A DNA stretch of 64,000 nucleotides, from positions 4,800,001-4,864,000 of the forward strand of contig CBDCOX010000002.1 of NCBI GenBank assembly GCA_965219995.1, in the 5' to 3' direction. The notes beneath the pieces are model-generated. The model made no database searches and was not told where the DNA came from. It saw nothing but the letters and a program-made list of their open reading frames with translations. Below, in pieces: positions 1-64,000 of the stretch (within the stretch, counting starts at the first letter, position 1; every line of letters begins with the position of its first letter). Origin of the DNA: Candidatus Latescibacterota bacterium (GTDB lineage: Bacteria; Latescibacterota; UBA2968; GCA-2709665). The position numbers were made by a program, and so were the translations under genes.

Positions 1-2
1 AC

Positions 3-1229
3 ACCGGATTCTACACCAATTCGAGCAAAGCGATTGGCACGACCGACACCCTGCCGCGGATTCTGGGCGGCCTGGGCTACCAGACGCAACTGATCGGCAA
101 GGCCCACTTCAGTCCCCAACGGGCGAGGCTGGGGTTCGACAATACGATCATCAACGAGTCCGGCCGGTACCGCGACGGCGACGACTATCACCGGTGGTTG
201 AAGAAGACGCCCTACGCGGGCCTGGAGCGGGCGACGAGCATCGGGAACAACGACGTGTTCTCCCGAAGGTCGGTCGTGCCCGAGACCCATCATGTGAACA
301 CGTGGACGGCGAACGAGTGTATCGAATTTCTGGACAGGCGCGATCCCACCTGTCCCTTTTTTCTGTGGATGTCTTTCAGCCGACCGCATTCCCAGTACGA
401 CCCCCCGGCGCCGTACGATACCTGGTACGATCCGGACGACGTGCCGCCGCCCATACGCGCCCCCGGCGAAGATTTTCTGCCGCCCGAACTGCAGGAGGCT
501 CCCCTGCGCTACGACTGGGACCGCATGTCACCCGCGAGGATCGTTCGGGCGCGGCAGCACTATCTGGGGCAGATTACGCATATCGACCATCAGATCGGGC
601 GTTTTCTGGCCGCGCTCCGGTGGAAGGGGTTGTGGGACGACACGCTGGTGGTTTTTACCTCGGATCACGGCGACATGATGGGAGATTACGGTCTTTTCTT
701 CAAATCCCATTTTTTCGAAGGTTCCGGTCGCGTTCCACTGATTCTGCGGCCCCCGAGAGGCAGGGAGGGCGCGATTCCGGCGCAGCGGTATGAGAAGCCC
801 GTGTCGCTCGTCGACGTGCTGCCCACGCTGGTCTCGGCGGCGGGCGGCCCTGTCCCCGGGCAGGCGGACGGGGTGTCGCTTCTGCCGACGCTGGACGGCG
901 GGGACCCGGTCGGCGACCGGATATTCCACGGGGAAATCGGCGCGGAGCCGCGGCGCCACCACTGTCTGACGGACGGACGGTACAAGTATATGTGGTTCCG
1001 GCTGGGGGGCAGGGAATACCTGTTCGACCTGAAGGAAGACCCCGGCGAAGTGAACAATCTCGCGGGTGATGAGGCCCGGGTGGCCGTTTGGAGAAACCTG
1101 TTGATCGACCTTCTCCATACGCGCGGCGATTCGGCCGTGAAGGACGGTGCGCTGGTGTCCACGCCATACAGACCGACGCCTGAGGCGGAGTTGCGGGCGA
1201 TGGATCCGTTCGGCAGACGGCCGCATTAA
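3..1229 (+). CDS. Sulfatase family protein (5' end outside window)
   Basis: The frame of ORF 198..1229 is open back to nt 3 (GYQTQLIGKAHF). Sulfatase motifs SFSRPHSQY, FTSDHGDMMGD, K..F.EGS.RVPLI, SLVDVLPTL and LFDLKEDPGEVNNLA. Confidence 0.9.
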   Translation, partial: TGFYTNSSKAIGTTDTLPRILGGLGYQTQLIGKAHFSPQRARLGFDNTIINESGRYRDGDDYHRWLKKTPYAGLERATSIGNNDVFSRRSVVPETHHVNTWTANECIEFLDRRDPTCPFFLWMSFSRPHSQYDPPAPYDTWYDPDDVPPPIRAPGEDFLPPELQEAPLRYDWDRMSPARIVRARQHYLGQITHIDHQIGRFLAALRWKGLWDDTLVVFTSDHGDMMGDYGLFFKSHFFEGSGRVPLILRPPRGREGAIPAQRYEKPVSLVDVLPTLVSAAGGPVPGQADGVSLLPTLDGGDPVGDRIFHGEIGAEPRRHHCLTDGRYKYMWFRLGGREYLFDLKEDPGEVNNLAGDEARVAVWRNLLIDLLHTRGDSAVKDGALVSTPYRPTPEAELRAMDPFGRRPH

Positions 1230-1296
1230 TCTGATTCATTCGAAAACATGGACCTATACAGGGAGTACCCTACAGTTTACATTATTTCACACCATT

Positions 1297-1379
1297 GCCC
1301 TGGCACCCTGAGCCGCTCCCTGAGCATGCGGTGCCCTGAGCTTGTCGAAGGGTCGAAGGGTCGGCGAAGGGTCGAAAAG
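1297..1379. repeat. Nested cluster of the short CCCTGAGC-nn-GTCGAAGGG repeat
   Basis: Left halves ccctgagc at 1306, 1318 and 1334, followed by right halves gtcgaaggg/gcgaaggg at 1344, 1352 and 1364 plus a degenerate one at 1371. The same unit occurs at about 19986 and 59747. Confidence 0.8.
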
Positions 1380-1469
1380 TCACGGAAACGCGGGCGCAAC
1401 ACCGTGGCCCGCGGGTAACTGCATCCATATCGGGGCTATAATGGGTGTGCAGAGGGAGGTTGGATCACC

Positions 1470-1952
1470 TTGGCCGACTCTGTTGAAGAACGCCTCGGTC
1501 GACTTCTGATTGAACGTGGCTGGACCCTTTCGGTCGCTGAAACGACGGCGGGCGGACTGATTTGCGCGCGCATCGTGGGTGTGCCCGGCAGTTCGGCCTG
1601 GTTCGAACGCGGCGTGGTGGCTTACAGCACACAAAGCAAGATTCAATGGTTGGGCGTTCAGGAGTCCTTGCTGGAGCGCCACGGTACCGTGAGCGGGGAG
1701 GTGGCTTCGGCCATGGCCGCGGGCGTGGGCAGGGCGGGCCGGTCCACTCTGGGGCTGGCCGAGACGGGCATCGCCGGGCCGATTCGGGGACGGTCGCCCA
1801 AGCCGTTGGGTACCGTGTATATCGCGCTGTGGACGCCGGAAGGGATCAAATGCCAACGCTTCGCGTTTGAGGGGGACCGGAGCAGGATTCGCGAACGGAT
1901 TGCCGAGCAGGCCCTGGTGACGGCAGCGAATTTTGTGCGAGATGCGGCTTGA
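1470..1952 (+). CDS. CinA C-terminal domain protein (NMN deamidase PncC-like)
   Basis: TLSVAETTAGGLI, PGSSAWFERGVVAYS, HGTVSGEVASAMA, TGIAGP, KPLGTVYIA; SD gggagg precedes a TTG start. Confidence 0.88.
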   Translation: MADSVEERLGRLLIERGWTLSVAETTAGGLICARIVGVPGSSAWFERGVVAYSTQSKIQWLGVQESLLERHGTVSGEVASAMAAGVGRAGRSTLGLAETGIAGPIRGRSPKPLGTVYIALWTPEGIKCQRFAFEGDRSRIRERIAEQALVTAANFVRDAA

Positions 1953-2024
1953 CACCGGCTGTTCATTGACATACATTGACACCTTGACCTGACGCGGGTC
2001 TCCTGACTTCAATCCGGAGGTTGC

Positions 2025-2309
2025 ATGGCAAAAGAGGAAAAGGTCTCACTTGAAGGAACCGTCACGGATACCCTTCCCGACGGGCAGTACATGGTGGAAG
2101 TGGAGGGCGGACATCAGATTCTGGGTTATACGTCGGGCAAGATGCGACGGTTCAATATCCGGGTTCTGGTGGGCGACCGCGTGACGATCGAGACCTCGCC
2201 GTACGATCTGAATCGCGGGCGCATCGTGTGGCTGCACCGGTTGCCCCCGCCCGACGATGCCGGCGGAAAGCGCCGAGGCGGTGGTAACCGACCCAGGCGC
2301 CGGCGATAG
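2025..2309 (+). CDS. infA: Translation initiation factor IF-1 with basic C-terminal tail
   Basis: MAKEEKVSLEGTV..TLP...SGKMRRFNIRVLVGDRVTIETSPYDLNRGRIV; SD ggagg. Confidence 0.95.
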   Translation: MAKEEKVSLEGTVTDTLPDGQYMVEVEGGHQILGYTSGKMRRFNIRVLVGDRVTIETSPYDLNRGRIVWLHRLPPPDDAGGKRRGGGNRPRRRR

Positions 2310-2425
2310 TCGACTGGTCGTTCATTCCCGTAATTACAAGAAGTTCCAATCCAAACGAACTTCTGCACGAAAGGCATGCGTCAACCGCGACACGTATCGT
2401 ACATTGAAGTGGAACTCTACGCTCC

Positions 2426-2463
2426 AGGCCGAATCAGAATATCGATCGGCCTTTTTCATTTTT
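2426..2463 (+). terminator. Probable intrinsic terminator after infA
   Basis: aggccga...tcggcct stem followed by a T-rich tail. Confidence 0.55.
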
Positions 2464-2521
2464 AACCCCGGTCGCGAGGTCTCCGAATGGATACAGCAGG
2501 ATCACCGTCAGGAGGTAACGG

Positions 2522-3010
2522 ATGGCAAAGACCGTCGAGGATAGCGAGGCGAAGTTTCAGCCGTACCACGTCGAGTTCGATTCGCTCAGGAACGAATTGA
2601 AGAAAACGGCTTGGGGAAGGGACTGGAATTTCAGGGCGGAGATGTTCGGCGAGCCAAGGATCCGGGGCGCGTCGATTCGGATGTGGAAGAAGCGCTGGCC
2701 TGAGGAGATCCACTTCGAGAGCTGGATCGGAAATGCGGACATCGAACGCGGCAGCGCCACGCTCGCGTTTCACATCGAGACGCCGCTGGGCGATTTCGGC
2801 GTCCGGCGCAACGAGTTCAATCGGATGCTGATTGAGCGCGGTGCGGAGAGGATGGACGATTGGAAGGGATTTACCCTGTCGCCCAGGTCTTTCCAGACCA
2901 TCAAACGCCATGTACCGTTCAAGCAGGGCGATATTGCGAAAGCCCTGACGCCCGAATTCACCCGTCTGCAGCGCCTGGGAGAGGTCATCGACCAGGTTCT
3001 GAACCTGTGA
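2522..3010 (+). CDS. Hypothetical protein
   Basis: 162-aa ORF with strong SD (aggagg) and protein-like composition; family not recognised. Confidence 0.7.
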   Translation: MAKTVEDSEAKFQPYHVEFDSLRNELKKTAWGRDWNFRAEMFGEPRIRGASIRMWKKRWPEEIHFESWIGNADIERGSATLAFHIETPLGDFGVRRNEFNRMLIERGAERMDDWKGFTLSPRSFQTIKRHVPFKQGDIAKALTPEFTRLQRLGEVIDQVLNL

Positions 3011-3239
3011 ATCGGGGGAAACGGCCTTCGTGAATACGAGTCGTTGCCGTCACGATAGGAAAAGGAGTCGAAAGTTAGAAATCAACCCTTGTTTGTCTTG
3101 GCGACCTGTGCGATGCATTCGCAAGTCGCCGAGCAGGGGCCGAGGTCTGCCGGCCCCCGGGCGGAGGAAAGCCGAAAGACCGCTTCGACCACCTCCATTG
3201 ATTCGATTTTCTCTATGACTTGATTTTCCATGTCCACCG

Positions 3240-3500
3240 CAGCGATGATGTCTGGACACTGCGGATGGAACGTCTCGCCTGCGATGCCGGGCTCGGGCAA
3301 TTCTTGCATCCGGACATGTGCCTGCGCAACCCGGACAACCTGGACTGGGCGGACAACGGGGTGATCTACGTGCAGGAGGACCGGATCCGCGATGGCCCCA
3401 TCAGACAACACGACCTCGTCTAGGGCGGGCAGATGGTCTTGTTTCCGCGGAATCAGTGAGCTACGCGCAAGGCAGGGAAGCAGTCTATATACATCCGTTA
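3240..3500 (+). pseudogene. Fragment of a PhoX/DUF839-like alkaline phosphatase
   Basis: DAGLGQF..PD..LRNPDNLDWADNGVIYVQEDR resembles the PhoX NPDN/QED segment. There is no start context, a stop at about 3421, and a weak continuation in another frame. Confidence 0.5.
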
Positions 3501-3746
3501 GCTGCAATGTAATGTGGACTATTGCGCGAGCGGCTTTAATCTGTTGCGGGCATCTCAACGAAACTCAAGAGCCGTTGTAAAATTCGCGTAATTGGATTAT
3601 ATTTCGGGTACACGAAATCCTCTGGTCTTGTGGCCTGCGTCCCCCGCACCCGCCTCGCCTTTCCCCGGGCCAGGCCAAAACCCGCCTTATTTGCTGCCTT
3701 CCGTTTATAGCCCGAAATCCTTACATCCATCTCGCCTGCGTTCGCC

Positions 3747-4523
3747 ATGGAAAATGGAAGCTGTACGATAAAGACTTCGGACTATGCCCGGTTTCTGTCG
3801 GAATTAGAGGATCAGAGCGTCGATCTGATTTTGACGGACCCTCCCTATACGATTAGCCGAAAAACTGGATTCAAGCACATCGGGCCCGGGAGTGTCGAGC
3901 GGTTCGCCGTGGACATGGATTTCGGGGCGTGGGACCACGCCAGAATCGACCTGGACGTTCTGGCCGAACAGGCATTGCGCGTCCTCCGTCGAGGCGGAAC
4001 GGCAATCATCTTTTACGATTTATGGAAGATGAGCTATCTGGCTGACAGCATGAACAAGGCCGGTTTCAAGCAATTGCGTTTCATCGAGTGGGTCAAGAAA
4101 AACCCGGTTCCGCTGAATAGCAGACGCAACTACCTCACAAACAGCAGAGAGATTGCCGTATCGGGAGTCCGGTCAGGCAAACCTACCTTTCATAGCGAAT
4201 ACGACAACGGGATATACTCGTTTCCCATACCGAACAATCGCAAGAGGCATCACCCGACTCAAAAGCCCATGTCGTTGTTCAATGAGCTGATTGAGAAACA
4301 CAGCAATGACGGCGATCTGGTGGTCGATCCGTTTCTCGGATCCGGTACCACCGCGATCGCTGCATTGAGCCTTTCGAGGCGTTTCAGCGGATGCGATATC
4401 GACAAAGGTTATGTCAAAATTGCGAAAGATCGAGTCGAAAGGGCCTATCAAAGCGGAGCTGGCCGCGGAAAGTTGTCTAATGAGGACCCCGGTAAATGCC
4501 GAGATACGGATTTTCGGGCATAA
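3747..4523 (+). CDS. Site-specific DNA methyltransferase (N4-C/N6-A, beta class)
   Basis: Catalytic DLILTDPPY precedes HPTQKP and SAM-binding DPFLGSGTT, the beta-class order. Confidence 0.93.
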   Translation: MENGSCTIKTSDYARFLSELEDQSVDLILTDPPYTISRKTGFKHIGPGSVERFAVDMDFGAWDHARIDLDVLAEQALRVLRRGGTAIIFYDLWKMSYLADSMNKAGFKQLRFIEWVKKNPVPLNSRRNYLTNSREIAVSGVRSGKPTFHSEYDNGIYSFPIPNNRKRHHPTQKPMSLFNELIEKHSNDGDLVVDPFLGSGTTAIAALSLSRRFSGCDIDKGYVKIAKDRVERAYQSGAGRGKLSNEDPGKCRDTDFRA

Positions 4524-4744
4524 ATTACCCTTGATTTGAGATCATTTGGCCGTATGGTGCGAACGTGGCGTCGCGTGGGATCAAGCCCGAAGCCGGGGTA
4601 AAGGAGTTCCATAGACCACGACGGCGTCGCGAATCGGCGGGCCACCCGGGATCAGGCGTCCGGCTGTGTGGGAATGGCACAAATAGGAAATTTGTCCGTT
4701 TTTTGTGACAATTACTTGGCCATTCTTGGCAAAAAAACGGGTTT

Positions 4745-4769
4745 GTAGGGGCGTCCCTTGTGGGCGCCC
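4745..4769. repeat. GTAG-type REP palindrome
   Basis: gtaggggcgtcccttgtgggcgccc; relatives at 9708, 9787, 31440 and 59590. Confidence 0.65.
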
Positions 4770-4866
4770 GCTTTCCCCTCCAGTTGGGAATCCGTGGGTA
4801 TTCTTGCACGCACAGACGGACTTCAGACGGCTGAAGACTCAAAACGACCCGTAGAGGAGAAACACC

Positions 4867-5028
4867 ATGACAACAAAGAGGACGAAGGATCGGCGCAAAA
4901 CGGCTCGTCCGCGAGTCAAACCATCGGCGGAAACAGTCGACGAGATTCCTGAGAAACGAAAGCGGGCGCCACTAAACAGCCGCCAAAAGGTACATGGCGG
5001 GCGGAAGTATCTCGATCGGAGCCGATGA
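4867..5028 (+). CDS. Small basic hypothetical protein (53 aa, not in ORF track)
   Basis: SD agaggag, then ATG; MTTKRTKDRRKTARPRVKPSAETVDEIPEKRKRAPLNSRQKVHGGRKYLDRSR*. Confidence 0.45.
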   Translation: MTTKRTKDRRKTARPRVKPSAETVDEIPEKRKRAPLNSRQKVHGGRKYLDRSR

Positions 5029-5115
5029 GGCATCGTGCGCGTTTTTTTGTTGTTCCTCTTCTTCAATTTCTCTCCCGTTTCCTGCCTCGTTCTTCCGCTA
5101 CGCGGTGATCCTATA

Positions 5116-6060
5116 TCACGGCACCTGGGCCCCGACCGTCTCCACGTAGACGGAGAACAGCGACTGGGAGCAGGTCATGAACAGCCTGTTCTTCTTTTCG
5201 CCGCCGAAGCAGAGGTTCGCACAGGGGGCCGGGAGGTGGATCTTGCCGATGAGGGTGCCGTCGGGCGCGAAGCAGTGCACGCCGTCGGTGCCTTCGCCCG
5301 CCCAGCACGCGCCTGCCCACAGGTTGCCGTCCACGTCGGTTCGGATCCCGTCCGCCGAGGCGGGCTCCATGTTCACGAACACACGGCCGCTCGCGAGTCG
5401 GTCGCCATCCACGTCGAACACGCGGATGTGGGTGGGGTATTCGGGTCCGTCGGAGCGCCCGGTGTCGACGATGTATAAGAGCGACTCGTCGGGGCTGAAG
5501 CACAGGCCGTTGGGCCGCTGGAAGTCTGAAACGACAACCGTTGCCTCTCCGGTGTCCGGATCGAGACGGTACACGTTGGTGTCGTTCTCGAATTCGGCCC
5601 GGTGCCCTTCATAGTTCATCAGAATGCCGTACCCCGGGTCGGTGAACCAGATCGACCCGTCCGACCTGACCACGGCGTCGTTCGGCGCATTCAGCGGCCT
5701 TCCCTCAAAGCGGTCCATCAGCACCGTGATCGAACCGTCGTATTCCGTGCGGGTGACGCGACGCGCGTCGTGTTCACAAGAAACCAGCCGGCCCTGGCGG
5801 TCGCGCGTATTCCCGTTTGTGTTGTTCGACGGCTTGCGGAATACCGAGACGTCCCCCGTCTCCTCTTCCCACTTGAGGATGCGGTTGTTGGGGATATCGC
5901 TGAACAGCAGATAGCGGCCGTCCCCGAACCACACCGGTCCCTCCAGCCACCGGCCTCCGGTCCAGAGCATCTCAATGGCGGCGGTCGATAGTTTGTACTT
6001 CGCAAACCGGTCGTCGAGCACTTCGACGCGGCTGTCCGGGTACCTCACGAGATCCGTCAT
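5116..6060 (-). CDS. SMP-30/gluconolactonase family protein
   Basis: EGPVW..DGRYLLFSDIPNNRI, NGNTRDRQGRL, LNAPND, WFTDPGYG, PNGLCFSPDE, DGIRTDVDGN, ANLCFGG. Confidence 0.93.
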   Translation of the reverse strand: MTDLVRYPDSRVEVLDDRFAKYKLSTAAIEMLWTGGRWLEGPVWFGDGRYLLFSDIPNNRILKWEEETGDVSVFRKPSNNTNGNTRDRQGRLVSCEHDARRVTRTEYDGSITVLMDRFEGRPLNAPNDAVVRSDGSIWFTDPGYGILMNYEGHRAEFENDTNVYRLDPDTGEATVVVSDFQRPNGLCFSPDESLLYIVDTGRSDGPEYPTHIRVFDVDGDRLASGRVFVNMEPASADGIRTDVDGNLWAGACWAGEGTDGVHCFAPDGTLIGKIHLPAPCANLCFGGEKKNRLFMTCSQSLFSVYVETVGAQVP

Positions 6061-6542
6061 TTCATTTCTGTCCCTTCATGATGATCCGATTACGTCGGTT
6101 GTCCGACGAGTGATCGCAAAAATCCAATAACATCCGGTTTAACGACTGGTTGGGCGACGGATGATCCGCGACATCACTTACAGCTCCCGCGGCCGCCATT
6201 TCCGCGTTATCCACAGGCAATACACGACGGCAAATTGCACCTCGGAAGCAGTCTTGTCAACGGTTTTTCGGGAAGCCGGAACCTGTCGGCCACCGCCGGC
6301 AGGGTCGGTGGTCGTTAAGGTTGCCACACCTTGACAACTTTTCAGACGCCCTTTATATTGAAAATTAACACCGGTGAAGTTTCCGAAGAGAGCCGGAAAC
6401 CCGCCAACGTGCGCAGTCTTCATGTGGCCGGCCGCAGATCGACGAACAGGTTCCGCCGATCCGTTTCCGGCGCCCTGCGACGACCCGTCACAACCGGCGG
6501 GCCTGGCCCGTTTGCAGCGATTCGATTCGCGCCATCGCCGAT

Positions 6543-7499
6543 ATGACAACCCGTCAGAACATACCCGGATTGAGCCTGGTCACCGTACTGCTTTGTTTAT
6601 CCAACCCTGAACAACCAGGGTGCGGGGAGGCGCGCGCTTCCGGAACGGCGTACCAGATCGTAAGCCGGCAGGAAATACTGGATGCCATGCGGCAGACTGG
6701 CGATTACGATCCGACAGCGACGACGAACGGCGCCCGGTTCCAATGGGAAGTGATCTTCAATCTCGCGCACCGGGCGTGGGAGCGGGACCCGCGTGGAGCA
6801 CCGCTGTTTATCGACTCGGAGGACTGGTTTCGGGCGTTTATGGAGACGACCGGACGGACGGAAGACGAAATGCCACTGTACGCGAGGCTGTCCTATGAAT
6901 ATAAGCAGCATATGGATGTGGAATACAGAATGGATCGAGTGATCCGGAGGGTCATCGAAGGGCCGGCGCCTCGATTGGCTTTGAATGTCCGTATCTGGTG
7001 GGAAGACCGGACGGACAGGGCGGATCGTTACTCATATCGGGATACGCTGGCAACACCCAATCTCAAGATTACGATTCGTCAAATGATTTCGTATCGGCTG
7101 CTGGATCTTGGAGACTGGTTTGTTTGCGATAAAGTCAGGGGGCTCAGCGGACGTCCGACGTCAGGATTGTTGGGGTTTATCTTTCGGATTATCGGCGACG
7201 GTCGCATTGTACACTCCCGGATGGCAGTCTCGGCTGACGGTCTTCAGGTTGTCCGCGGGACGTCGAAGAAGGGGTTTATGGCAATGACAACCACCGCGAC
7301 GATTTTCAGGGATGGAGAGATGATCAAGGATCTGCCGGATGGCCGGTCCGATCTGAAGGAACTGAAGAAACGCGTCAAACAGAAGCTGGAAGTCGAATAC
7401 GTCGAACTACCCGAGGGCAAACTGGCGAAACCTGAAATCCCTGTGGAGAAACCGAAGGGCACGCCTATGGAGGAGCCTCATGAGCGAGCAGACAGGTGA
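6543..7499 (+). CDS. Hypothetical protein, possibly exported
   Basis: 318-aa ORF with hydrophobic N-terminal segment; overlaps the next gene by 20 nt; family not recognised. Confidence 0.7.
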   Translation: MTTRQNIPGLSLVTVLLCLSNPEQPGCGEARASGTAYQIVSRQEILDAMRQTGDYDPTATTNGARFQWEVIFNLAHRAWERDPRGAPLFIDSEDWFRAFMETTGRTEDEMPLYARLSYEYKQHMDVEYRMDRVIRRVIEGPAPRLALNVRIWWEDRTDRADRYSYRDTLATPNLKITIRQMISYRLLDLGDWFVCDKVRGLSGRPTSGLLGFIFRIIGDGRIVHSRMAVSADGLQVVRGTSKKGFMAMTTTATIFRDGEMIKDLPDGRSDLKELKKRVKQKLEVEYVELPEGKLAKPEIPVEKPKGTPMEEPHERADR

Positions 7500-8310
7500 C
7501 GCAAGATACACGATGGGACGCAGCAAGGGGGAAGAGGAGCGGTTGATTCACCAGTCCCAACTGTACGACGCCATCACCCGCCGCTTTCTGACTGAAGCGG
7601 GCGTTGGAAACGGGATGAAAGTCCTGGATATCGGCTGCGGTCCCGGCGACGTCTCCCTGACGGCGGCTGAACTGGTCGGTCCGGCTGGAAGCGTTGTGGG
7701 CGTGGACGTCAATCCGGATATCATTGGCACCGCCCGGGACCGTGCGCGCGGCGCGGGCTTCTCCAACGTCGAATTCCGGACGGGCGACGCGCGGACGCTG
7801 GACGTGGGAAGCGACTTCGACGTGCTGACGGGCAGGCTGGTGCTGATGTATATGGGCGACCCCGCGGAAGCCCTGAGACAGTTGACAGCCAGGCTGCGGC
7901 CGGGCGGAATCGTGGCCTTCCAGGAGGCCGACTTCAGCTACTATCACAAGCGAGCGGACACGCCCGTGGCGAACGATCTCATCGAATGGGCCATTTCCGT
8001 TTTCAAACGTTCCGGCGCGCACATAGAGATGGGCTTGAATCTGTACGGCGCGTTTGTAGACGCGGGACTGCCCGATCCGGAAATGGATCTCGCGGCGCCG
8101 GTTGGCGGGCCGGAGAACTGGACGGGGTACCGGTTCGTCGTTGAAGCATTTCGCAGCATGGTTCCGCTGATCGAAGAGTTTGGGATCGCAACAGCCGACG
8201 AGGTCGATCTGGATACGCTGGCAGACAGGCTCCGAAACGAGGTGGTGGCGACAAAACGCGCGTTCATGCTCCCGCCCCACGTGACCGCGTGGGCGGTGCT
8301 GCCGGACTGA
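7480..8310 (+). CDS. Class I SAM-dependent methyltransferase
   Basis: VLDIGCGPGD, VVGVDVN, FDVLTGRLVLMY, LRPGGIVAFQE; SD ggagga. Confidence 0.92.
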   Translation: MSEQTGDARYTMGRSKGEEERLIHQSQLYDAITRRFLTEAGVGNGMKVLDIGCGPGDVSLTAAELVGPAGSVVGVDVNPDIIGTARDRARGAGFSNVEFRTGDARTLDVGSDFDVLTGRLVLMYMGDPAEALRQLTARLRPGGIVAFQEADFSYYHKRADTPVANDLIEWAISVFKRSGAHIEMGLNLYGAFVDAGLPDPEMDLAAPVGGPENWTGYRFVVEAFRSMVPLIEEFGIATADEVDLDTLADRLRNEVVATKRAFMLPPHVTAWAVLPD

Positions 8311-8341
8311 CTCGCTCTGCTCCGTGTAGTTAACATGATTT

Positions 8342-8371
8342 CGCCGGGACGACGAAGTTGTCGCCCCGGCG
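8342..8371. terminator. Hairpin between convergent genes (bidirectional terminator candidate)
   Basis: cgccgggacgac-gaagtt-gtcgccccggcg. Confidence 0.55.
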
Positions 8372-8400
8372 TTGTCTTGTACCGCGATCCAATGTCCTGC

Positions 8401-9678
8401 CTAAGGGGTTCGCCCGGCCGCGCGGATGCCTTCTTTTTCGTCCACCCACTTCAGAAGTACGCTTCCCGCCACGAACAACACCGCCACGATCGAGACCCCG
8501 GCGCGCTGGGACTGGAAGACGCGCGTGAGTTCCCCGAGGGCCAGGGGGCCGAGAAACGCGGTGGCTTTTCCCGAAAAGGCGAAGAGGCCGAAGAACTCGT
8601 TCTCCTTTTCCGGCGGGACAAACCGTCCCAGGAGCGAACGGCTGGCGGACTGGTTCGGTCCGGCGAAAAACCCGACCATGATGCCCGAAACCCAGAAGAC
8701 GGTCTTGCTGTGGGTGAAGATGGCCAGCAGGGTCGCGACGATGAGAAACACGAGGCTGATCTGGATGGTGCGTTTGCCGCCCAGCAGATCGTCGAAGAAA
8801 CCCATCACAAATGCCCCGATTCCGGCGGCGACGTTCAGGACAATCCCGAAGATCATGATTTCGGTAAACGTGAAACCGAAGGTGCCGGCCGCGTAGATGC
8901 CCCCGAAGGCGAAGATGGTAATGAGCCCGTCGTTGTATACGAGCCGGGCGATGAGTAACTTGATGATTTCCTTATATTTCCTGGCATCTCCAAACGTCCG
9001 CGCGAGTTGACGATAGGAGGCAGCCAGGAGCCCCCGCGCCTGAGTGACGGGGCCTTTTTTTTTTTTCACCCACAGGAAGATGGGGACGCTGAAGACGGCG
9101 AACCACACGGCAACGAGCAGATTGGTTGCGCGGATATTGGCGCCGGCCTCCTTCGTGAAACCGAACCAGGGTGTTTCCGCACTGACGAACCCGACCATCG
9201 CGATGCCCATTGCGAGGAGGCCGCCGATATATCCCAGGCCCCATCCGTAGCCGGAGATACGACCGATGTATTCTCGTGGCGAGATGTCGGGAAGAAAAGC
9301 ATTGTAGAAGACGTTTCCCATTTCAAAGGCGAAGTTCGCGATGGCGAACCAGAGCAGCGCCTTCATGACCTGGCCCGGCGTTGCCGTATAAAGGACAGTT
9401 GTCGCGATGACGGCGATGATCGTGGTGAGGAGAAGGAAACTTTTCCGGTACCCTCCGCGGTCGGCAAGGGCACCCGCGAGAGGCGAGACGAGGGCCACCG
9501 CGATGGCGGAGAAGGTGACCCCTCTGGACCAGAGCGTGGTGCCGATGATCTCGCTCGACGCGAGGGACTTCACAAAGTACGTGGAATAGATGAAGGTGAC
9601 CACGAGGGTGGTGAAGGCGGAGTTGGCAAAATCGTACATTGCCCAGGACACGACGGTCTTTTTGTCAATCTTGTTCAA
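8401..9678 (-). CDS. MFS transporter, UMF1/ATG22 family
   Basis: SWAMYDFANSAF, VFYNAFLP, GRISGYGWGLGYIGG, QSASRSLL, EFFGLFAFSGKATAFLGP; about 12 hydrophobic segments. Start inferred at TTG 9678 because the longer ORF runs into a REP. Confidence 0.9.
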   Translation of the reverse strand: MNKIDKKTVVSWAMYDFANSAFTTLVVTFIYSTYFVKSLASSEIIGTTLWSRGVTFSAIAVALVSPLAGALADRGGYRKSFLLLTTIIAVIATTVLYTATPGQVMKALLWFAIANFAFEMGNVFYNAFLPDISPREYIGRISGYGWGLGYIGGLLAMGIAMVGFVSAETPWFGFTKEAGANIRATNLLVAVWFAVFSVPIFLWVKKKKGPVTQARGLLAASYRQLARTFGDARKYKEIIKLLIARLVYNDGLITIFAFGGIYAAGTFGFTFTEIMIFGIVLNVAAGIGAFVMGFFDDLLGGKRTIQISLVFLIVATLLAIFTHSKTVFWVSGIMVGFFAGPNQSASRSLLGRFVPPEKENEFFGLFAFSGKATAFLGPLALGELTRVFQSQRAGVSIVAVLFVAGSVLLKWVDEKEGIRAAGRTP

Positions 9679-9707
9679 GAGCGGGCGGGCCCTTCCCCAA
9701 TAACACA

Positions 9708-9814
9708 AGGGCGACCACAAGGGTCGCCCCTACGATTGCAGATCGTGCGTAGCCAGAAACCGGATGGCAGTGCCGCGGTCGAATTTGTAGGGGCGACCGG
9801 CCCCTCGCCCCTAC
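9708..9814. repeat. Pair of GTAG-type REP palindromes (REPIN-like)
   Basis: agggcgaccacaagggtcgcccctac (9708-9733) and gtaggggcgaccggcccctcgcccctac (9787-9814). Confidence 0.75.
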
Positions 9815-9838
9815 TGCTGAGAGCTGAAAGCCTTTCGC

Positions 9839-12715
9839 TTAGAAGTCCGCCGTCAGTCCGACCGAAACGAGGCGGCCAATCTCAGGCGCCCCGACGAATT
9901 CCCGGTGCTTCTGGTTGAACATGTTGGAAGCGTTGACGACGAGTGCGACGGTTCCATCCGTAATCACGGACGGCAGTTCATATCTCACGTTTGTGTCGAA
10001 GACCAGGGAAGATTTGACGTCGCCGATGTAGACGCCCGAGATCATCGGAAAACCGCTGCGGCCTCGGAGACGGAATCCCACCCGGATCCCGCGGTCCGGC
10101 ATATTGGCCGTTGCGCCGAGCGTGAATTTGTTGCCTGGGGCGTTGAGCGCGACGTCCGCGATGCCGCCCAGATTCCTGAAAAGGTCCTTGTTGACGTGTG
10201 AATAACTGCCCGTGAACGTCCACATTTCGTCGGCGTAATAGGCAAGGCTGACGTCGAAGCCGTAGAAATCCACGTCGCCAAAGTTGCGGTACGTCAGCAT
10301 GATCGCATTTGGATCGGACGCTTGCAGGGGCGACACGGTGCCGAAGGGAATAAACGCGGCGCCGTTGTCATTCGTGCCGGCAACGAAGAGGCGGGTGATT
10401 TCATCGATCGGCGTGTTGTTGCCGTTGCCGCCCTGTTCCGGCGCATCGAGGACCCCCAGTGCCGCGGCCAGCAGCGCCGCGGAGGGGTCCTGGAGGGCCT
10501 GGGCGAGAGCGGCGGACAGAGAGGCCGCAAGCGCGTCCGGATCCAGGAAGACGTTAGGCGTTTCCACGCGCAGCGGCGCGACGAAGTCGTGGGTGCGGGT
10601 ACGGTACACGTCCGCTGCAAGGGCGAACCGGTTGCCGAATATGCCCTTGTAACCCACTTCGTAGGTTTCCGTTATCGTGGGTCTGATCTTGTCAATATCA
10701 CGTATGGTCGAAGCACCCGGGACCGGGTCGAAGGCAGCCGTTGTCGGATTCAGGACCCGGAGCGTGTTCCGGAGGCCCGGCAGGGTCTGCGGTATGAGAT
10801 TCTGAAACGCGACCGCCAGCCCTTCCACCTGCTGGGCTGCAATGGCCGGAATCTGTTCGGCAGGGATCCCGGCGGCCGCGAGTTGCCCGGAAATCACGGC
10901 GGTTGCAAGTTGCTTCAGTGACGGAAGGGCCGCTTCCATGACGGCGCTTCGGCCGATTCCCCACATGACGTTGCTGAACCTCGCGTCGTTCATCCCGATC
11001 TGGTGTGAAGGCGACAGGCCGATGACCTGGGCGAACGGTGAACGGAAGGTGGGTACGCCGCTGGCGTCGCGGCTCCATGTAAACCCATCCTCGGTGCCCT
11101 GCGCGCGGATGTCGAAACTGGGACTGAATCCCAGGACCGGCGCAAAGGCGCGACCCGTACCGAAGGCGTCCCTGGCCTGGACGATATCCAGGAAGAAATT
11201 GCCCGTGGATGGCGTACTGAACGCCCTGTTGTACGTCAGCCTGACGGTCTGCAGCGGGTCGGGCTTCAGAACCACCGCCGCCCTTGGTGAGAATACCCGC
11301 TCATCAATGTGGTTGTGGTCGTCGTACCGGGCGGCCGCCACCACAGTCAGATACTCGTTCAGGCTGCTCTCGCCCTGCACGTAGACCCCGAATTCGTCAA
11401 CGTCGTCGCGGGTCTCGTTGGCGCCGTTTATGGTCCCTTCGGTATTCGGGCGCGTGAACAGGCCGTCCACCCCGTAGGTGACCCGGTGGCGGTCTTCCAC
11501 GCTCAGGCTATGCTGGGCCTGCAGCACCGTAAAGGACGACTTGTCCACAATTGGATCGTTTGTCCGCAGGAGTTTGGTATCTTTGGCGTCGCTGCTGTTG
11601 TGAAAGGCCTGAATGAAGAAGTCCTTGAAGAGCAGGCGACCCTGGAAAGAGTAGTTGGTCCACCCATCGGCCTGGCCCGCGCCGATACCCGTCATCTCGA
11701 TGCTGTTCAACCGGGCGAATCCGGCGGAAAGAATCCCCGTCAGGTCCTCTGTGGGCCGGACGTCCAGCCGAAGTTCTCCGCTGAGCCGGCTGACGTCGTA
11801 ATCTCTCGGATTCCGGCCCCGCAGCCGCACCTCTTCCGGGTCTTCATGTTCCCAATCGGTTCCGGAAAAGTACTGTCCGGAGAGTTTCATGCCGACCGTT
11901 TCCGTGGTTGCGGCGTGCCGGAAAGAGAGATTCCGCAGGTCGCGTTCGCCGCCCATCACGCTGACGGACGTGCCTTCAGAGCCGAAGGGCGACCGGGTGA
12001 TGATATGCATCACACCGTTTGCGCTGTTCGGTCCGTAAAGGGCCGATCCCGGTCCCAGGACGACCTCAACGCGGTCGACGTCGTGGTTCGTAATGGGAAT
12101 GAAATGATGTGCGTTGAACCGGAGAGACGGCACACGGGTAATGCGGTTGTCCACCAGCGTGAGCAGCGTTCCGGAGAAGACGTTGTTGAAACCGCGCGCC
12201 ACGGTGTTGGCCTGGAACAGCCCGGTCTGGGCGTTGTCCACGCCCGCAAGCCCCACGATATAATCCGCGGCGCTGAGACCGCGCTGCGCCTGAACGTCGT
12301 CGGTCCCGACAACCGCGACGGACGCGGGAGCATCCAGGACTTTTTCCCGCCGGCGGGACGCGGAGACGATGATCTGGTCACCGTAAAGTACCTCGACCGC
12401 GAGGCTGAAGTCGAGATTGACCTCGCCGCCGTCGGAAATGCGGACGTTGCTCCGGGTGACGGACTCGTATCCGACAAAGGATACGGAGACTTCATAGACG
12501 CCGTCCGGAAGATTCCCGGCCTCGTACATACCGTTCTCTTCCGACACAACGGTCAGTGGACCGGAGAGTGCCGAACCCTGGACGATGACGTTCGCGCCGA
12601 ATAGGGGTTCACCATCGTCGCCGGTGATCTGTCCCTTGATGGCGCCCGCGCCCTGGGCGAAGGCAGGGGTGACCAGGCACAGAAGCAGGGCCAGTGCGGA
12701 CCGTACGGATGACAT
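9839..12715 (-). CDS. TonB-dependent receptor with N-terminal carboxypeptidase-regulatory-like domain
   Basis: Signal peptide, IIVSASRR TonB-box region, DRVEVVLGPGSALYG.N..NGVMHIITR plug motif, C-terminal F; SD aaggag before ATG 12715. Confidence 0.93.
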   Translation of the reverse strand: MSSVRSALALLLCLVTPAFAQGAGAIKGQITGDDGEPLFGANVIVQGSALSGPLTVVSEENGMYEAGNLPDGVYEVSVSFVGYESVTRSNVRISDGGEVNLDFSLAVEVLYGDQIIVSASRRREKVLDAPASVAVVGTDDVQAQRGLSAADYIVGLAGVDNAQTGLFQANTVARGFNNVFSGTLLTLVDNRITRVPSLRFNAHHFIPITNHDVDRVEVVLGPGSALYGPNSANGVMHIITRSPFGSEGTSVSVMGGERDLRNLSFRHAATTETVGMKLSGQYFSGTDWEHEDPEEVRLRGRNPRDYDVSRLSGELRLDVRPTEDLTGILSAGFARLNSIEMTGIGAGQADGWTNYSFQGRLLFKDFFIQAFHNSSDAKDTKLLRTNDPIVDKSSFTVLQAQHSLSVEDRHRVTYGVDGLFTRPNTEGTINGANETRDDVDEFGVYVQGESSLNEYLTVVAAARYDDHNHIDERVFSPRAAVVLKPDPLQTVRLTYNRAFSTPSTGNFFLDIVQARDAFGTGRAFAPVLGFSPSFDIRAQGTEDGFTWSRDASGVPTFRSPFAQVIGLSPSHQIGMNDARFSNVMWGIGRSAVMEAALPSLKQLATAVISGQLAAAGIPAEQIPAIAAQQVEGLAVAFQNLIPQTLPGLRNTLRVLNPTTAAFDPVPGASTIRDIDKIRPTITETYEVGYKGIFGNRFALAADVYRTRTHDFVAPLRVETPNVFLDPDALAASLSAALAQALQDPSAALLAAALGVLDAPEQGGNGNNTPIDEITRLFVAGTNDNGAAFIPFGTVSPLQASDPNAIMLTYRNFGDVDFYGFDVSLAYYADEMWTFTGSYSHVNKDLFRNLGGIADVALNAPGNKFTLGATANMPDRGIRVGFRLRGRSGFPMISGVYIGDVKSSLVFDTNVRYELPSVITDGTVALVVNASNMFNQKHREFVGAPEIGRLVSVGLTADF

Positions 12716-12824
12716 ACACTCACTCCTTACGTTTGAAGTTCGGATTTTCGGCCTGTGTGTGAGGAGAATGGACAAATTCGGGAAACACAGTGTCCCGTTC
12801 CGGAGTTATGTTACCATTCAACGG

Positions 12825-13385
12825 TCAGGTTCTATCGCGGCCTTCCACGTTGGCGAGCGCCGCTTTGATGGCGCCCGCCAGCGGTTCCGGAGAAGCCAGG
12901 TATTGCCGCGTACTCGAGAAGACGCGGCCGCCGATCGGTTCGCCGGGAAGCCTTGGAATCAGCTGAAAGTGAAGGTGAGAAAGCCGTCCGGAACACATGG
13001 TGACCTGGTATACCTTGTCGCAGCCGGTAGCCGTTTTCAGCGCGCGGGTCAGGCGGAGCATGACCGCCATCAATTCCATTCCGAACGCTTCAGACAGGTC
13101 GGCGATATCCGGGACGTGCGGCCTGGCGATAACGATCGTGTGACCCAGGCCGCGCGGGTATTGCTCGAGAAACGCGAGACAGCGCTCGTTTTCGAACAAC
13201 AGCGCGCCGTCCGAGTTCGACGTTGCATCTCCGCCGGCGATCCAGTGACAGGTGTGGCACACACCCTGCTCGATTAGCCGGTTCCATCCGCGACCACGTT
13301 CCGCACGTTCGCGCACTTCGTGCTCCGTGGCCGGCCTTATACAGTCCTTTAGACGTTCGAGATCCACAGGTTTACGGTCTGGCAT
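12825..13385 (-). CDS. HIT family protein (HxHxQ variant)
   Basis: CHTC, AFLEQYPRGLGHTIVIARPHV, SHLHFQLIPR. Confidence 0.85.
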   Translation of the reverse strand: MPDRKPVDLERLKDCIRPATEHEVRERAERGRGWNRLIEQGVCHTCHWIAGGDATSNSDGALLFENERCLAFLEQYPRGLGHTIVIARPHVPDIADLSEAFGMELMAVMLRLTRALKTATGCDKVYQVTMCSGRLSHLHFQLIPRLPGEPIGGRVFSSTRQYLASPEPLAGAIKAALANVEGRDRT

Positions 13386-13564
13386 CTATTCTCAAGTGTC
13401 GAGAATTGGGACGGTCGTTTTTCTAAATATAAGGCATTATAATCTTCCTGCCCGTAAAAATCAACTTTGTTGCAAGTTGCCCGCGGGACGACACCCAACC
13501 TTGATTCGCTTCGGGGTTTTTTACGGAAGATCGAGGTACAGACGATGCCGCCCGGCGTTGTCGC

Positions 13565-17896
<4,332 letters not shown>

Positions 17897-18036
17897 GTGT
17901 GTTCCTCATCCGGAGTCCGTCGACGCCGTGACGAGATGGGTTGGCCACGCTGAAAAGGGGAACATCCGTTCACTAATATAATGAACGACAATCTCAAACG
18001 CAAGGCAGCGGAATCCGGTATGGGAAAAAGAGACAG

Positions 18037-18255
18037 AAGGCGGGGAGACGTAAGAAGGTAGACGGTAGAGGACAACCTGCGTCCTTGAAACGACGACACG
18101 GCCTCGCGAAATCTAGCGGCGATAGTCGCGCAGACCTATCCCCCCTGCCTGCCGAAAAACCACCGGCAGGCAGGGACCCTTTCCTGAAGGAAAGGGAAAC
18201 CAGCGCCAAGCGATGGAATCCCGCTTTCCCGCTTCCTTCAGGAAGGGGGTAGGTC
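18037..18255. repeat. Composite intergenic repeat (heptamer arm plus C/G-rich hairpins), copy 1
   Basis: Colinear with 32819-33015: aaggcgg.gaga.gtaaga.gg.agacggtaga...acggcct.gcga...ctagcgg...gcgcagacct.cccc...cttccttcaggaaggggg...taggtc. Confidence 0.75.
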
Positions 18256-18354
18256 CCCGCGCCGAGCGGCGCCGTTTTTTTCCTGTGAGCGCTGTCCCGA
18301 AAGGGCTTGTCCGCCGACCTGGGACCTGTAATGGAGTTTCATTGAAGGGTACCG

Positions 18355-19074
18355 TCACGGCCTGAACTCGTCCCAGTGCGTGATCGAATCCTTCCATTTG
18401 TCCGGCTCTGCCGTCGGCCGTTCGCGCGACCGATCGAAATAGATCGCGTTCATGCCCAGCGATTTCGGGGCCAGAACGTCGTTTCGCAGATTGTCCCCGA
18501 TGAACAGGACATCGCCCGCCCGGTCGGCGCCGAGGCCGGCGCGTCGAAGCGCCTCGAGATAGATCTCATGACCGGGTTTTCGAAAACCGATCGCCGCGCT
18601 GTCGATCACGAACTCGAAATGCTGCAGGAGCTCGTGAACGCCCAGGAGCCGCTCCGGCCAACCGGGCAGGTAGAAATTCGACACGACGCCCATTCGAACG
18701 CTTCCGCACCACACCGACAGCATCTTTTCGACGCCCGGGGTTCGACGGACCTGCTTCGGATAGGACCGTTCGAATACTGCCACCATCTCCTGTACGAGCC
18801 GGTGTATTGGCACTCGACCGGTCGTTCCGCAAGCGGAAAGCACCTCCGACATCCGGTCTCCAAGCTCGATTTCCCTCGACGCGCCGCCGAACAACCGGTT
18901 TTCCCGCCATCGCGAGTACGCAGCCTCGAACTCGCGTGGCGTAGCAAAGTAGCCCTCCCGGACCGGAAGGTCGAGAATCGAGCCCAGACCGGATTCATCT
19001 CCGGCCTCGTCGAAATCATCGAGAAGGGTATTGAAGCAGTCGAAGAAGATCCACGCGGGTCTACGGTCGGTCAT
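18355..19074 (-). CDS. HAD-superfamily hydrolase
   Basis: IFFDCFNTLLD, VVSN, RKPG..IY, FIGDNLRND. Confidence 0.9.
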   Translation of the reverse strand: MTDRRPAWIFFDCFNTLLDDFDEAGDESGLGSILDLPVREGYFATPREFEAAYSRWRENRLFGGASREIELGDRMSEVLSACGTTGRVPIHRLVQEMVAVFERSYPKQVRRTPGVEKMLSVWCGSVRMGVVSNFYLPGWPERLLGVHELLQHFEFVIDSAAIGFRKPGHEIYLEALRRAGLGADRAGDVLFIGDNLRNDVLAPKSLGMNAIYFDRSRERPTAEPDKWKDSITHWDEFRP

Positions 19075-19107
19075 GGGGTATTCGGGGGCGATTGCAAGGG
19101 AACGGCA

Positions 19108-19851
19108 TCAATCGAGGGGATTGTCGAGGGTCCATTTGAGGACGGTATCGAGGCCGGCGAGATGCGCCGCGGTTCGCTGCGCCATCGGCCAGTCCGTGGG
19201 CGTCTCGAAGATCAGAACGTGGTCCGCGTGGTAATGATGTACGTACGGGACGATCCCGCCGATCCCCCACGCGGGATCGACTTTGTAGACCCCGCGGGAA
19301 ACCGGAATGTCGTTCTCGTCCTCCGTATCCGGATCGATAGGACCCACCTGCTCGACTTGGCGAACGACGTCCGGCCCCGCGTACCGGTCATCTCGCCGGA
19401 CTTCATACATGTAGAATCCGGCGGCCTCCCAGTCTTCGTGGAAATCCACGTATACGTCGAATCGCTCTCCCTTCAACATTCGCCGGCCGATTTCGCCTTC
19501 GGGAACACCGGACTCGGAGAACGACCGGTTGATGTCCTGACCCTTGCTGTTTTCCCGCTTGTTGTGGACGTACCCCCAGGGATTGACACACGGCAGAATC
19601 AGGAACACGAAATCCTCCAGCAGGTCCGCCGGGTCCCGTTCGAGGAATGCAAGGACGGCCTCCGGCCCCGCCGGTTCGTCACCGTGGACCCCGCCGGAGA
19701 GAAGCACCCGCCTCCTGCCGCGCGCGTCGCCGCCCAACCGGATGCAATGGATCGGATAATCGTCCACGTATCCCGCCGTCGCCATCTCCATGTCGGCGAG
19801 ATCAAGCGACTCCAGACGTTGTGTCAATCCATCGAAATCATGGCCTGACAT
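19108..19851 (-). CDS. M14-family zinc carboxypeptidase / succinylglutamate desuccinylase-like
   Basis: GGVHGDEPAG, PCVNPWGY, DINRSF, DFHED, FETP. Confidence 0.88.
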   Translation of the reverse strand: MSGHDFDGLTQRLESLDLADMEMATAGYVDDYPIHCIRLGGDARGRRRVLLSGGVHGDEPAGPEAVLAFLERDPADLLEDFVFLILPCVNPWGYVHNKRENSKGQDINRSFSESGVPEGEIGRRMLKGERFDVYVDFHEDWEAAGFYMYEVRRDDRYAGPDVVRQVEQVGPIDPDTEDENDIPVSRGVYKVDPAWGIGGIVPYVHHYHADHVLIFETPTDWPMAQRTAAHLAGLDTVLKWTLDNPLD

Positions 19852-19944
19852 CTTTACAACTTCCGTGTTTTCTGGCGTGGCTTCGCTATGCTCAGCGGCG
19901 ACCAAATAGGTGGAAATGAACGGGCGAGCACATTTGATGGTTCA

Positions 19945-20110
19945 ATCACTCCCCCTAGAGGGGCAGTCGCAGAAGCCGAGCCGTCCCCTGAGCTTGTCGA
20001 AGGGCCGGCGACGGCTGATCCGGTGGGGGGATTTCAATGCCTCACCATATGCAAGCAGCAGGATTGAACATCTACACATTTTGACCTGAAGTCTTACTGT
20101 AAGGTCTAAA
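19945..20110. repeat. Interspersed repeat R1 copy A (about 165 bp)
   Basis: Colinear with 59705-59903: atcactccccc..gagggg.agtcgcagaagccgagccg...ccctgagc..gtcgaagggccggcgacggctgat.cggtgggggg...gaagtcttactgtaag. Confidence 0.85.
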
Positions 20111-20114
20111 ATGT

Positions 20115-21815
20115 TCAGAGAAGCGTTCGATAGCGATCGAGTGCCACGTGTTTCATGGTCCCGACGAGATGCTTCGATACCATCCGAAAGGCACTATCCA
20201 GACCCTTCGCATATTCCAGGTCCACGATGGCGTTTCCGGATGCTTGGATTTTCCTCCGGGTGGGATTCTTGTAATTGTTGGACAGCTCGACCAATTCATG
20301 AATTCGGGTCCGATCCGAGATAATGATTGGCGCGCAGCATTCGATTGCTCTACCCAGCATCAACGTCGCCAGACGCGACGAATCCGCAGGAAGTTCGTCC
20401 CACACATTCCAGATGATCGGTTGGCAGTCTGCCTGTTTCGCGCGGTCGATCACGCCAAAACACGCGGCTGCATCCAGAATACGATCATTTGGCACAATTC
20501 CGACGTAAACTGATCCGTGGACAGTTTCCACATCACATCCGGTTGCATCCACTGCAACCCATCCCGACCGACTCAGGACTGCCGGATGTTCGTCGATTTG
20601 TCGAACGTGGATTGGCATCTTTGCATTTGCGTTACGTGGATTCTGTAGTCTTGCTTTCGGCAGGTCATCGGCCCGTGGAACCCGATCCCACTCCAATTCT
20701 CCGCCAAGTAAACCCGTATCGAGATCTACAATGTAGATCGTCTCCGATTCCGTGCATTTCGACAATGGAAGTGAATTGCTGGTACCTGCCTTTCTCGCTT
20801 TAAGTTCATTGCCGTCTGGAGAAAACGCAAACGGATGAGTTCTGGTCGTCTTTTGCTTATTGCAATGCAGCGTACACAGTGAGAACATCCGATTCTCTAC
20901 CGCTCTTAGACGAAGAATGGACGACCATTTGATTTCAGAGACATTGTCGTAGCTTGGATTAATCCATATCCGCGCACCGCGTTTTGCTAGAAAACGTGGC
21001 AGAAGACCCAAATATTGGTCGTGACAGATCGTCGTACCAGCCGTCACGCCGGCCAAGTCGAAAGTCGGAAGCATCGAGTTCGGTCTCCAGGCGGGCCTCT
21101 CAAAAGCAACTGCGCATTCCGTCGAATGTTTTACATATATCCGTGAATGCGATCTATCTGGATTCACACGTAACAGGACCTGCCAGGTGCGGCCAGTAGA
21201 GTCGACATTATTGTCGGTCGCGCCGACGAGCAATCGGGCCTCCAGATCTGCAGCGAGTTTTTTCAGTGAGTTGATTCGTTTGGAATCGGACGCGTTAATG
21301 TATCCTTCCGGAAAGAGAACAAAGTCGACGTTTTCGCCTGCAAAGGAGGCGAGGGTAGGAATGACGGGCATTTGCGCATTGTCTCCGCGAGGCACGATCC
21401 CGAACAGCGCGCTGCGGTTTACCTGAGGAAATACAAGTGCCACTCGTAGTACGGAAGCGTTTCGAGCCGCTGACAGTTGTCTTTTCTCTATCGTTTGGCT
21501 CTCCCGAAATGGCTTCTTACCCGGCATGCAATAACCGATACTGCCAATGCTGCCGCCGCATTTGCAGTGAATAACATCGAAGCCAAGTGCGCTGAGAAAG
21601 CCGTTGGACTCAGCACCTCCTGAGAATTCGTATGAAGGTAGAAACTGACCTTTACGAACGTGGTGAGCCACTGCAATGGCGTACTTAGGCGGAAAATGAC
21701 AGCCATCCTTCACCAGGCAGTAGACCCGCGCTTTCCTGTTCGCTGGAACACCGTCACGCCTGATGCGCCGAATTGCCTCCATCAAGTCTTGTTTTGTAAT
21801 GTAAGACGGGATCAT
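20115..21815 (-). CDS. Fusion of a restriction-enzyme-type N-terminal domain and a carbon-nitrogen hydrolase (nitrilase superfamily) domain
   Basis: Glu-Lys-Cys triad motifs VLFPEGY, YVKHS and TICHD, plus RAVEN. The N-terminal ~82 aa (IT..DL.EAI..I..DGVP..R....Y.L...G..FPPKY.I......FSGG.E.N.FL..LGF) resembles N-termini of McrB/McrA-like enzymes. Visibly lower GC than its neighbours. Confidence 0.8.
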   Translation of the reverse strand: MIPSYITKQDLMEAIRRIRRDGVPANRKARVYCLVKDGCHFPPKYAIAVAHHVRKGQFLPSYEFSGGAESNGFLSALGFDVIHCKCGGSIGSIGYCMPGKKPFRESQTIEKRQLSAARNASVLRVALVFPQVNRSALFGIVPRGDNAQMPVIPTLASFAGENVDFVLFPEGYINASDSKRINSLKKLAADLEARLLVGATDNNVDSTGRTWQVLLRVNPDRSHSRIYVKHSTECAVAFERPAWRPNSMLPTFDLAGVTAGTTICHDQYLGLLPRFLAKRGARIWINPSYDNVSEIKWSSILRLRAVENRMFSLCTLHCNKQKTTRTHPFAFSPDGNELKARKAGTSNSLPLSKCTESETIYIVDLDTGLLGGELEWDRVPRADDLPKARLQNPRNANAKMPIHVRQIDEHPAVLSRSGWVAVDATGCDVETVHGSVYVGIVPNDRILDAAACFGVIDRAKQADCQPIIWNVWDELPADSSRLATLMLGRAIECCAPIIISDRTRIHELVELSNNYKNPTRRKIQASGNAIVDLEYAKGLDSAFRMVSKHLVGTMKHVALDRYRTLL

Positions 21816-21970
21816 AATTGATTTAGCTATTGTGTTTTCCCGATTGGGACGAGCGTGCGCTTTGTCGCTAGCGTTGAGTCGGGTGTTACGGGCTGAATTC
21901 TAGCTGATTGGTCAGCCACACGATATTACCGGGGATGGAAATTCGCCATATGCTCATTCCTCCCCACCAG

Positions 21971-22789
21971 TTATGATTCTTGTACCCTGTACCGTATCGC
22001 GTGGTAGTCGTAGTCGCTCGTGACGGGCACGGGTTTTCCGTCCAGGAAGGCCCATCGCCCCACGTCGCACGCGGATGCGCGGACGAACCCGTTGATGTAC
22101 GATCGCCGGGGACGGTCGGTCGTATTCGGCGACGAGCCGTGGACCGTGTAGGACGTGAACATCATCACGTCGCCCGGCAGGGCCTCGCAGGGCACCGCGG
22201 AAGAGACGTCCACCTGCGATTCGACGCTTCCCTTCGCGTAGCGTTTCACCCTCAGGTTGCCCAGCTTGTGGCTTCCCGGGATGACGTGCAGACAACCGTT
22301 CGCGACGGTCGCCGGGTCCACCACGACGATCGTCTGCACATAGTTGTTTGCCTGATCGCGAAACGCGGGCGTGGGACGTACGTCCTGGTGCCACGGAAAT
22401 TCGATTTTCCCGCCCGGCATCTTGAAGTTGATCTGATTGATGAACTGCTTCAACGTCGTTCCAATGAGGGGCGCCAGAAGCGCGGGAAACTTCGGACTGT
22501 TGCGAATCTCCTCGAAGGCGGGATGAACCAGCGCGGGCCACTGGACCTTGCGCAGATATCGTACCGCGTCCGGCCCGGTCATCGGACCGGGTGTCTGCAG
22601 GTGAATATGCACGTCGCGCCGCCTGCCATTCAGGATTTCGTCCGGAAGGTCCCTCCTGGACGCCAGTTCGAGGATATATTCGTAGCCCTCGCGCAGTCGT
22701 GCGATCTCATCCCGCCCGAATACGCCCCGCGCCACGTGATAACCCTGTTCCCGGAAGGCTTCGATGTCTTTCCTGTTGAGCGTCGTCAT
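21971..22789 (-). CDS. Phytanoyl-CoA dioxygenase (PhyH) family Fe/2OG dioxygenase
   Basis: FREQGY, FPWHQD, NGCLHVIPGSH, PGDV....VHGSSPN...RPRR. Confidence 0.92.
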   Translation of the reverse strand: MTTLNRKDIEAFREQGYHVARGVFGRDEIARLREGYEYILELASRRDLPDEILNGRRRDVHIHLQTPGPMTGPDAVRYLRKVQWPALVHPAFEEIRNSPKFPALLAPLIGTTLKQFINQINFKMPGGKIEFPWHQDVRPTPAFRDQANNYVQTIVVVDPATVANGCLHVIPGSHKLGNLRVKRYAKGSVESQVDVSSAVPCEALPGDVMMFTSYTVHGSSPNTTDRPRRSYINGFVRASACDVGRWAFLDGKPVPVTSDYDYHAIRYRVQES

Positions 22790-23101
22790 CGACCAATGTC
22801 CCGAGTCTTAACCTTGATTCGTCATTATTCGGGGACGTTAATTCGAATATGTGCAAGTGAATAAAGGCGATTTAACTGCTGATTTCTATGATGCTTCCGG
22901 TCACTGGACGTGAAAGGAAAAAATGTCCTTCCGGACGACCTTTTCGGTCCGGTGAGGAAAGAACTGCAGGGTCACCGCCTTATGACACACGCCGCTTTGC
23001 ACGGATGCTTTTTGTGTCTTTTGTGCTTTTTGTGGCCATTTTTCGGTGTTCTTTTTTCACATTGAGGTTAAATGCAGAATGTGTTCGCCAGCTTCAATAA
23101 G

Positions 23102-23911
23102 CTATTCCAGTTCCGGCAGGTCAGCCTGGTCGATGAGAACCCTGATCGAGCGTGGACGACGCGCTACCCGTGAGATGAAGCCCTGCTCTTCCAATCGCTT
23201 AAGCATGCTGTTTACGGTTGGAGGCGTAACGCCGAAATAACGCTGTATATCGGCATGGGCGGGCGGAATACCGTTCACCTTGGTGTAGTAATGGATAAAC
23301 GCCAGGTATTGTCCCTGCTTGTAGGTATAGGAATCTGCTACCACGGAATCGTAGAACGCGTCCATGTCGAATTCGGACAGGTACCCGTTGACAAGATCGA
23401 TCGGGAAGTACTCGGGGTCGAAATCGCCGCCATTCCAGTCGATGGTCGCGGAGTGCTCCGGGTGATCGCCGTCCGCCAGGGCCTTGAGGAATTCCGCATA
23501 TCCAGGGCTCCCGCCGACATTCTCGGGCGGACACGATCGCTCACCCGCGAGACACCTGGGTTTGAACTCGTCCGTGTCGGCTTCTTCGATCGCCTCTACC
23601 CTTACCAGGTGTACCCAACTGTCTCCGAGATCGTATTCATAGTGAAACTCGACGCCGACAAACGGGGCGGCCTGCTCGAGCGTGAACAGTTCTTCATCCT
23701 GCAGGTCTTCGCTAAACTCGTCGAACCCCAGGTCGTCCATTCCGTAGGAGGAGTCGCCGATGCGAAACTCATGCGCATGGGAGTTCGTCCACCCCATCAC
23801 GATTTGAAACAACACGTGGAGGTCGCCCAGCGAACTCTCCCCGTCAACGAGGACGCGTCTCCAGATCGGCGGCTCGATGTTCAGCATGGTAATCTTGAGT
23901 TGGTAGATCAT
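23102..23911 (-). CDS. pRiA4b ORF3-family protein fused to a C-terminal LexA-like winged HTH
   Basis: IYQLKITM..IEPPIWRR, MGWTNSHAHEF, YEYDLGDSW.H, GERSCPPENVGG.PGY; tail KQGQYLAFI..Y......PPA.ADIQRYFGVTPPTV..ML..LE..GFISR...RSI; SD ggagga. Confidence 0.85.
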   Translation of the reverse strand: MIYQLKITMLNIEPPIWRRVLVDGESSLGDLHVLFQIVMGWTNSHAHEFRIGDSSYGMDDLGFDEFSEDLQDEELFTLEQAAPFVGVEFHYEYDLGDSWVHLVRVEAIEEADTDEFKPRCLAGERSCPPENVGGSPGYAEFLKALADGDHPEHSATIDWNGGDFDPEYFPIDLVNGYLSEFDMDAFYDSVVADSYTYKQGQYLAFIHYYTKVNGIPPAHADIQRYFGVTPPTVNSMLKRLEEQGFISRVARRPRSIRVLIDQADLPELE

Positions 23912-23939
23912 GCAGACTCCTCCCGCTTCTTTCTCAGTT

Positions 23940-25691
23940 TTATTCCTTCGCGCCATACCGCCTTAGCAGTGCGCCGACGTCCGCTTCCTTCGTTTCGAGA
24001 CGGGCGTATTCCTTGTACCCCTGCGGTTTCTTGCTCCAGGCCAGAGGCGTCGCCCATGGCGCCCCGGCCAGATTCGGATCGGCGCCCGCTTCCAGCATGA
24101 ACCTGGCGAGTTCGGGCCACTCGAAACGTACCGCCATAGCGAGCGGCGACGATTGTCTCTCTCCGCCAAGTACGTTCAAATCAGCCCCACTGTCGATCAG
24201 CTTCTCCGCGAACGTGATTCGATCCTGCTCACCCACGTGCCAGGTAATCTCCGCGGTCCAGTGTAGCGGCGTGAGGCCGCCCTTCTTCTCGCGGGCGTTC
24301 GGGTCGAATCCGCGATCCAGGAGAAGCTCGAAGCAGGAGTAGAAGTGTTCGGCACGGGCATTTCCCGGATTGCCCGGGCACCGCAGCCGCCACATCCGCA
24401 TGGCCAGACACAACACGTCGTGCATTTCGCTCTCCGAAAAACCCGGATTCCGTGAAAGACAGACTGCCACCAGGTCCGGATGCCCGCCATGGACGGCTCC
24501 CTTCAGGACCTCCTTTGCACACGATGGATCGGAACTTACGAGCGCGGCATCGACGGAGACATTGTCGCTGTTCGCGGCGTAGAATCCTGGAGAGGCCCCG
24601 TCGTCGAACCCGGGGAATGCCCCATGTCGCAACAGCAGTTTCTCCATCGCGTCGTTCCCGTTCGCGATCGCCCAGTTCAAGGCGTTGCCGGACGCATCCA
24701 TCACGGTATGCGCCGATGCCCCGTGCTCCAGGAGCAGCACTGCCATCTCCAGATCGTCATTGAGAGCCGCGGCGTGCAGCGGCGCGCCTCGTTCGGCCAC
24801 GGGGTAGCCTTCGTACTTGTCATACGGCGTATCCGGGTCCGCACCCCGTTCCAGGAGGAGGCGCACCACCTCGAGGTGTCCCTTGTCGGCGGCAATCGAG
24901 ATCGGATACGCGTCCATCCCGGGATAGTTCCGGGCACAGTCGTTCACGGCTTCGGGATCGGCATCCAGAATTCTCCGAGCCCCGTCGACGTCGCCGATGG
25001 CGCAGGCAACCCACAGGTCGTATTCGGCGCCGCGTCCCAGCAGAATTCCGCCGATTACCGGCCACAGGGGGCTTGGCGGCGGGTCCCACCCGCGTTTGGG
25101 CCGCGGCCCGAGCGCAAGGTGGACGGGCTTCTTCCCGCGTGCGTTCGACCGATTCGGGTCGGCGCCTCGATCCAGCAACTCCACAACGCCGTCGACGTGG
25201 TGGTTCTCCACGGCTACGTGCAGCGCCGAATCGCCACTCCCGTTCACCGAGAGAACCCCCGGCGGGTCCGCATCGAGCAGTTCCCTCATGGCGTCGATAT
25301 CCCGCCTCCCGGCGGCCTGGCAAAGCAGGATTCCCGACTCCGTCTCTCCCGAGTGCCCGGACCGCCACGCTTCCATCGCATCGGCAACTTCGGCATGCCC
25401 GTGGTGCCGGGCCATGTCGATCGCGGACACGCGCTCCCGGTACGTTATCCGGGTCGGGCTGGCGCCGGCCTCCAGGAGCAGCCTGACCACCTCCCGGCGT
25501 CCCTCGCGCGCCGCGAGGTGGATGGCCTGATAGCCCTGTGGACCGTCCCGACGCGCAAGCTCGGGTTTCTTCACCAGGATGGACCGGACGCGGTCCACGT
25601 CGCCTTCGCGCGCCGCCTTACAGATTTCCGCGACGCCGGCGGATTCATTGTCCCGGGCCGGCCCATTCCTCCGTAGCGTTCTCTTTGCCAT
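23940..25691 (-). CDS. Ankyrin-repeat protein
   Basis: Many ALH.A...G...VV.LLL..GADPN units. Confidence 0.93.
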   Translation of the reverse strand: MAKRTLRRNGPARDNESAGVAEICKAAREGDVDRVRSILVKKPELARRDGPQGYQAIHLAAREGRREVVRLLLEAGASPTRITYRERVSAIDMARHHGHAEVADAMEAWRSGHSGETESGILLCQAAGRRDIDAMRELLDADPPGVLSVNGSGDSALHVAVENHHVDGVVELLDRGADPNRSNARGKKPVHLALGPRPKRGWDPPPSPLWPVIGGILLGRGAEYDLWVACAIGDVDGARRILDADPEAVNDCARNYPGMDAYPISIAADKGHLEVVRLLLERGADPDTPYDKYEGYPVAERGAPLHAAALNDDLEMAVLLLEHGASAHTVMDASGNALNWAIANGNDAMEKLLLRHGAFPGFDDGASPGFYAANSDNVSVDAALVSSDPSCAKEVLKGAVHGGHPDLVAVCLSRNPGFSESEMHDVLCLAMRMWRLRCPGNPGNARAEHFYSCFELLLDRGFDPNAREKKGGLTPLHWTAEITWHVGEQDRITFAEKLIDSGADLNVLGGERQSSPLAMAVRFEWPELARFMLEAGADPNLAGAPWATPLAWSKKPQGYKEYARLETKEADVGALLRRYGAKE

Positions 25692-25756
25692 ATCGGGTAA
25701 TCCCTTGTGGAACCGCCATCGTCGTTAACATGGGGGTCCGGTTTGCCAGGCGCCCT

Positions 25757-28078
25757 TCAGTGCCCGCTCAGATCGGACGTCTCCACGAGTTTCCACGTCT
25801 CTCCGGCGTCTGCCGACATCATCAGCGCCCGGCGGCTTCCGCGGTGGTCGTTCCTGTAGAACCAGTAGGTGGAAAAGTAGTCGTACGAAAGGAAGAGCCT
25901 TCCCGCACGGTCGATGGTGAGTCGGTGGTAGAAGACGCTGTATTCCGAAAACGGAGGTACGACCAGCACCCGGGGTTCCTTCCAGGCCTTGTCCGCGGGA
26001 CGACGCTGATGCGCGAGGGTCGCATAATTGCCGGCCGGGAAGTAGCTCGTGCCGTTCCACCAGAGCCTGAAGGCCGAATGCAGCGTGTCATCCGGATCGC
26101 AGACGAAGCCGATGTAGGTCTGGCGCGCATCCGGCCAGGCGTCATCGGGAACGGTCCAGCCGGCGTGCGCGGTGTTCGGAGCCAGCGACCGGGCATACGG
26201 GAAGGGGCATCCGTGGGTTCCTGAAAGGGCGTGCAGATAGCCCTGGCTGTCCATCGTGATGCTGGGCGAATTGTGGATGTCGTTCGCGGGCGGACCGTAG
26301 CCCACCAGCGCGGGCTCGCCCATTTCCCGGGTCTCCCGATCGATGGTGGCGACGTACGTGGGGACGCCCGGAACGTCCTCGTCCGGATCGGTGGCTTCGG
26401 CCCAGATGACGTGCACTTTTCCATCTTTCGAAACCACGGAAGCCGGGATCCCGGAATGCTGGGAGAGCCCGATGCAAAGATCTGACACCAGAATCGGTTG
26501 GCCCATGGACAGCCCTCCGGACGTCGTTTCCGGCAGAAAGAGTTCCAGGTCGTTGACTTTACGCCAGAAAAGGCGTACATCTTCACCGGTACGGGCATAG
26601 CGGAGGATGGGCGGCGGACCGTCACAGGCGTTGTGGCCGGTAAACCACTCGATATCGAACGTGAGCGGATGGTCGTCCTTGCCCGCAATCGGACAGGCCG
26701 AAAAGGTGAGGCCCCGATCCTCTGAATACAGCAAGTTGGGTTGGCCGTTGACATTGGCTACAAGATATAGTAGATTCTCGGAGTCAAAGGCGATCTTCGT
26801 GGACGCGGCGCCAAAAACCGCGTTTTCCGCGCTCTGCACGGAATTCCTGAAATCCGACGTTGTCCAGACGCCGTCGCGCAACGCGGCAAGTCCGGTTTCG
26901 GTCCGGACGAAGGGCCGGTTGTCCACGTCGAAATAGATCTGGTTCTCCACGGGCAGATCGGGCGCATAACCGAATTGCGCGTTCTCATGTTCGTAAGGTC
27001 TGAAAACCAGTGGCAGTTGGATGGGACGTCGGACGGGTGACGTCCCGGCCCTCAACGTCATCGTCGAATACGTGGAAACGTCGGGGAATTCCTCCGAAGT
27101 CGCCCGAAGCCGGCACTGGAGGACGTCAGTCGAAAGGGGCATGCTGTAGCGGGCGGCGACGCCGGCGCTTTCCATGGGGCCGAGGTCCACGGTGTCCTCG
27201 GACAGCCGGACGGGAAGGGTGTCGGCCCCGTCGCATTCGGCATCCAGTCTCACCGTCTGCGGGCGGTTCGAACTGTTCCGGATCGTAAAGTCGATCGAGC
27301 CGGACTCCCCGGGGCGGACATACAGGTTCCTGTTGTATGGCGTCAGAAGCCAGCGGCAGGGGTGGAGGGGAAAGAAAGATTCCCGGTGCGGGGTCCAGTA
27401 GGACATGTTCGCGTGCGGGTCGTCGTCGGCCCAGCGCGTGACCCCGCCGACGTGGATCACGGCCTGTTGTGCGGGCAGGTGGAGGCGCCAGGGGGCCGAC
27501 CGATGGGTTTCCGCGGCAAATGTTCCGGTGGCGCGCCCGTTATGAACGGCCAGGGTACCTGCGAGGTTATCGGCCGCGTCGAACACGGACACCGCCTCCA
27601 CCGTGTCCGGCAGGTCCTCGATTTCAACGGCAAACTCGCCGGCGGGCGGCAGAAAACAGACGCTGCCGGGATACTCCGGCGCGAGCAGGACGATGGGTTC
27701 CTGGTGCGCTGCGTCCTTGTGTCCGCGCGACGTCTCGATGAGGTAACGCCTGCAGTTGGTTCGAAACGCCCAGACGATCTCCTCGCCGTACCTGTCATTG
27801 GAGATGGTGACGTTGAGCTTGTAGATCCCTTTGTGGTTGACAGGCGTCGACAACCGTGTATGTTGAAGTGGACCCGCGCTGTCGCCCGGCCCGGTATCCG
27901 GCAGGGTTACGTCCCGCAGGACCTTCCGGTCGGGTGAAACCAGAATCGCGCGCAGGTCCGTACGCCGGTTGTGGACGTTCCGGTCGCGTTTCTGGAGGTC
28001 AATGGCAAGTTCACCCGGCTCGGCGAGAAAGTACGCGCCTCCCGCGCCGCCGATACCCCATCGAGTCCTCGAGTCCAT
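25757..28078 (-). CDS. BNR/Asp-box repeat (BNR-4-like) protein
   Basis: YSEDRGLTF and MSADAGETW Asp boxes; NDIHNSPSITMDSQGYLH.LSGTH; YSVFYHRLTID. Confidence 0.78.
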   Translation of the reverse strand: MDSRTRWGIGGAGGAYFLAEPGELAIDLQKRDRNVHNRRTDLRAILVSPDRKVLRDVTLPDTGPGDSAGPLQHTRLSTPVNHKGIYKLNVTISNDRYGEEIVWAFRTNCRRYLIETSRGHKDAAHQEPIVLLAPEYPGSVCFLPPAGEFAVEIEDLPDTVEAVSVFDAADNLAGTLAVHNGRATGTFAAETHRSAPWRLHLPAQQAVIHVGGVTRWADDDPHANMSYWTPHRESFFPLHPCRWLLTPYNRNLYVRPGESGSIDFTIRNSSNRPQTVRLDAECDGADTLPVRLSEDTVDLGPMESAGVAARYSMPLSTDVLQCRLRATSEEFPDVSTYSTMTLRAGTSPVRRPIQLPLVFRPYEHENAQFGYAPDLPVENQIYFDVDNRPFVRTETGLAALRDGVWTTSDFRNSVQSAENAVFGAASTKIAFDSENLLYLVANVNGQPNLLYSEDRGLTFSACPIAGKDDHPLTFDIEWFTGHNACDGPPPILRYARTGEDVRLFWRKVNDLELFLPETTSGGLSMGQPILVSDLCIGLSQHSGIPASVVSKDGKVHVIWAEATDPDEDVPGVPTYVATIDRETREMGEPALVGYGPPANDIHNSPSITMDSQGYLHALSGTHGCPFPYARSLAPNTAHAGWTVPDDAWPDARQTYIGFVCDPDDTLHSAFRLWWNGTSYFPAGNYATLAHQRRPADKAWKEPRVLVVPPFSEYSVFYHRLTIDRAGRLFLSYDYFSTYWFYRNDHRGSRRALMMSADAGETWKLVETSDLSGH

Positions 28079-28443
28079 GGCCTTCGTCTCCGGATAATCA
28101 TCGATGCCAGGTATTGGTACAGGTATGGTGTTGGAAGTATAAGGTCGAGGGCCGTCAATTAAAACGAAAATCAGCCGGGGGCAGGTTCCGCGGATCTGCT
28201 CTTCGTCGGCCGGCGCCTGGAATGCTTCGCCCCGTCCGTTTTCAGACTCAACGTCGGATTTTTGGAACGAAGAAGCGAGTTGCGAAGTCGAAATGCGTTG
28301 AAGGAACCACGCCTCGTCGTCGGTTCGTCTCCACGGGTCACAGATTCACAACCTTCACGTAACCGATCCGTAACACGATAGATATACGTTGTGATTCAAA
28401 TCGCTTTTACCGTTGAAAGAGGAAATACCTTGAGGGGGGAGAG

Positions 28444-29214
28444 ATGAAGTTCGTGCTGCATCGGTTCGACGGATCCATCCTGTCGACTCTGGCCGCCCAG
28501 CGGGACAAGCGCAAGCGATTTCAGCTGCTTCTGGCGGACCGGAGAACCGGGATCCAGGTGGAAAAGCGGGAAAAGGAACCGGAGGCGGATCTGAAGCGAC
28601 GATATCGGCAGGTTCTGGGCTTTTCCTTTGTGATATCCGCGGCGATTCATGCCGGAATTGCCGTTCTGTTTCCCACCCTGGACATTCAGGCCACAACTGC
28701 CAAACCGGAACAGATCCTGATTCATGTCGAGGACCTTCCGGAGACCCGGCAACTCACGCGTCCGCCGCCGCCGCCCCGTCCGGCTATCCCGATTGAGACG
28801 GAAAGCGAAGACGTACCGGACGACGTGACGATCGAGACGACCGATCTCGAATTGGAAGACGTTCCGGTGGATCTGCCGCCGCCCCCACCTGCAGGCAGCG
28901 AGGAAGTTCCCTTCGAAGAGGAGGAGATTCTGGAGGTGTGGAAGGTGGAGCAGAAGCCGAGGCTGATCAGGCGGGCGATTCCTGCATATCCGGAGTTTGC
29001 GCTGCGTGCCGGCCTGCAGGGATCGGTGATGTTGAAAGTGCTTCTGGGCAAAGACGGCAGGGCGGAGTCGATCCAGGTCTTGAAAGGCGAGCAGATCTTC
29101 CGGAAATCGGCCGAAGACGCGGTGCGCAAGTTCCTGTTCGAGCCCGCCCGACAAAGCGACCGGCCGGTCAAAGTCTGGCTCGTGATTCCGATACACTTCA
29201 AGCTTGAGGAATGA
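28444..29214 (+). CDS. Energy transducer TonB
   Basis: TM segment S..IH, Pro-rich linker, C-terminal P.YPE.A...G.QG.V....L.G.DG....F.PA......V.V...IPI.F.L. Confidence 0.9.
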   Translation: MKFVLHRFDGSILSTLAAQRDKRKRFQLLLADRRTGIQVEKREKEPEADLKRRYRQVLGFSFVISAAIHAGIAVLFPTLDIQATTAKPEQILIHVEDLPETRQLTRPPPPPRPAIPIETESEDVPDDVTIETTDLELEDVPVDLPPPPPAGSEEVPFEEEEILEVWKVEQKPRLIRRAIPAYPEFALRAGLQGSVMLKVLLGKDGRAESIQVLKGEQIFRKSAEDAVRKFLFEPARQSDRPVKVWLVIPIHFKLEE

Positions 29215-29281
29215 GAGCGGCGCACGGACCGATCCGAACATACGACGGGCTCCGGAAAAAGCCGGAGCCCGTCGTGTGTAC
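29203..29281 (+). repeat. Direct repeat copy 1 (tonB 3' end plus terminator hairpin)
   Basis: ctt.aggaatgagagcggcgc-N22-cgggctccggaaaaa(g)ccggagcccgt.gt.tgtac; copy 2 at 31040-31117. Confidence 0.8.
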
Positions 29282-29500
29282 GAGGGTAGAGGTAAGACGT
29301 TAGAGAAAAGCGGTGAGACGTGAGTCGTGAGTCGGTAGATGAAGACATTTGCAGCAGTGTTTCCGCATAGACCGTGCCTGTTTATTTGCCGCTATCGTAA
29401 CGACAAGAAACACCATAAGGCACTGATATCATCTCCCGTCTCCCGTCTAACGTCTACCCGTTCTTCATGCATTCACATCATCTCCCGTCTCACGTCTAAC
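29282..29500. repeat. MITE-like element with inverted heptamer-repeat arms
   Basis: Left arm gtagag/gtaagac/gttagag/gtgagac units; right arm tctcccg/tctaacg/tctcacg units. Confidence 0.65.
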
Positions 29501-29835
29501 GGCTTCTTCAGGTGTGATATCCATAATTAAACTCAATTGTCCGGTATTTTATGTTCTGATTGTTGACGTTCTTGCCCCGCTACCACACAGCAGGGGCAGG
29601 CAAACAGAATCATGCTCCCCGAAATAAGGGCGAAACAGGGCACGACGGAGTGATTTTCTATCATTGCAATATGGCGGAAAATCCGTTACATTCAGGTATT
29701 GAGTGCGGCGTCCCGAGAATGACTTCACCTTGCCAGCCTCTCTATATATAACCCGTCATATAACCCTTCTTTCCAGCAGGGACATCCGACAGCTTCATCC
29801 GAGATTCCTCAAGTTCACGATTGCAAACGTAACCC

Positions 29836-30972
29836 ATGGAGTCAGCCTTGTTTACCAGGATTCGCAGTCTGTTCGTTTTCTCGCTCGTCGCTGCCGTGAG
29901 TTGGGGTTGCGCTGCGGACGGTCTGCCCGAAAAGATCGAGATCGGCGTCGCACTTCCGCTGACCGGCCCGCAGATTTTATACGGCGCGCCGGCGTGGGAA
30001 GGTTTCCAGTTCGCCCTTGAAGAAATCAACGGTTCATCGATACTCGGGGGCTCGAGCATCGAGTTCATCCGGGAGGATTCCCGGGGCACGGTTGACGCCG
30101 CCACGAAAGCGTTCAATAAACTCATCAAAGAGGACGGTGTGTCCGTCATCCTGGGGCCCGGTATTTCCACCGTGGCGAAGGAGGTGTTTCCGATCGCTCA
30201 ACAGAGCGAGGTTCTGGCTTTAAGTTCGACGTCGACCGCCGTCGGACTGAGCGCGATCGGCGACTATATCTTCCGCACGGGCCTCAACGTTGGCACGCTC
30301 GCTCCAGGCGCCGTCAAGGGCACGAAGGAGAAACTGGGGTATCGACGAGTGGCGATTATGGTCGATTCGACCGACGTGTATTCCCTCAGCCTGGACGAGG
30401 AATTGCGCAACGCCCTGGCCGAGAACGAGGTCCGGATTCTGACAAGGGAGACTTTTGCAACGGGCGACACCTCGTTTGCCGACCAGCTGAGCAGAATAAT
30501 GGCTTTGAAGCCGCAAGCCGTGTTTGTCTCGTGTCTGGCGGCGGAGATGATTCAAGTTCTGGTCAACGCCCGTGACGTTGGCATCGCTTCTATGGTTCCT
30601 ATGATCATACCTGAACTGTCCCTGGCCGAAGTCAGGAAAGCGGGCGACGCCGCCGAAGGCGCGATTTCCGTCTTGAGTTGGGCAGGCAACGCTTCCACAC
30701 CCGGGAACAAGGCCTTCGTTGAAAATTATATCGGCAGGTACGGCTATGAACCGCACCCGTGGGGCGCGATTTCTTACGTCTCGCTGATTGTACTCGCCAA
30801 GGCAATCGCGGAAACCGGATCGATGGACGCGAGTGCGATCAAACGCGCGATGATCAATACCCGGGAGGTCGATACGATTCTGGGGCGATTCTCGTTCAAT
30901 CCCGATGGCGACGCGGTTTACACTCCCATTGTACTGAAGGTGCGGAACGGTGCCTTTGAAGTCTTCAAGTAA
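29836..30972 (+). CDS. Branched-chain amino-acid-type ABC transporter substrate-binding protein (LivK-like), standalone
   Basis: Lipoprotein-like signal, IEIGVALPLTG, EEIN, EDSRG, V..ILGP, GDYIFR, GDTSF..QL..I, ILGRFSFNPDGD. Confidence 0.9.
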   Translation: MESALFTRIRSLFVFSLVAAVSWGCAADGLPEKIEIGVALPLTGPQILYGAPAWEGFQFALEEINGSSILGGSSIEFIREDSRGTVDAATKAFNKLIKEDGVSVILGPGISTVAKEVFPIAQQSEVLALSSTSTAVGLSAIGDYIFRTGLNVGTLAPGAVKGTKEKLGYRRVAIMVDSTDVYSLSLDEELRNALAENEVRILTRETFATGDTSFADQLSRIMALKPQAVFVSCLAAEMIQVLVNARDVGIASMVPMIIPELSLAEVRKAGDAAEGAISVLSWAGNASTPGNKAFVENYIGRYGYEPHPWGAISYVSLIVLAKAIAETGSMDASAIKRAMINTREVDTILGRFSFNPDGDAVYTPIVLKVRNGAFEVFK

Positions 30973-31039
30973 GCCAACCTACGGCTCCTGCTGAGATCGT
31001 GTAACGGGTACGACCCCACTGTCGCCAGGCATTGCCCAT

Positions 31040-31117
31040 CTTCAGGAATGAGAGCGGCGCGTCAGCAGATTATCGAGCGCAGCGGGCTCCGGAAAAACCG
31101 GAGCCCGTTGTTTGTAC
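31040..31117 (+). repeat. Direct repeat copy 2 (includes terminator-like hairpin 31083-31107)
   Basis: Matches 29203-29281 with identical 22-nt spacer length. Confidence 0.8.
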
Positions 31118-31439
31118 TGATCATATTATCAAATGCACTGCGATAAATTCGCCCCCAACCTTTAAATTCCCCTATTCCCTTGCCCTTTTTCTTGCTTCGC
31201 CCCAAGAAAAAGGGCGAAAAAGAAGGGCGCCGCTCAAACGCCGCGGGGCTGCTTTTCCGCGAACCGCCTCCGTCGAATAAACGTGATCCGTTGCCCTGTG
31301 ACCTATGCAGGCATTTCCGGACTCTCGTGCTGAACGGACTCGCGCGGAAAAGCCCCCGCACCACCACCGTCCGCTTGTCAGGTTGTAGCGAAGATCGACA
31401 CACAGTATTGGCTGCGCGTTTGAGCGAGGTTTCCGTTGG

Positions 31440-31470
31440 TGCAGGGGCAGGTTTCAAACCTGCCTCTGCA
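31440..31470. repeat. REP-like palindrome
   Basis: tgcaggggcaggtttcaaacctgcctctgca. Confidence 0.6.
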
Positions 31471-31532
31471 TTTGTCAGACGTTCAAGAATTGATTTCGCC
31501 AGTCCGTATCGCTTACCGGTTCTGGCTGATCG

Positions 31533-32618
31533 CTAACGGCTGATTGCTGAAAGCTGTTTCTCCAGAAACGTGTACGCCAATTCACGCTGCGGGCCGGCGA
31601 AGCCATGCCCGTCTTCGTGCAGGACCTGGCGGTAGTTGTCCGTCGCGCCATAGAGCGAAAAGACGCTGGACACGGCATCGCCCATGCGCTCGAGGACGGG
31701 ACGCGTGAATCGGGTTTCCTCCAGGCTGTATTGAAAGTCATTCAGCGCGGTGATGTGCATGATGGCGCGGGGCGCGGCCAGGGCCAGGGTTTCGTGGAGT
31801 TCGATCGGGAAGGGTTTTCCGGTCTGACAGTACGGCCTTAGTAAGGGGCGCCCCACCCACCAACCCGTACGTGCATGATTGAAGGGATTTTTGGAGAACC
31901 GAGCGGGCCAGTCGCCGCAACTCGCGACGCCGGCCATGATGCGCGGTTCGAGCGCCATCGCGTGGATCGTGATGCCGCCCCCCTGAGAATGGCCGATGGA
32001 TCCGATGCGTTGGGCGTCGACCTCCGGGATGGTTTGGAGGAGATCGATCGCGCGGCACAGGTCCCACAGGTCCTTGCCGCGGATGGACCACTCGGGGAAT
32101 TCTTCGTAGAAGGGCGCGGTGTCGAAGTCGCGAAGCCCCTCGTATTTGCGTTCGTTCGCGCTCAGAAGGTCGTATGACAGGGTAATGAACCCGCGCCTGA
32201 CCAGGTGAAGCGCATAGGCGCGGTCCTTACCTTTTTCCGAGGGATCGTTCCCGATGACCTGCTGTCGCCCGAACGGCGTGGTGGGGTGGATGCAGAGCAC
32301 CGCCGGGACCCTGCCGTTCAGTCCCTCGGGGATGAGCACGTCCGCGACAATGCGTTCACCCGGCCCGACGTTGTACGCGATGCTTCGCTTGACGTGGTCT
32401 CCCTGGTCCGATTCCAGGACAACCTCAGCGTCCAGCGGACAAACCTCCGAGGGGCCGCGACCCAGGGTCTGGCGGAAAATCGCCCGGAGCGCATCCGCTT
32501 TTGTCTCCCACTCTTCCACCGTTTCGATTGTTGCGATATGGGACGGCCCGCCGCCCATGGTGAGGCCGTCTCCGCCTCTTCGGATTTCCAGCAGATCGTC
32601 GAACGTGATGTCGGCCAT
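31533..32618 (-). CDS. Alpha/beta hydrolase (dienelactone hydrolase/acetylxylan esterase-like)
   Basis: PAVLCIH, PEVDAQRIGSIGHSQGG nucleophile elbow, LAAPR, GHGF. Confidence 0.88.
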   Translation of the reverse strand: MADITFDDLLEIRRGGDGLTMGGGPSHIATIETVEEWETKADALRAIFRQTLGRGPSEVCPLDAEVVLESDQGDHVKRSIAYNVGPGERIVADVLIPEGLNGRVPAVLCIHPTTPFGRQQVIGNDPSEKGKDRAYALHLVRRGFITLSYDLLSANERKYEGLRDFDTAPFYEEFPEWSIRGKDLWDLCRAIDLLQTIPEVDAQRIGSIGHSQGGGITIHAMALEPRIMAGVASCGDWPARFSKNPFNHARTGWWVGRPLLRPYCQTGKPFPIELHETLALAAPRAIMHITALNDFQYSLEETRFTRPVLERMGDAVSSVFSLYGATDNYRQVLHEDGHGFAGPQRELAYTFLEKQLSAISR

Positions 32619-32818
32619 ATGCACTCCCGGATCGGGATTTTCAGGACAAGGGCGCTATTCGTTCTGGCGATGTTTCGTTCGCCCGGGCGCCGCCGGTATT
32701 CCCGTCACGATACGGAATTCCCGTAATATACACGAATCCCGGGAACTGGCGCAACCGTGAAAGGGCCTTGAGAAATTTACCATCGATAGATGCGCAGACC
32801 TCTCCCCCCGGCCCCAGT

Positions 32819-33015
32819 AAGGCGGTGAGAGGTAAGACGGGAGACGGTAGACGATCACGCTGCACCAAGGGACGGCGATACGGCCTGGCGAGATAACCTA
32901 GCGGATGCGCAGACCTCCCCCCTGCCCCCTCTCCTAAAGGAAAGGGGGAGAAAACAGGTGACTCTGAGGGGATCACAGTTCCCCTTCCTTCAGGAAGGGG
33001 GATAGGGGGTAGGTC
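32819..33015. repeat. Composite intergenic repeat, copy 2
   Basis: See 18037-18255. Preceded by a duplicate gatgcgcagacctc.cccccc at about 32789. Confidence 0.75.
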
Positions 33016-33120
33016 GGTGACGTGGAGAGGGGTTTTTCCGTGTTAATCCGTTCTCCAAATTTGTTATATATCGCCATCGCCGCCGTCAGGGCGGTACCGG
33101 TACGCGGGGATCCACCACCG

Positions 33121-33196
33121 ATGCCTCCATCTCGATGAACATACGAGGGTTGCATCTCCGCGGGTTTTGGCAAGATTGACGGAAGGGGATGAGGCG
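33121..33196 (+). promoter_or_regulatory. Candidate translational-attenuation leader (two overlapping uORFs plus anti-SD)
   Basis: uORF1 MPPSR* 33121-33138 and uORF2 MNIRGLHLRGFWQD* 33135-33179; catctcc and gcctccatc can pair with ggggatg/gatgaggc in the ABC-F SD region. Confidence 0.4.
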
Positions 33197-34753
33197 GTGC
33201 TTCAGGTACATGGCTTACGCGTTGCCTACGGGGCTGTTACCGTGCTGGACGGCATTTCGTTCAGCCTGCGCGGCGGCGAGGCGGTTGCCGTCGTGGGCGC
33301 GAACGGATGCGGAAAGACCACGCTGCTGAAATGCCTTACGGGCGAGATCACGGATTACGAGGGCGACGTCTCCCTGCACCGGTCCGCGAGGTGGGCCTGT
33401 GTTCCCCAGGAGAGCCCGGCAGAATTCGAGGGATCGGCCGTGACACGCGCGCTGTCTTTCGACGCGGAGTTGGCCCGGCTGTACACGGGCATTCAGGCGG
33501 GGCGGCACGAATTCTATCAGGACTACTACGAGTCGGGCGGGTTCGAGCGCGAGGACCGGGTTCGAACCTTTGCCGGAAATTTCGGCGTGGATCTGGAGAC
33601 GCCGTACGGGAGCATGTCCCGCGGACAGCAGCGAAAGGTGGACCTGGCGGGAGCGCTGGCACTGGACGCGGACCTGATGCTGTTCGACGAACCGCTGAAC
33701 TATCTGGATATCCGGGGCATCACGGCGTTTGAGGAGGCCGTCCGCCAAGTCAAACGACGGGGACGCGCGGTGCTGATCGTAAGTCACGATCGGGAGCTGA
33801 TCGACAACGTGGCGGACCGGACGGTCTACCTCGAACGGGGCGCCATGTTTTCCGTACATGGCGGCTATTCGACGGCGCTGGAGCACAGGGAGCGGGACTT
33901 TCAGGGCAGGCTGGACAGAGCGAGAGACCTGAGGAAAAAGATCTCGGGGCTTCAGGAGGCCATGCGGAGAAGGATGTCGTGGGGGGTGAGCCGTGAAAAC
34001 GAGACGAGGGACTCCTCGAGCCGTCGTCTCGCCGCAAAGGTGATGAAGGGCGCGAAGGCGATGGAGCGGCGCCTCGAACGGCACACGGCTGATCTGGAAG
34101 CGGAGAAACCCTGGATCGAGAAGAAGGTGAGGATGAATTTCCCGCCCTACGAGGTGGACCGCCGCCTGGTGGGAAGGATGGAGTCGGCGGTCAAACAATG
34201 GGATGGCAACACGGTCCTGGAAGCGCTGGACCTGGTCGTGGAGACAAGAGACCGGATCGCAGTCATGGGGCCGAACGGGGCCGGCAAGACAACGCTTCTA
34301 AACGTGATGACGGGGCAACTGCCGCCGGATTCGGGCTCGGTGTATTTCAATGCCAATGTGAGGACGGGATATGTAACGCAGGGCCTGGACGGCTTCTACG
34401 ACCGGGAGATCTTCCTGGACAATTTCCGCGACGTCGATTACGACGAGAGCGAGGTGCGCCAGTTTCTGGGCGCGGCCAAACTGCGTGCCGAAAAAGTGGT
34501 CCGGCCCGTCCGGACGCTCAGTTACGGCGAGCGGATGCGCGGCGCCATTGTGAAGATGATCCTGGATAGGATGGAGTTTCTCGTGTTGGATGAGCCCACG
34601 ACGCACCTGGACGTCGAGTCCGTGGAGGTGCTGGAAAAGTTGCTGGAGGACTTTCCCGGCGGGTTTGTCGTCGTCAGCCACGACCGTCGGTTGGTTACCA
34701 CCGTGGCGGATGAAATCTTTATGCTGGAAAACGGGAAGTTGGAAATGCTGTAA
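33197..34753 (+). CDS. ABC-F family ATPase (ribosome-associated; possible antibiotic-resistance subfamily)
   Basis: Two NBDs (GANGCGKTT/DEPLNYLD/VSHDR and GPNGAGKTT/DEPTTHLD/VSHDR), no TM segments, helical linker ..W...RE.......AAKVMKGAKAMERR. Confidence 0.9.
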   Translation: MLQVHGLRVAYGAVTVLDGISFSLRGGEAVAVVGANGCGKTTLLKCLTGEITDYEGDVSLHRSARWACVPQESPAEFEGSAVTRALSFDAELARLYTGIQAGRHEFYQDYYESGGFEREDRVRTFAGNFGVDLETPYGSMSRGQQRKVDLAGALALDADLMLFDEPLNYLDIRGITAFEEAVRQVKRRGRAVLIVSHDRELIDNVADRTVYLERGAMFSVHGGYSTALEHRERDFQGRLDRARDLRKKISGLQEAMRRRMSWGVSRENETRDSSSRRLAAKVMKGAKAMERRLERHTADLEAEKPWIEKKVRMNFPPYEVDRRLVGRMESAVKQWDGNTVLEALDLVVETRDRIAVMGPNGAGKTTLLNVMTGQLPPDSGSVYFNANVRTGYVTQGLDGFYDREIFLDNFRDVDYDESEVRQFLGAAKLRAEKVVRPVRTLSYGERMRGAIVKMILDRMEFLVLDEPTTHLDVESVEVLEKLLEDFPGGFVVVSHDRRLVTTVADEIFMLENGKLEML

Positions 34754-34771
34754 TGGCGGAAGCCGTGGATT

Positions 34772-35917
34772 TCACGGAGAACCGGTTTCCCAGAAGTAGA
34801 TCGGTCTGCCTGTGGCGTCGATGTAGCCCGACCGTCCTTCTTCGACCACGGGAGCCACGCCGTCGTTGAAAGTCCAGACCCTGGTGAATTTCGGTTCGAC
34901 GACGCAGTCGCCCTGTCGATTGATAAACCCCCATCTGCTGACGACCAGGACGGCGGCCATGCCTTCGGAGAAGTGCTCGACGTGGTCGAAGCGAGGCCGG
35001 ACGACAAAGGCGCCGGTCTTGTCGATGAATCCGAATCGATCCCCGATTCGGGCGCCGGCGAGGCCTTCGCGAAAGGGGTGGGCTTCGTCGAATTTCAGGG
35101 GAATAACGAACTTCCCGGTTTCGTCGATATATCCCTCTTTGTCGCCGATGCCCACTCGCCCTAGACCCTCGACAAAGCCCAGGGCTCTCTCGAATTGGGG
35201 CGGAATGATCATATCGCCGGTTCTATTGATGTAGCCGAATTTACCGTCTTTTTTGGCGGCGTACGGCGCTGAAAATTCAAAGGGCGAGTGATTCATGGGA
35301 GGATCTCCTTTCCGCGTTTGCTTTGATGTTGGCGAAGGAATGGCTGCCGATGCGAGGGCCTCTTCGTCGGGCGTGAACCGGGCCTCGACGAGGGTCTTTA
35401 CGAGTTGTTTCCTCACCTTGCGTTTGGCTCTGAGAATGCGCATGGTGATGGCTTTGTACGAGAGACTGTGGATTTTTTGAAGGTCGGCATAGGTGATGTC
35501 GTCCAGGTAGCGGGATTTGAGCAGGTCGCGTTCGAGTGCGGGCAATCTGTCAATGGCGCGCATGGTTCGTTCAATGGTCTCATTCTGAATCAGACGCGCT
35601 TCAGCGGACGGTTCGGTGGCGGGTTCCGGCTGGACGTGGGACCGCGTGCGCGATTGTTTGCGGCGCAGCCGGTTCTGGCATTCGTGGCGCACAATTCGAC
35701 GCAGCCACGCCTCGAAACTCTCCGGGCGTTTAAGAGCAGCGAGGTTCTGATACGCTTTGAGAAAGGCGTCCTGAGCAATTTCCCGTGCATCCTCAGGATT
35801 CTTCATCCAGAGTAAGGCGTGGGCGTAAACGGACCCCTGGTGTTTCCGTATGAGTTGCTCGAGGGCTCGCACATCACCCGCGAGAATCTGCTGGATCGTG
35901 TGCGCGTCGTTGTTCAC
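34772..35917 (-). CDS. ECF sigma factor fused to WG-repeat domain
   Basis: Sigma region 2 (DAREIAQDAFLKAYQNL..L..PESF.AWLRRI) and region 4 (LP..ER...Y..I......I..R..RAK), then 4-5 repeats GYI..TG...I...F.....F.EG.A. Confidence 0.9.
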   Translation of the reverse strand: MNNDAHTIQQILAGDVRALEQLIRKHQGSVYAHALLWMKNPEDAREIAQDAFLKAYQNLAALKRPESFEAWLRRIVRHECQNRLRRKQSRTRSHVQPEPATEPSAEARLIQNETIERTMRAIDRLPALERDLLKSRYLDDITYADLQKIHSLSYKAITMRILRAKRKVRKQLVKTLVEARFTPDEEALASAAIPSPTSKQTRKGDPPMNHSPFEFSAPYAAKKDGKFGYINRTGDMIIPPQFERALGFVEGLGRVGIGDKEGYIDETGKFVIPLKFDEAHPFREGLAGARIGDRFGFIDKTGAFVVRPRFDHVEHFSEGMAAVLVVSRWGFINRQGDCVVEPKFTRVWTFNDGVAPVVEEGRSGYIDATGRPIYFWETGSP

Positions 35918-35931
35918 GGTGAGTCCTTTTC

Positions 35932-35990
35932 AGCCTGAATAATTCAGTAGACATAAACTTACATGGATGGACAGGATGAACAGGATAAAG
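35932..35990. repeat. Short repeat with 9-mer periodicity, copy A
   Basis: agcctgaata...ttacatggatggacaggatgaacaggat; copy B at 38188-38232. Confidence 0.6.
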
Positions 35991-36329
35991 ACCAAGAGCA
36001 GGACAAATGCTCACGATTCCGGGCCAAACCGATGGATCCTTACCTCGGCGGGCTACGAAACATCACCCTGACCAAACAATTCCGAAATTCATGAAATGCT
36101 GACGCGTAATATTTCGCAGGATTTATTGAAAAACAACCCGTTATACATCAAAACCAGGGTTTTCGTGAATAATCCACCTTAGATAAAGACACCGTAACCC
36201 TTTTTTTCTTCGCTTTTTCTTATGTAATATAGCGTAGCATCGGTGAAGGGCTCGGACAATGCGCATTGCGTTCTTCAACTCCGCAGGAAACGACGTGAAA
36301 CTCATGCCTGCAATTCTTCCGGAGTCGAA

Positions 36330-37346
36330 ATGATAGTCATCTATTCGCCGACCCACCGGCGTCACGCGCCTCCATTTCAGTTTATCGGAGGCGGGCTGAA
36401 GCCCTATCCCGAAGTTCCGGCGCGGGCGGAGGCCATCCTGCGCGCGGTCGAAGAGACGCACGAGGTGCTGCCGCCGCGGGCATTTTCGATGGACGCCATC
36501 CGCGCCGTGCACGACGCGGGATATCTGCGCTTCCTGGAACACGTCCACGCGGCGTGGGTGGAACGGGGCGGCGGAGGCGAAACCGGACTGATCCCCGACA
36601 CCTTCGCCGCGCGCGCGTCGTCCCGCGTACCGCGCGACGTCATACATCAGGCGGGTTACTATAGTTTCGAGACGCAGACGCCCATTGTGGAGCACACCTT
36701 CGAGGCCGCGCGCGCCGCCGCGTTCTGCGCGCTGACCGGCGCCGCGATGCTGCTGGAAGGCGAGGCATCGGTGTACGCGCTCTGCCGTCCGCCCGGCCAT
36801 CACGCGGCCGCCGACCAGTACGGCGGCTACTGTTATCTGAACCACGCCGCGATTGCGGCGAGATATCTCAGCGCCTCCGGACGGGCAGCCGTTCTGGATC
36901 TGGACTATCACCACGGGAACGGAACGCAGTCGATATTCTACGCGTCGGACGCGGTCCCGTTCGTTTCGATCCACGCGGACCCGGACCGCGAGTATCCCTG
37001 GTTCAGCGGGTATGCGGACGAGGCGGGGGCGGGCGCCGGGAGAGGGTCGAACGTCAATTTCCCGCTTCCCATTGGCGCCGGCGAAACGCTGTACCTGGAG
37101 ACGCTGGACAGGGCTCTGGGCGAAGTGGACCGGTTCGCCCCCGCCTTTCTCGTGATCTCGCTGGGTGTGGACGTCTGCGTGCACGACCCCCTGGGCAAGT
37201 TCGATCTTCCTGTGGCGGCGTTCGAGACGATCGGACGTCATCTCGCCTCGCTCGGCGTTCCCACGCTGCTGGTTCAGGAGGGCGGATACGACCTCGAAAC
37301 CATTGGCCCCTGTGTGAAGAATGTGCTTGATGGATTTGGGCGATAG
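36330..37346 (+). CDS. Histone deacetylase family / acetylpolyamine amidohydrolase
   Basis: ALCRPPGHHA, GGYCYLN, LDLDYHHGNGTQ, SIHADP, SLGVD, QEGGY. Confidence 0.93.
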   Translation: MIVIYSPTHRRHAPPFQFIGGGLKPYPEVPARAEAILRAVEETHEVLPPRAFSMDAIRAVHDAGYLRFLEHVHAAWVERGGGGETGLIPDTFAARASSRVPRDVIHQAGYYSFETQTPIVEHTFEAARAAAFCALTGAAMLLEGEASVYALCRPPGHHAAADQYGGYCYLNHAAIAARYLSASGRAAVLDLDYHHGNGTQSIFYASDAVPFVSIHADPDREYPWFSGYADEAGAGAGRGSNVNFPLPIGAGETLYLETLDRALGEVDRFAPAFLVISLGVDVCVHDPLGKFDLPVAAFETIGRHLASLGVPTLLVQEGGYDLETIGPCVKNVLDGFGR

Positions 37347-37442
37347 GCGTTAATTGTCCGTCCCGACGTTTTTGATCGACACCGGCGATTCCGGCGCAGC
37401 CGCGTCTTCGGGGTCCGCCCTGGCCCGCGAAAGGTGGAAGCC

Positions 37443-38189
37443 ATGATTCTCGCCGAAATGACATCCCCGGAAATCGATGCCCTGCCTCGCGATATCGTGG
37501 TGTTGATTCCGGTGGCCTCCTGCGAACAGCACAGCCTGCATCTGCCCGTGTTTACCGACAGCCTGATCGGCGGCGAGGTGGCCGGGCGCGTGCACGAACG
37601 CTGCCCGGACGACGTGCTGGTGCTGCCGGTGCAGTGGCTGGGATACTCCCAGCACCACATCCGTTATCCGGGTACGGTGAGCGCGGTCTCCGATACGCAT
37701 CTGTTGCTCATGATGGACATCGTGGCGTCGATGGTGGGGCACGGGTTCCGGAAGATCCTGATTCAGAACAGCCACGGCGGCAACGGCGCCAATGTCTCCG
37801 TGCTGCTGCAGCGGCTGATGGAACGGTACCCCGACGGCGACGTGGAGTTCTACTCACGCTGGGCGTGGGCCTCCGGCGATAAGCTCGACAGGATTCGGCG
37901 ACTCGGCTCGGGCGGGTCGGGCCATGCCGGCGAGACGGAGACCTCGATGATCCTGGCCATCCGTCCGGAACTGGTGCGTTTGGACCGTCTTGACGCGGAC
38001 GGAGAGCGGGACGGGATGCGGGTCTCGGGCGTGGCTTCCTACCACCGGTTCGATCAGCGCACGAAACACGGCGGCGTCGGCGATCCGCGCCCCGCGAGCG
38101 CGGAGCATGGGGAGCAGATGCTGGATGCTTCCGCCGACGAGGTGGCGGAGCACGTGAAGCAGATCAGGGCCCTGAAGCCGTTCGGTTAG
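37443..38189 (+). CDS. Creatininase family amidohydrolase
   Basis: PVASCEQHSLHLP..TD, GYSQHH..YPGT, NSHGGN, HAGETETS. Confidence 0.92.
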   Translation: MILAEMTSPEIDALPRDIVVLIPVASCEQHSLHLPVFTDSLIGGEVAGRVHERCPDDVLVLPVQWLGYSQHHIRYPGTVSAVSDTHLLLMMDIVASMVGHGFRKILIQNSHGGNGANVSVLLQRLMERYPDGDVEFYSRWAWASGDKLDRIRRLGSGGSGHAGETETSMILAIRPELVRLDRLDADGERDGMRVSGVASYHRFDQRTKHGGVGDPRPASAEHGEQMLDASADEVAEHVKQIRALKPFG

Positions 38190-38232
38190 CCTGAATAGGT
38201 CAAATTCATGAATTTACATGGATGGACATGGA
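38188..38232. repeat. Short repeat with 9-mer periodicity, copy B
   Basis: agcctgaataggtcaaattcatgaatttacatggatggacatgga. Confidence 0.55.
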
Positions 38233-38342
38233 AGCCGTTCCCTTGAAACCGTGTGTAGTCCGGCGCGAACGCACTGGAGTTGATGGACGAACTCTGGTCC
38301 GTAAAACACCCGCACGCTGAAACGATATCCGGAGGAGATTGC

Positions 38343-39134
38343 ATGCGCGCAAATCGACTGAGCGAACTGTTGAAGGCGGACAAGCCAAGCGTGGGTACTC
38401 ACGTACACAGTCCCTGGCCGACCGTGATGGAACTGGTCGGTCTTTCCGGGATGTTCGACTACGTGGAATATGTGTCGGAATATGCGCCGTACGACCTGCA
38501 CACGTTCGAAAACCTGGCCAGGGCGATTGAGCTTTACGATATGTCGTCCATGATCAAGGTGGAGCAGGAACCGAGATCGCACCTGGCTTCCCGGGCGATC
38601 GGCGCTGGTATCCAGAACGTGTTGTTCGCCGACGTGCGGAACGTCTCCGATGCTCGCGAGTGCGTGAATGCGGTGCGTGCCGAAACGCCGAAGACGGGCG
38701 GACAGCACGGCGCGAGCATGCGCCGGACCATGGGGTTCGGGATGGCCGGGGGCCTGCCGGAATTCGTGGATGCCATGGAGGATGTTGTCATCGCCATAAT
38801 GATCGAGAAGGCGCCGGCCGTGGAGAACCTCGAGGCGCTGCTGTCCGTGGGCGGCATTGATATGGTGCAGTTCGGTCCTGGAGACTACTCCATGAGCATC
38901 GGCCACCCGGGCGAGTACGGAGGCGAGCGAGTCAGGGAGGCGGAGAAGTTCGTCATCGAAACGTCATTGAAGATGGGTGTAGCGCCGCGCGCCGAAATCA
39001 GCAGTCCGGACCAGGCGGAGCGCTATCTGGACATGGGGGTGAAACACTTCTGCATCGGTACGGACGTGAGCATCCTGATGGACTGGTTCCGCAATCGGGG
39101 AGAGGAAATGCGGCGGGTACTCGAAGGCGCATAA
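38343..39134 (+). CDS. HpcH/HpaI aldolase family protein
   Basis: FDYVEY..EY, IMIEK..AVENLE.LLSV.GIDMVQFGPGDYSMSIG; SD ggagga. Confidence 0.9.
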   Translation: MRANRLSELLKADKPSVGTHVHSPWPTVMELVGLSGMFDYVEYVSEYAPYDLHTFENLARAIELYDMSSMIKVEQEPRSHLASRAIGAGIQNVLFADVRNVSDARECVNAVRAETPKTGGQHGASMRRTMGFGMAGGLPEFVDAMEDVVIAIMIEKAPAVENLEALLSVGGIDMVQFGPGDYSMSIGHPGEYGGERVREAEKFVIETSLKMGVAPRAEISSPDQAERYLDMGVKHFCIGTDVSILMDWFRNRGEEMRRVLEGA

Positions 39135-39227
39135 AATTTCATACGGATCGCGGGCGATACAGCTTGCAGGAATGAATCAAAGGGTCTGCGGCCAGTGCGA
39201 TGCAGGCCGGAGGGAGGCGAAACAAGG

Positions 39228-40283
39228 ATGGCAATGGCATCGAACGATAACGGCCGGTCGGATCCTCACGGACTGTGGAACACGGGAAATCCCCGCATGC
39301 ACGTGGGTACGCAGCGGTTCGACACAACGGATGAACACCTGTCCTTTCTCGCGCGCCACGGCGTGAACAGTATGGCCGCGAACGACATCACGTTTCACCG
39401 CGATCGGGGCTGGGATGCCGAGGAACTTGCGGCGAAACGTGATAAGTGCGCTCGTTACGGCGTGGACCTCGAGATGGTGGCGCTGCCTCTCCACCAGTTC
39501 AACGAGGACGGTGGTTCGGTGCCGAACTACATGCTGGGCAACTGGAAAAAGGGAGAGAAAGAGATCGAACGCGTGTGCCGGATGGTGCGCGCCACGTCCG
39601 AAGCCGGCATTCCCGCCATCAAGTATTTTCTGTGCGAGATGGAAAACCAGCGGACGGAAAGCGTGCCACTCGGGCGCGGGGGGGTGCGGTATTCCACCTG
39701 GGATCTCTCGAAGGCCGATTCCGGTACGCCCAGGTACGATCAACCCGTGACCGCCGAAGAAAACTGGAAGCGGGTAACCTTCTTTCTCGAGCGGGTGATC
39801 CCCGTCGCGGAAGAATGTAAAGTCCGCATGGCCTGCCACCCCTGCGACCCGTGGTTGCCGCCGGGCTACAAGGGGGTGGACCGCGTCCTGGGCGGTGCGG
39901 AGGGGTTCAAGCGGTTCATCGAGATCTGCCCCAGTCCCTATCACGGCCTGAATCTCTGCCTGGGCTGCATGGCCGAGAGCGTAGAAAACCCCGCCACGGA
40001 GGTGCCGGACATTATCCGGTATTTCGGAGAACGGAAGAAGATCCACCTGATCCACTATCGGAACATCTTCGGCGGCCGCAACAAATTCCAGGAAGTCTGG
40101 CCCGATGAAGGCGACATGAATATGTACACGCTGATGCAGGCGCTGAAAGACGTCGGCTATCCGCACATGGTCGTGCCGGACCACGCTCCGGGCCACAGCG
40201 CGAAGGGGAGTTTCGAACAGGCCTTCGCCTTCCAGTTCGGCTATATCAAGGCGATGATGCAGGCGGCGCTCTCGACCGATTGA
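39228..40283 (+). CDS. Mannonate dehydratase (UxuA)-family protein
   Basis: W....FFL..VIPVAEE..V.MA.HP.DP, SPYHGLNLC.G, KIH.IHYRN, F.E...DEGD..M, PDHAP, AF.FGYIKA. Confidence 0.85.
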   Translation: MAMASNDNGRSDPHGLWNTGNPRMHVGTQRFDTTDEHLSFLARHGVNSMAANDITFHRDRGWDAEELAAKRDKCARYGVDLEMVALPLHQFNEDGGSVPNYMLGNWKKGEKEIERVCRMVRATSEAGIPAIKYFLCEMENQRTESVPLGRGGVRYSTWDLSKADSGTPRYDQPVTAEENWKRVTFFLERVIPVAEECKVRMACHPCDPWLPPGYKGVDRVLGGAEGFKRFIEICPSPYHGLNLCLGCMAESVENPATEVPDIIRYFGERKKIHLIHYRNIFGGRNKFQEVWPDEGDMNMYTLMQALKDVGYPHMVVPDHAPGHSAKGSFEQAFAFQFGYIKAMMQAALSTD

Positions 40284-40377
40284 AACCGGAAGGATAGCAG
40301 CAGACCCTCACCGTCGATCCGGCGTCGGCAAGGCGATATTCTTTCGAGGGAACACGCGTATCCCCGGAGTCGTGACG

Positions 40378-40716
40378 ATGTTCGATACGAGCAGTTTCGA
40401 CCGGGCTCTGAAGAAACGAAGAGAGAAGCAAGACCGCGAGAGAACGGAATGTCTGCGTTCGGTTACGGCAACTCTGAAGCGGATCCGTGACGAGTACGAC
40501 ATCTGTGAAGCATACGTTACGGGTGCGCTTCTGTTTGAACACAGTTGGAACCGGACGTCCCACGTCGCAGTGGCTGTTGGCGGATGTTCGATGCGGGTAC
40601 TTGACGTGATGAAGGTGTTGGAAGACGCCTCGGGCAGGACCGTGGACGTCATCGATCTGGATATGCATCCGTTTCCCGAATCGGTCAGGAACTGGAGTTT
40701 GATGGTTTATCAATGA
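40378..40716 (+). CDS. MNT-type nucleotidyltransferase-like protein with degenerate active site
   Basis: Overall MNT antitoxin layout (AYV.G.L......S.V.VAV.G ... LE...GR.VDVIDL), but GS is GA and DxD is HVA. Confidence 0.6.
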   Translation: MFDTSSFDRALKKRREKQDRERTECLRSVTATLKRIRDEYDICEAYVTGALLFEHSWNRTSHVAVAVGGCSMRVLDVMKVLEDASGRTVDVIDLDMHPFPESVRNWSLMVYQ

Positions 40717-40832
40717 AGCCGGGTTGTGGCGGGATTCCTGGGTCGAATATCGGAATAGGCAGTAGCGGTGAGCGACACGTGGGCACTGGGGGCAGTCCGA
40801 AGTAAGCGGGGTCGAGCAATGAGGAGGGCGAG

Positions 40833-41624
40833 TTGAATCTGTTTTCGCTTGAAGGACGGGTCGCGCTGGTGACGGGCGCCGGACGCGGGATCGGGCAGGG
40901 CGTCGCAAAGGGACTCGCGGCCCACGGCGCCAGGTGTGTATTGGCGGCCAGGACCCGTTCCCAGCTCGACGAAACCGCGGCGGCGATCCGGGCGGCGGGA
41001 GGCGACGCGCTGGCGGTGGAGATGGATATGGCGGATCTGGATTCCGTCAGGAGGGGAGTGGAGAAAGCCTGCGCTCACAATGGGCAACCGGACATCCTGG
41101 TAAACAACGCGGGGATGAATATCAGGGAGCCGCTGGACGAGGTCACCGAGGAACATTACGATCACATTATGGCCGTGAATCTGAAGGGGCTGTATTTCCT
41201 GACGCAACTGGCCGCAGGACACATGATCCCGCGAAAGCGCGGAAAAGTGATCAATATCGGTTCCCTTACCACGGGAGTGGCGCTGCACGGCGTGTCGGTC
41301 TACACGGCAACCAAGGGTGCGGTCGGTCAGTTGACGAAGGCGCAGGCGCTGGAACTGGGGCCTCACAATATCCAGGTAAACGCGATCTGCCCCGGTTTTA
41401 TTCTCACGCCTTTGACCGAGAAGCTGTGGTCGGACCCGACGATGCGGGAATGGGGAGAAGGCCGGACCGTCGCGGGACGACTGGGTATCCCGGAAGACCT
41501 GGTGGGAACCGCCGTCTTTCTGGCATCCGCGGCGTCGGACTACGTCACCGGCCAGCACATCTACGTGGACGGTGGATTCATGGCCGGGGAGAAATGGCCG
41601 TTGCCTCCCAAGACGGTACAATAG
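40833..41624 (+). CDS. SDR oxidoreductase (gluconate 5-dehydrogenase-like)
   Basis: TGAGRGIG, DILVNNAG, YTATK, NAICPG, YVTGQ..YVDGG. Confidence 0.93.
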   Translation: MNLFSLEGRVALVTGAGRGIGQGVAKGLAAHGARCVLAARTRSQLDETAAAIRAAGGDALAVEMDMADLDSVRRGVEKACAHNGQPDILVNNAGMNIREPLDEVTEEHYDHIMAVNLKGLYFLTQLAAGHMIPRKRGKVINIGSLTTGVALHGVSVYTATKGAVGQLTKAQALELGPHNIQVNAICPGFILTPLTEKLWSDPTMREWGEGRTVAGRLGIPEDLVGTAVFLASAASDYVTGQHIYVDGGFMAGEKWPLPPKTVQ

Positions 41625-41636
41625 AGGCGCGCGCCA

Positions 41637-42254
41637 ATGGATGCTGACAGAATCGAGCGACAGATCGCCTTTATCGTCGAGATCGACAAGCTGAAGCAGG
41701 TGCTCCGGCAGACGTATCTGACCGACGGGAAACGACGGGAGAACGATGCGGAGCATTCCTGGCATCTCGCCGTCATGGCCGTGCTGCTTGCGGAATACGC
41801 CCGGGAAGAAGTGGATTTGATGAGAGTCGTGAAGATGTTGCTGTTTCACGACGTCGTGGAGATCGACGCCGGAGATACCTTCGCCTACGACGAGGCGGCC
41901 CACGCCGACAAGAAGGAAAGGGAAGGGCTTGCGGCTGAGCGGATTTTCAATCTGCTTCCAGGCGATTTGGCCGGGGAGGTATCCGCACTGTGGGAGGAAT
42001 TCGAGGCGTGCGAGACTCCCGAGGCGAAATTCGCGGAAGCGATGGACCGGCTTCAGCCTATCCTGCTGAACTACGGATCGGGCGGGATCGCGTGGCGGGA
42101 GCACAATATCAGTTCGGAACGGGTGATTGCGCGGAATCGACATATCGAAGCGGGTGCGCCGGCCCTGTGGACCTACGTCCGGGGATTGATCGCGCGTGCC
42201 GTGAGCAACGGGTACCTTTCCTCGACAGCCTCTTTGAGGGGACGGGAAACGTAG
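41637..42254 (+). CDS. HD-domain hydrolase
   Basis: RENDAEHSWH, HDVVEIDAGD, LWEEFE...TPEAKFA..MDRLQP. Confidence 0.92.
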   Translation: MDADRIERQIAFIVEIDKLKQVLRQTYLTDGKRRENDAEHSWHLAVMAVLLAEYAREEVDLMRVVKMLLFHDVVEIDAGDTFAYDEAAHADKKEREGLAAERIFNLLPGDLAGEVSALWEEFEACETPEAKFAEAMDRLQPILLNYGSGGIAWREHNISSERVIARNRHIEAGAPALWTYVRGLIARAVSNGYLSSTASLRGRET

Positions 42255-42303
42255 GGTGAATCGGCGGGGCTTGACGGAAGAAATTAAACAGGGGGTTCGG
42301 GTT

Positions 42304-43365
42304 ATGACTCAACAGCACGCGGATGCGATGTGGTTTTACGTGGGCGGCGCCGGGATCGCGGTCTACCGCCTGGACCTGGCGACCGGGGACCTGACGCACC
42401 GGAGCACGGTTTCGGAGGTGAAGAATCCTTCCTTCCAGGCCATCCATCCGTCGAACCGCTTCCTCTATTCTGTGGCTGAAGTCAATGACGGCGGGGCGGT
42501 ACACGCGTTCGAGATCGATCCGGCCACGGGCGGATTGCGGTCGCTGAATCATCAGTCCAGCATGGGCGCCGGGCCGTGCCACGTGAGCGTGGACGCAACC
42601 GGACGGGTCGTCCTGGTGGCGAATTATTCGAGCGGCGGCGTGGCGGCGCTGCCCATCCGGGAGGACGGCAGCCTCGGCGAGGCCGCTTCCGTTTTTCAGC
42701 ACGAGGGTTCCAGCGTAAATCCGGGCAGACAGCAGGGGCCGCACGCGCATTCCATCACCATCGATCCGGGCAATCGATACGCCGTTTCGGCCGATCTTGG
42801 AATCGATAAAGTGCTTGTCTATCAGCTGGATGCGGAGAACGGAACCATAGCGGCCAACGATCCTTCATCTGTGGACGTCCAGGCGGGCGCCGGGCCCAGG
42901 CACTTCGCGTTCCATCCGAACCGGAAACACGCGTACCTGATCAACGAACTGGACAACACGGCCGTTGCGTACGCGTATGACGAACGCAATGGGGTCCTGC
43001 AGACGATTCAGGTGATTTCCACGTTGCCGTCCGACTTCACCGATACCAGCTATTGTGCGGACATCCACGTCTCGCCCGACGGGCGCTTCGTCTACGGCTC
43101 CAACCGGGGGCACGACAGTATCGTGATTTTTGAGGTCGACTCAGACGCGGGTACGCTCTCTGTCGTGGACTACGAGTCCACCCGCGGCGAGTTTCCGCGG
43201 AACTTCGCCCTCGATCCCTCCGGACGGTTCCTGTTCGCCGCCAATCAGAATACGGACAACATCGTCACCTATCGAATCGACCGGCAGACGGGAAGACTCA
43301 CGGCGACCGGCCAGCAGGTGGAAACGCCGCAGCCGGTCTGCATCAACATGATCCCCGCTGAGTAG
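42304..43365 (+). CDS. Lactonase family (6-phosphogluconolactonase-like) beta-propeller
   Basis: NPSF, GPCHV, VANYSSG, RQQGPHAH, DLGID, GPRHFAFHP, YGSNRGHDSI, PRNF. Confidence 0.92.
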   Translation: MTQQHADAMWFYVGGAGIAVYRLDLATGDLTHRSTVSEVKNPSFQAIHPSNRFLYSVAEVNDGGAVHAFEIDPATGGLRSLNHQSSMGAGPCHVSVDATGRVVLVANYSSGGVAALPIREDGSLGEAASVFQHEGSSVNPGRQQGPHAHSITIDPGNRYAVSADLGIDKVLVYQLDAENGTIAANDPSSVDVQAGAGPRHFAFHPNRKHAYLINELDNTAVAYAYDERNGVLQTIQVISTLPSDFTDTSYCADIHVSPDGRFVYGSNRGHDSIVIFEVDSDAGTLSVVDYESTRGEFPRNFALDPSGRFLFAANQNTDNIVTYRIDRQTGRLTATGQQVETPQPVCINMIPAE

Positions 43366-43374
43366 AACCGCCGG

Positions 43375-43420
43375 AACACCCGCAGCACGGAACGAAACAC
43401 CTGAGCTGCGGGTGTTTTTT
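43375..43420 (+). terminator. Intrinsic terminator
   Basis: aacacccgcagc...gctgcgggtgtt followed by a T run. Confidence 0.7.
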
Positions 43421-43438
43421 GTGGAGCGACGGCAGGCC

Positions 43439-45004
43439 ATGAACATCGGCACGCTGCTGACGAAATCCGCGCGCACGTTTCCGGAGAATCTGGCCGTGGC
43501 GTGCGGTCCCGGGCGGTGGACCTACGCCCTGTTCAACGAGCGCGTGAACAGGCTGGCGCACGCATTTGGCAGACTGGGCGTCCGCCGCGGAGACCACGTC
43601 GCCATACTGATGCAGAATCTCCCGGAAATGCTTGAGTCCATGTTCGCGTGTTTCAAGGTCGGCGCCGCGGCCGTGCCGATCAATTTCCGTCTGCATCCCA
43701 ATGAATACACGTTTGTCATCGACCATTCGGAATCTGAACTGGTTATCATCTCTTCCGAATTCAACGCGCCGGTCTCGCAGATCAGGGAGCGCCTGCCCCG
43801 CGTCCGAAACGTCGTCACCATCGCGGATGCACACGAGGGAATGCTGGACTATGAGACGTTGATTCGAGCGGAAAGCGCCGGATTTGACGATGCGGATGTG
43901 GGGCCCGACGACGTGGCGTGGGTGTTCTACACGTCCGGAACCACGGCTCAGCCAAAGGGGGCGCTCCTGACGCACCGCAATCTGCTGGCGATGACGATGA
44001 ACTTCTATTCGGACATCTGCCAAGGTTTCGGTCCGGACGACGTGGCCCTTCACGCGGCGCCGCTGTCCCACGGGAGCGGCCTGTACGCCCTGCCCAACGT
44101 CGGCAAGGCCGCGGCCAACGTCATTCCGGAGACTGTATCGTTTGACGTCGAGAACGTCCTGGAGGCGATCGAGAGGTATCGTGTAACGAACATGTTCGCG
44201 GCGCCGACGATGGTCAAACGTATGGCCGAGAGCCCTGCGCTGCACCGGTACGATATTCGATCGCTGAAGATCCTCAACTACGGTGGCGGACCGATGCTGG
44301 CCGATGACCTGCGCGTTGCCATCGAAAAGCTGGGGTCGTGCCTGGTGCAGCTGTACGGCCAGGGCGAGTCTCCAATGACGATCACCTGCCTGCCACACCG
44401 CGACCACGTCCTGAACGGCACCCCGCAACAGACGAAGCGACTCAGTTCGGTGGGGTTTGCGCGAACGGACGTCGAGATCAGAATCCTGGACGGTGAGGAC
44501 TACGAACTCCCGTCGGGAGACATCGGCCAGATCGTAACGCGCTCGGACCTGGTCATGAAAGGTTACTGGCGCAATCCCGACGCCACAGCGGCCGCCCTGA
44601 AAGACGGTTGGCTGCACACGGGCGACGTGGGGTACATGGATGAAGAAGGCTATGTTTTTCTCCTGGATCGTTCCAAAGACCTGATCATCAGCGGGGGTGA
44701 GAATATCTACCCGCGGGAGATCGAAGAGGTACTCATACGGCATCCCGCCGTATTGGAGGTTGCGGTCATCGGCGTGCCGCATCCGGAGTGGGGCGAGGCC
44801 GTCAAGGCGGTTGTCGTGAAGGAGCCCGGGCGCGACGTATCGGGCGAGGAGCTGATCGAGTTCTGCAAGGGCCGGATCGCGAGTTTCAAGAAACCGGAGT
44901 CCGTGGATTTCGTGGAGGAGTTGCCGAAGAACAACTACGGCAAGATCGTGAAGAATCTAATCAGGGCGCCGTATTGGGGCGGCAGACAGAGCCAGGTGAT
45001 CTGA
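43439..45004 (+). CDS. AMP-dependent acyl-CoA synthetase
   Basis: YTSGTTAQPKG, YGQGE, GWLHTGD, DRSKDLIISGGENIYPREIE, LPKNNYGKI. Confidence 0.94.
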   Translation: MNIGTLLTKSARTFPENLAVACGPGRWTYALFNERVNRLAHAFGRLGVRRGDHVAILMQNLPEMLESMFACFKVGAAAVPINFRLHPNEYTFVIDHSESELVIISSEFNAPVSQIRERLPRVRNVVTIADAHEGMLDYETLIRAESAGFDDADVGPDDVAWVFYTSGTTAQPKGALLTHRNLLAMTMNFYSDICQGFGPDDVALHAAPLSHGSGLYALPNVGKAAANVIPETVSFDVENVLEAIERYRVTNMFAAPTMVKRMAESPALHRYDIRSLKILNYGGGPMLADDLRVAIEKLGSCLVQLYGQGESPMTITCLPHRDHVLNGTPQQTKRLSSVGFARTDVEIRILDGEDYELPSGDIGQIVTRSDLVMKGYWRNPDATAAALKDGWLHTGDVGYMDEEGYVFLLDRSKDLIISGGENIYPREIEEVLIRHPAVLEVAVIGVPHPEWGEAVKAVVVKEPGRDVSGEELIEFCKGRIASFKKPESVDFVEELPKNNYGKIVKNLIRAPYWGGRQSQVI

Positions 45005-45026
45005 CCGGTTGTCGAGGCGATGTGAG

Positions 45027-46292
45027 ATGATCAGGAAACGAAGACTCGGACGCGGTGTGGCCATGGTGGGCGCGGGCATGTCGGCGTTCGGCATGTTTCG
45101 GGAAAGGGATTCCAGGGATCTCTTCATCGACGCTTTTCGCGCCATGACCGCGTCGGTGGACAGGGGTCTGGATCCCGGCGATATCGACGCGCTGTACATC
45201 GGCAATTTCACCAACGATTTCTTCACGGGTCAATCCCACTGGGGCGCCATCCTCGTCGACGCGCTGGGCCTGGTCCCCCGGCCGGCAACGCGCACCGAGG
45301 GCGCGTGCGCCTCCAGCGCGATCGCCTTCCGCGAGGGCGTTTTTGCCATCGCGTCGGGATTCTACGATATGGTCCTGGTGGGCGGCGTGGAGGATATGTC
45401 AAAACGCTCCACGGCCGACGTGGCAGAGGGCCTGGCATCGGCGGCGGTCCCCTATGAAAGAAAGTCCGGCTTTACCTTTCCCGGGGTATTCGGCGCGATC
45501 GCGACGGCGTATTTCCACAGGTACGGCGCAACGCGCGAGCACCTGATGGACGTGACCATCAAGAGCCACGAGAATGCCCCGTTGAACCCGAAAGCGCAGT
45601 TCCAGGCGTCGATCGCCGACATCATGGAATCCAGGGTGGCGCGCGCCAGGGAAAGCGGTGCGGCCGTGCCCGAGTGGACGGACGAGAAAGACTTCCTGCG
45701 AGACCCCGGTGTCAACCCGCCGGTCGCGTGGCCCATGCATCTGTTCGATTGCTGTCCCATCAGCGACGGGGCGGGCTGTATCCTGCTGGTCGGCGAAGAA
45801 ATCGCCAGGCGCTTTACGGACGACCCGCTCTACGTGGTGGGCCTTGGCCAGGGCAGCGGCAGAGGGCTGCACTCAGCGCCGGACCTTACGGGATTCGAAG
45901 CCACGCGCCAGGCCGCAGGGGAAGCCTATTCCATGGCGGATCTCGGGCCTGACGACATACAGTTCGCAGAGGTGCACGACTGTTTTTCCATCGCGGAGAT
46001 CCTCCACGTCGAGGATCTCGGCTTCTTCGGCCCGGGTGAAGGGTATCGGGCGGCGGGTGAAGGCGCGACCCGGCTACAGGGATCTAAGCCCATCAACACG
46101 TCCGGCGGTCTGAAGTGCAAGGGGCATCCCGTCGGAGCGACGGGCATCGCGCAGCTGATCGAGGTATGGGAACAACTGAGGCAACAGGCAGGCGACCGGC
46201 AGGTGCCGAACGGCGATCTTCGCCTGGGCGGGGCCCACAACCTCGGAGGCACGGGCGGCACGAGCACGTTTACGATCCTGGAAAGGCGGTAG
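45027..46292 (+). CDS. SCP2/archaeal-type thiolase family protein
   Basis: EGACASS, NPKAQF, DCCPISDG, AEVHDCFS, NTSGGL..KGHPVGATG, HNLGG. Confidence 0.92.
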   Translation: MIRKRRLGRGVAMVGAGMSAFGMFRERDSRDLFIDAFRAMTASVDRGLDPGDIDALYIGNFTNDFFTGQSHWGAILVDALGLVPRPATRTEGACASSAIAFREGVFAIASGFYDMVLVGGVEDMSKRSTADVAEGLASAAVPYERKSGFTFPGVFGAIATAYFHRYGATREHLMDVTIKSHENAPLNPKAQFQASIADIMESRVARARESGAAVPEWTDEKDFLRDPGVNPPVAWPMHLFDCCPISDGAGCILLVGEEIARRFTDDPLYVVGLGQGSGRGLHSAPDLTGFEATRQAAGEAYSMADLGPDDIQFAEVHDCFSIAEILHVEDLGFFGPGEGYRAAGEGATRLQGSKPINTSGGLKCKGHPVGATGIAQLIEVWEQLRQQAGDRQVPNGDLRLGGAHNLGGTGGTSTFTILERR

Positions 46293-46295
46293 AAG

Positions 46296-46727
46296 TTGGG
46301 AAAGCGGCCCGTCAGCGACTACTGGTACGAACAATACCTCAGCGAGGAAACGCTGATGGGGTCGACATGCCCGCGATGCGGCGCAGTTTACGTACCGCCT
46401 CGACCTCTTTGCGCGGAGTGTCGGAACACGGAGATGAGGTGGACCCGTATGAGCGGCGCCGGACGGCTCGCGGCCTTTACAACCATCTCCATCGGACCGC
46501 CCGCCATGCGGGCCGAGGGCTACGACCGGGACAATCCGTATTGCACGGGTGTCGTCAAGTTGGACGAGGGCCCGAGAATCGCCGCCCGCATCGAAGGCGT
46601 CGACGCACGTAATCCCGATTCCATCAACGTCGGCGCTTTCATGAAAGCGGTTTACCTGCATCGCGGCAGCGGCGAGGGCCGCACGATGCAACTGGCCTTT
46701 CGTCCGATCTGCGACAACGCGCGATAA
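46296..46727 (+). CDS. DUF35 Zn-ribbon/OB-fold protein
   Basis: CPRCG...PPR.LC.EC, SG.G....FT, PY..GVV.L.EGP. Confidence 0.9.
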   Translation: MGKRPVSDYWYEQYLSEETLMGSTCPRCGAVYVPPRPLCAECRNTEMRWTRMSGAGRLAAFTTISIGPPAMRAEGYDRDNPYCTGVVKLDEGPRIAARIEGVDARNPDSINVGAFMKAVYLHRGSGEGRTMQLAFRPICDNAR

Positions 46728-46987
46728 CGCGCACGGATTCCCTGTCTTGGTATGGATAGCCAAATACGGTCCGTACGACTCAGGTTTACGAATGAAGGGA
46801 AAGCATTGCGGCGGTTGGCTCCCGTGGTTATATTTACACGCTTGGCTGTCCTCGCCGATATATCGTCAATTGATTCATCCATAGACGTGTTTTGTTGCGG
46901 TTCCGGAGGCGAGAGTCAGAGCGGCTGACGCCTGGGTTCCAACGGGAGGAACCGATTCCGGATCCGGTAAAAAGGAGACCTACGGAT

Positions 46988-48841
46988 ATGAATCGGACAC
47001 TCAAAGACCTGATGAACGAAAGCTTCGCAGAGCACGCGGATCGGACCGCCGTGCGCGTTCTGAGGCAGTCCGATCAGCAGGGCGAACGGGGGTTGCGCTA
47101 CGTTCCGATGACGTACTCGCAGCTCCGGGAACAGCGGGACAGGCTGGCGTCCGGACTGGCCCGTGCCGGTTACGCGAAGGGCGACCGCGTGGGGATACTG
47201 ACCGACGGCGGTCTGGAGCCGGTGCTGATCTTCCTGGCGGCGGATATGCTGGGGTTGTCTTCCGTGCCGCTTTGCAACAAGCTGCCGGACGATATTCTCA
47301 AGTATATGATCGAACACTCGGGCCTCGAGGTGCTGTTCCTGGACAGCAGGAGCGGGGAACAGGTGGACCGGATACTTCCAGGTCTGGCGAAGTCCCCGAA
47401 ACTGATCCTGACGGAGGGCCATTCCGGTGAGGTCCGGTCGTTTTTCGCGCTGGTGCAGGATGGCGCGGAGGCGCCTCCGCCCGACGTGGAAATCTACCCG
47501 GACGACGAGTCGAAAGTGGTCTATACATCGGGTTCGTCGGGTCTGCCCAAGGGCGTGGTACAGACCCATCGAAACCTGGTCGACAACGTGAGGTCGGTAT
47601 GGGACGGGATCTCCCGTCGCGAACAACCCGTTCTGTTCAAGTCCGCTCCGGATTACCATACGATGGGTATCCTGAACATCTACTATCCCCTCATCAAGGG
47701 CTGGACGCTGGATCTCGCGCGATCACCCGATCGGGTGCTGGTGGACATCCGTTATTCGGAGCCCCACGGCTTCCTGACGGTGCCGCTGATCCTCGACAAG
47801 GTTTACGGAAACGTCCGTAAGGAGATCGACGCGGGCGGGGTCAAGGGCAAGCTGGTTGAGCGTGCGGTCCGCGCCAAAAGAAACATCACGCGGGGCGAGG
47901 CTTCCATCTCCGACAAAGCGGTGTATGGACTGATCGGGAAGAAGGTTGTGGCGGCGATAAAGGAGAAGCTGTCCCAGCGCGTTGGCGGAAGGCTGGAGCT
48001 TCTGATCGTGGGTTCCGCCAAGGCGGACCCGGAGGCGCTGGACTTCTTTCAGGACGTACTGGATATCACCTCGCTGGAAGGATACGGAACAACCGAGTGC
48101 TGTCCGCTGATCGCGGTCAATACGCTGGACGTCCAGAAGACCGGTACCGTGGGAAGGCCTCTGCAGGAGGTGAAGCTGGTGACCGAGGAGGGTGAGGAGG
48201 TGGGGTCCGGCGATCCGAGCACACACACGTACCGGGACAGTGGCGGCAAAGAGGGAGAACTCTGGGTGCACGGGTCCCACGTGATGCGCAAATATCTCAA
48301 CGATCCCGATCGTACCGCGGAGACGCTGGTGAAGGACGATGCCGGAAAGACGTGGTATCGGACCGGCGATCTCTTCAGCATCGACGGTGACGGGTATTTG
48401 ACGTTCCGTGGACGGCTGGGGCGCCAGTTCAAATTGAGCAACGGGGAATTCGTGAATCCCGAGCTGCTCGAACGACTGTACGCAAGGGTACCGCTTGTCG
48501 AACACGTGATCATCTACGGCGATCAGAGCGGTTCCTTTCCCATGCCGGTTGTCACGGTAAACGTTGAGGAGGCACGGACGTTGTCCGACTTTACCGATCT
48601 ACCCGATGACGATGACGACGTGCGCAGGCATTCGGGCGTGGCGGAACGGTTGCGGGAACTCCTGCTGAACGAGGCGACCGCCGCCGGTTTGCCCGGACAT
48701 GAGCGTCCCCAGAGGGTGCTGGTGCTGCCGGACGCGCTGAGCGAGGAGGCGGGTACGCTGACGAGGGGTCTGAAGAAGGTGGTTCCCGGGGCGATTCTGG
48801 AACAGTACCGGGACAGCGTGGAGGCGGCGTACTCCAGTTAG
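46988..48841 (+). CDS. Long-chain fatty acyl-CoA synthetase (AMP-binding)
   Basis: YTSGSSGLPKGV..TH.N, EGYGTTE, WYRTGD, KLSNGEFVNPE, LT..LK; SD aaggag. Confidence 0.9.
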   Translation: MNRTLKDLMNESFAEHADRTAVRVLRQSDQQGERGLRYVPMTYSQLREQRDRLASGLARAGYAKGDRVGILTDGGLEPVLIFLAADMLGLSSVPLCNKLPDDILKYMIEHSGLEVLFLDSRSGEQVDRILPGLAKSPKLILTEGHSGEVRSFFALVQDGAEAPPPDVEIYPDDESKVVYTSGSSGLPKGVVQTHRNLVDNVRSVWDGISRREQPVLFKSAPDYHTMGILNIYYPLIKGWTLDLARSPDRVLVDIRYSEPHGFLTVPLILDKVYGNVRKEIDAGGVKGKLVERAVRAKRNITRGEASISDKAVYGLIGKKVVAAIKEKLSQRVGGRLELLIVGSAKADPEALDFFQDVLDITSLEGYGTTECCPLIAVNTLDVQKTGTVGRPLQEVKLVTEEGEEVGSGDPSTHTYRDSGGKEGELWVHGSHVMRKYLNDPDRTAETLVKDDAGKTWYRTGDLFSIDGDGYLTFRGRLGRQFKLSNGEFVNPELLERLYARVPLVEHVIIYGDQSGSFPMPVVTVNVEEARTLSDFTDLPDDDDDVRRHSGVAERLRELLLNEATAAGLPGHERPQRVLVLPDALSEEAGTLTRGLKKVVPGAILEQYRDSVEAAYSS

Positions 48842-48885
48842 GGAACGCTTCCCGATACGTAAACTCCGTATAGAGGAGCATTCGA

Positions 48886-49929
48886 ATGCCGGTCTTCTCC
48901 GCCGAAGAGCTGCGCCGGATAGGGCGGGACATCTACGAGCGCGCCGGCGCCACCTCAGACGAAGCCGAAACGGTCGCGGGGCAGCTGGTGGAGTCCAGCC
49001 TGTCCGGCCACGACTCCCATGGCGTGCTACGCCTGCCGCAATACGTGGCGGGCGTGGCGTCCGGGCAGATTGTACCCGGCGCCGTGGTCGAGGTGGAGCG
49101 GGAGACGCCCGCAACGGCCGTCTTGAACGGGAACTGGGGGTTCGGACACGTGACGGCGGTGGCGGCGATGAACGTTGCCGTTCGAAAGGCCCGCGAGGCC
49201 TCCGTGGGGCTGGTCACGGTTCACCGGTGCAACCACGTCGGCCGGCTTGGCGCTTTTTCGCCGCTGGCCGCCGAAGCGGACATGATCGGCCTGCTGGCGA
49301 ATAACGGACACGGGGCCGATCTGGCGATGCCCCCGTCGGGCGGGATCGGCCGGATACTGCCCGCGAACTGTCTGGCGGTGGCGTGTCCGTCCGCGGGGGA
49401 ATTCCCGATCGCGCTCGACTTCACCACCGCGGTGGCGGCAGGCGGCAAGGTTCGCGTGACCCTGGCAAAGGGAGAACGGATGCCCGACGGCTGGATGATC
49501 GACCATCGGGGGTATCCGACGAACGATCCCCGGGAGTATATGACGGAGCCGAAAGGGGCATTGCTGCCGTTCGGCGGGCCCGTGGCCCATAAGGGATACG
49601 GGCTGGCCTTCGTCATCGACATCCTCTCGGGCGCCCTGTCGCCGGCCGGTTGTTCCCGGGAGAATTCGAAGGAAACCGGCAATGCGCTTTTCGTGCAGGC
49701 GATCAACATCGAAGCGTTTCAGCCGCTGGACGCGTTCAAGGCTGAGGTCAAACGGTTCGTCGACTACGTGAAGTCGGCCAAACCGGCGCCGGGGTCGGAC
49801 GAAGTGCTGGTGCCCGGAGAGCGTTCGTGGCGCACCAGGAAGGAGCGTTCGAAGTCCGGCATCCCCGTCCAGGACGCGACGTGGGCGCAGATTGTGGAGA
49901 CGGGCAGGAAAGTGGGTCTGAAGTTGTAA
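48886..49929 (+). CDS. Ldh_2 (malate/L-lactate/sulfolactate dehydrogenase-like) oxidoreductase
   Basis: GHDSHG, NHVGRLG, A.GK, G.PT.DP, LLPFGG..AHKGYGL, V.VPGE. Confidence 0.92.
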   Translation: MPVFSAEELRRIGRDIYERAGATSDEAETVAGQLVESSLSGHDSHGVLRLPQYVAGVASGQIVPGAVVEVERETPATAVLNGNWGFGHVTAVAAMNVAVRKAREASVGLVTVHRCNHVGRLGAFSPLAAEADMIGLLANNGHGADLAMPPSGGIGRILPANCLAVACPSAGEFPIALDFTTAVAAGGKVRVTLAKGERMPDGWMIDHRGYPTNDPREYMTEPKGALLPFGGPVAHKGYGLAFVIDILSGALSPAGCSRENSKETGNALFVQAINIEAFQPLDAFKAEVKRFVDYVKSAKPAPGSDEVLVPGERSWRTRKERSKSGIPVQDATWAQIVETGRKVGLKL

Positions 49930-50017
49930 GAGTTTACGGGCTGTGGAATCCGACAGCCGGAAACAAGCCGTTAGCGGATGCGGTCGCGTAACGGGAACCG
50001 TAAGGAGGTTGTGGGAA

Positions 50018-51352
50018 GTGTCCGACGAAATTCGATCCAGAGCCGAGGGCGCCCGGGCCGCGGCATTGCAGTTGAGCAACGCATCCGAGGGGGAACGGAA
50101 CGCGGCGCTGGAGGCGATCGCGCGGGGTCTCGAGGCCAATGCGGCCGCCATTGTGGAGGCAAACCGGCGGGACCTGGACGCGGCGGAACGCATGCTGGCC
50201 GAAGGCAGGCTGACGGACGCGCTGGTGGGGCGGCTGAGGGTGGATACAGCCAAGCTGCGCAATGAAATCGTGCCCGGTGTTCGCAGCGTGAAAGCGCAGG
50301 TGGACCCCATTGGCCGCACCCTCGCCGCAACCGAGATGGACAGGGACTTGAAACTCTACCGGGTATCCGTCCCGATCGGCGTGGTAGGGATTGTGTTCGA
50401 ATCACGGCCTGACGCGCTCGTGCAGATTGCCACGCTTTGCATGAAGTCGGGCAACGCGGCGCTGCTGAAGGGGGGCAGCGAGGCGTTTCATACCAATCGC
50501 GCGCTGGCGAACATCCTCATTGCGTCGACAAGGGGCCTGCCCGGCATTCCGGACGGGTGGATGCATCTGATGGAGGCGCGGGAGGACGTGCAGGCCATCC
50601 TCGATCTGCACCATCTGATCGACCTGATCATTCCCCGGGGCGGCAACGCGCTTGTCCAGCACATTATGCGCAATACCAGAATCCCGGTGATGGGGCACGC
50701 CGACGGCATCTGTCACGTGTACGTGCACGCGATGGCGGATCTCGAGAAAGCCGGGCGGATCTGCCTGGATGCCAAGACCCAGTATCCCTCCGCGTGCAAT
50801 GCGGCGGAAACGTTGCTGGTAGACAGCGAAATCGCGGGTGACTTCCTGCCGGAAATGGTGGAGATTTACCAGCGTAACGGCGTCGAGGTGCGGGGAGACG
50901 ATCCGACGCGGGCGCTTGCAGGCGGCGCACTGGACCTGGCGACGGAGGAGGATTGGGGAACGGAATACCTCGACATGGTGATCTCCGTCAAAGTGGTGAA
51001 CGGCATTCGGGAAGCGGTCGAACATATCAACCGCTACAGCAGTCACCATACCGATGCGATTGTGACGGAAGACAGGGCGGCGGCGTCAAGGTTCCTGCGC
51101 GAGGTGGATTCCGCGTCCGCGCTCCACAACGCGTCGACCCGGTTTGCGGACGGGTTCCGATATGGACTGGGCGCCGAGGTGGGCATCAGCACCAACCGGC
51201 TGCACAGCCGGGGGCCCGTCGGTCTCGAAGGCCTGGTGATTTACAAGTACATCATTGAGGGGGACGGGCAGATTGCGGGAGATTACCTTGGAGAAGACGC
51301 CAGGGCGTTTACCCATCGCCCGCTCGCCGAGACCTGGACACCCGAAAGCTGA
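50018..51352 (+). CDS. proA: Glutamate-5-semialdehyde dehydrogenase
   Basis: VPIGVVGIVFESRP, KSGNA..LKGG.EA, DLIIPRGG..LV, GICHVY, SACNA.ETLL, NASTRFADG..YGLGAEVGIST..LH.RGPVGLE. Confidence 0.96.
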   Translation: MSDEIRSRAEGARAAALQLSNASEGERNAALEAIARGLEANAAAIVEANRRDLDAAERMLAEGRLTDALVGRLRVDTAKLRNEIVPGVRSVKAQVDPIGRTLAATEMDRDLKLYRVSVPIGVVGIVFESRPDALVQIATLCMKSGNAALLKGGSEAFHTNRALANILIASTRGLPGIPDGWMHLMEAREDVQAILDLHHLIDLIIPRGGNALVQHIMRNTRIPVMGHADGICHVYVHAMADLEKAGRICLDAKTQYPSACNAAETLLVDSEIAGDFLPEMVEIYQRNGVEVRGDDPTRALAGGALDLATEEDWGTEYLDMVISVKVVNGIREAVEHINRYSSHHTDAIVTEDRAAASRFLREVDSASALHNASTRFADGFRYGLGAEVGISTNRLHSRGPVGLEGLVIYKYIIEGDGQIAGDYLGEDARAFTHRPLAETWTPES

Positions 51353-51362
51353 GGGTTTTTCA

Positions 51363-54248
51363 ATGAGAAACGCGCTGCGGATTCCGTTTCTGGTCTGTCT
51401 CATCCTGTTCGGCGCATGCGCTGCACCACAACGAACGGCGCCGCCGAAAGCGCCCGAGCCGCCCCCCTCGCCGAAGCTGCCGGTGGACCCGAATGTGACG
51501 CTTGGAACGCTGCAGAACGGCGTACGGTACATTATCCGTGAGAACAAACGCCCGGAGAATCGCGCAGAGTTGCGCCTGGTGGTGAACGCGGGTTCGATTC
51601 TGGAAGACGAGGATCAGCAGGGGCTGGCTCATTTCGTGGAACATATGGCGTTCAACGGCACCCGGAATTTTCCCAAGCAGGACCTGGTGGATTACCTGGA
51701 ATCGATCGGCATGCGCTTCGGACCCGACCTGAATGCGTACACGAGTTTCGACGAGACCGTGTATATGCTGCAGGTGCCCACGGATAGCGCGCGGGTTGTC
51801 ACGCAGGCGTTCCGGATTCTGGAAGACTGGGCTTCCGGCGTGCTCTTCGAAGCGGAGGAGATCGACAAGGAGAGAGGGGTGGTGATCGAGGAATGGCGGC
51901 TGGGCCAGGGTGCAGGGGCCCGGTTGCGGGACAAACAGTTCCCGATCCTGCTCAAGGGCTCGCGATACGCGGAAAGGCTGCCCATCGGAAAAAAGGCGGT
52001 GCTGGACACCTTCAGACACGATGCGGCCAGGCGGTTTTACCGGGACTGGTACCGGCCGGACCTGATGGCGGTCATCGCGGTGGGTGATTTCGAGACGGAA
52101 TGGATCGAGGGATTGATTCGGGAACACTTCGGGCGGATTCCCGCGGCCAGCGAACCCAGAGAGCGGACGTTGCATCCGGTTCCGGGACACGAGGAAACGC
52201 TGTTCACCATCGCCACCGATCCGGAGGCAACGCGAACGAACGTTGCCATCTATTACAAGCAGCCCGTGCGTGAGCAGGATTCGGCGGAAGCCTATCGCCA
52301 GAACATCGTCGGATCCCTGTACAACCGGATGCTGAACGCGCGGCTGCGCGAACTGACGAAGAAGCCCGACGCGCCGTTTCTGTTCGCGTATTCCAGCCAG
52401 GGACGCTTTATCAGGACAAGCGAGTTTTACGTGCAGGGCGCCGTCGTGAGGGAGGGCGGGCTTCTGCGGGGGTTGGAGGCGGTGCTGACGGAAGCCGCAC
52501 GGGTGCGACTGCATGGGTTCACGCAGTCCGAACTGGACCGTGAAAAGACCGAGGCGCTCAGGGGAATGGAGCGGGCAAATGCGGAGCGGGACAAGGCGCG
52601 GTCCCGCGGGTTTGCATCGGAGTATATCAGGCACTTTCTGACCGGTGAGCCGATTCCCGGGATCGAGTATGAGTACGGGATGTACAGAGAGATGGTGCCT
52701 GGAATTCAGCTGGCCGAGGTGAACCGTCTCGCCGGCGAGTGGATTACCGGGCAGAACCGGGTCGTGCTGGTCGACGGTCCGGAGAAGCAGGGTGTCACGA
52801 TGCCCGCTACAGACGAATTGGCCGCGGTGATCGACAGTGTGGACCGGAAGCAGATCGAGCCCTACGAAGACGCGGCCTCGGCCCAACCTCTTGTGGAGAC
52901 GCCGCCAACGCCCGGCGAAATCGTCGCGGAGAAACAGATCGCGGAACTCGGCGTGACCGAGTGGACGCTATCCAATGGCGTCCGCGTGGTACTGAAGCCG
53001 ACCGATTTCAAGAACGACGAAGTGCTGTTTTCGGCATTCAGCCCGGGCGGACACGGGCTGGTCTCGGATGAGGACTATCTCCCGGCTGCAACCGCATCGG
53101 CTGTCGTCCAGGAAGGCGGCCTGGGAACCTTCGACGCGATCGGTCTGGAAAAGAAACTGGCCGGCAAGGTCGTGCGTGTATCGCCCTGGATCCAGGGACT
53201 TCGCGAAGGGGTCCGGGGCAGCGCCTCGTTGAAAGACCTGGAGACGATGTTTCAGCTCGTCTACCTGACGTTCACGGCGCCTCGCAAGGATCCCGAAGCG
53301 TTTCTGGCCTACGTGCAGCGCATCCGCGGATCGCTGGAAAACCGCAGCGCCAACCCTGCGACGGCCTTCGGCGATACGATCCAGGTCACCATGTCGCAGT
53401 ATCACCATCGGGCACGGGTCTGGTCCGAAGCGCTTCTTGAAGAAATGAACCTCGACCGTTCGATCGAGATCTACAGAGACCGGTTTGCCGACGCCGGTGA
53501 TTTCGTATTCTTCTTTGTGGGAAATCTGGATCCGGATGGCCTCCGCCCGCTCGTAAAGACGTACCTTGGCGGATTGCCCGCGACCCGGCGAAACGAGACC
53601 TGGCGCGACGTGGGATTGCGGCCCCCCCGTGGCGTGATCCAAAAAACCGTCCACAGGGGTCTGGAACCGAAGAGCAGCAACCGGATCGTCTTCACCGGGC
53701 CCTTCGAATGGAGCCGCAGGAACCGTTACAACCTGGGGTCCACCATCGACGTACTCCGTATCAAGCTTCGCGAGGTTCTTCGGGAGGAGATGGGAGGGAC
53801 CTACGGCGTGGGCGTGGGCGTGTCCACGTCCCGCTATCCCGAACAGCGGTACCGGATACGGATAAGTTTCGGCTGCGCGCCCGACAGCGTCGAGCAGCTT
53901 ACCCGGGCGGTTTTCGCCCAGATCGACAGCCTCAAACAGTTCGGCGCGGCGGATTCTTATATCGAAAAAGTCCAGGAGGGGGACCGCCGCAGTCGGGAAG
54001 CTTCGTTGAAGGAAAACGGATTCTGGCTGAGGTCCCTCTCGTCCAATTACTGGCTGGGGCAGGATCCCGTTACGATCCTGGCGTACGACGATCTCGTGGA
54101 TGGTCTGACGTCGGACATTGTCCGGGAGGCTGCGCGGAAGCACTTCAATATGGAGAACTACGCGCGTTTCGTGCTCTATCCGGAAGAGGCGACGGGCGAA
54201 CCCGAAGCAGGTTCCGGTGGTCCTCCGGACGCGGTGCGGGGTTTCTGA
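51363..54248 (+). CDS. M16 zinc protease (PqqL-like), lipoprotein
   Basis: GLAHFVEHMAFNGT (HxxEH), NAYTSFDETVY, R.PIG, WYRPD, LRE..GGTY; lipobox-like FGAC. Confidence 0.94.
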   Translation: MRNALRIPFLVCLILFGACAAPQRTAPPKAPEPPPSPKLPVDPNVTLGTLQNGVRYIIRENKRPENRAELRLVVNAGSILEDEDQQGLAHFVEHMAFNGTRNFPKQDLVDYLESIGMRFGPDLNAYTSFDETVYMLQVPTDSARVVTQAFRILEDWASGVLFEAEEIDKERGVVIEEWRLGQGAGARLRDKQFPILLKGSRYAERLPIGKKAVLDTFRHDAARRFYRDWYRPDLMAVIAVGDFETEWIEGLIREHFGRIPAASEPRERTLHPVPGHEETLFTIATDPEATRTNVAIYYKQPVREQDSAEAYRQNIVGSLYNRMLNARLRELTKKPDAPFLFAYSSQGRFIRTSEFYVQGAVVREGGLLRGLEAVLTEAARVRLHGFTQSELDREKTEALRGMERANAERDKARSRGFASEYIRHFLTGEPIPGIEYEYGMYREMVPGIQLAEVNRLAGEWITGQNRVVLVDGPEKQGVTMPATDELAAVIDSVDRKQIEPYEDAASAQPLVETPPTPGEIVAEKQIAELGVTEWTLSNGVRVVLKPTDFKNDEVLFSAFSPGGHGLVSDEDYLPAATASAVVQEGGLGTFDAIGLEKKLAGKVVRVSPWIQGLREGVRGSASLKDLETMFQLVYLTFTAPRKDPEAFLAYVQRIRGSLENRSANPATAFGDTIQVTMSQYHHRARVWSEALLEEMNLDRSIEIYRDRFADAGDFVFFFVGNLDPDGLRPLVKTYLGGLPATRRNETWRDVGLRPPRGVIQKTVHRGLEPKSSNRIVFTGPFEWSRRNRYNLGSTIDVLRIKLREVLREEMGGTYGVGVGVSTSRYPEQRYRIRISFGCAPDSVEQLTRAVFAQIDSLKQFGAADSYIEKVQEGDRRSREASLKENGFWLRSLSSNYWLGQDPVTILAYDDLVDGLTSDIVREAARKHFNMENYARFVLYPEEATGEPEAGSGGPPDAVRGF

Positions 54249-54331
54249 TTGCTCCCGGTGAAGCGCAGTTCCTCGGATGCCCGCCCGGCGACCGGAGATC
54301 GCATGGCAATTGCGCGCAGTGATGAACAGCG

Positions 54332-54367
54332 GAGTCCCGGCGTGTCCAGATGCCGGGACTCGTCTTT
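54332..54367 (+). terminator. Terminator-like hairpin
   Basis: gagtcccggcg...tgccgggactc then gtcttt. Confidence 0.5.
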
Positions 54368-54403
54368 GATGTGTGAATGAGAGACCGGACTGAGGAGCCA
54401 TCG

Positions 54404-55438
54404 ATGCAGAGATTCGAACGGGCGGCGGACGTCAGGACCGGCGTGGTCGGGTACGGCGCGGCCTTCGATATGGGCCGGCGTCACCTGTCGGATATGCGTA
54501 CGGCCGGCATGACGCCCTGCGCGGTCGCGGAGACGGATCCGGAGAGACTCGCCGCCGCCGGCAGAGATTTCCCGGGAATCGAACAGTATCGCTCCGTCGG
54601 TGAGATGTTGCGGAAGTCGGCGGTGAATCTGGTGGTGTTGATCACGCCGCACAACACCCATGCGAGGCTGGCACTGAAGTGCCTGCGCGCTGGACGTCAC
54701 GTAATCACCGAAAAACCGTTTGCCGTTACGACCGCACAGTGCGACGCCATGATACGCGAGGCCGAGGAGCGGGATCTCATGCTCTCGACGTATCACAACC
54801 GGCACTGGGACGGGTGTGTTCTGGAAGCTCTCAAACATCTGCATGATGAGAAGGCGATCGGCGAGATCTACCGTGTGGACGCGCGAATCGGCGGATACGG
54901 GCACCCGGGTGACTGGTGGCGGAGCAGCCGGTCCATTTCCGGGGGCATCATGTACGACTGGGGCGTGCATTTTCTGGAGTACGCGCTGCAGATCGTGCCT
55001 TCGGACGTCGTTGAGGTCGCGGGCTTTGCAAAGACCGGCTTCTGGGCTGACGAGACGCCGTGGAAGGAAGATACGAACGAAGACGTGGCGTGCGCGGTGG
55101 TCAGGTTCGACAACGGCGCCTGGCTGAGCCTCACCGTATCGTCGCTCGAGTCGAATCCCCGGCCGGGTCAACTGGAGATCTCGGGTACCGGAGGCAGTTA
55201 CATCTTCGACGGGCGCACATACGAGATGATCCGTCAACAGGGAGATGAGAAAGTGGTGACGAAGGGCGCCAATATGCCCAGCCGGTGGGAAGCCTACTAT
55301 GAGAACGTCGCCGGGCACCTGACGGCCGGTGATGATCTGATCATTACACCGGAATGGGCCAGGCGGCCGATCCACATTCTGGACCTCGCAGCGAAGAGTG
55401 CGCAACGTGGACGGGCGATCAGGGCGAAATACAAATGA
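54404..55438 (+). CDS. Gfo/Idh/MocA oxidoreductase
   Basis: GVVGYG, TPHNTH, GRHVITEKP, HNRHWD, WR......GG..YDWG.H. Confidence 0.93.
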   Translation: MQRFERAADVRTGVVGYGAAFDMGRRHLSDMRTAGMTPCAVAETDPERLAAAGRDFPGIEQYRSVGEMLRKSAVNLVVLITPHNTHARLALKCLRAGRHVITEKPFAVTTAQCDAMIREAEERDLMLSTYHNRHWDGCVLEALKHLHDEKAIGEIYRVDARIGGYGHPGDWWRSSRSISGGIMYDWGVHFLEYALQIVPSDVVEVAGFAKTGFWADETPWKEDTNEDVACAVVRFDNGAWLSLTVSSLESNPRPGQLEISGTGGSYIFDGRTYEMIRQQGDEKVVTKGANMPSRWEAYYENVAGHLTAGDDLIITPEWARRPIHILDLAAKSAQRGRAIRAKYK

Positions 55439-55448
55439 GGGGATCGAG

Positions 55449-56771
55449 ATGAAGAAAGATACGCGGAATTCACACGCCATCGTGCCAGGGGTGCACCCTC
55501 CGCCCGACGTGTCCAGAATGCAGGGTTACGCGTCCCGGTTGAGCGCGTCGCCCGACGACAACATCGCCTTTCGGATGACAACGAACGCCCGGAGCTACGA
55601 CGTCTCGTTCCGGCGCCTCGGCAATACCAGCGTCGACATCGGTACGGTGAAGGGGCTGCGCGGGCGGATGCAGGCATGCCCGGAGAATGCATGGGAGACC
55701 GGCTGCGGCTGGGAGTCGGATTTCTATTGGATCGTGCCCGAGGAGACGCGTTCGTGGATCTATGCGGCGGAGTTCGTTGACGAGAGGGGCGTTGGGTTTC
55801 ACGTTCCGTTCGTGATCAAACCCCGGTTTCACCTCAAGGGCAACGTGGCCGTGCTGGCATCCACGAACACCTGGCACGCGTATAACGGATGGGGCGGCCG
55901 GTCGGCATACAGCGAGCCGCAGCCCACCACCCTGAGCCTGGACCGCCCCATGCCTACGGCGTCGCCGGAAGGTGAGGGCAGAAACCACCTGTTGCGGGCC
56001 GAGATGTGGATCCTGGACTGGATGGAGGAGAGCGGTTACGCGGTGGACGTCTATTCGGACATCGATCTGCATCGGGGATGGGGCTGGCTGGCCGACTACG
56101 GCGCTCTCGTGATCAATACGCACAGCGAGTACTGGTCGGAGCCCATGCGAGACCATCTGGACGCCTATCTGGATGCAGGCGGGAGCCTGCTGTATCTTTC
56201 GGGTAACGGTGTCTACTGGAAGGTGACATGGGATTCCACCTGCCGTTCCATGGAAATCCGCAAGGACGGCAAGCCACACTACCAGAACGGCGAAGAGGGC
56301 GGGTTGTGGCGGAACCTCGGCCGGCCGGAGCACGCCGTGCTCGGCGTGGGTTATCTGCGGCCGGGATATATGACGTTCGCGCCGTACCGGGTCGAAGCGG
56401 CGTCGCACTGGATTTTCGAGGGACTCGAACTGGAGAACGGAGATCTTATCGGCGAAGAGGGCGCCAACGGCGGTGCGGCAAGCGGCTGGGAGGCGGACCA
56501 GGTGCGGCAGGGTTGGTCTCCGGAGAACATCACAGTGCTGGCCAGGGGAATCAACCCGGAAGACTATGTGAACGACGGGCGATCGGCGGTCTATCCGAAC
56601 GACGAGTTCGACTGGGACGGCTCGGGAGGCGCTCACATGGCGTATTACGACCATCCTGGCGGGGGCGGGGTGTTCTCGGTAGGGTCGATCGCGTTTGGAG
56701 GCAGCCTGATCATGGACCGAGTGCTGCAGGGAACCGTGAGAAACGTCTTGGACCGGTTTCTACGCAGATAA
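55449..56771 (+). CDS. N,N-dimethylformamidase large-subunit-like domain protein
   Basis: TNTWHAYNGWGG.S.Y, HSEYWS, LSGNGVYW, SGWEAD, GGGVFSVGSI. Confidence 0.75.
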   Translation: MKKDTRNSHAIVPGVHPPPDVSRMQGYASRLSASPDDNIAFRMTTNARSYDVSFRRLGNTSVDIGTVKGLRGRMQACPENAWETGCGWESDFYWIVPEETRSWIYAAEFVDERGVGFHVPFVIKPRFHLKGNVAVLASTNTWHAYNGWGGRSAYSEPQPTTLSLDRPMPTASPEGEGRNHLLRAEMWILDWMEESGYAVDVYSDIDLHRGWGWLADYGALVINTHSEYWSEPMRDHLDAYLDAGGSLLYLSGNGVYWKVTWDSTCRSMEIRKDGKPHYQNGEEGGLWRNLGRPEHAVLGVGYLRPGYMTFAPYRVEAASHWIFEGLELENGDLIGEEGANGGAASGWEADQVRQGWSPENITVLARGINPEDYVNDGRSAVYPNDEFDWDGSGGAHMAYYDHPGGGGVFSVGSIAFGGSLIMDRVLQGTVRNVLDRFLRR

Positions 56772-56787
56772 CTGAAGGGACCAACCC

Positions 56788-57675
56788 ATGGCCGATGAAC
56801 GGAGGACCGCGCGCTACGATCTTCATCTGCACACGTACTGGAGCTACGATGCCCTGGCGCAGCCTGAAAGCCATTTCAATCGGGCCCGGGAACTCGACGT
56901 GGAGTGTTTCGCGATTACGGACCACCACGTGCTTGATTCACTGCCGGAGGTGCTGGAGATCGCTCAGGGCTATCCGGAGATTCGCGTCGTCCCGTCGGCA
57001 GAGCTGACGATGACCACGTCGATCGGATCCGTGGACCTGCTGTGTTATGGCTTTCCCGCGGACCTGCCCGCGGCAATGGTACAGGTACTCGAGGCGTATC
57101 ACGACTGGCAGCGGGACTTCGGCTCGGCGATTTCGGCCGGCCTGCAGGCGCTCGGATTGGATTTCTCCAATGCCGACCGTCTCGAACTGTTGAAGTCGTA
57201 CAGACCCTCGAAGACGATCGAGTTGCAGGGAAACACGCACGTGAAGGGTGGCGTGATTCAGCAGTATTGCGTGGATCGCGGGTTCATCGACCGGGTTGGG
57301 GACTACGCCGATCTGATGTCGCGAGCGGGTGCGGCGACGCGGTTCCCGCCGTATCCCCACGTAAAGGATGCGATGCCGGCCGTGAAGGAGGCGGGCGCAC
57401 TGGTGTCGATCGCACATCCCTTCGGATATTTCAGGGAAGACGACGTGGAACGGATGGATGCGCTGCGCGTGGAGTGCTCGCTGGACGGTATCGAGTGCGC
57501 CCATCCGGGCGTGCCGCCCGAGTTCACGGCGAAGTACCGCGAGTACTGCGAACGCCACGGGCTGTTCTCAACCGGCGGTTCCGACTGTCATACGGATGAG
57601 GACGTCGCAACGGGCTTCGCCGGGCACGGCGGTCCCGACGAATGGCTGGACGAGTTTCTGGACCGCCTCGACTGA
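56788..57675 (+). CDS. PHP-domain phosphoesterase
   Basis: DLHLHT..S.D, AITDHH, AHP, DGIE..H, TGGSDCH. Confidence 0.9.
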   Translation: MADERRTARYDLHLHTYWSYDALAQPESHFNRARELDVECFAITDHHVLDSLPEVLEIAQGYPEIRVVPSAELTMTTSIGSVDLLCYGFPADLPAAMVQVLEAYHDWQRDFGSAISAGLQALGLDFSNADRLELLKSYRPSKTIELQGNTHVKGGVIQQYCVDRGFIDRVGDYADLMSRAGAATRFPPYPHVKDAMPAVKEAGALVSIAHPFGYFREDDVERMDALRVECSLDGIECAHPGVPPEFTAKYREYCERHGLFSTGGSDCHTDEDVATGFAGHGGPDEWLDEFLDRLD

Positions 57676-57715
57676 CGAACGGCGAAAAGGCAGGTTTACC
57701 ACGAATGTCGATACC

Positions 57716-59347
57716 ATGAAAGCCTCGGATCTGTTCGTAAAATCCCTCGAGGCCGAGGGCGTGGAATATATCTTCGCCATCCCCGGCGAGGAGAACCTGG
57801 ACCTGCTGGAGTCGTTGCGCCACTCGAACATCAGGGTCATTCTCACCCGGCACGAACAGGCTGCGGGTTTCATGGCCGCGACGTACGGCCGCCTCTCAGG
57901 AAAGACCGGGGTGTGCATGTCCACGCTCGGGCCCGGGGCGACCAATTTCGTCACCGCGGCGGCGTACGCGCAGCTCGGCGGCATGCCGCTGCTGATGATC
58001 ACGGGCCAGAAGCCCATCAAGTCGAGCAAACAGGGTCATTTCCAGATCGTGGACGTGGTGGAGATGATGCGCCCGCTAACGAAGTACACGACCCGAATCG
58101 TCAGCGGAGCGACCATTCCGCCGCGTGTGCGGGAAGCGTTCCGCGTGGCGGAGGAGGAAAGGCCGGGCGCAGTGCACCTGGAGTTGCCGGAAGACATCGC
58201 CGCGGAAGAGGCGGAGGGGCGCCTTTTTCCCCGGGACCGCGTGCGGCGGCCCGTGGCGGAGGACAAGGCGGTTGCGCGGGCCGTTTCCATGATCCAGGAC
58301 GCGGGCCGGCCGCTGCTCCTGGTGGGGGCAGGCGCCAACCGCAAGCGCACGTCGAATATGCTGGTACGTTTCATCGACAAAACCGGCATCCCCTGGTTCA
58401 ATACGCAAATGGGCAAGGGCGTGGTGGACGAGCGCCATTCGCTGTATCTGGGAAACGCGGCGCTGTCTTCGGGAGACGCCATCCATTGCGCCATCGAACG
58501 GGCCGATCTGATCATCAACGTGGGCCACGACGTGGTGGAGAAGCCGCCTTTCCTGATGCGGGAGAACGGCCTGCAGGTTATCCACGTCAACTTTTCCTCC
58601 GCAGCGGTGGACCCCGTCTATTTCCCGCAACTCGAAGTGATCGGCGACATCGGCAACAGCCTGTGGCAGATCTGGCGGAGGATCGAGCCGCAGGCCCACT
58701 GGTCGTTCGACTACTTTGTCCGGGTCAAGGCGTGGGCCGACGCGAAGCTGGCCGCCGGGCACGACGACGACCGCTTTCCGGTCCTCCCGCAGCGGCTCGT
58801 GGCCGACGTCCGGCGCGTGCTGCCCGACGACGGCCTGATCGCCCTCGACAACGGAGTATACAAGATCTGGTTCGCGCTCAATTACCGCGCCCACCAGCCG
58901 AATACCGTGCTTCTCGACAACGCCCTGGCGACCATGGGCGCCGGTCTGCCCTCCGCCATGGCGGCCAGTCTGCTCCACCCGGACCGCGACGTGGTGGCGG
59001 TCTGCGGCGACGGGGGTTTCATGATGAACTCCCAGGAGCTGGAAACCGCGGTTCGACTGGGCCTGAACCTGGTGGCGCTGGTGCTGCGGGACGACGGCTA
59101 CGGCATGATCAAATGGAAGCAGGCCGATATGGGGCTGGCTGATTTCGGGTTGGATTTCGGAAATCCCGACTTCGTGCGCTATGCGGAGAGCTACGGCGCC
59201 GGGGGGCACCGGCTGAAACGGACCGGCGAATTGGCAGGACTGCTCAAGGGATGCCTCGACGCCGGCGGCGTGCACCTGATCGAGGTCCCGGTAGACTACT
59301 CCGAAAACCACAAGCTGCTGGACGGACAACTGGTCTGTCCGCTTTAG
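57716..59347 (+). CDS. Acetolactate synthase large subunit (TPP-dependent)
   Basis: RHEQ.AGFMA, TLGPGATN, ITGQ, GAVHLELPED, MGAGLP, GDGGFMMNSQELETA; no small subunit adjacent. Confidence 0.93.
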   Translation: MKASDLFVKSLEAEGVEYIFAIPGEENLDLLESLRHSNIRVILTRHEQAAGFMAATYGRLSGKTGVCMSTLGPGATNFVTAAAYAQLGGMPLLMITGQKPIKSSKQGHFQIVDVVEMMRPLTKYTTRIVSGATIPPRVREAFRVAEEERPGAVHLELPEDIAAEEAEGRLFPRDRVRRPVAEDKAVARAVSMIQDAGRPLLLVGAGANRKRTSNMLVRFIDKTGIPWFNTQMGKGVVDERHSLYLGNAALSSGDAIHCAIERADLIINVGHDVVEKPPFLMRENGLQVIHVNFSSAAVDPVYFPQLEVIGDIGNSLWQIWRRIEPQAHWSFDYFVRVKAWADAKLAAGHDDDRFPVLPQRLVADVRRVLPDDGLIALDNGVYKIWFALNYRAHQPNTVLLDNALATMGAGLPSAMAASLLHPDRDVVAVCGDGGFMMNSQELETAVRLGLNLVALVLRDDGYGMIKWKQADMGLADFGLDFGNPDFVRYAESYGAGGHRLKRTGELAGLLKGCLDAGGVHLIEVPVDYSENHKLLDGQLVCPL

Positions 59348-59380
59348 AGAAAACCCTTCCCCGCAGCCCCTCATCCCCCG

Positions 59381-59519
59381 GGGAGACGTTAGAGGGGAGA
59401 CGGTAGAGGATGTGATTGCCCGGTTCGGGTTCATTTCTTGCCGGAGGCATAAAGGAAGAACCTATCGGGCAAAGATGTCATCTCCCGTCTCCCGTCTTGC
59501 GTCTCACCGCCTTTACGCG
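59381..59519. repeat. Heptamer-armed MITE-like repeat R2 copy 1
   Basis: Colinear with 59904-60042 (ttcgg..tcatttc.tgccggaggcata.agg...acc.atcgggcaa.gatgtcatct...cgtct...cgtctcaccgc.tttacgcg). Confidence 0.85.
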
Positions 59520-59704
59520 ACCTCTCCCCCAGCCCTCCAAGATCAGCTCACACGAAGACACAATGGGAAACCGGAGACATCAGAACAGCGGGCAACCACA
59601 AAGGTTGCCCCTGCATGTGGAATCTGGTCGCGAGGTCTGGTGATCGCAGAGTGGTCCTCTCCGTTTTTCCGGACCGAGGGCATCCTGCCCTCGATCCCGC
59701 TCCG

Positions 59705-59903
59705 ATCACTCCCCCCTTGAGGGGGAGTCGCAGAAGCCGAGCCGATCCCTGAGCATGTCTGCATTTAGCTTGTCGAAATGTCGTAGGGTCGAAGGGCCGG
59801 CGACGGCTGATGCGGTGGGGGGATCGCAGGGCCTTCCTGTTAGCTGGCAGCATGAGAAAACATGATCGCATTTTGCGGAGAAGTCTTACTGTAAGACTCT
59901 AAA
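59705..59903. repeat. Interspersed repeat R1 copy B
   Basis: See 19945-20110. Ends in the perfect palindrome agtcttac-t-gtaagact (59882-59898). Confidence 0.85.
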
Positions 59904-60042
59904 GACGGTGTGAGGGTAGTCGAAAGAGGGAAAATTGTCCGCCGCGTTCGGTCTCATTTCGTGCCGGAGGCATAGAGGTAAAACCAATCGGGCAAGGATG
60001 TCATCTAACGTCTTGCGTCTCACGTCTCACCGCTTTTACGCG
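59904..60042. repeat. Heptamer-armed MITE-like repeat R2 copy 2
   Basis: Direct repeat of 59381-59519; abuts the truncated Uma2 gene. Confidence 0.85.
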
Positions 60043-60044
60043 CC

Positions 60045-60437
60045 CTCGGGCTTTGCTGCAGCGCCGGAACCGGATTCATCCTCGAGCGGGACCCCGACGT
60101 CGTTCGCGCCCCGGACGCCGCCTTCGTCGCAAGCGGCCGTATTCCCGAAACCGGCGTCCCCGTAGGCTACTGGCCGTTCGCCCCCGATCTCGCCGTCGAA
60201 GTGGTCTCGCCATCGGATCGCCTCGCCGACGTCCACGTCAAGATTACCGATTACCTCGCCGCCGGAACCCGCCTGGTTTGGTTGATGGAACCCGAAACCC
60301 GGATGGTCCACGTCTACCGTTCGGCCCGACAGGTTGACGCGCTGGGAACGGATGACGCCCTCGACGGAGGCGACGTGCTTCCCGGGTTCCGAACGCCCGT
60401 CCAGCGACTCGTTCCCCAGGATCGCCGATTGCGATGA
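60045..60437 (+). pseudogene. Uma2-family endonuclease, 5'-truncated
   Basis: In frame from 60045: LGLCCSAGTGFILERDPDVVRAPDAAFV...APDLAVEVVSPSD....KI.DYLAAGTRLVW..EP...V.VYR...LDGGDVLPGF. The N-terminus is replaced by repeat R2. Confidence 0.85.
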
Positions 60438-60455
60438 GGTTTGAGTTTGCTCCAT

Positions 60456-60755
60456 TCATCGTCTTTTAGTACGGCTCTTATTGTAAATCTCACCGCGATG
60501 ATCCATATCTACCGCGTGAACTTTGCCGCCAATCCTATCGCAATACATCCTGACTGCCAACGCTCGTCTTAGTACGCCCTTCCTCATCTGCATCCAATCT
60601 CCCACCCGTTCATCCTGACGTAGCGGCCGGCGCGGCATCCGCCCGAAGACCGTAACGATGGATTCAACCGCTCGTTTACCCGTACCGTCATCCTGAAAGC
60701 CGCCCGGCAGACGAAGGAACTCCTTTGGCACGGGATGAACCTGAGCGTTCGTCAT
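60456..60755 (-). CDS. Possible divergent/degenerate RelE/ParE-like toxin
   Basis: 99 aa, basic; VHP..KEFL.LP start and V..VDMDHRGEIY.K end loosely match the RelE pattern; no antitoxin seen. Confidence 0.35.
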   Translation of the reverse strand: MTNAQVHPVPKEFLRLPGGFQDDGTGKRAVESIVTVFGRMPRRPLRQDERVGDWMQMRKGVLRRALAVRMYCDRIGGKVHAVDMDHRGEIYNKSRTKRR

Positions 60756-60946
60756 TCGCCCCCGCCCTGCAGGCCTGCCTGCGGAAGCCTAGGTATCCAG
60801 GTCAGCCGCTCCTTCCCTCGGTGCCGGTTCCCCGATGAATCCCCAATTTGACGCAACACCGTGCCTCGTAGGCAATAAACTCCCTACTTCATCAAAAAAT
60901 CAGCGAGAACATCTCACTTTTCAGTACTATTTCAACGAAACTTTAT

Positions 60947-60952
60947 TATAAT
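60947..60952 (+). promoter_or_regulatory. Putative sigma70 -10 box upstream of Uma2/zorAB
   Basis: TATAAT in an AT-rich patch; no clear -35. Confidence 0.35.
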
Positions 60953-61266
60953 GTCACACACTCTGACGCAATTCGCGACACTGCTTTCAATACGGCGTTC
61001 CGGCGCCATCCTTCCTGGCATGGCGCCGCATCGTGTGGCAGGGTTTTTCCTCTACTGATGTTAATGATCGCCGATATGCGGCCACTTCAGGATCGGTTTA
61101 ATGGGGCCAGTGATGACGTCCAGAATGACGGTCGGTGTGATCTGCCGCCGGAGAGGCAAGACCGGCAGCAGCGGAAGAACCTACCCGGTGAAGGACGTTA
61201 AAGAGTGTCCTGCCTCTCCATCACTGTTTTGGGCGATTCGAGCTTGTTAAAGGGGAGATCATTAGA

Positions 61267-61623
61267 ATGACGCCAACCGGAGCGGAACGTGGGGTCGTCA
61301 CTGCACGTATCGGCCAACTCATTCGAGAGTGTGTGACCGCTCACGACCTCGGACTCTGCTGCGGCTTCGAGACAGGTTTCATCCTGGAGAGGGATCCCGA
61401 AACTGTGCGCGCCCCTGACGCCACCTTCGTCGCAAATCGCAGTATTTCCGATTCCGGCGAACCCGCCTGGTCTAGCTGCTGGAACCCGAGACTCAGGTGG
61501 TCCACGTCTACCAAGCAGATTGATATGCTGGGAACGGCTGACGACCTCAACGACGGCGACGTGCTTCTCGGGTTCCGAATGCCCGTCCAACATCTTTTAC
61601 CCCCGGATCGCCCATCGCGATGA
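61267..61623 (+). pseudogene. Uma2-family endonuclease, internally deleted but still one open frame
   Basis: Upstream GRFELVKGE, then MTPTG.E.G...ETGFILERDPETVRAPDATFV. Lacks the PDLAVEVVSP..K core; the stop overlaps the zorA ATG. Confidence 0.8.
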
Positions 61624-63326
61624 ACCTCGACTTCGCGCTCACAGAGAATTTCGTCACGTATTACTGCGTGGCCATTATAGCGATCACTTTGTTTTTCGCT
61701 ATAAAGATGGCATGGAGTGCGGTTCCTCTGAATCGTAGGCTGCGCATTGCGAAAAAGGAACTGACCGATGTTAACGGAGCATTGGATTTCGTCGACGCTT
61801 TTGAAGATTACAATAACCATGTTGAGGAGGCATTGGGTCTTCCGTGGACGGAATTCGTAGAGACACTGCTTCTTCCTGAACCGGAGTCTGGCGATCCCAT
61901 ACGCAATACTGGTGACGTGTCACGGTACCTGAACGACGCCACCATTATCTTTCCGAATATTTCGACTGGTTTCTACCAGGCAGTCCCGAATCTGCTGACG
62001 GGAATGGGCATTCTTGGGACTTTTCTCGGCCTGGCAGCGGGTGTCGGAGCAGCGAGCTCCGGTCTTGCCTCGAGTAATCCGGGTGAGATCACCAGCGCCT
62101 TACAGCAGCTTCTGGGCGGGGCGTCGCTGGCGTTCTGGACGTCAATTGTCGGAATCGTCTGTTCCATTCTCTTTGTGTTTGGCGAGCGATCTGTCACTCG
62201 AAGACTGCATATAGCGCTAGTCGATTGGGTCGGAGCCATTGAGTCACGCTTGGAGCGGGTGACGCCGGAAGGTGTTGCGCTGCAACAACTCGAGCAGGCG
62301 AGGCGTACGACGACACAACTCGAACGATTTAACACCGAGTTGATTTTCTCTCTTGAGAAGGCGCTCGATGAGAAGATCGCCGGGCGTTTGGCGCCGCAGC
62401 TCGAGCAACTCATAGAAGCAGTCGAGCAACTTCGCGCGGACCGGTCTACTGATAGTGGTCGCTTGATCAACGATGCGCTCGAAAGATTCACGGCCGCTAT
62501 GCAAGAGGGGGCGGGATCGCAGTTCGAGGAGATGGCGTCGATCGTCGCCGACTTGAACCGTACGCTGCAGGATTCGGTTTCCGGAATGTCTCAGTCGCAG
62601 CAGGACATTCGCGCGGCGCTCGATTCGGTACTTACGGCGGTCAGAACTTCGATGGATGAAGGCGCAAGCGTCATGAATAAGACGTTACAAGAATCGCTGG
62701 GTGACATCACAAGCGCCGTCACAGCCGCTTCTGAACAAATGGCAGAACGTATGACCACATCCAGCGCGACGGCTGCGGCTGAAATGTCAGATACCGTTGG
62801 GTCTGTAACTCGGCACTTGCAGTCCGCAGCGGAGAGTCTAGATCTGTCCACACAGCGAAGTGAACAGGTCTTGAGCAGCATGACGACGTTTGTCGAAGAG
62901 CTCAATGTGTTGCGCAGTACCATAGAATCCACGCACCGGCAGATCCAGTCTGCAGCGGGACCCCTCGAACGAGCCACGCGCGAGATCCGCGAAGCGAGCG
63001 ACAGGACGGCCGAAACGCTTTCGACGACGAGCAACGTGGTCGGCCGCGTCGACGAGATTGTGAATGCGCTCAGGCAGCACCAGGAGTCGATAGCGAGCGC
63101 CTGGACGCGATACCAGGAGAGATTCGAAGGCATCGACGAGTCACTTGCAGCGGTTTTCCGACAGATCGACGAAGGGCTGTCGGGGTATTGCGAGCAAGTG
63201 AAAGAGTTCGCAAACGAACTTGACAAGACGACCTCCGGGACCATCAGAGATCTGGCTGGGGCAACAGCAGAACTCAGCGAGTCCATTGAGGACCTGATCC
63301 CGCGTCTTCCGGGATCGTCGCAATGA
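61620..63326 (+). CDS. zorA: Zorya anti-phage protein ZorA
   Basis: Three TM segments with MotA/TolQ-like VPNLLTGMGILGTFLGL and GASLAFWTSIVGI, a long cytoplasmic helical tail, and ATGA coupling to a MotB/OmpA-like gene. Confidence 0.9.
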   Translation: MNLDFALTENFVTYYCVAIIAITLFFAIKMAWSAVPLNRRLRIAKKELTDVNGALDFVDAFEDYNNHVEEALGLPWTEFVETLLLPEPESGDPIRNTGDVSRYLNDATIIFPNISTGFYQAVPNLLTGMGILGTFLGLAAGVGAASSGLASSNPGEITSALQQLLGGASLAFWTSIVGIVCSILFVFGERSVTRRLHIALVDWVGAIESRLERVTPEGVALQQLEQARRTTTQLERFNTELIFSLEKALDEKIAGRLAPQLEQLIEAVEQLRADRSTDSGRLINDALERFTAAMQEGAGSQFEEMASIVADLNRTLQDSVSGMSQSQQDIRAALDSVLTAVRTSMDEGASVMNKTLQESLGDITSAVTAASEQMAERMTTSSATAAAEMSDTVGSVTRHLQSAAESLDLSTQRSEQVLSSMTTFVEELNVLRSTIESTHRQIQSAAGPLERATREIREASDRTAETLSTTSNVVGRVDEIVNALRQHQESIASAWTRYQERFEGIDESLAAVFRQIDEGLSGYCEQVKEFANELDKTTSGTIRDLAGATAELSESIEDLIPRLPGSSQ

Positions 63327-64000
63327 CAAACGGCGATAGACCAACGCAGGATGCGGGCTCCGATGGACAGAACTATCTCGCAAGCGTAAGTGACCTTGTG
63401 TCGGCGCTCATTTTTGTATTCATCATCATGCTGGCCGTGTTCGCGTTCCAACTCGCAAACGTAATCGAGGATCAGGCCAAGGTCACGGAAGAATTGACCG
63501 CTTCGGACGAAACTCGCAATCGGATGCTCCAGGACATTAAGAGCCGCCTTGAAGAGTCCGGAATGCGGGTCCAGGTACTGGCTGAGCAGGGTATCCTGCG
63601 GCTCTCGGATAACGCGATCAACTTTCCGTCCGGAAGTGAGATTCCGATTCAGGAACACCACGTAAACGTTGGACGGCTCGCGCAAGCCATTGCCGAGGTG
63701 GTACCTTGTTATGTCTCTCCCACAAATGCCGCCATGCCAGCTCTGGGTGATGGCGGCGGTATTGTCGTGAAGCACGGCGACGACTTACCCATCTACTGCC
63801 AGCCGCTAGCCGACCCCACTGCCTATCCCTGTAGAGATCGGCAGTTTCCCTGGCTACTCGAGACGTTGCTGATCGAGGGCCACACCGACGACGTGCCGGT
63901 CGCGGCTGGCAACCGCTTCCGAGATAATCTTGAGCTGGCGTCGATGCGTGCTGCGACTGTTCATCGCATGATCGCCTCGTGCGAACCGGGGTTGGAAGGT
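63323..64000 (+). CDS. zorB: Zorya ZorB (MotB/OmpA-like), truncated by window end; not in ORF track
   Basis: Hand translation: NYLASVSDLVSALIFVFIIMLAVFAF (TM with conserved Asp), GILRL...F.SG, VVPCY, LIEGHTDDVP, DNLELASMRA; open to the end of the window. Confidence 0.9.
   Translation, partial: MTNGDRPTQDAGSDGQNYLASVSDLVSALIFVFIIMLAVFAFQLANVIEDQAKVTEELTASDETRNRMLQDIKSRLEESGMRVQVLAEQGILRLSDNAINFPSGSEIPIQEHHVNVGRLAQAIAEVVPCYVSPTNAAMPALGDGGGIVVKHGDDLPIYCQPLADPTAYPCRDRQFPWLLETLLIEGHTDDVPVAAGNRFRDNLELASMRAATVHRMIASCEPGLEG

Follow-up and report, generated by a model that had tools for sequence, protein, structure and literature searches.

The window, by which we mean the whole 64,000-nucleotide stretch of DNA analysed here, carries on its reverse strand a 566-codon open reading frame with an ATG start (protein P0001). 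As an earlier note on this DNA had stated, the frame is intact and lower in GC than its surroundings (0.517 for the gene versus 0.605 for the remaining window, or 0.49–0.53 over positions 20000–22000 versus about 0.60–0.64 in the flanks). The same note had called the gene standalone, which agrees with the intergenic gaps of 155 bp and 209 bp beside it and with the lack of a conserved neighbour, but agrees less well with neighbours that are co-directional and with a sequence scan in which no promoter or terminator signal around the gene rose above shuffles. Pfam searches of the whole protein, and of its N- and C-terminal pieces run separately, returned CN_hydrolase as the sole match. The gene and its parts are as follows:

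20115..21815, (-) strand: whole open reading frame, 566 aa plus stop codon (P0001), ATG start
21552..21815, (-) strand: ScoMcrA-head-like module, residues 1–88 (profile, Foldseek, VIA-align, precomputed label PF26345)
21468..21551, (-) strand: linker and deletion scar, residues 89–116 (alignment A1, junction comparison, insert profile)
20664..21467, (-) strand: active CN_hydrolase domain, residues 117–384 (Pfam PF00795; tetrad E170/K229/C264/E307)
21306–21308, (-) strand: codon of tetrad residue E170 (codon checked)
21129–21131, (-) strand: codon of tetrad residue K229 (codon checked)
21024–21026, (-) strand: codon of tetrad residue C264 (codon checked)
20895–20897, (-) strand: codon of the fourth tetrad residue, E307 (codon checked)
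20118..20663, (-) strand: compact nitrilase-like (pseudo-nitrilase) domain, residues 385–566, 182 aa (AF2, Foldseek, VIA-align, conservation)

Domain anatomy of the window protein

The Pfam match to CN_hydrolase (PF00795) spanned residues 163–337 (E = 1.4e-11; 44.7 bits against a cut-off of 23.2). All three motifs put forward earlier as an intact E-K-C triad, namely FPEGY (residues 168–172), YVKHS (227–231) and TICHD (262–266), were present, and E170, K229 and C264, together with E307 as a fourth residue, were kept in 47/47 aligned relatives. Judged by its sequence, the window protein is a member of the nitrilase superfamily with its predicted catalytic residues intact. Amidases of the Nit1/Nit2 type and NitFhit (nitrilase branch 10), which have the same E-K-C(-E) tetrad, were the best sequence and structure matches, and the nearest solved relatives of the catalytic domain were 1ems (E = 5.4e-10) and 2w1v (E = 2.4e-9). 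NCBIfam scores reached 18 bits, compared with family cut-offs of 355–500, with a weak likeness to Lnt.

True nitrilases are marked by Cys-Trp-Glu around the nucleophile, a rule for superfamily branch 1 that Pace & Brenner reportedly set out in 2001. The nucleophile of the window protein is embedded in T-I-C-H-D, with H and D invariant in 47/47 relatives, and the Cys-Trp-Glu pattern is not seen. Because of this C-H-D motif, and because the closest solved relatives are Nit1/Nit2-type amidases, a nitrile is the less likely substrate and an amide the more likely one. A core of this kind would also suit an ordinary metabolic amidase or N-acyltransferase, with the N-terminal module serving as a regulatory or oligomerisation appendage unlinked to conflict: Nit1/Nit2-type enzymes are metabolite-repair amidases, Lnt is weakly similar, and stand-alone proteins of ~420 aa exist that consist of the nitrilase plus C-terminal tandem with neither head nor nuclease. 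A narrower search into the context of these stand-alone proteins gave only generic CN-hydrolase cores (24–38% identity over ~80–150 residues). Nit proteins, in contrast to the window protein, have neither the tandem arrangement of an active plus a degenerate domain nor a restriction-type N terminus.

The 182-aa domain that follows the active one (residues 385–566) had been overlooked in the first reading, as had the nuclease insert of relatives described below. No sequence-level PDB match was obtained for this domain itself, the profile of alignment A3 having caught only the nitrilase columns of stand-alone relatives. Its AF2 model (pLDDT 93.1) gave 20 Foldseek matches at E ≤ 1e-3, which were nitrilase-superfamily throughout among the matches listed, and VIA-align, run without Foldseek, placed nitrilase-superfamily structures in its top 23 rows (Z 8.8–5.1; best 2w1v). 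Residues W469, N470, W472, R489, E492, E507 and K516 were near-invariant.

Predicted packing of the C-terminal against the active domain yielded an ipSAE of 0.93 (best of three controls, 0.01), a mark reached by 58/80 solved complexes and 2/110 mismatched pairs, to be read with the proviso that the prediction pairs two parts of one polypeptide and that nitrilase dimers are among solved structures, such that a pass may reflect likeness only. The packing runs shared at least 93% of contacts with a partner pLDDT of at least 88, and the predicted interface sets active-domain residues 293–307 (RLRAVE helix) against C-terminal residues 485–492 (GRAIE helix). In full, it would bring together residues 230–239, 265–275 and 293–307 of the active domain with 444–453, 476–492, 515–520 and 542–566 of the C-terminal domain. 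By this prediction the C-terminal domain sits against the active one in the manner of a dimer partner, and we infer from the model that the enzyme may carry its own pseudo-subunit and require no partner.

At the other end of the protein, the module described earlier as ~82 aa long is present, although it extends to about residue 88, where it ends in CxCGG (here CKCGG). It includes HFPPKY at residues 40–45 and FSGGAESNGFLSALGF at residues 64–79, the conserved motifs being PPKY and GG-E-N. Single-sequence phmmer of the N terminus against PDB found nothing relevant, and a profile of 20 sequences was required; the only PDB match of that profile was 5zmm, residues 4–94 (E = 7.6e-4). This entry is ScoMcrA, a phosphorothioation/methylation-dependent type IV enzyme of Streptomyces coelicolor. 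The four best Foldseek matches of the AF2 model (pLDDT 92.6) were likewise all chains of 5zmm (top prob 1.00, TMq 0.63), and VIA-align gave a Z of 7.8 for the same entry (next row 3.3; rmsd 2.3, 64 aligned, 25% identity). The head is identified here by these ScoMcrA matches together with precomputed labels of PF26345, a family named 'ScoMcrA N-terminal'. Both the profile and the fold show homology between the first ~88 residues and the head of ScoMcrA. ScoMcrA differs in its SBD, SRA and HNH domains, which were not detected in the window protein, where the effector would be a CN hydrolase.

Among 92 proteins with the head module, 25 carried AAA_5 (McrB-type) and 18 carried CN_hydrolase; further partners, with domain names confirmed by hmmscan, were EVE, HNH, MrcB_N, GmrSD_N and AGOG. 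Source names of carriers included 'McrB family protein' and '5-methylcytosine-specific restriction protein A/B', and the great majority of the known partners in this set were restriction-type, not repair-type. McrB-family and other type IV restriction proteins (EVE-head-AAA_5, head-MrcB_N, head-GmrSD_N, head-HNH) have the same module at or near the N terminus. These fusions, and the agreement of three methods on 5zmm, bear out the earlier assignment of the N terminus to a McrA/McrB-associated type. McrBC differs in that the window protein has no GTPase or AAA domain and is the product of a single gene, with no McrC-type partner and no conserved neighbour in 59 loci.

The accompanying label of 'DNA reader' goes further than the structure paper of ScoMcrA, which describes the head as a small domain, the only one of the enzyme with no known function, and assigns the reading of DNA to SBD and SRA (PMC6224610). 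The head module is mildly basic (median pI 9.0 in 20 sequences) with a weak structural tail of winged-helix/HTH DNA binders (Z 2.3–3.3 in VIA-align), and perhaps serves in nucleic-acid or partner binding.

Long and short forms of the family

In line with the earlier note, Pfam, PADLOC and NCBIfam gave no sign of a nuclease, GTPase or RT domain in the window protein. For the nuclease this holds for the window copy but not for the family, as most relatives are ~760 aa long and carry a ~215-aa insert, putatively a Vsr/AbaSI-like nuclease. Residues 89–116 mark the place of the insert, with a GYCMPG remnant that aligns with the insert edges. The best PDB match of the long-form insert was the AbaSI nuclease core, residues 30–91, at a marginal E of 0.0028 and via the motif D..E.DE..H, the residues of which were invariant in 25/25 inserts; in the long forms the D and E of the putative nuclease motif stand in CD-W...EFDE, and Pfam gave weak DUF7255 matches. 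The marginal E-value and the motif agreement together suggest a Vsr/AbaSI-like PD-(D/E)xK nuclease. In this respect the long-form relatives would resemble AbaSI and PvuRts1I, from which they differ in having a nitrilase tandem instead of an SRA-like reader, while the window protein differs further in having no nuclease.

A ~215-aa nuclease missing from the window copy but present in most relatives might suggest a decaying remnant of the long form that has lost its function. Split or truncated copies do occur in other genomes (L004, L008, L023, L037, L039, L043, L044, L047), and the window's genome contained no second copy or separate nuclease piece. Nevertheless, the 566-aa frame is intact with all four catalytic residues, and P0002, which is 75% identical, has the same junction and the same length. 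Moreover, dN/dS was 0.20–0.25 over the whole gene and 0.12–0.40 per domain, about 0.2 being found in all three remaining domains and also against another short form with a different junction (0.20 for the window versus L007). Junction comparison and the tree indicated that the nuclease domain was lost in-frame at least four times, with four different junctions and with the hydrolase retained; this recurrence suggests that the variant is tolerated or favoured rather than decaying. A count of seven long/short state changes was obtained with L050 set to long and L032, L024 and L004 set to unknown by hand, and is perhaps inflated by recombination, since P0015 and P0016 have a common junction and lie apart in the tree. 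The window copy is a deletion variant under purifying selection (dN/dS ~0.2), and we consider decay very unlikely.

Distribution and genomic neighbourhood

The gene was present in 9/14 genus-mates, 0/7 genomes of the family's other genera, 2/31 of the sister family and 0/8 at class level; the five genus-mates without it are 95–99% complete. Overall, 970 cluster representatives matched some part of the protein at E ≤ 1e-3, and 50 did so at E ≤ 1e-30. A total of 58 genomic loci were recovered across bacterial phyla, Nitrosopumilus (50% identity) and Aenigmatarchaeota (38%), all of them titled as MAGs, and starred branches of the tree gave at least two origins each for Acidobacteriota, Pseudomonadota, Latescibacterota and Gemmatimonadota. 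On this sequence evidence the gene is accessory, horizontally transferred and non-monophyletic across phyla, including archaea. The GC deficit of the gene was −0.07 to −0.09 in the window's clade; across the family the GC of the gene mostly follows that of its host (r = 0.84), and most copies are therefore long-resident. Searches of phage records and of IMG/VR viral contigs found no member of the family (16 pattern matches in IMG/VR, 0 confirmed), and plasmids yielded two partial single-domain matches only. The restriction of loci to MAGs, with only partial matches in phages and plasmids, may explain how the family escaped model-organism screens.

No conserved neighbour or operon partner was identified: the commonest neighbour cluster occurred in 12/59 loci, and most other clusters reflected synteny inside one clade. 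In the window and about nine related genomes, the gene stably keeps the same syntenic position, surrounded by ordinary genes (Lhr helicase, HAD, M14/AstE-like, PhyH, ankyrin, BNR) with no recognisable defence island. The PhyH, HAD and AstE/M14-like hydrolase neighbours would be compatible with the metabolic amidase or N-acyltransferase considered above. However, no conserved metabolic operon, an arrangement that the earlier note had regarded as counting against a defence function, was seen across the 59 loci. A nuclease-like domain whose catalytic residues never vary is part of most members, the other partners of the head are overwhelmingly restriction proteins, and the distribution is patchy and horizontally transferred. 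A purely metabolic role therefore appears unlikely.

The same neighbourhood could be read in favour of an accessory DNA-repair or maintenance enzyme, in which the head would bind DNA, amide-type lesions or adducts would be the substrates of the amidase and the Vsr-like domain would nick beside them; lesions named in this connection are formamide, urea or Fapy-type remnants and DNA-peptide links. Vsr is itself a repair nuclease, the head module is also found on an AGOG-type 8-oxoG glycosylase, the GC of the gene is largely ameliorated, and an Lhr repair helicase lies ~2 kb away on the same strand within the stable syntenic block. The linkage to Lhr, however, is seen in the window's clade only. 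Absence from near-complete genus-mates and from all genomes of the family's other genera, split or truncated copies in several genomes, a gene common to distant phyla and archaea, integrase and transposase neighbours and the mostly restriction-type partners of the head all weigh against repair, which we hold to be distinctly improbable.

Across 39 loci, the matches of 145 nearby ORFs (the near set) were led by tyrosine integrase (5/145), followed by transposases and resolvase, with single matches that included DruA, ThsB, UzuA and type II MTases. For comparison, 102 ORFs of these loci that lie 6 kb or more from the gene (the far set) gave rve (3), transposases, BilB/D, Cas5c and MTases. With far ORFs of the same loci as the only comparator, near and far were not clearly different, and association with defence islands, in a minority of loci, is only suggestive. 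As to the island enrichment looked for in the earlier note, mobile and defence genes do occur near the family, but similar genes occur in the far flanks. A tRNA was present within 5 kb in 5/39 loci, which is about the chance expectation and no enrichment.

PADLOC-DB v2.0.0 (DRT models included) returned 0 families for the window protein at E up to 1, the outcome the earlier note had anticipated for a system outside the defence catalogue; it fits novelty and equally a non-defence role. In a literature search of main texts, no paper describing a fusion of the head with a CN hydrolase was found. The main text of a McrBC census (PMC11090510) mentions neither head-module nor CN-hydrolase fusions, some of which its supplements might list.

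A candidate role in conflict

The explanation we favour, with roughly even confidence, is that the window copy is a nuclease-less deletion variant from a single-gene family that has so far gone undescribed, has spread horizontally and most likely serves in conflict or defence. Members would be composed, in order, of a ScoMcrA-type head, a Vsr/AbaSI-like PD-(D/E)xK nuclease (in most of them), an amidase-type CN hydrolase and a degenerate nitrilase-like domain, which would pack on the active domain via the helices used in the two-fold interface of nitrilase dimers. Through its head module the enzyme may be coupled to invading DNA or to a signal of infection, and the effector would then be the CN hydrolase, kept in all 47 aligned members. 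The C-N (amide) bond that it would cleave could belong to an essential small molecule, the kind of target proposed for the nitrilase of DRT1, or to an amide-bearing group on DNA.

A DNA-targeted C-N hydrolase, as proposed in the earlier note, would strip phage DNA of amide- or nitrile-bearing base modifications or convert them, whereupon the nuclease of the long forms would cut the DNA; 7-amido- or 7-cyano-7-deazaguanine and carbamoylmethyl-adenine are the modifications named for such an enzyme. Modification-dependent restriction enzymes are the source of the head and, by its marginal match, also of the Vsr/AbaSI-like insert. In AbaSI-type enzymes a Vsr-like nuclease is followed by a base-reading domain, and it is the position of the latter that the nitrilase tandem occupies in alignment A1. 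The intact tetrad in 47/47 members, the basic pI of the head and its winged-helix/HTH structural tail are also consistent with action on DNA. To our knowledge, however, no nitrilase-superfamily enzyme acts on DNA, and the C-H-D motif together with the Nit1/Nit2-type structures favours small amides over nitriles. On at least four occasions the nuclease was lost and the hydrolase kept, and therefore the hydrolase works without DNA cleavage. As the ScoMcrA head has no assigned function in its structure paper (PMC6224610), DNA binding by the head is at best putative. We rate this reading as rather unlikely.

A more specific proposal, which we judge decidedly unlikely, is a new class of single-polypeptide type IV-like immunity enzyme with a self-contained, pseudo-dimeric amidase, and not a nuclease, as its conserved effector. 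The amidase would act on amide-bearing hypermodified bases or other amide adducts of invading DNA, with the nuclease as an optional part that was repeatedly discarded. If this were true, the window copy would demonstrate that foreign DNA can be dealt with by enzymatic 'de-modification' or by a chemical mark alone.

With regard to a conflict role of the family as favoured above, a functional precedent is DRT1 (UG1, a class 3 UG/Abi RT), in which a nitrilase is the effector in anti-phage defence. According to the 2026 structure paper, nitrilases are uncommon in such systems, and DRT1, the substrate of which is unknown, cannot do without oligomerisation of its nitrilase core (PMC13275509). The analogy with DRT1 drawn in the earlier note survives as a precedent for a nitrilase-superfamily effector but does not extend to specific similarity: DRT1 has an RT and an alpha-repeat domain, neither of which is present in the window protein, where Pfam gave no RT match and PADLOC no match at all. 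In addition, DRT1 relies on tetramer and filament assembly, whereas the head-CN_hydrolase family has a predicted built-in pseudo-subunit at the dimer interface, which may spare filament assembly.

Nitrilase-superfamily effectors entered the anti-phage field recently, via DRT1, and according to its structure paper nitrilases have little precedent in defence (PMC13275509). The present family would offer a simpler, single-protein context for a CN hydrolase than DRT1, and one with restriction-type modules. Natural variants with and without the nuclease, combined with a built-in pseudo-subunit, could make the question of the substrate directly testable, and the ScoMcrA/McrB head module would gain a second functional context. 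Its sequence features make the window protein a good candidate for an anti-virus protein of a new kind, encoded by a single gene and so far undescribed. A related family of ~580-aa proteins, also uncharacterised, combines the head module with DUF7255.

Conserved residues and a predicted pseudo-dimer

The gene under study reads as follows:

20115-21815, minus strand: intact ORF of 566 aa with an ATG start

GC content dips to 0.49-0.53 over this gene versus ~0.60-0.64 on both flanks (0.517 for the gene, 0.605 for the remaining window). The sole Pfam domain detected was CN_hydrolase (residues 163-337, E = 1.4e-11, 44.7 bits against a cut-off of 23.2), while an NCBIfam scan returned just Lnt, Nit1 and NAD-synthase matches, all far below threshold. 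Catalytic residues E170, K229 and C264, together with a fourth residue, E307, were kept in 47 of 47 aligned relatives, with codon positions verified. The observation made in the earlier note is confirmed: its E-K-C triad is intact, and every motif it listed (FPEGY, YVKHS, TICHD, HFPPKY and FSGG-E-N-FL-LGF) was found in the ORF. A PADLOC scan of the 566-aa protein, which that note had proposed as a check, gave zero matches.

The final 182 residues (385-566), passed over in the earlier note, were kept across the family, and the same domain occurs in stand-alone ~420-aa proteins made up of a nitrilase core and this domain alone. Its AlphaFold model was confident (pLDDT 93.1) and gave 20 Foldseek matches in PDB at E ≤ 1e-3, of which those displayed were all of the nitrilase superfamily (best 5h8l_I, E = 4.7e-5), with low TM-scores of 0.32-0.44. 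Structural alignment by VIA-align, without Foldseek, likewise ranked nitrilase-superfamily chains in the top 23 rows (Z 8.8 down to 5.1; best 2w1v_B, Z 8.8, 120 residues aligned, rmsd 3.4). At ~170 aa the domain is too small to hold a complete nitrilase fold, and nothing in it was found to correspond to the E-K-C order. A GRAxE motif is kept, resembling RAxEN of active domains, and W469, N470, W472, R489, E492, E507 and K516 were each present in at least 45 of 47 relatives.

Two-chain structure prediction of the catalytic domain with the C-terminal domain scored 0.93 versus 0.01 for the best control; 58 of 80 solved complexes reach that mark, as do 2 of 110 mismatched pairs. Contact agreement between runs was at least 93%, and partner pLDDT at least 88. 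The predicted interface joins active-domain residues 230-239, 265-275 and 293-307 to C-terminal residues 444-453, 476-492, 515-520 and 542-566, with the post-cysteine and RLRAVE helices opposite the equivalent GRAIE helix, an arrangement which we read as resembling the two-fold interface of nitrilase dimers. Because both chains come from one polypeptide and nitrilase dimers have already been solved, the score may reflect mere likeness to those dimers. We infer that the active and C-terminal domains would form an intramolecular pseudo-dimer.

The restriction-type head and an optional, probable nuclease

The N-terminal head (approximately residues 1-88) is labelled PF26345 in precomputed annotations. 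A profile of 20 diverse copies had a single match in PDB, ScoMcrA (5zmm residues 4-94, E = 7.6e-4). With the AlphaFold model of residues 1-92 (pLDDT 92.6), the top four Foldseek matches were all 5zmm chains (best E = 7.8e-3, probability 1.00, TMq 0.63), and when 48,161 chains were scanned independently of Foldseek, 5zmm_A stood isolated at the top (Z 7.8 over 64 aligned residues, rmsd 2.3 Å, 25% identity; second-ranked row Z 3.3).

A profile search for longer proteins with this head listed 92 carriers: AAA_5 was present in 25 of them, several of these also having EVE, and CN_hydrolase in 18; further partners were HNH, MrcB_N, GmrSD_N or AGOG, and ~40 had no second labelled domain. 'McrB family protein' and '5-methylcytosine-specific restriction protein A/B' are among the source names of the listed carriers, and domain names were verified by re-scanning ten carriers. 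These partners and names therefore bear out the statement in the earlier note, which places this module at the head of McrA/McrB-type restriction proteins. Its description of the head as a DNA reader is not supported: according to PMC6224610, ScoMcrA reads DNA through its SBD and SRA domains, and its head is described as small, flexibly attached and of function not known. Only two things hint at DNA binding by the head: its mildly basic character (median pI 9.0), and weak winged-helix/HTH matches further down the structural ranking (Z 2.3-3.3).

A word-indexed search recovered 395 proteins at E ≤ 1e-3 among 8,000 scored candidates; most of the 120 relatives listed were 745-790 aa long, at ~80-84% query coverage. 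Exhaustive search of 50%-identity representatives gave 970 matches at E ≤ 1e-3, many of them fragments or single-domain matches (253 at 1e-10, 50 at 1e-30). Aligned to the window protein, the long forms have ~215 additional residues between head and hydrolase, in which C-x-x-C-K, D97, E108-F-D-E-x-Q-H and R-D-E-Q-R-x-W-Y-D were invariant across 25 long forms. An insert profile found its best PDB match in AbaSI, a type IV enzyme, at the N-terminal nuclease (residues 30-91, E = 0.0028), the alignment running through the D...E-x-D-E-x-x-H core. Pfam gave weak, mostly sub-threshold DUF7255 matches; one protein with head and DUF7255 reached 31.4 bits, over the 27-bit cut-off. The insert is a probable Vsr-like PD-(D/E)xK nuclease. 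The window's copy lacks it.

In that copy a GYCMPG scar alone is left, and its genome contained no second copy of the gene and nothing like the insert. Short forms showed four distinct junction sequences (the window protein P0001 with P0002; P0013, P0015 and P0016; P0018 and locus L007; P0102) and were nested among long forms in the tree, where the long/short state required 7 changes over 47 rows, a count that recombination may have inflated. Whole-gene dN/dS was 0.20-0.25 in seven pairs (0.20 between the window copy and L007, two independently shortened forms); by domain, the head gave 0.12-0.40, the hydrolase 0.14-0.21 and the C-terminal domain 0.23-0.30. These values are approximate because dS was mostly 0.5-1.6, and 2.6 in one head comparison. 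The short form is no relic but a maintained variant.

P0001 and P0002 share a deletion junction and 91% identity in the head, yet over the whole protein identity drops to 75%; P0015 and P0016 have a junction in common but fall in different hydrolase-tree subclades. Such mosaicism suggests recombination between copies. The gene was split into two or three ORFs at several loci (L004 at 7553-11422, L023, L037, L039, L043, L044, L047 and L052) and in the related genome G008, the head-bearing piece in L004 and G008 lying ~2.2 kb from the remainder with small ORFs in between; these may be either true disruptions or assembly frameshifts. At L022 (8801-12301) a family member appears as a 1167-aa ORF with ~400 extra aa at the N-terminus, which could be an upstream fusion or a start artefact of the simple ORF caller.

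Distribution and genomic surroundings

One scan of species-representative genomes yielded 58 loci, all titled MAGs, in Latescibacterota, Gemmatimonadota, Acidobacteriota, Nitrospira, Dadabacteria/Thermodesulfobacteriota, Alpha- and Gammaproteobacteria, as well as Nitrosopumilus (50% identity) and Aenigmatarchaeota (38%). Phylum labels were more clustered on the tree than when shuffled (11 changes versus a shuffled mean of 21.8), but well-supported branches still require two or more origins within each of Acidobacteriota, Pseudomonadota, Latescibacterota and Gemmatimonadota. A survey of 60 relatives of the window's genome showed the gene in 9 of 14 from the same genus (the five absences fell in genomes of 95-99% completeness, of which two were single-contig), in none of the 7 from the family's other genera, in 2 of 31 from the sister family (one a head match alone) and in none of the 8 at class level. 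Gene GC tracked host GC (r = 0.84, 35 copies); within the window's clade most copies had a deficit of -0.07 to -0.09, and L007 one of -0.03. The family was not found in the phage records or IMG/VR contigs searched, and plasmids gave partial matches only.

When the ORFs of all 58 loci and of the window were clustered, no conserved neighbour emerged, the most frequent cluster reaching 12 loci. Most other clusters belonged to a single block of synteny, which the window has in common with nine loci (L001-L008, L030) and which comprises, as named from the window's copies, BNR_4, ankyrin, PRiA4_ORF3-HTH, PhyH, the gene itself, M14/AstE-like, HAD and Lhr. Two of its members are:

23102-23956, minus strand: PRiA4_ORF3 domain fused to a LexA/MarR-type HTH (Pfam E = 2.8e-57)
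23940-25691, minus strand: ankyrin-repeat protein of 583 aa (Ank_2 E = 2.9e-42)

The former, two genes away from the target, lies in a second lower-GC patch (0.52-0.57) and has relatives in the block (clusters c5/c10); the latter overlaps its start by 17 bp, and its eukaryote-like repeats are kept in the block (cluster c3). Locus L002, titled Gemmatimonadota, has the full block and lies in a 100%-supported clade with Latescibacterota loci; its phylum label or bin assignment may be off.

At 39 non-syntenic loci, the two closest ORFs of at least 140 aa per side were scanned (145 of 168, leaving out five redundant loci, three ORFs >1,150 aa and one further ORF). The Pfam families seen most often in this near set were Phage_integrase (5), Phage_int_M (4), Arm-DNA-bind_3 (4), HNH (3), three DDE transposase families (2, 2 and 1), Resolvase (2), PDDEXK_1 (2) and SLFN_AlbA_2 (2); PADLOC detected, in 1-3 ORFs apiece, DruA (2e-198), ThsB, UzuA, type II MTases, GajB-like helicases and several PDC candidates. 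A far set from the same loci (102 ORFs at least 6 kb off) contained rve (3), a C5 methylase, BilB/BilD and Cas5c, and tRNA genes lay within 5 kb at 5 of 39 loci, approximately the chance expectation. Some loci have the look of mobile or defence islands, with no enrichment demonstrable against this rough comparator drawn from the same loci.

Proposed role and precedents

An anatomy of restriction-type head, optional and probable Vsr-like nuclease, active amidase-type hydrolase and predicted pseudo-subunit is well supported, and the family is one of solitary accessory genes that are exchanged horizontally and kept under purifying selection. The reading we favour, at about even odds, is of an undescribed single-gene conflict or defence family with the hydrolase as conserved effector, a role which in the window's copy the hydrolase would carry alone. 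Its rivals are a decaying remnant, a metabolic amidase pure and simple, an accessory enzyme of DNA repair and, as the earlier note proposed, a DNA de-modification enzyme. A C-W-E motif around the nucleophile marks true nitrilases; an amide is favoured over a nitrile as the putative scissile bond because the nucleophile motif here is C-H-D and the nearest solved relatives are Nit1/Nit2-type amidases. Acyl transfer is a possible alternative activity, since the superfamily, according to PMC5500890, both hydrolyses and condenses C-N bonds.

Our literature search found no paper joining nitrilase/CN-hydrolase domains to type IV restriction modules and none on DUF7255, and neither nitrilase nor ScoMcrA occurs in the main text of the McrBC census PMC11090510. 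Public records name members solely 'hypothetical protein', 'carbon-nitrogen hydrolase family protein' or 'predicted amidohydrolase'. The family recalls two kinds already known, type IV-style modular enzymes and nitrilase effectors.

Proteins of ~560-605 aa with the same head form a sizeable family (P0275-P0312; P0273, P0299), at least some also having a DUF7255-type (Vsr-like) domain followed by ~280 unlabelled aa; they probably represent a type IV-like restriction family not yet characterised, from which the long forms are likely to have drawn their head and nuclease. Another pairing of the head with amide-bond enzymes, here in a cultured archaeon, was seen on Thermococcus barophilus MP plasmid pTBMP1 (locus L061, 4995-6245), where a 'hypothetical' head protein lies in a co-directional cluster with an NYN-domain protein, a type I restriction endonuclease-like gene, RNase J, class II glutamine amidotransferase, gamma-glutamylcyclotransferase, ADP-ribosylglycohydrolase and a DUF2357 protein.
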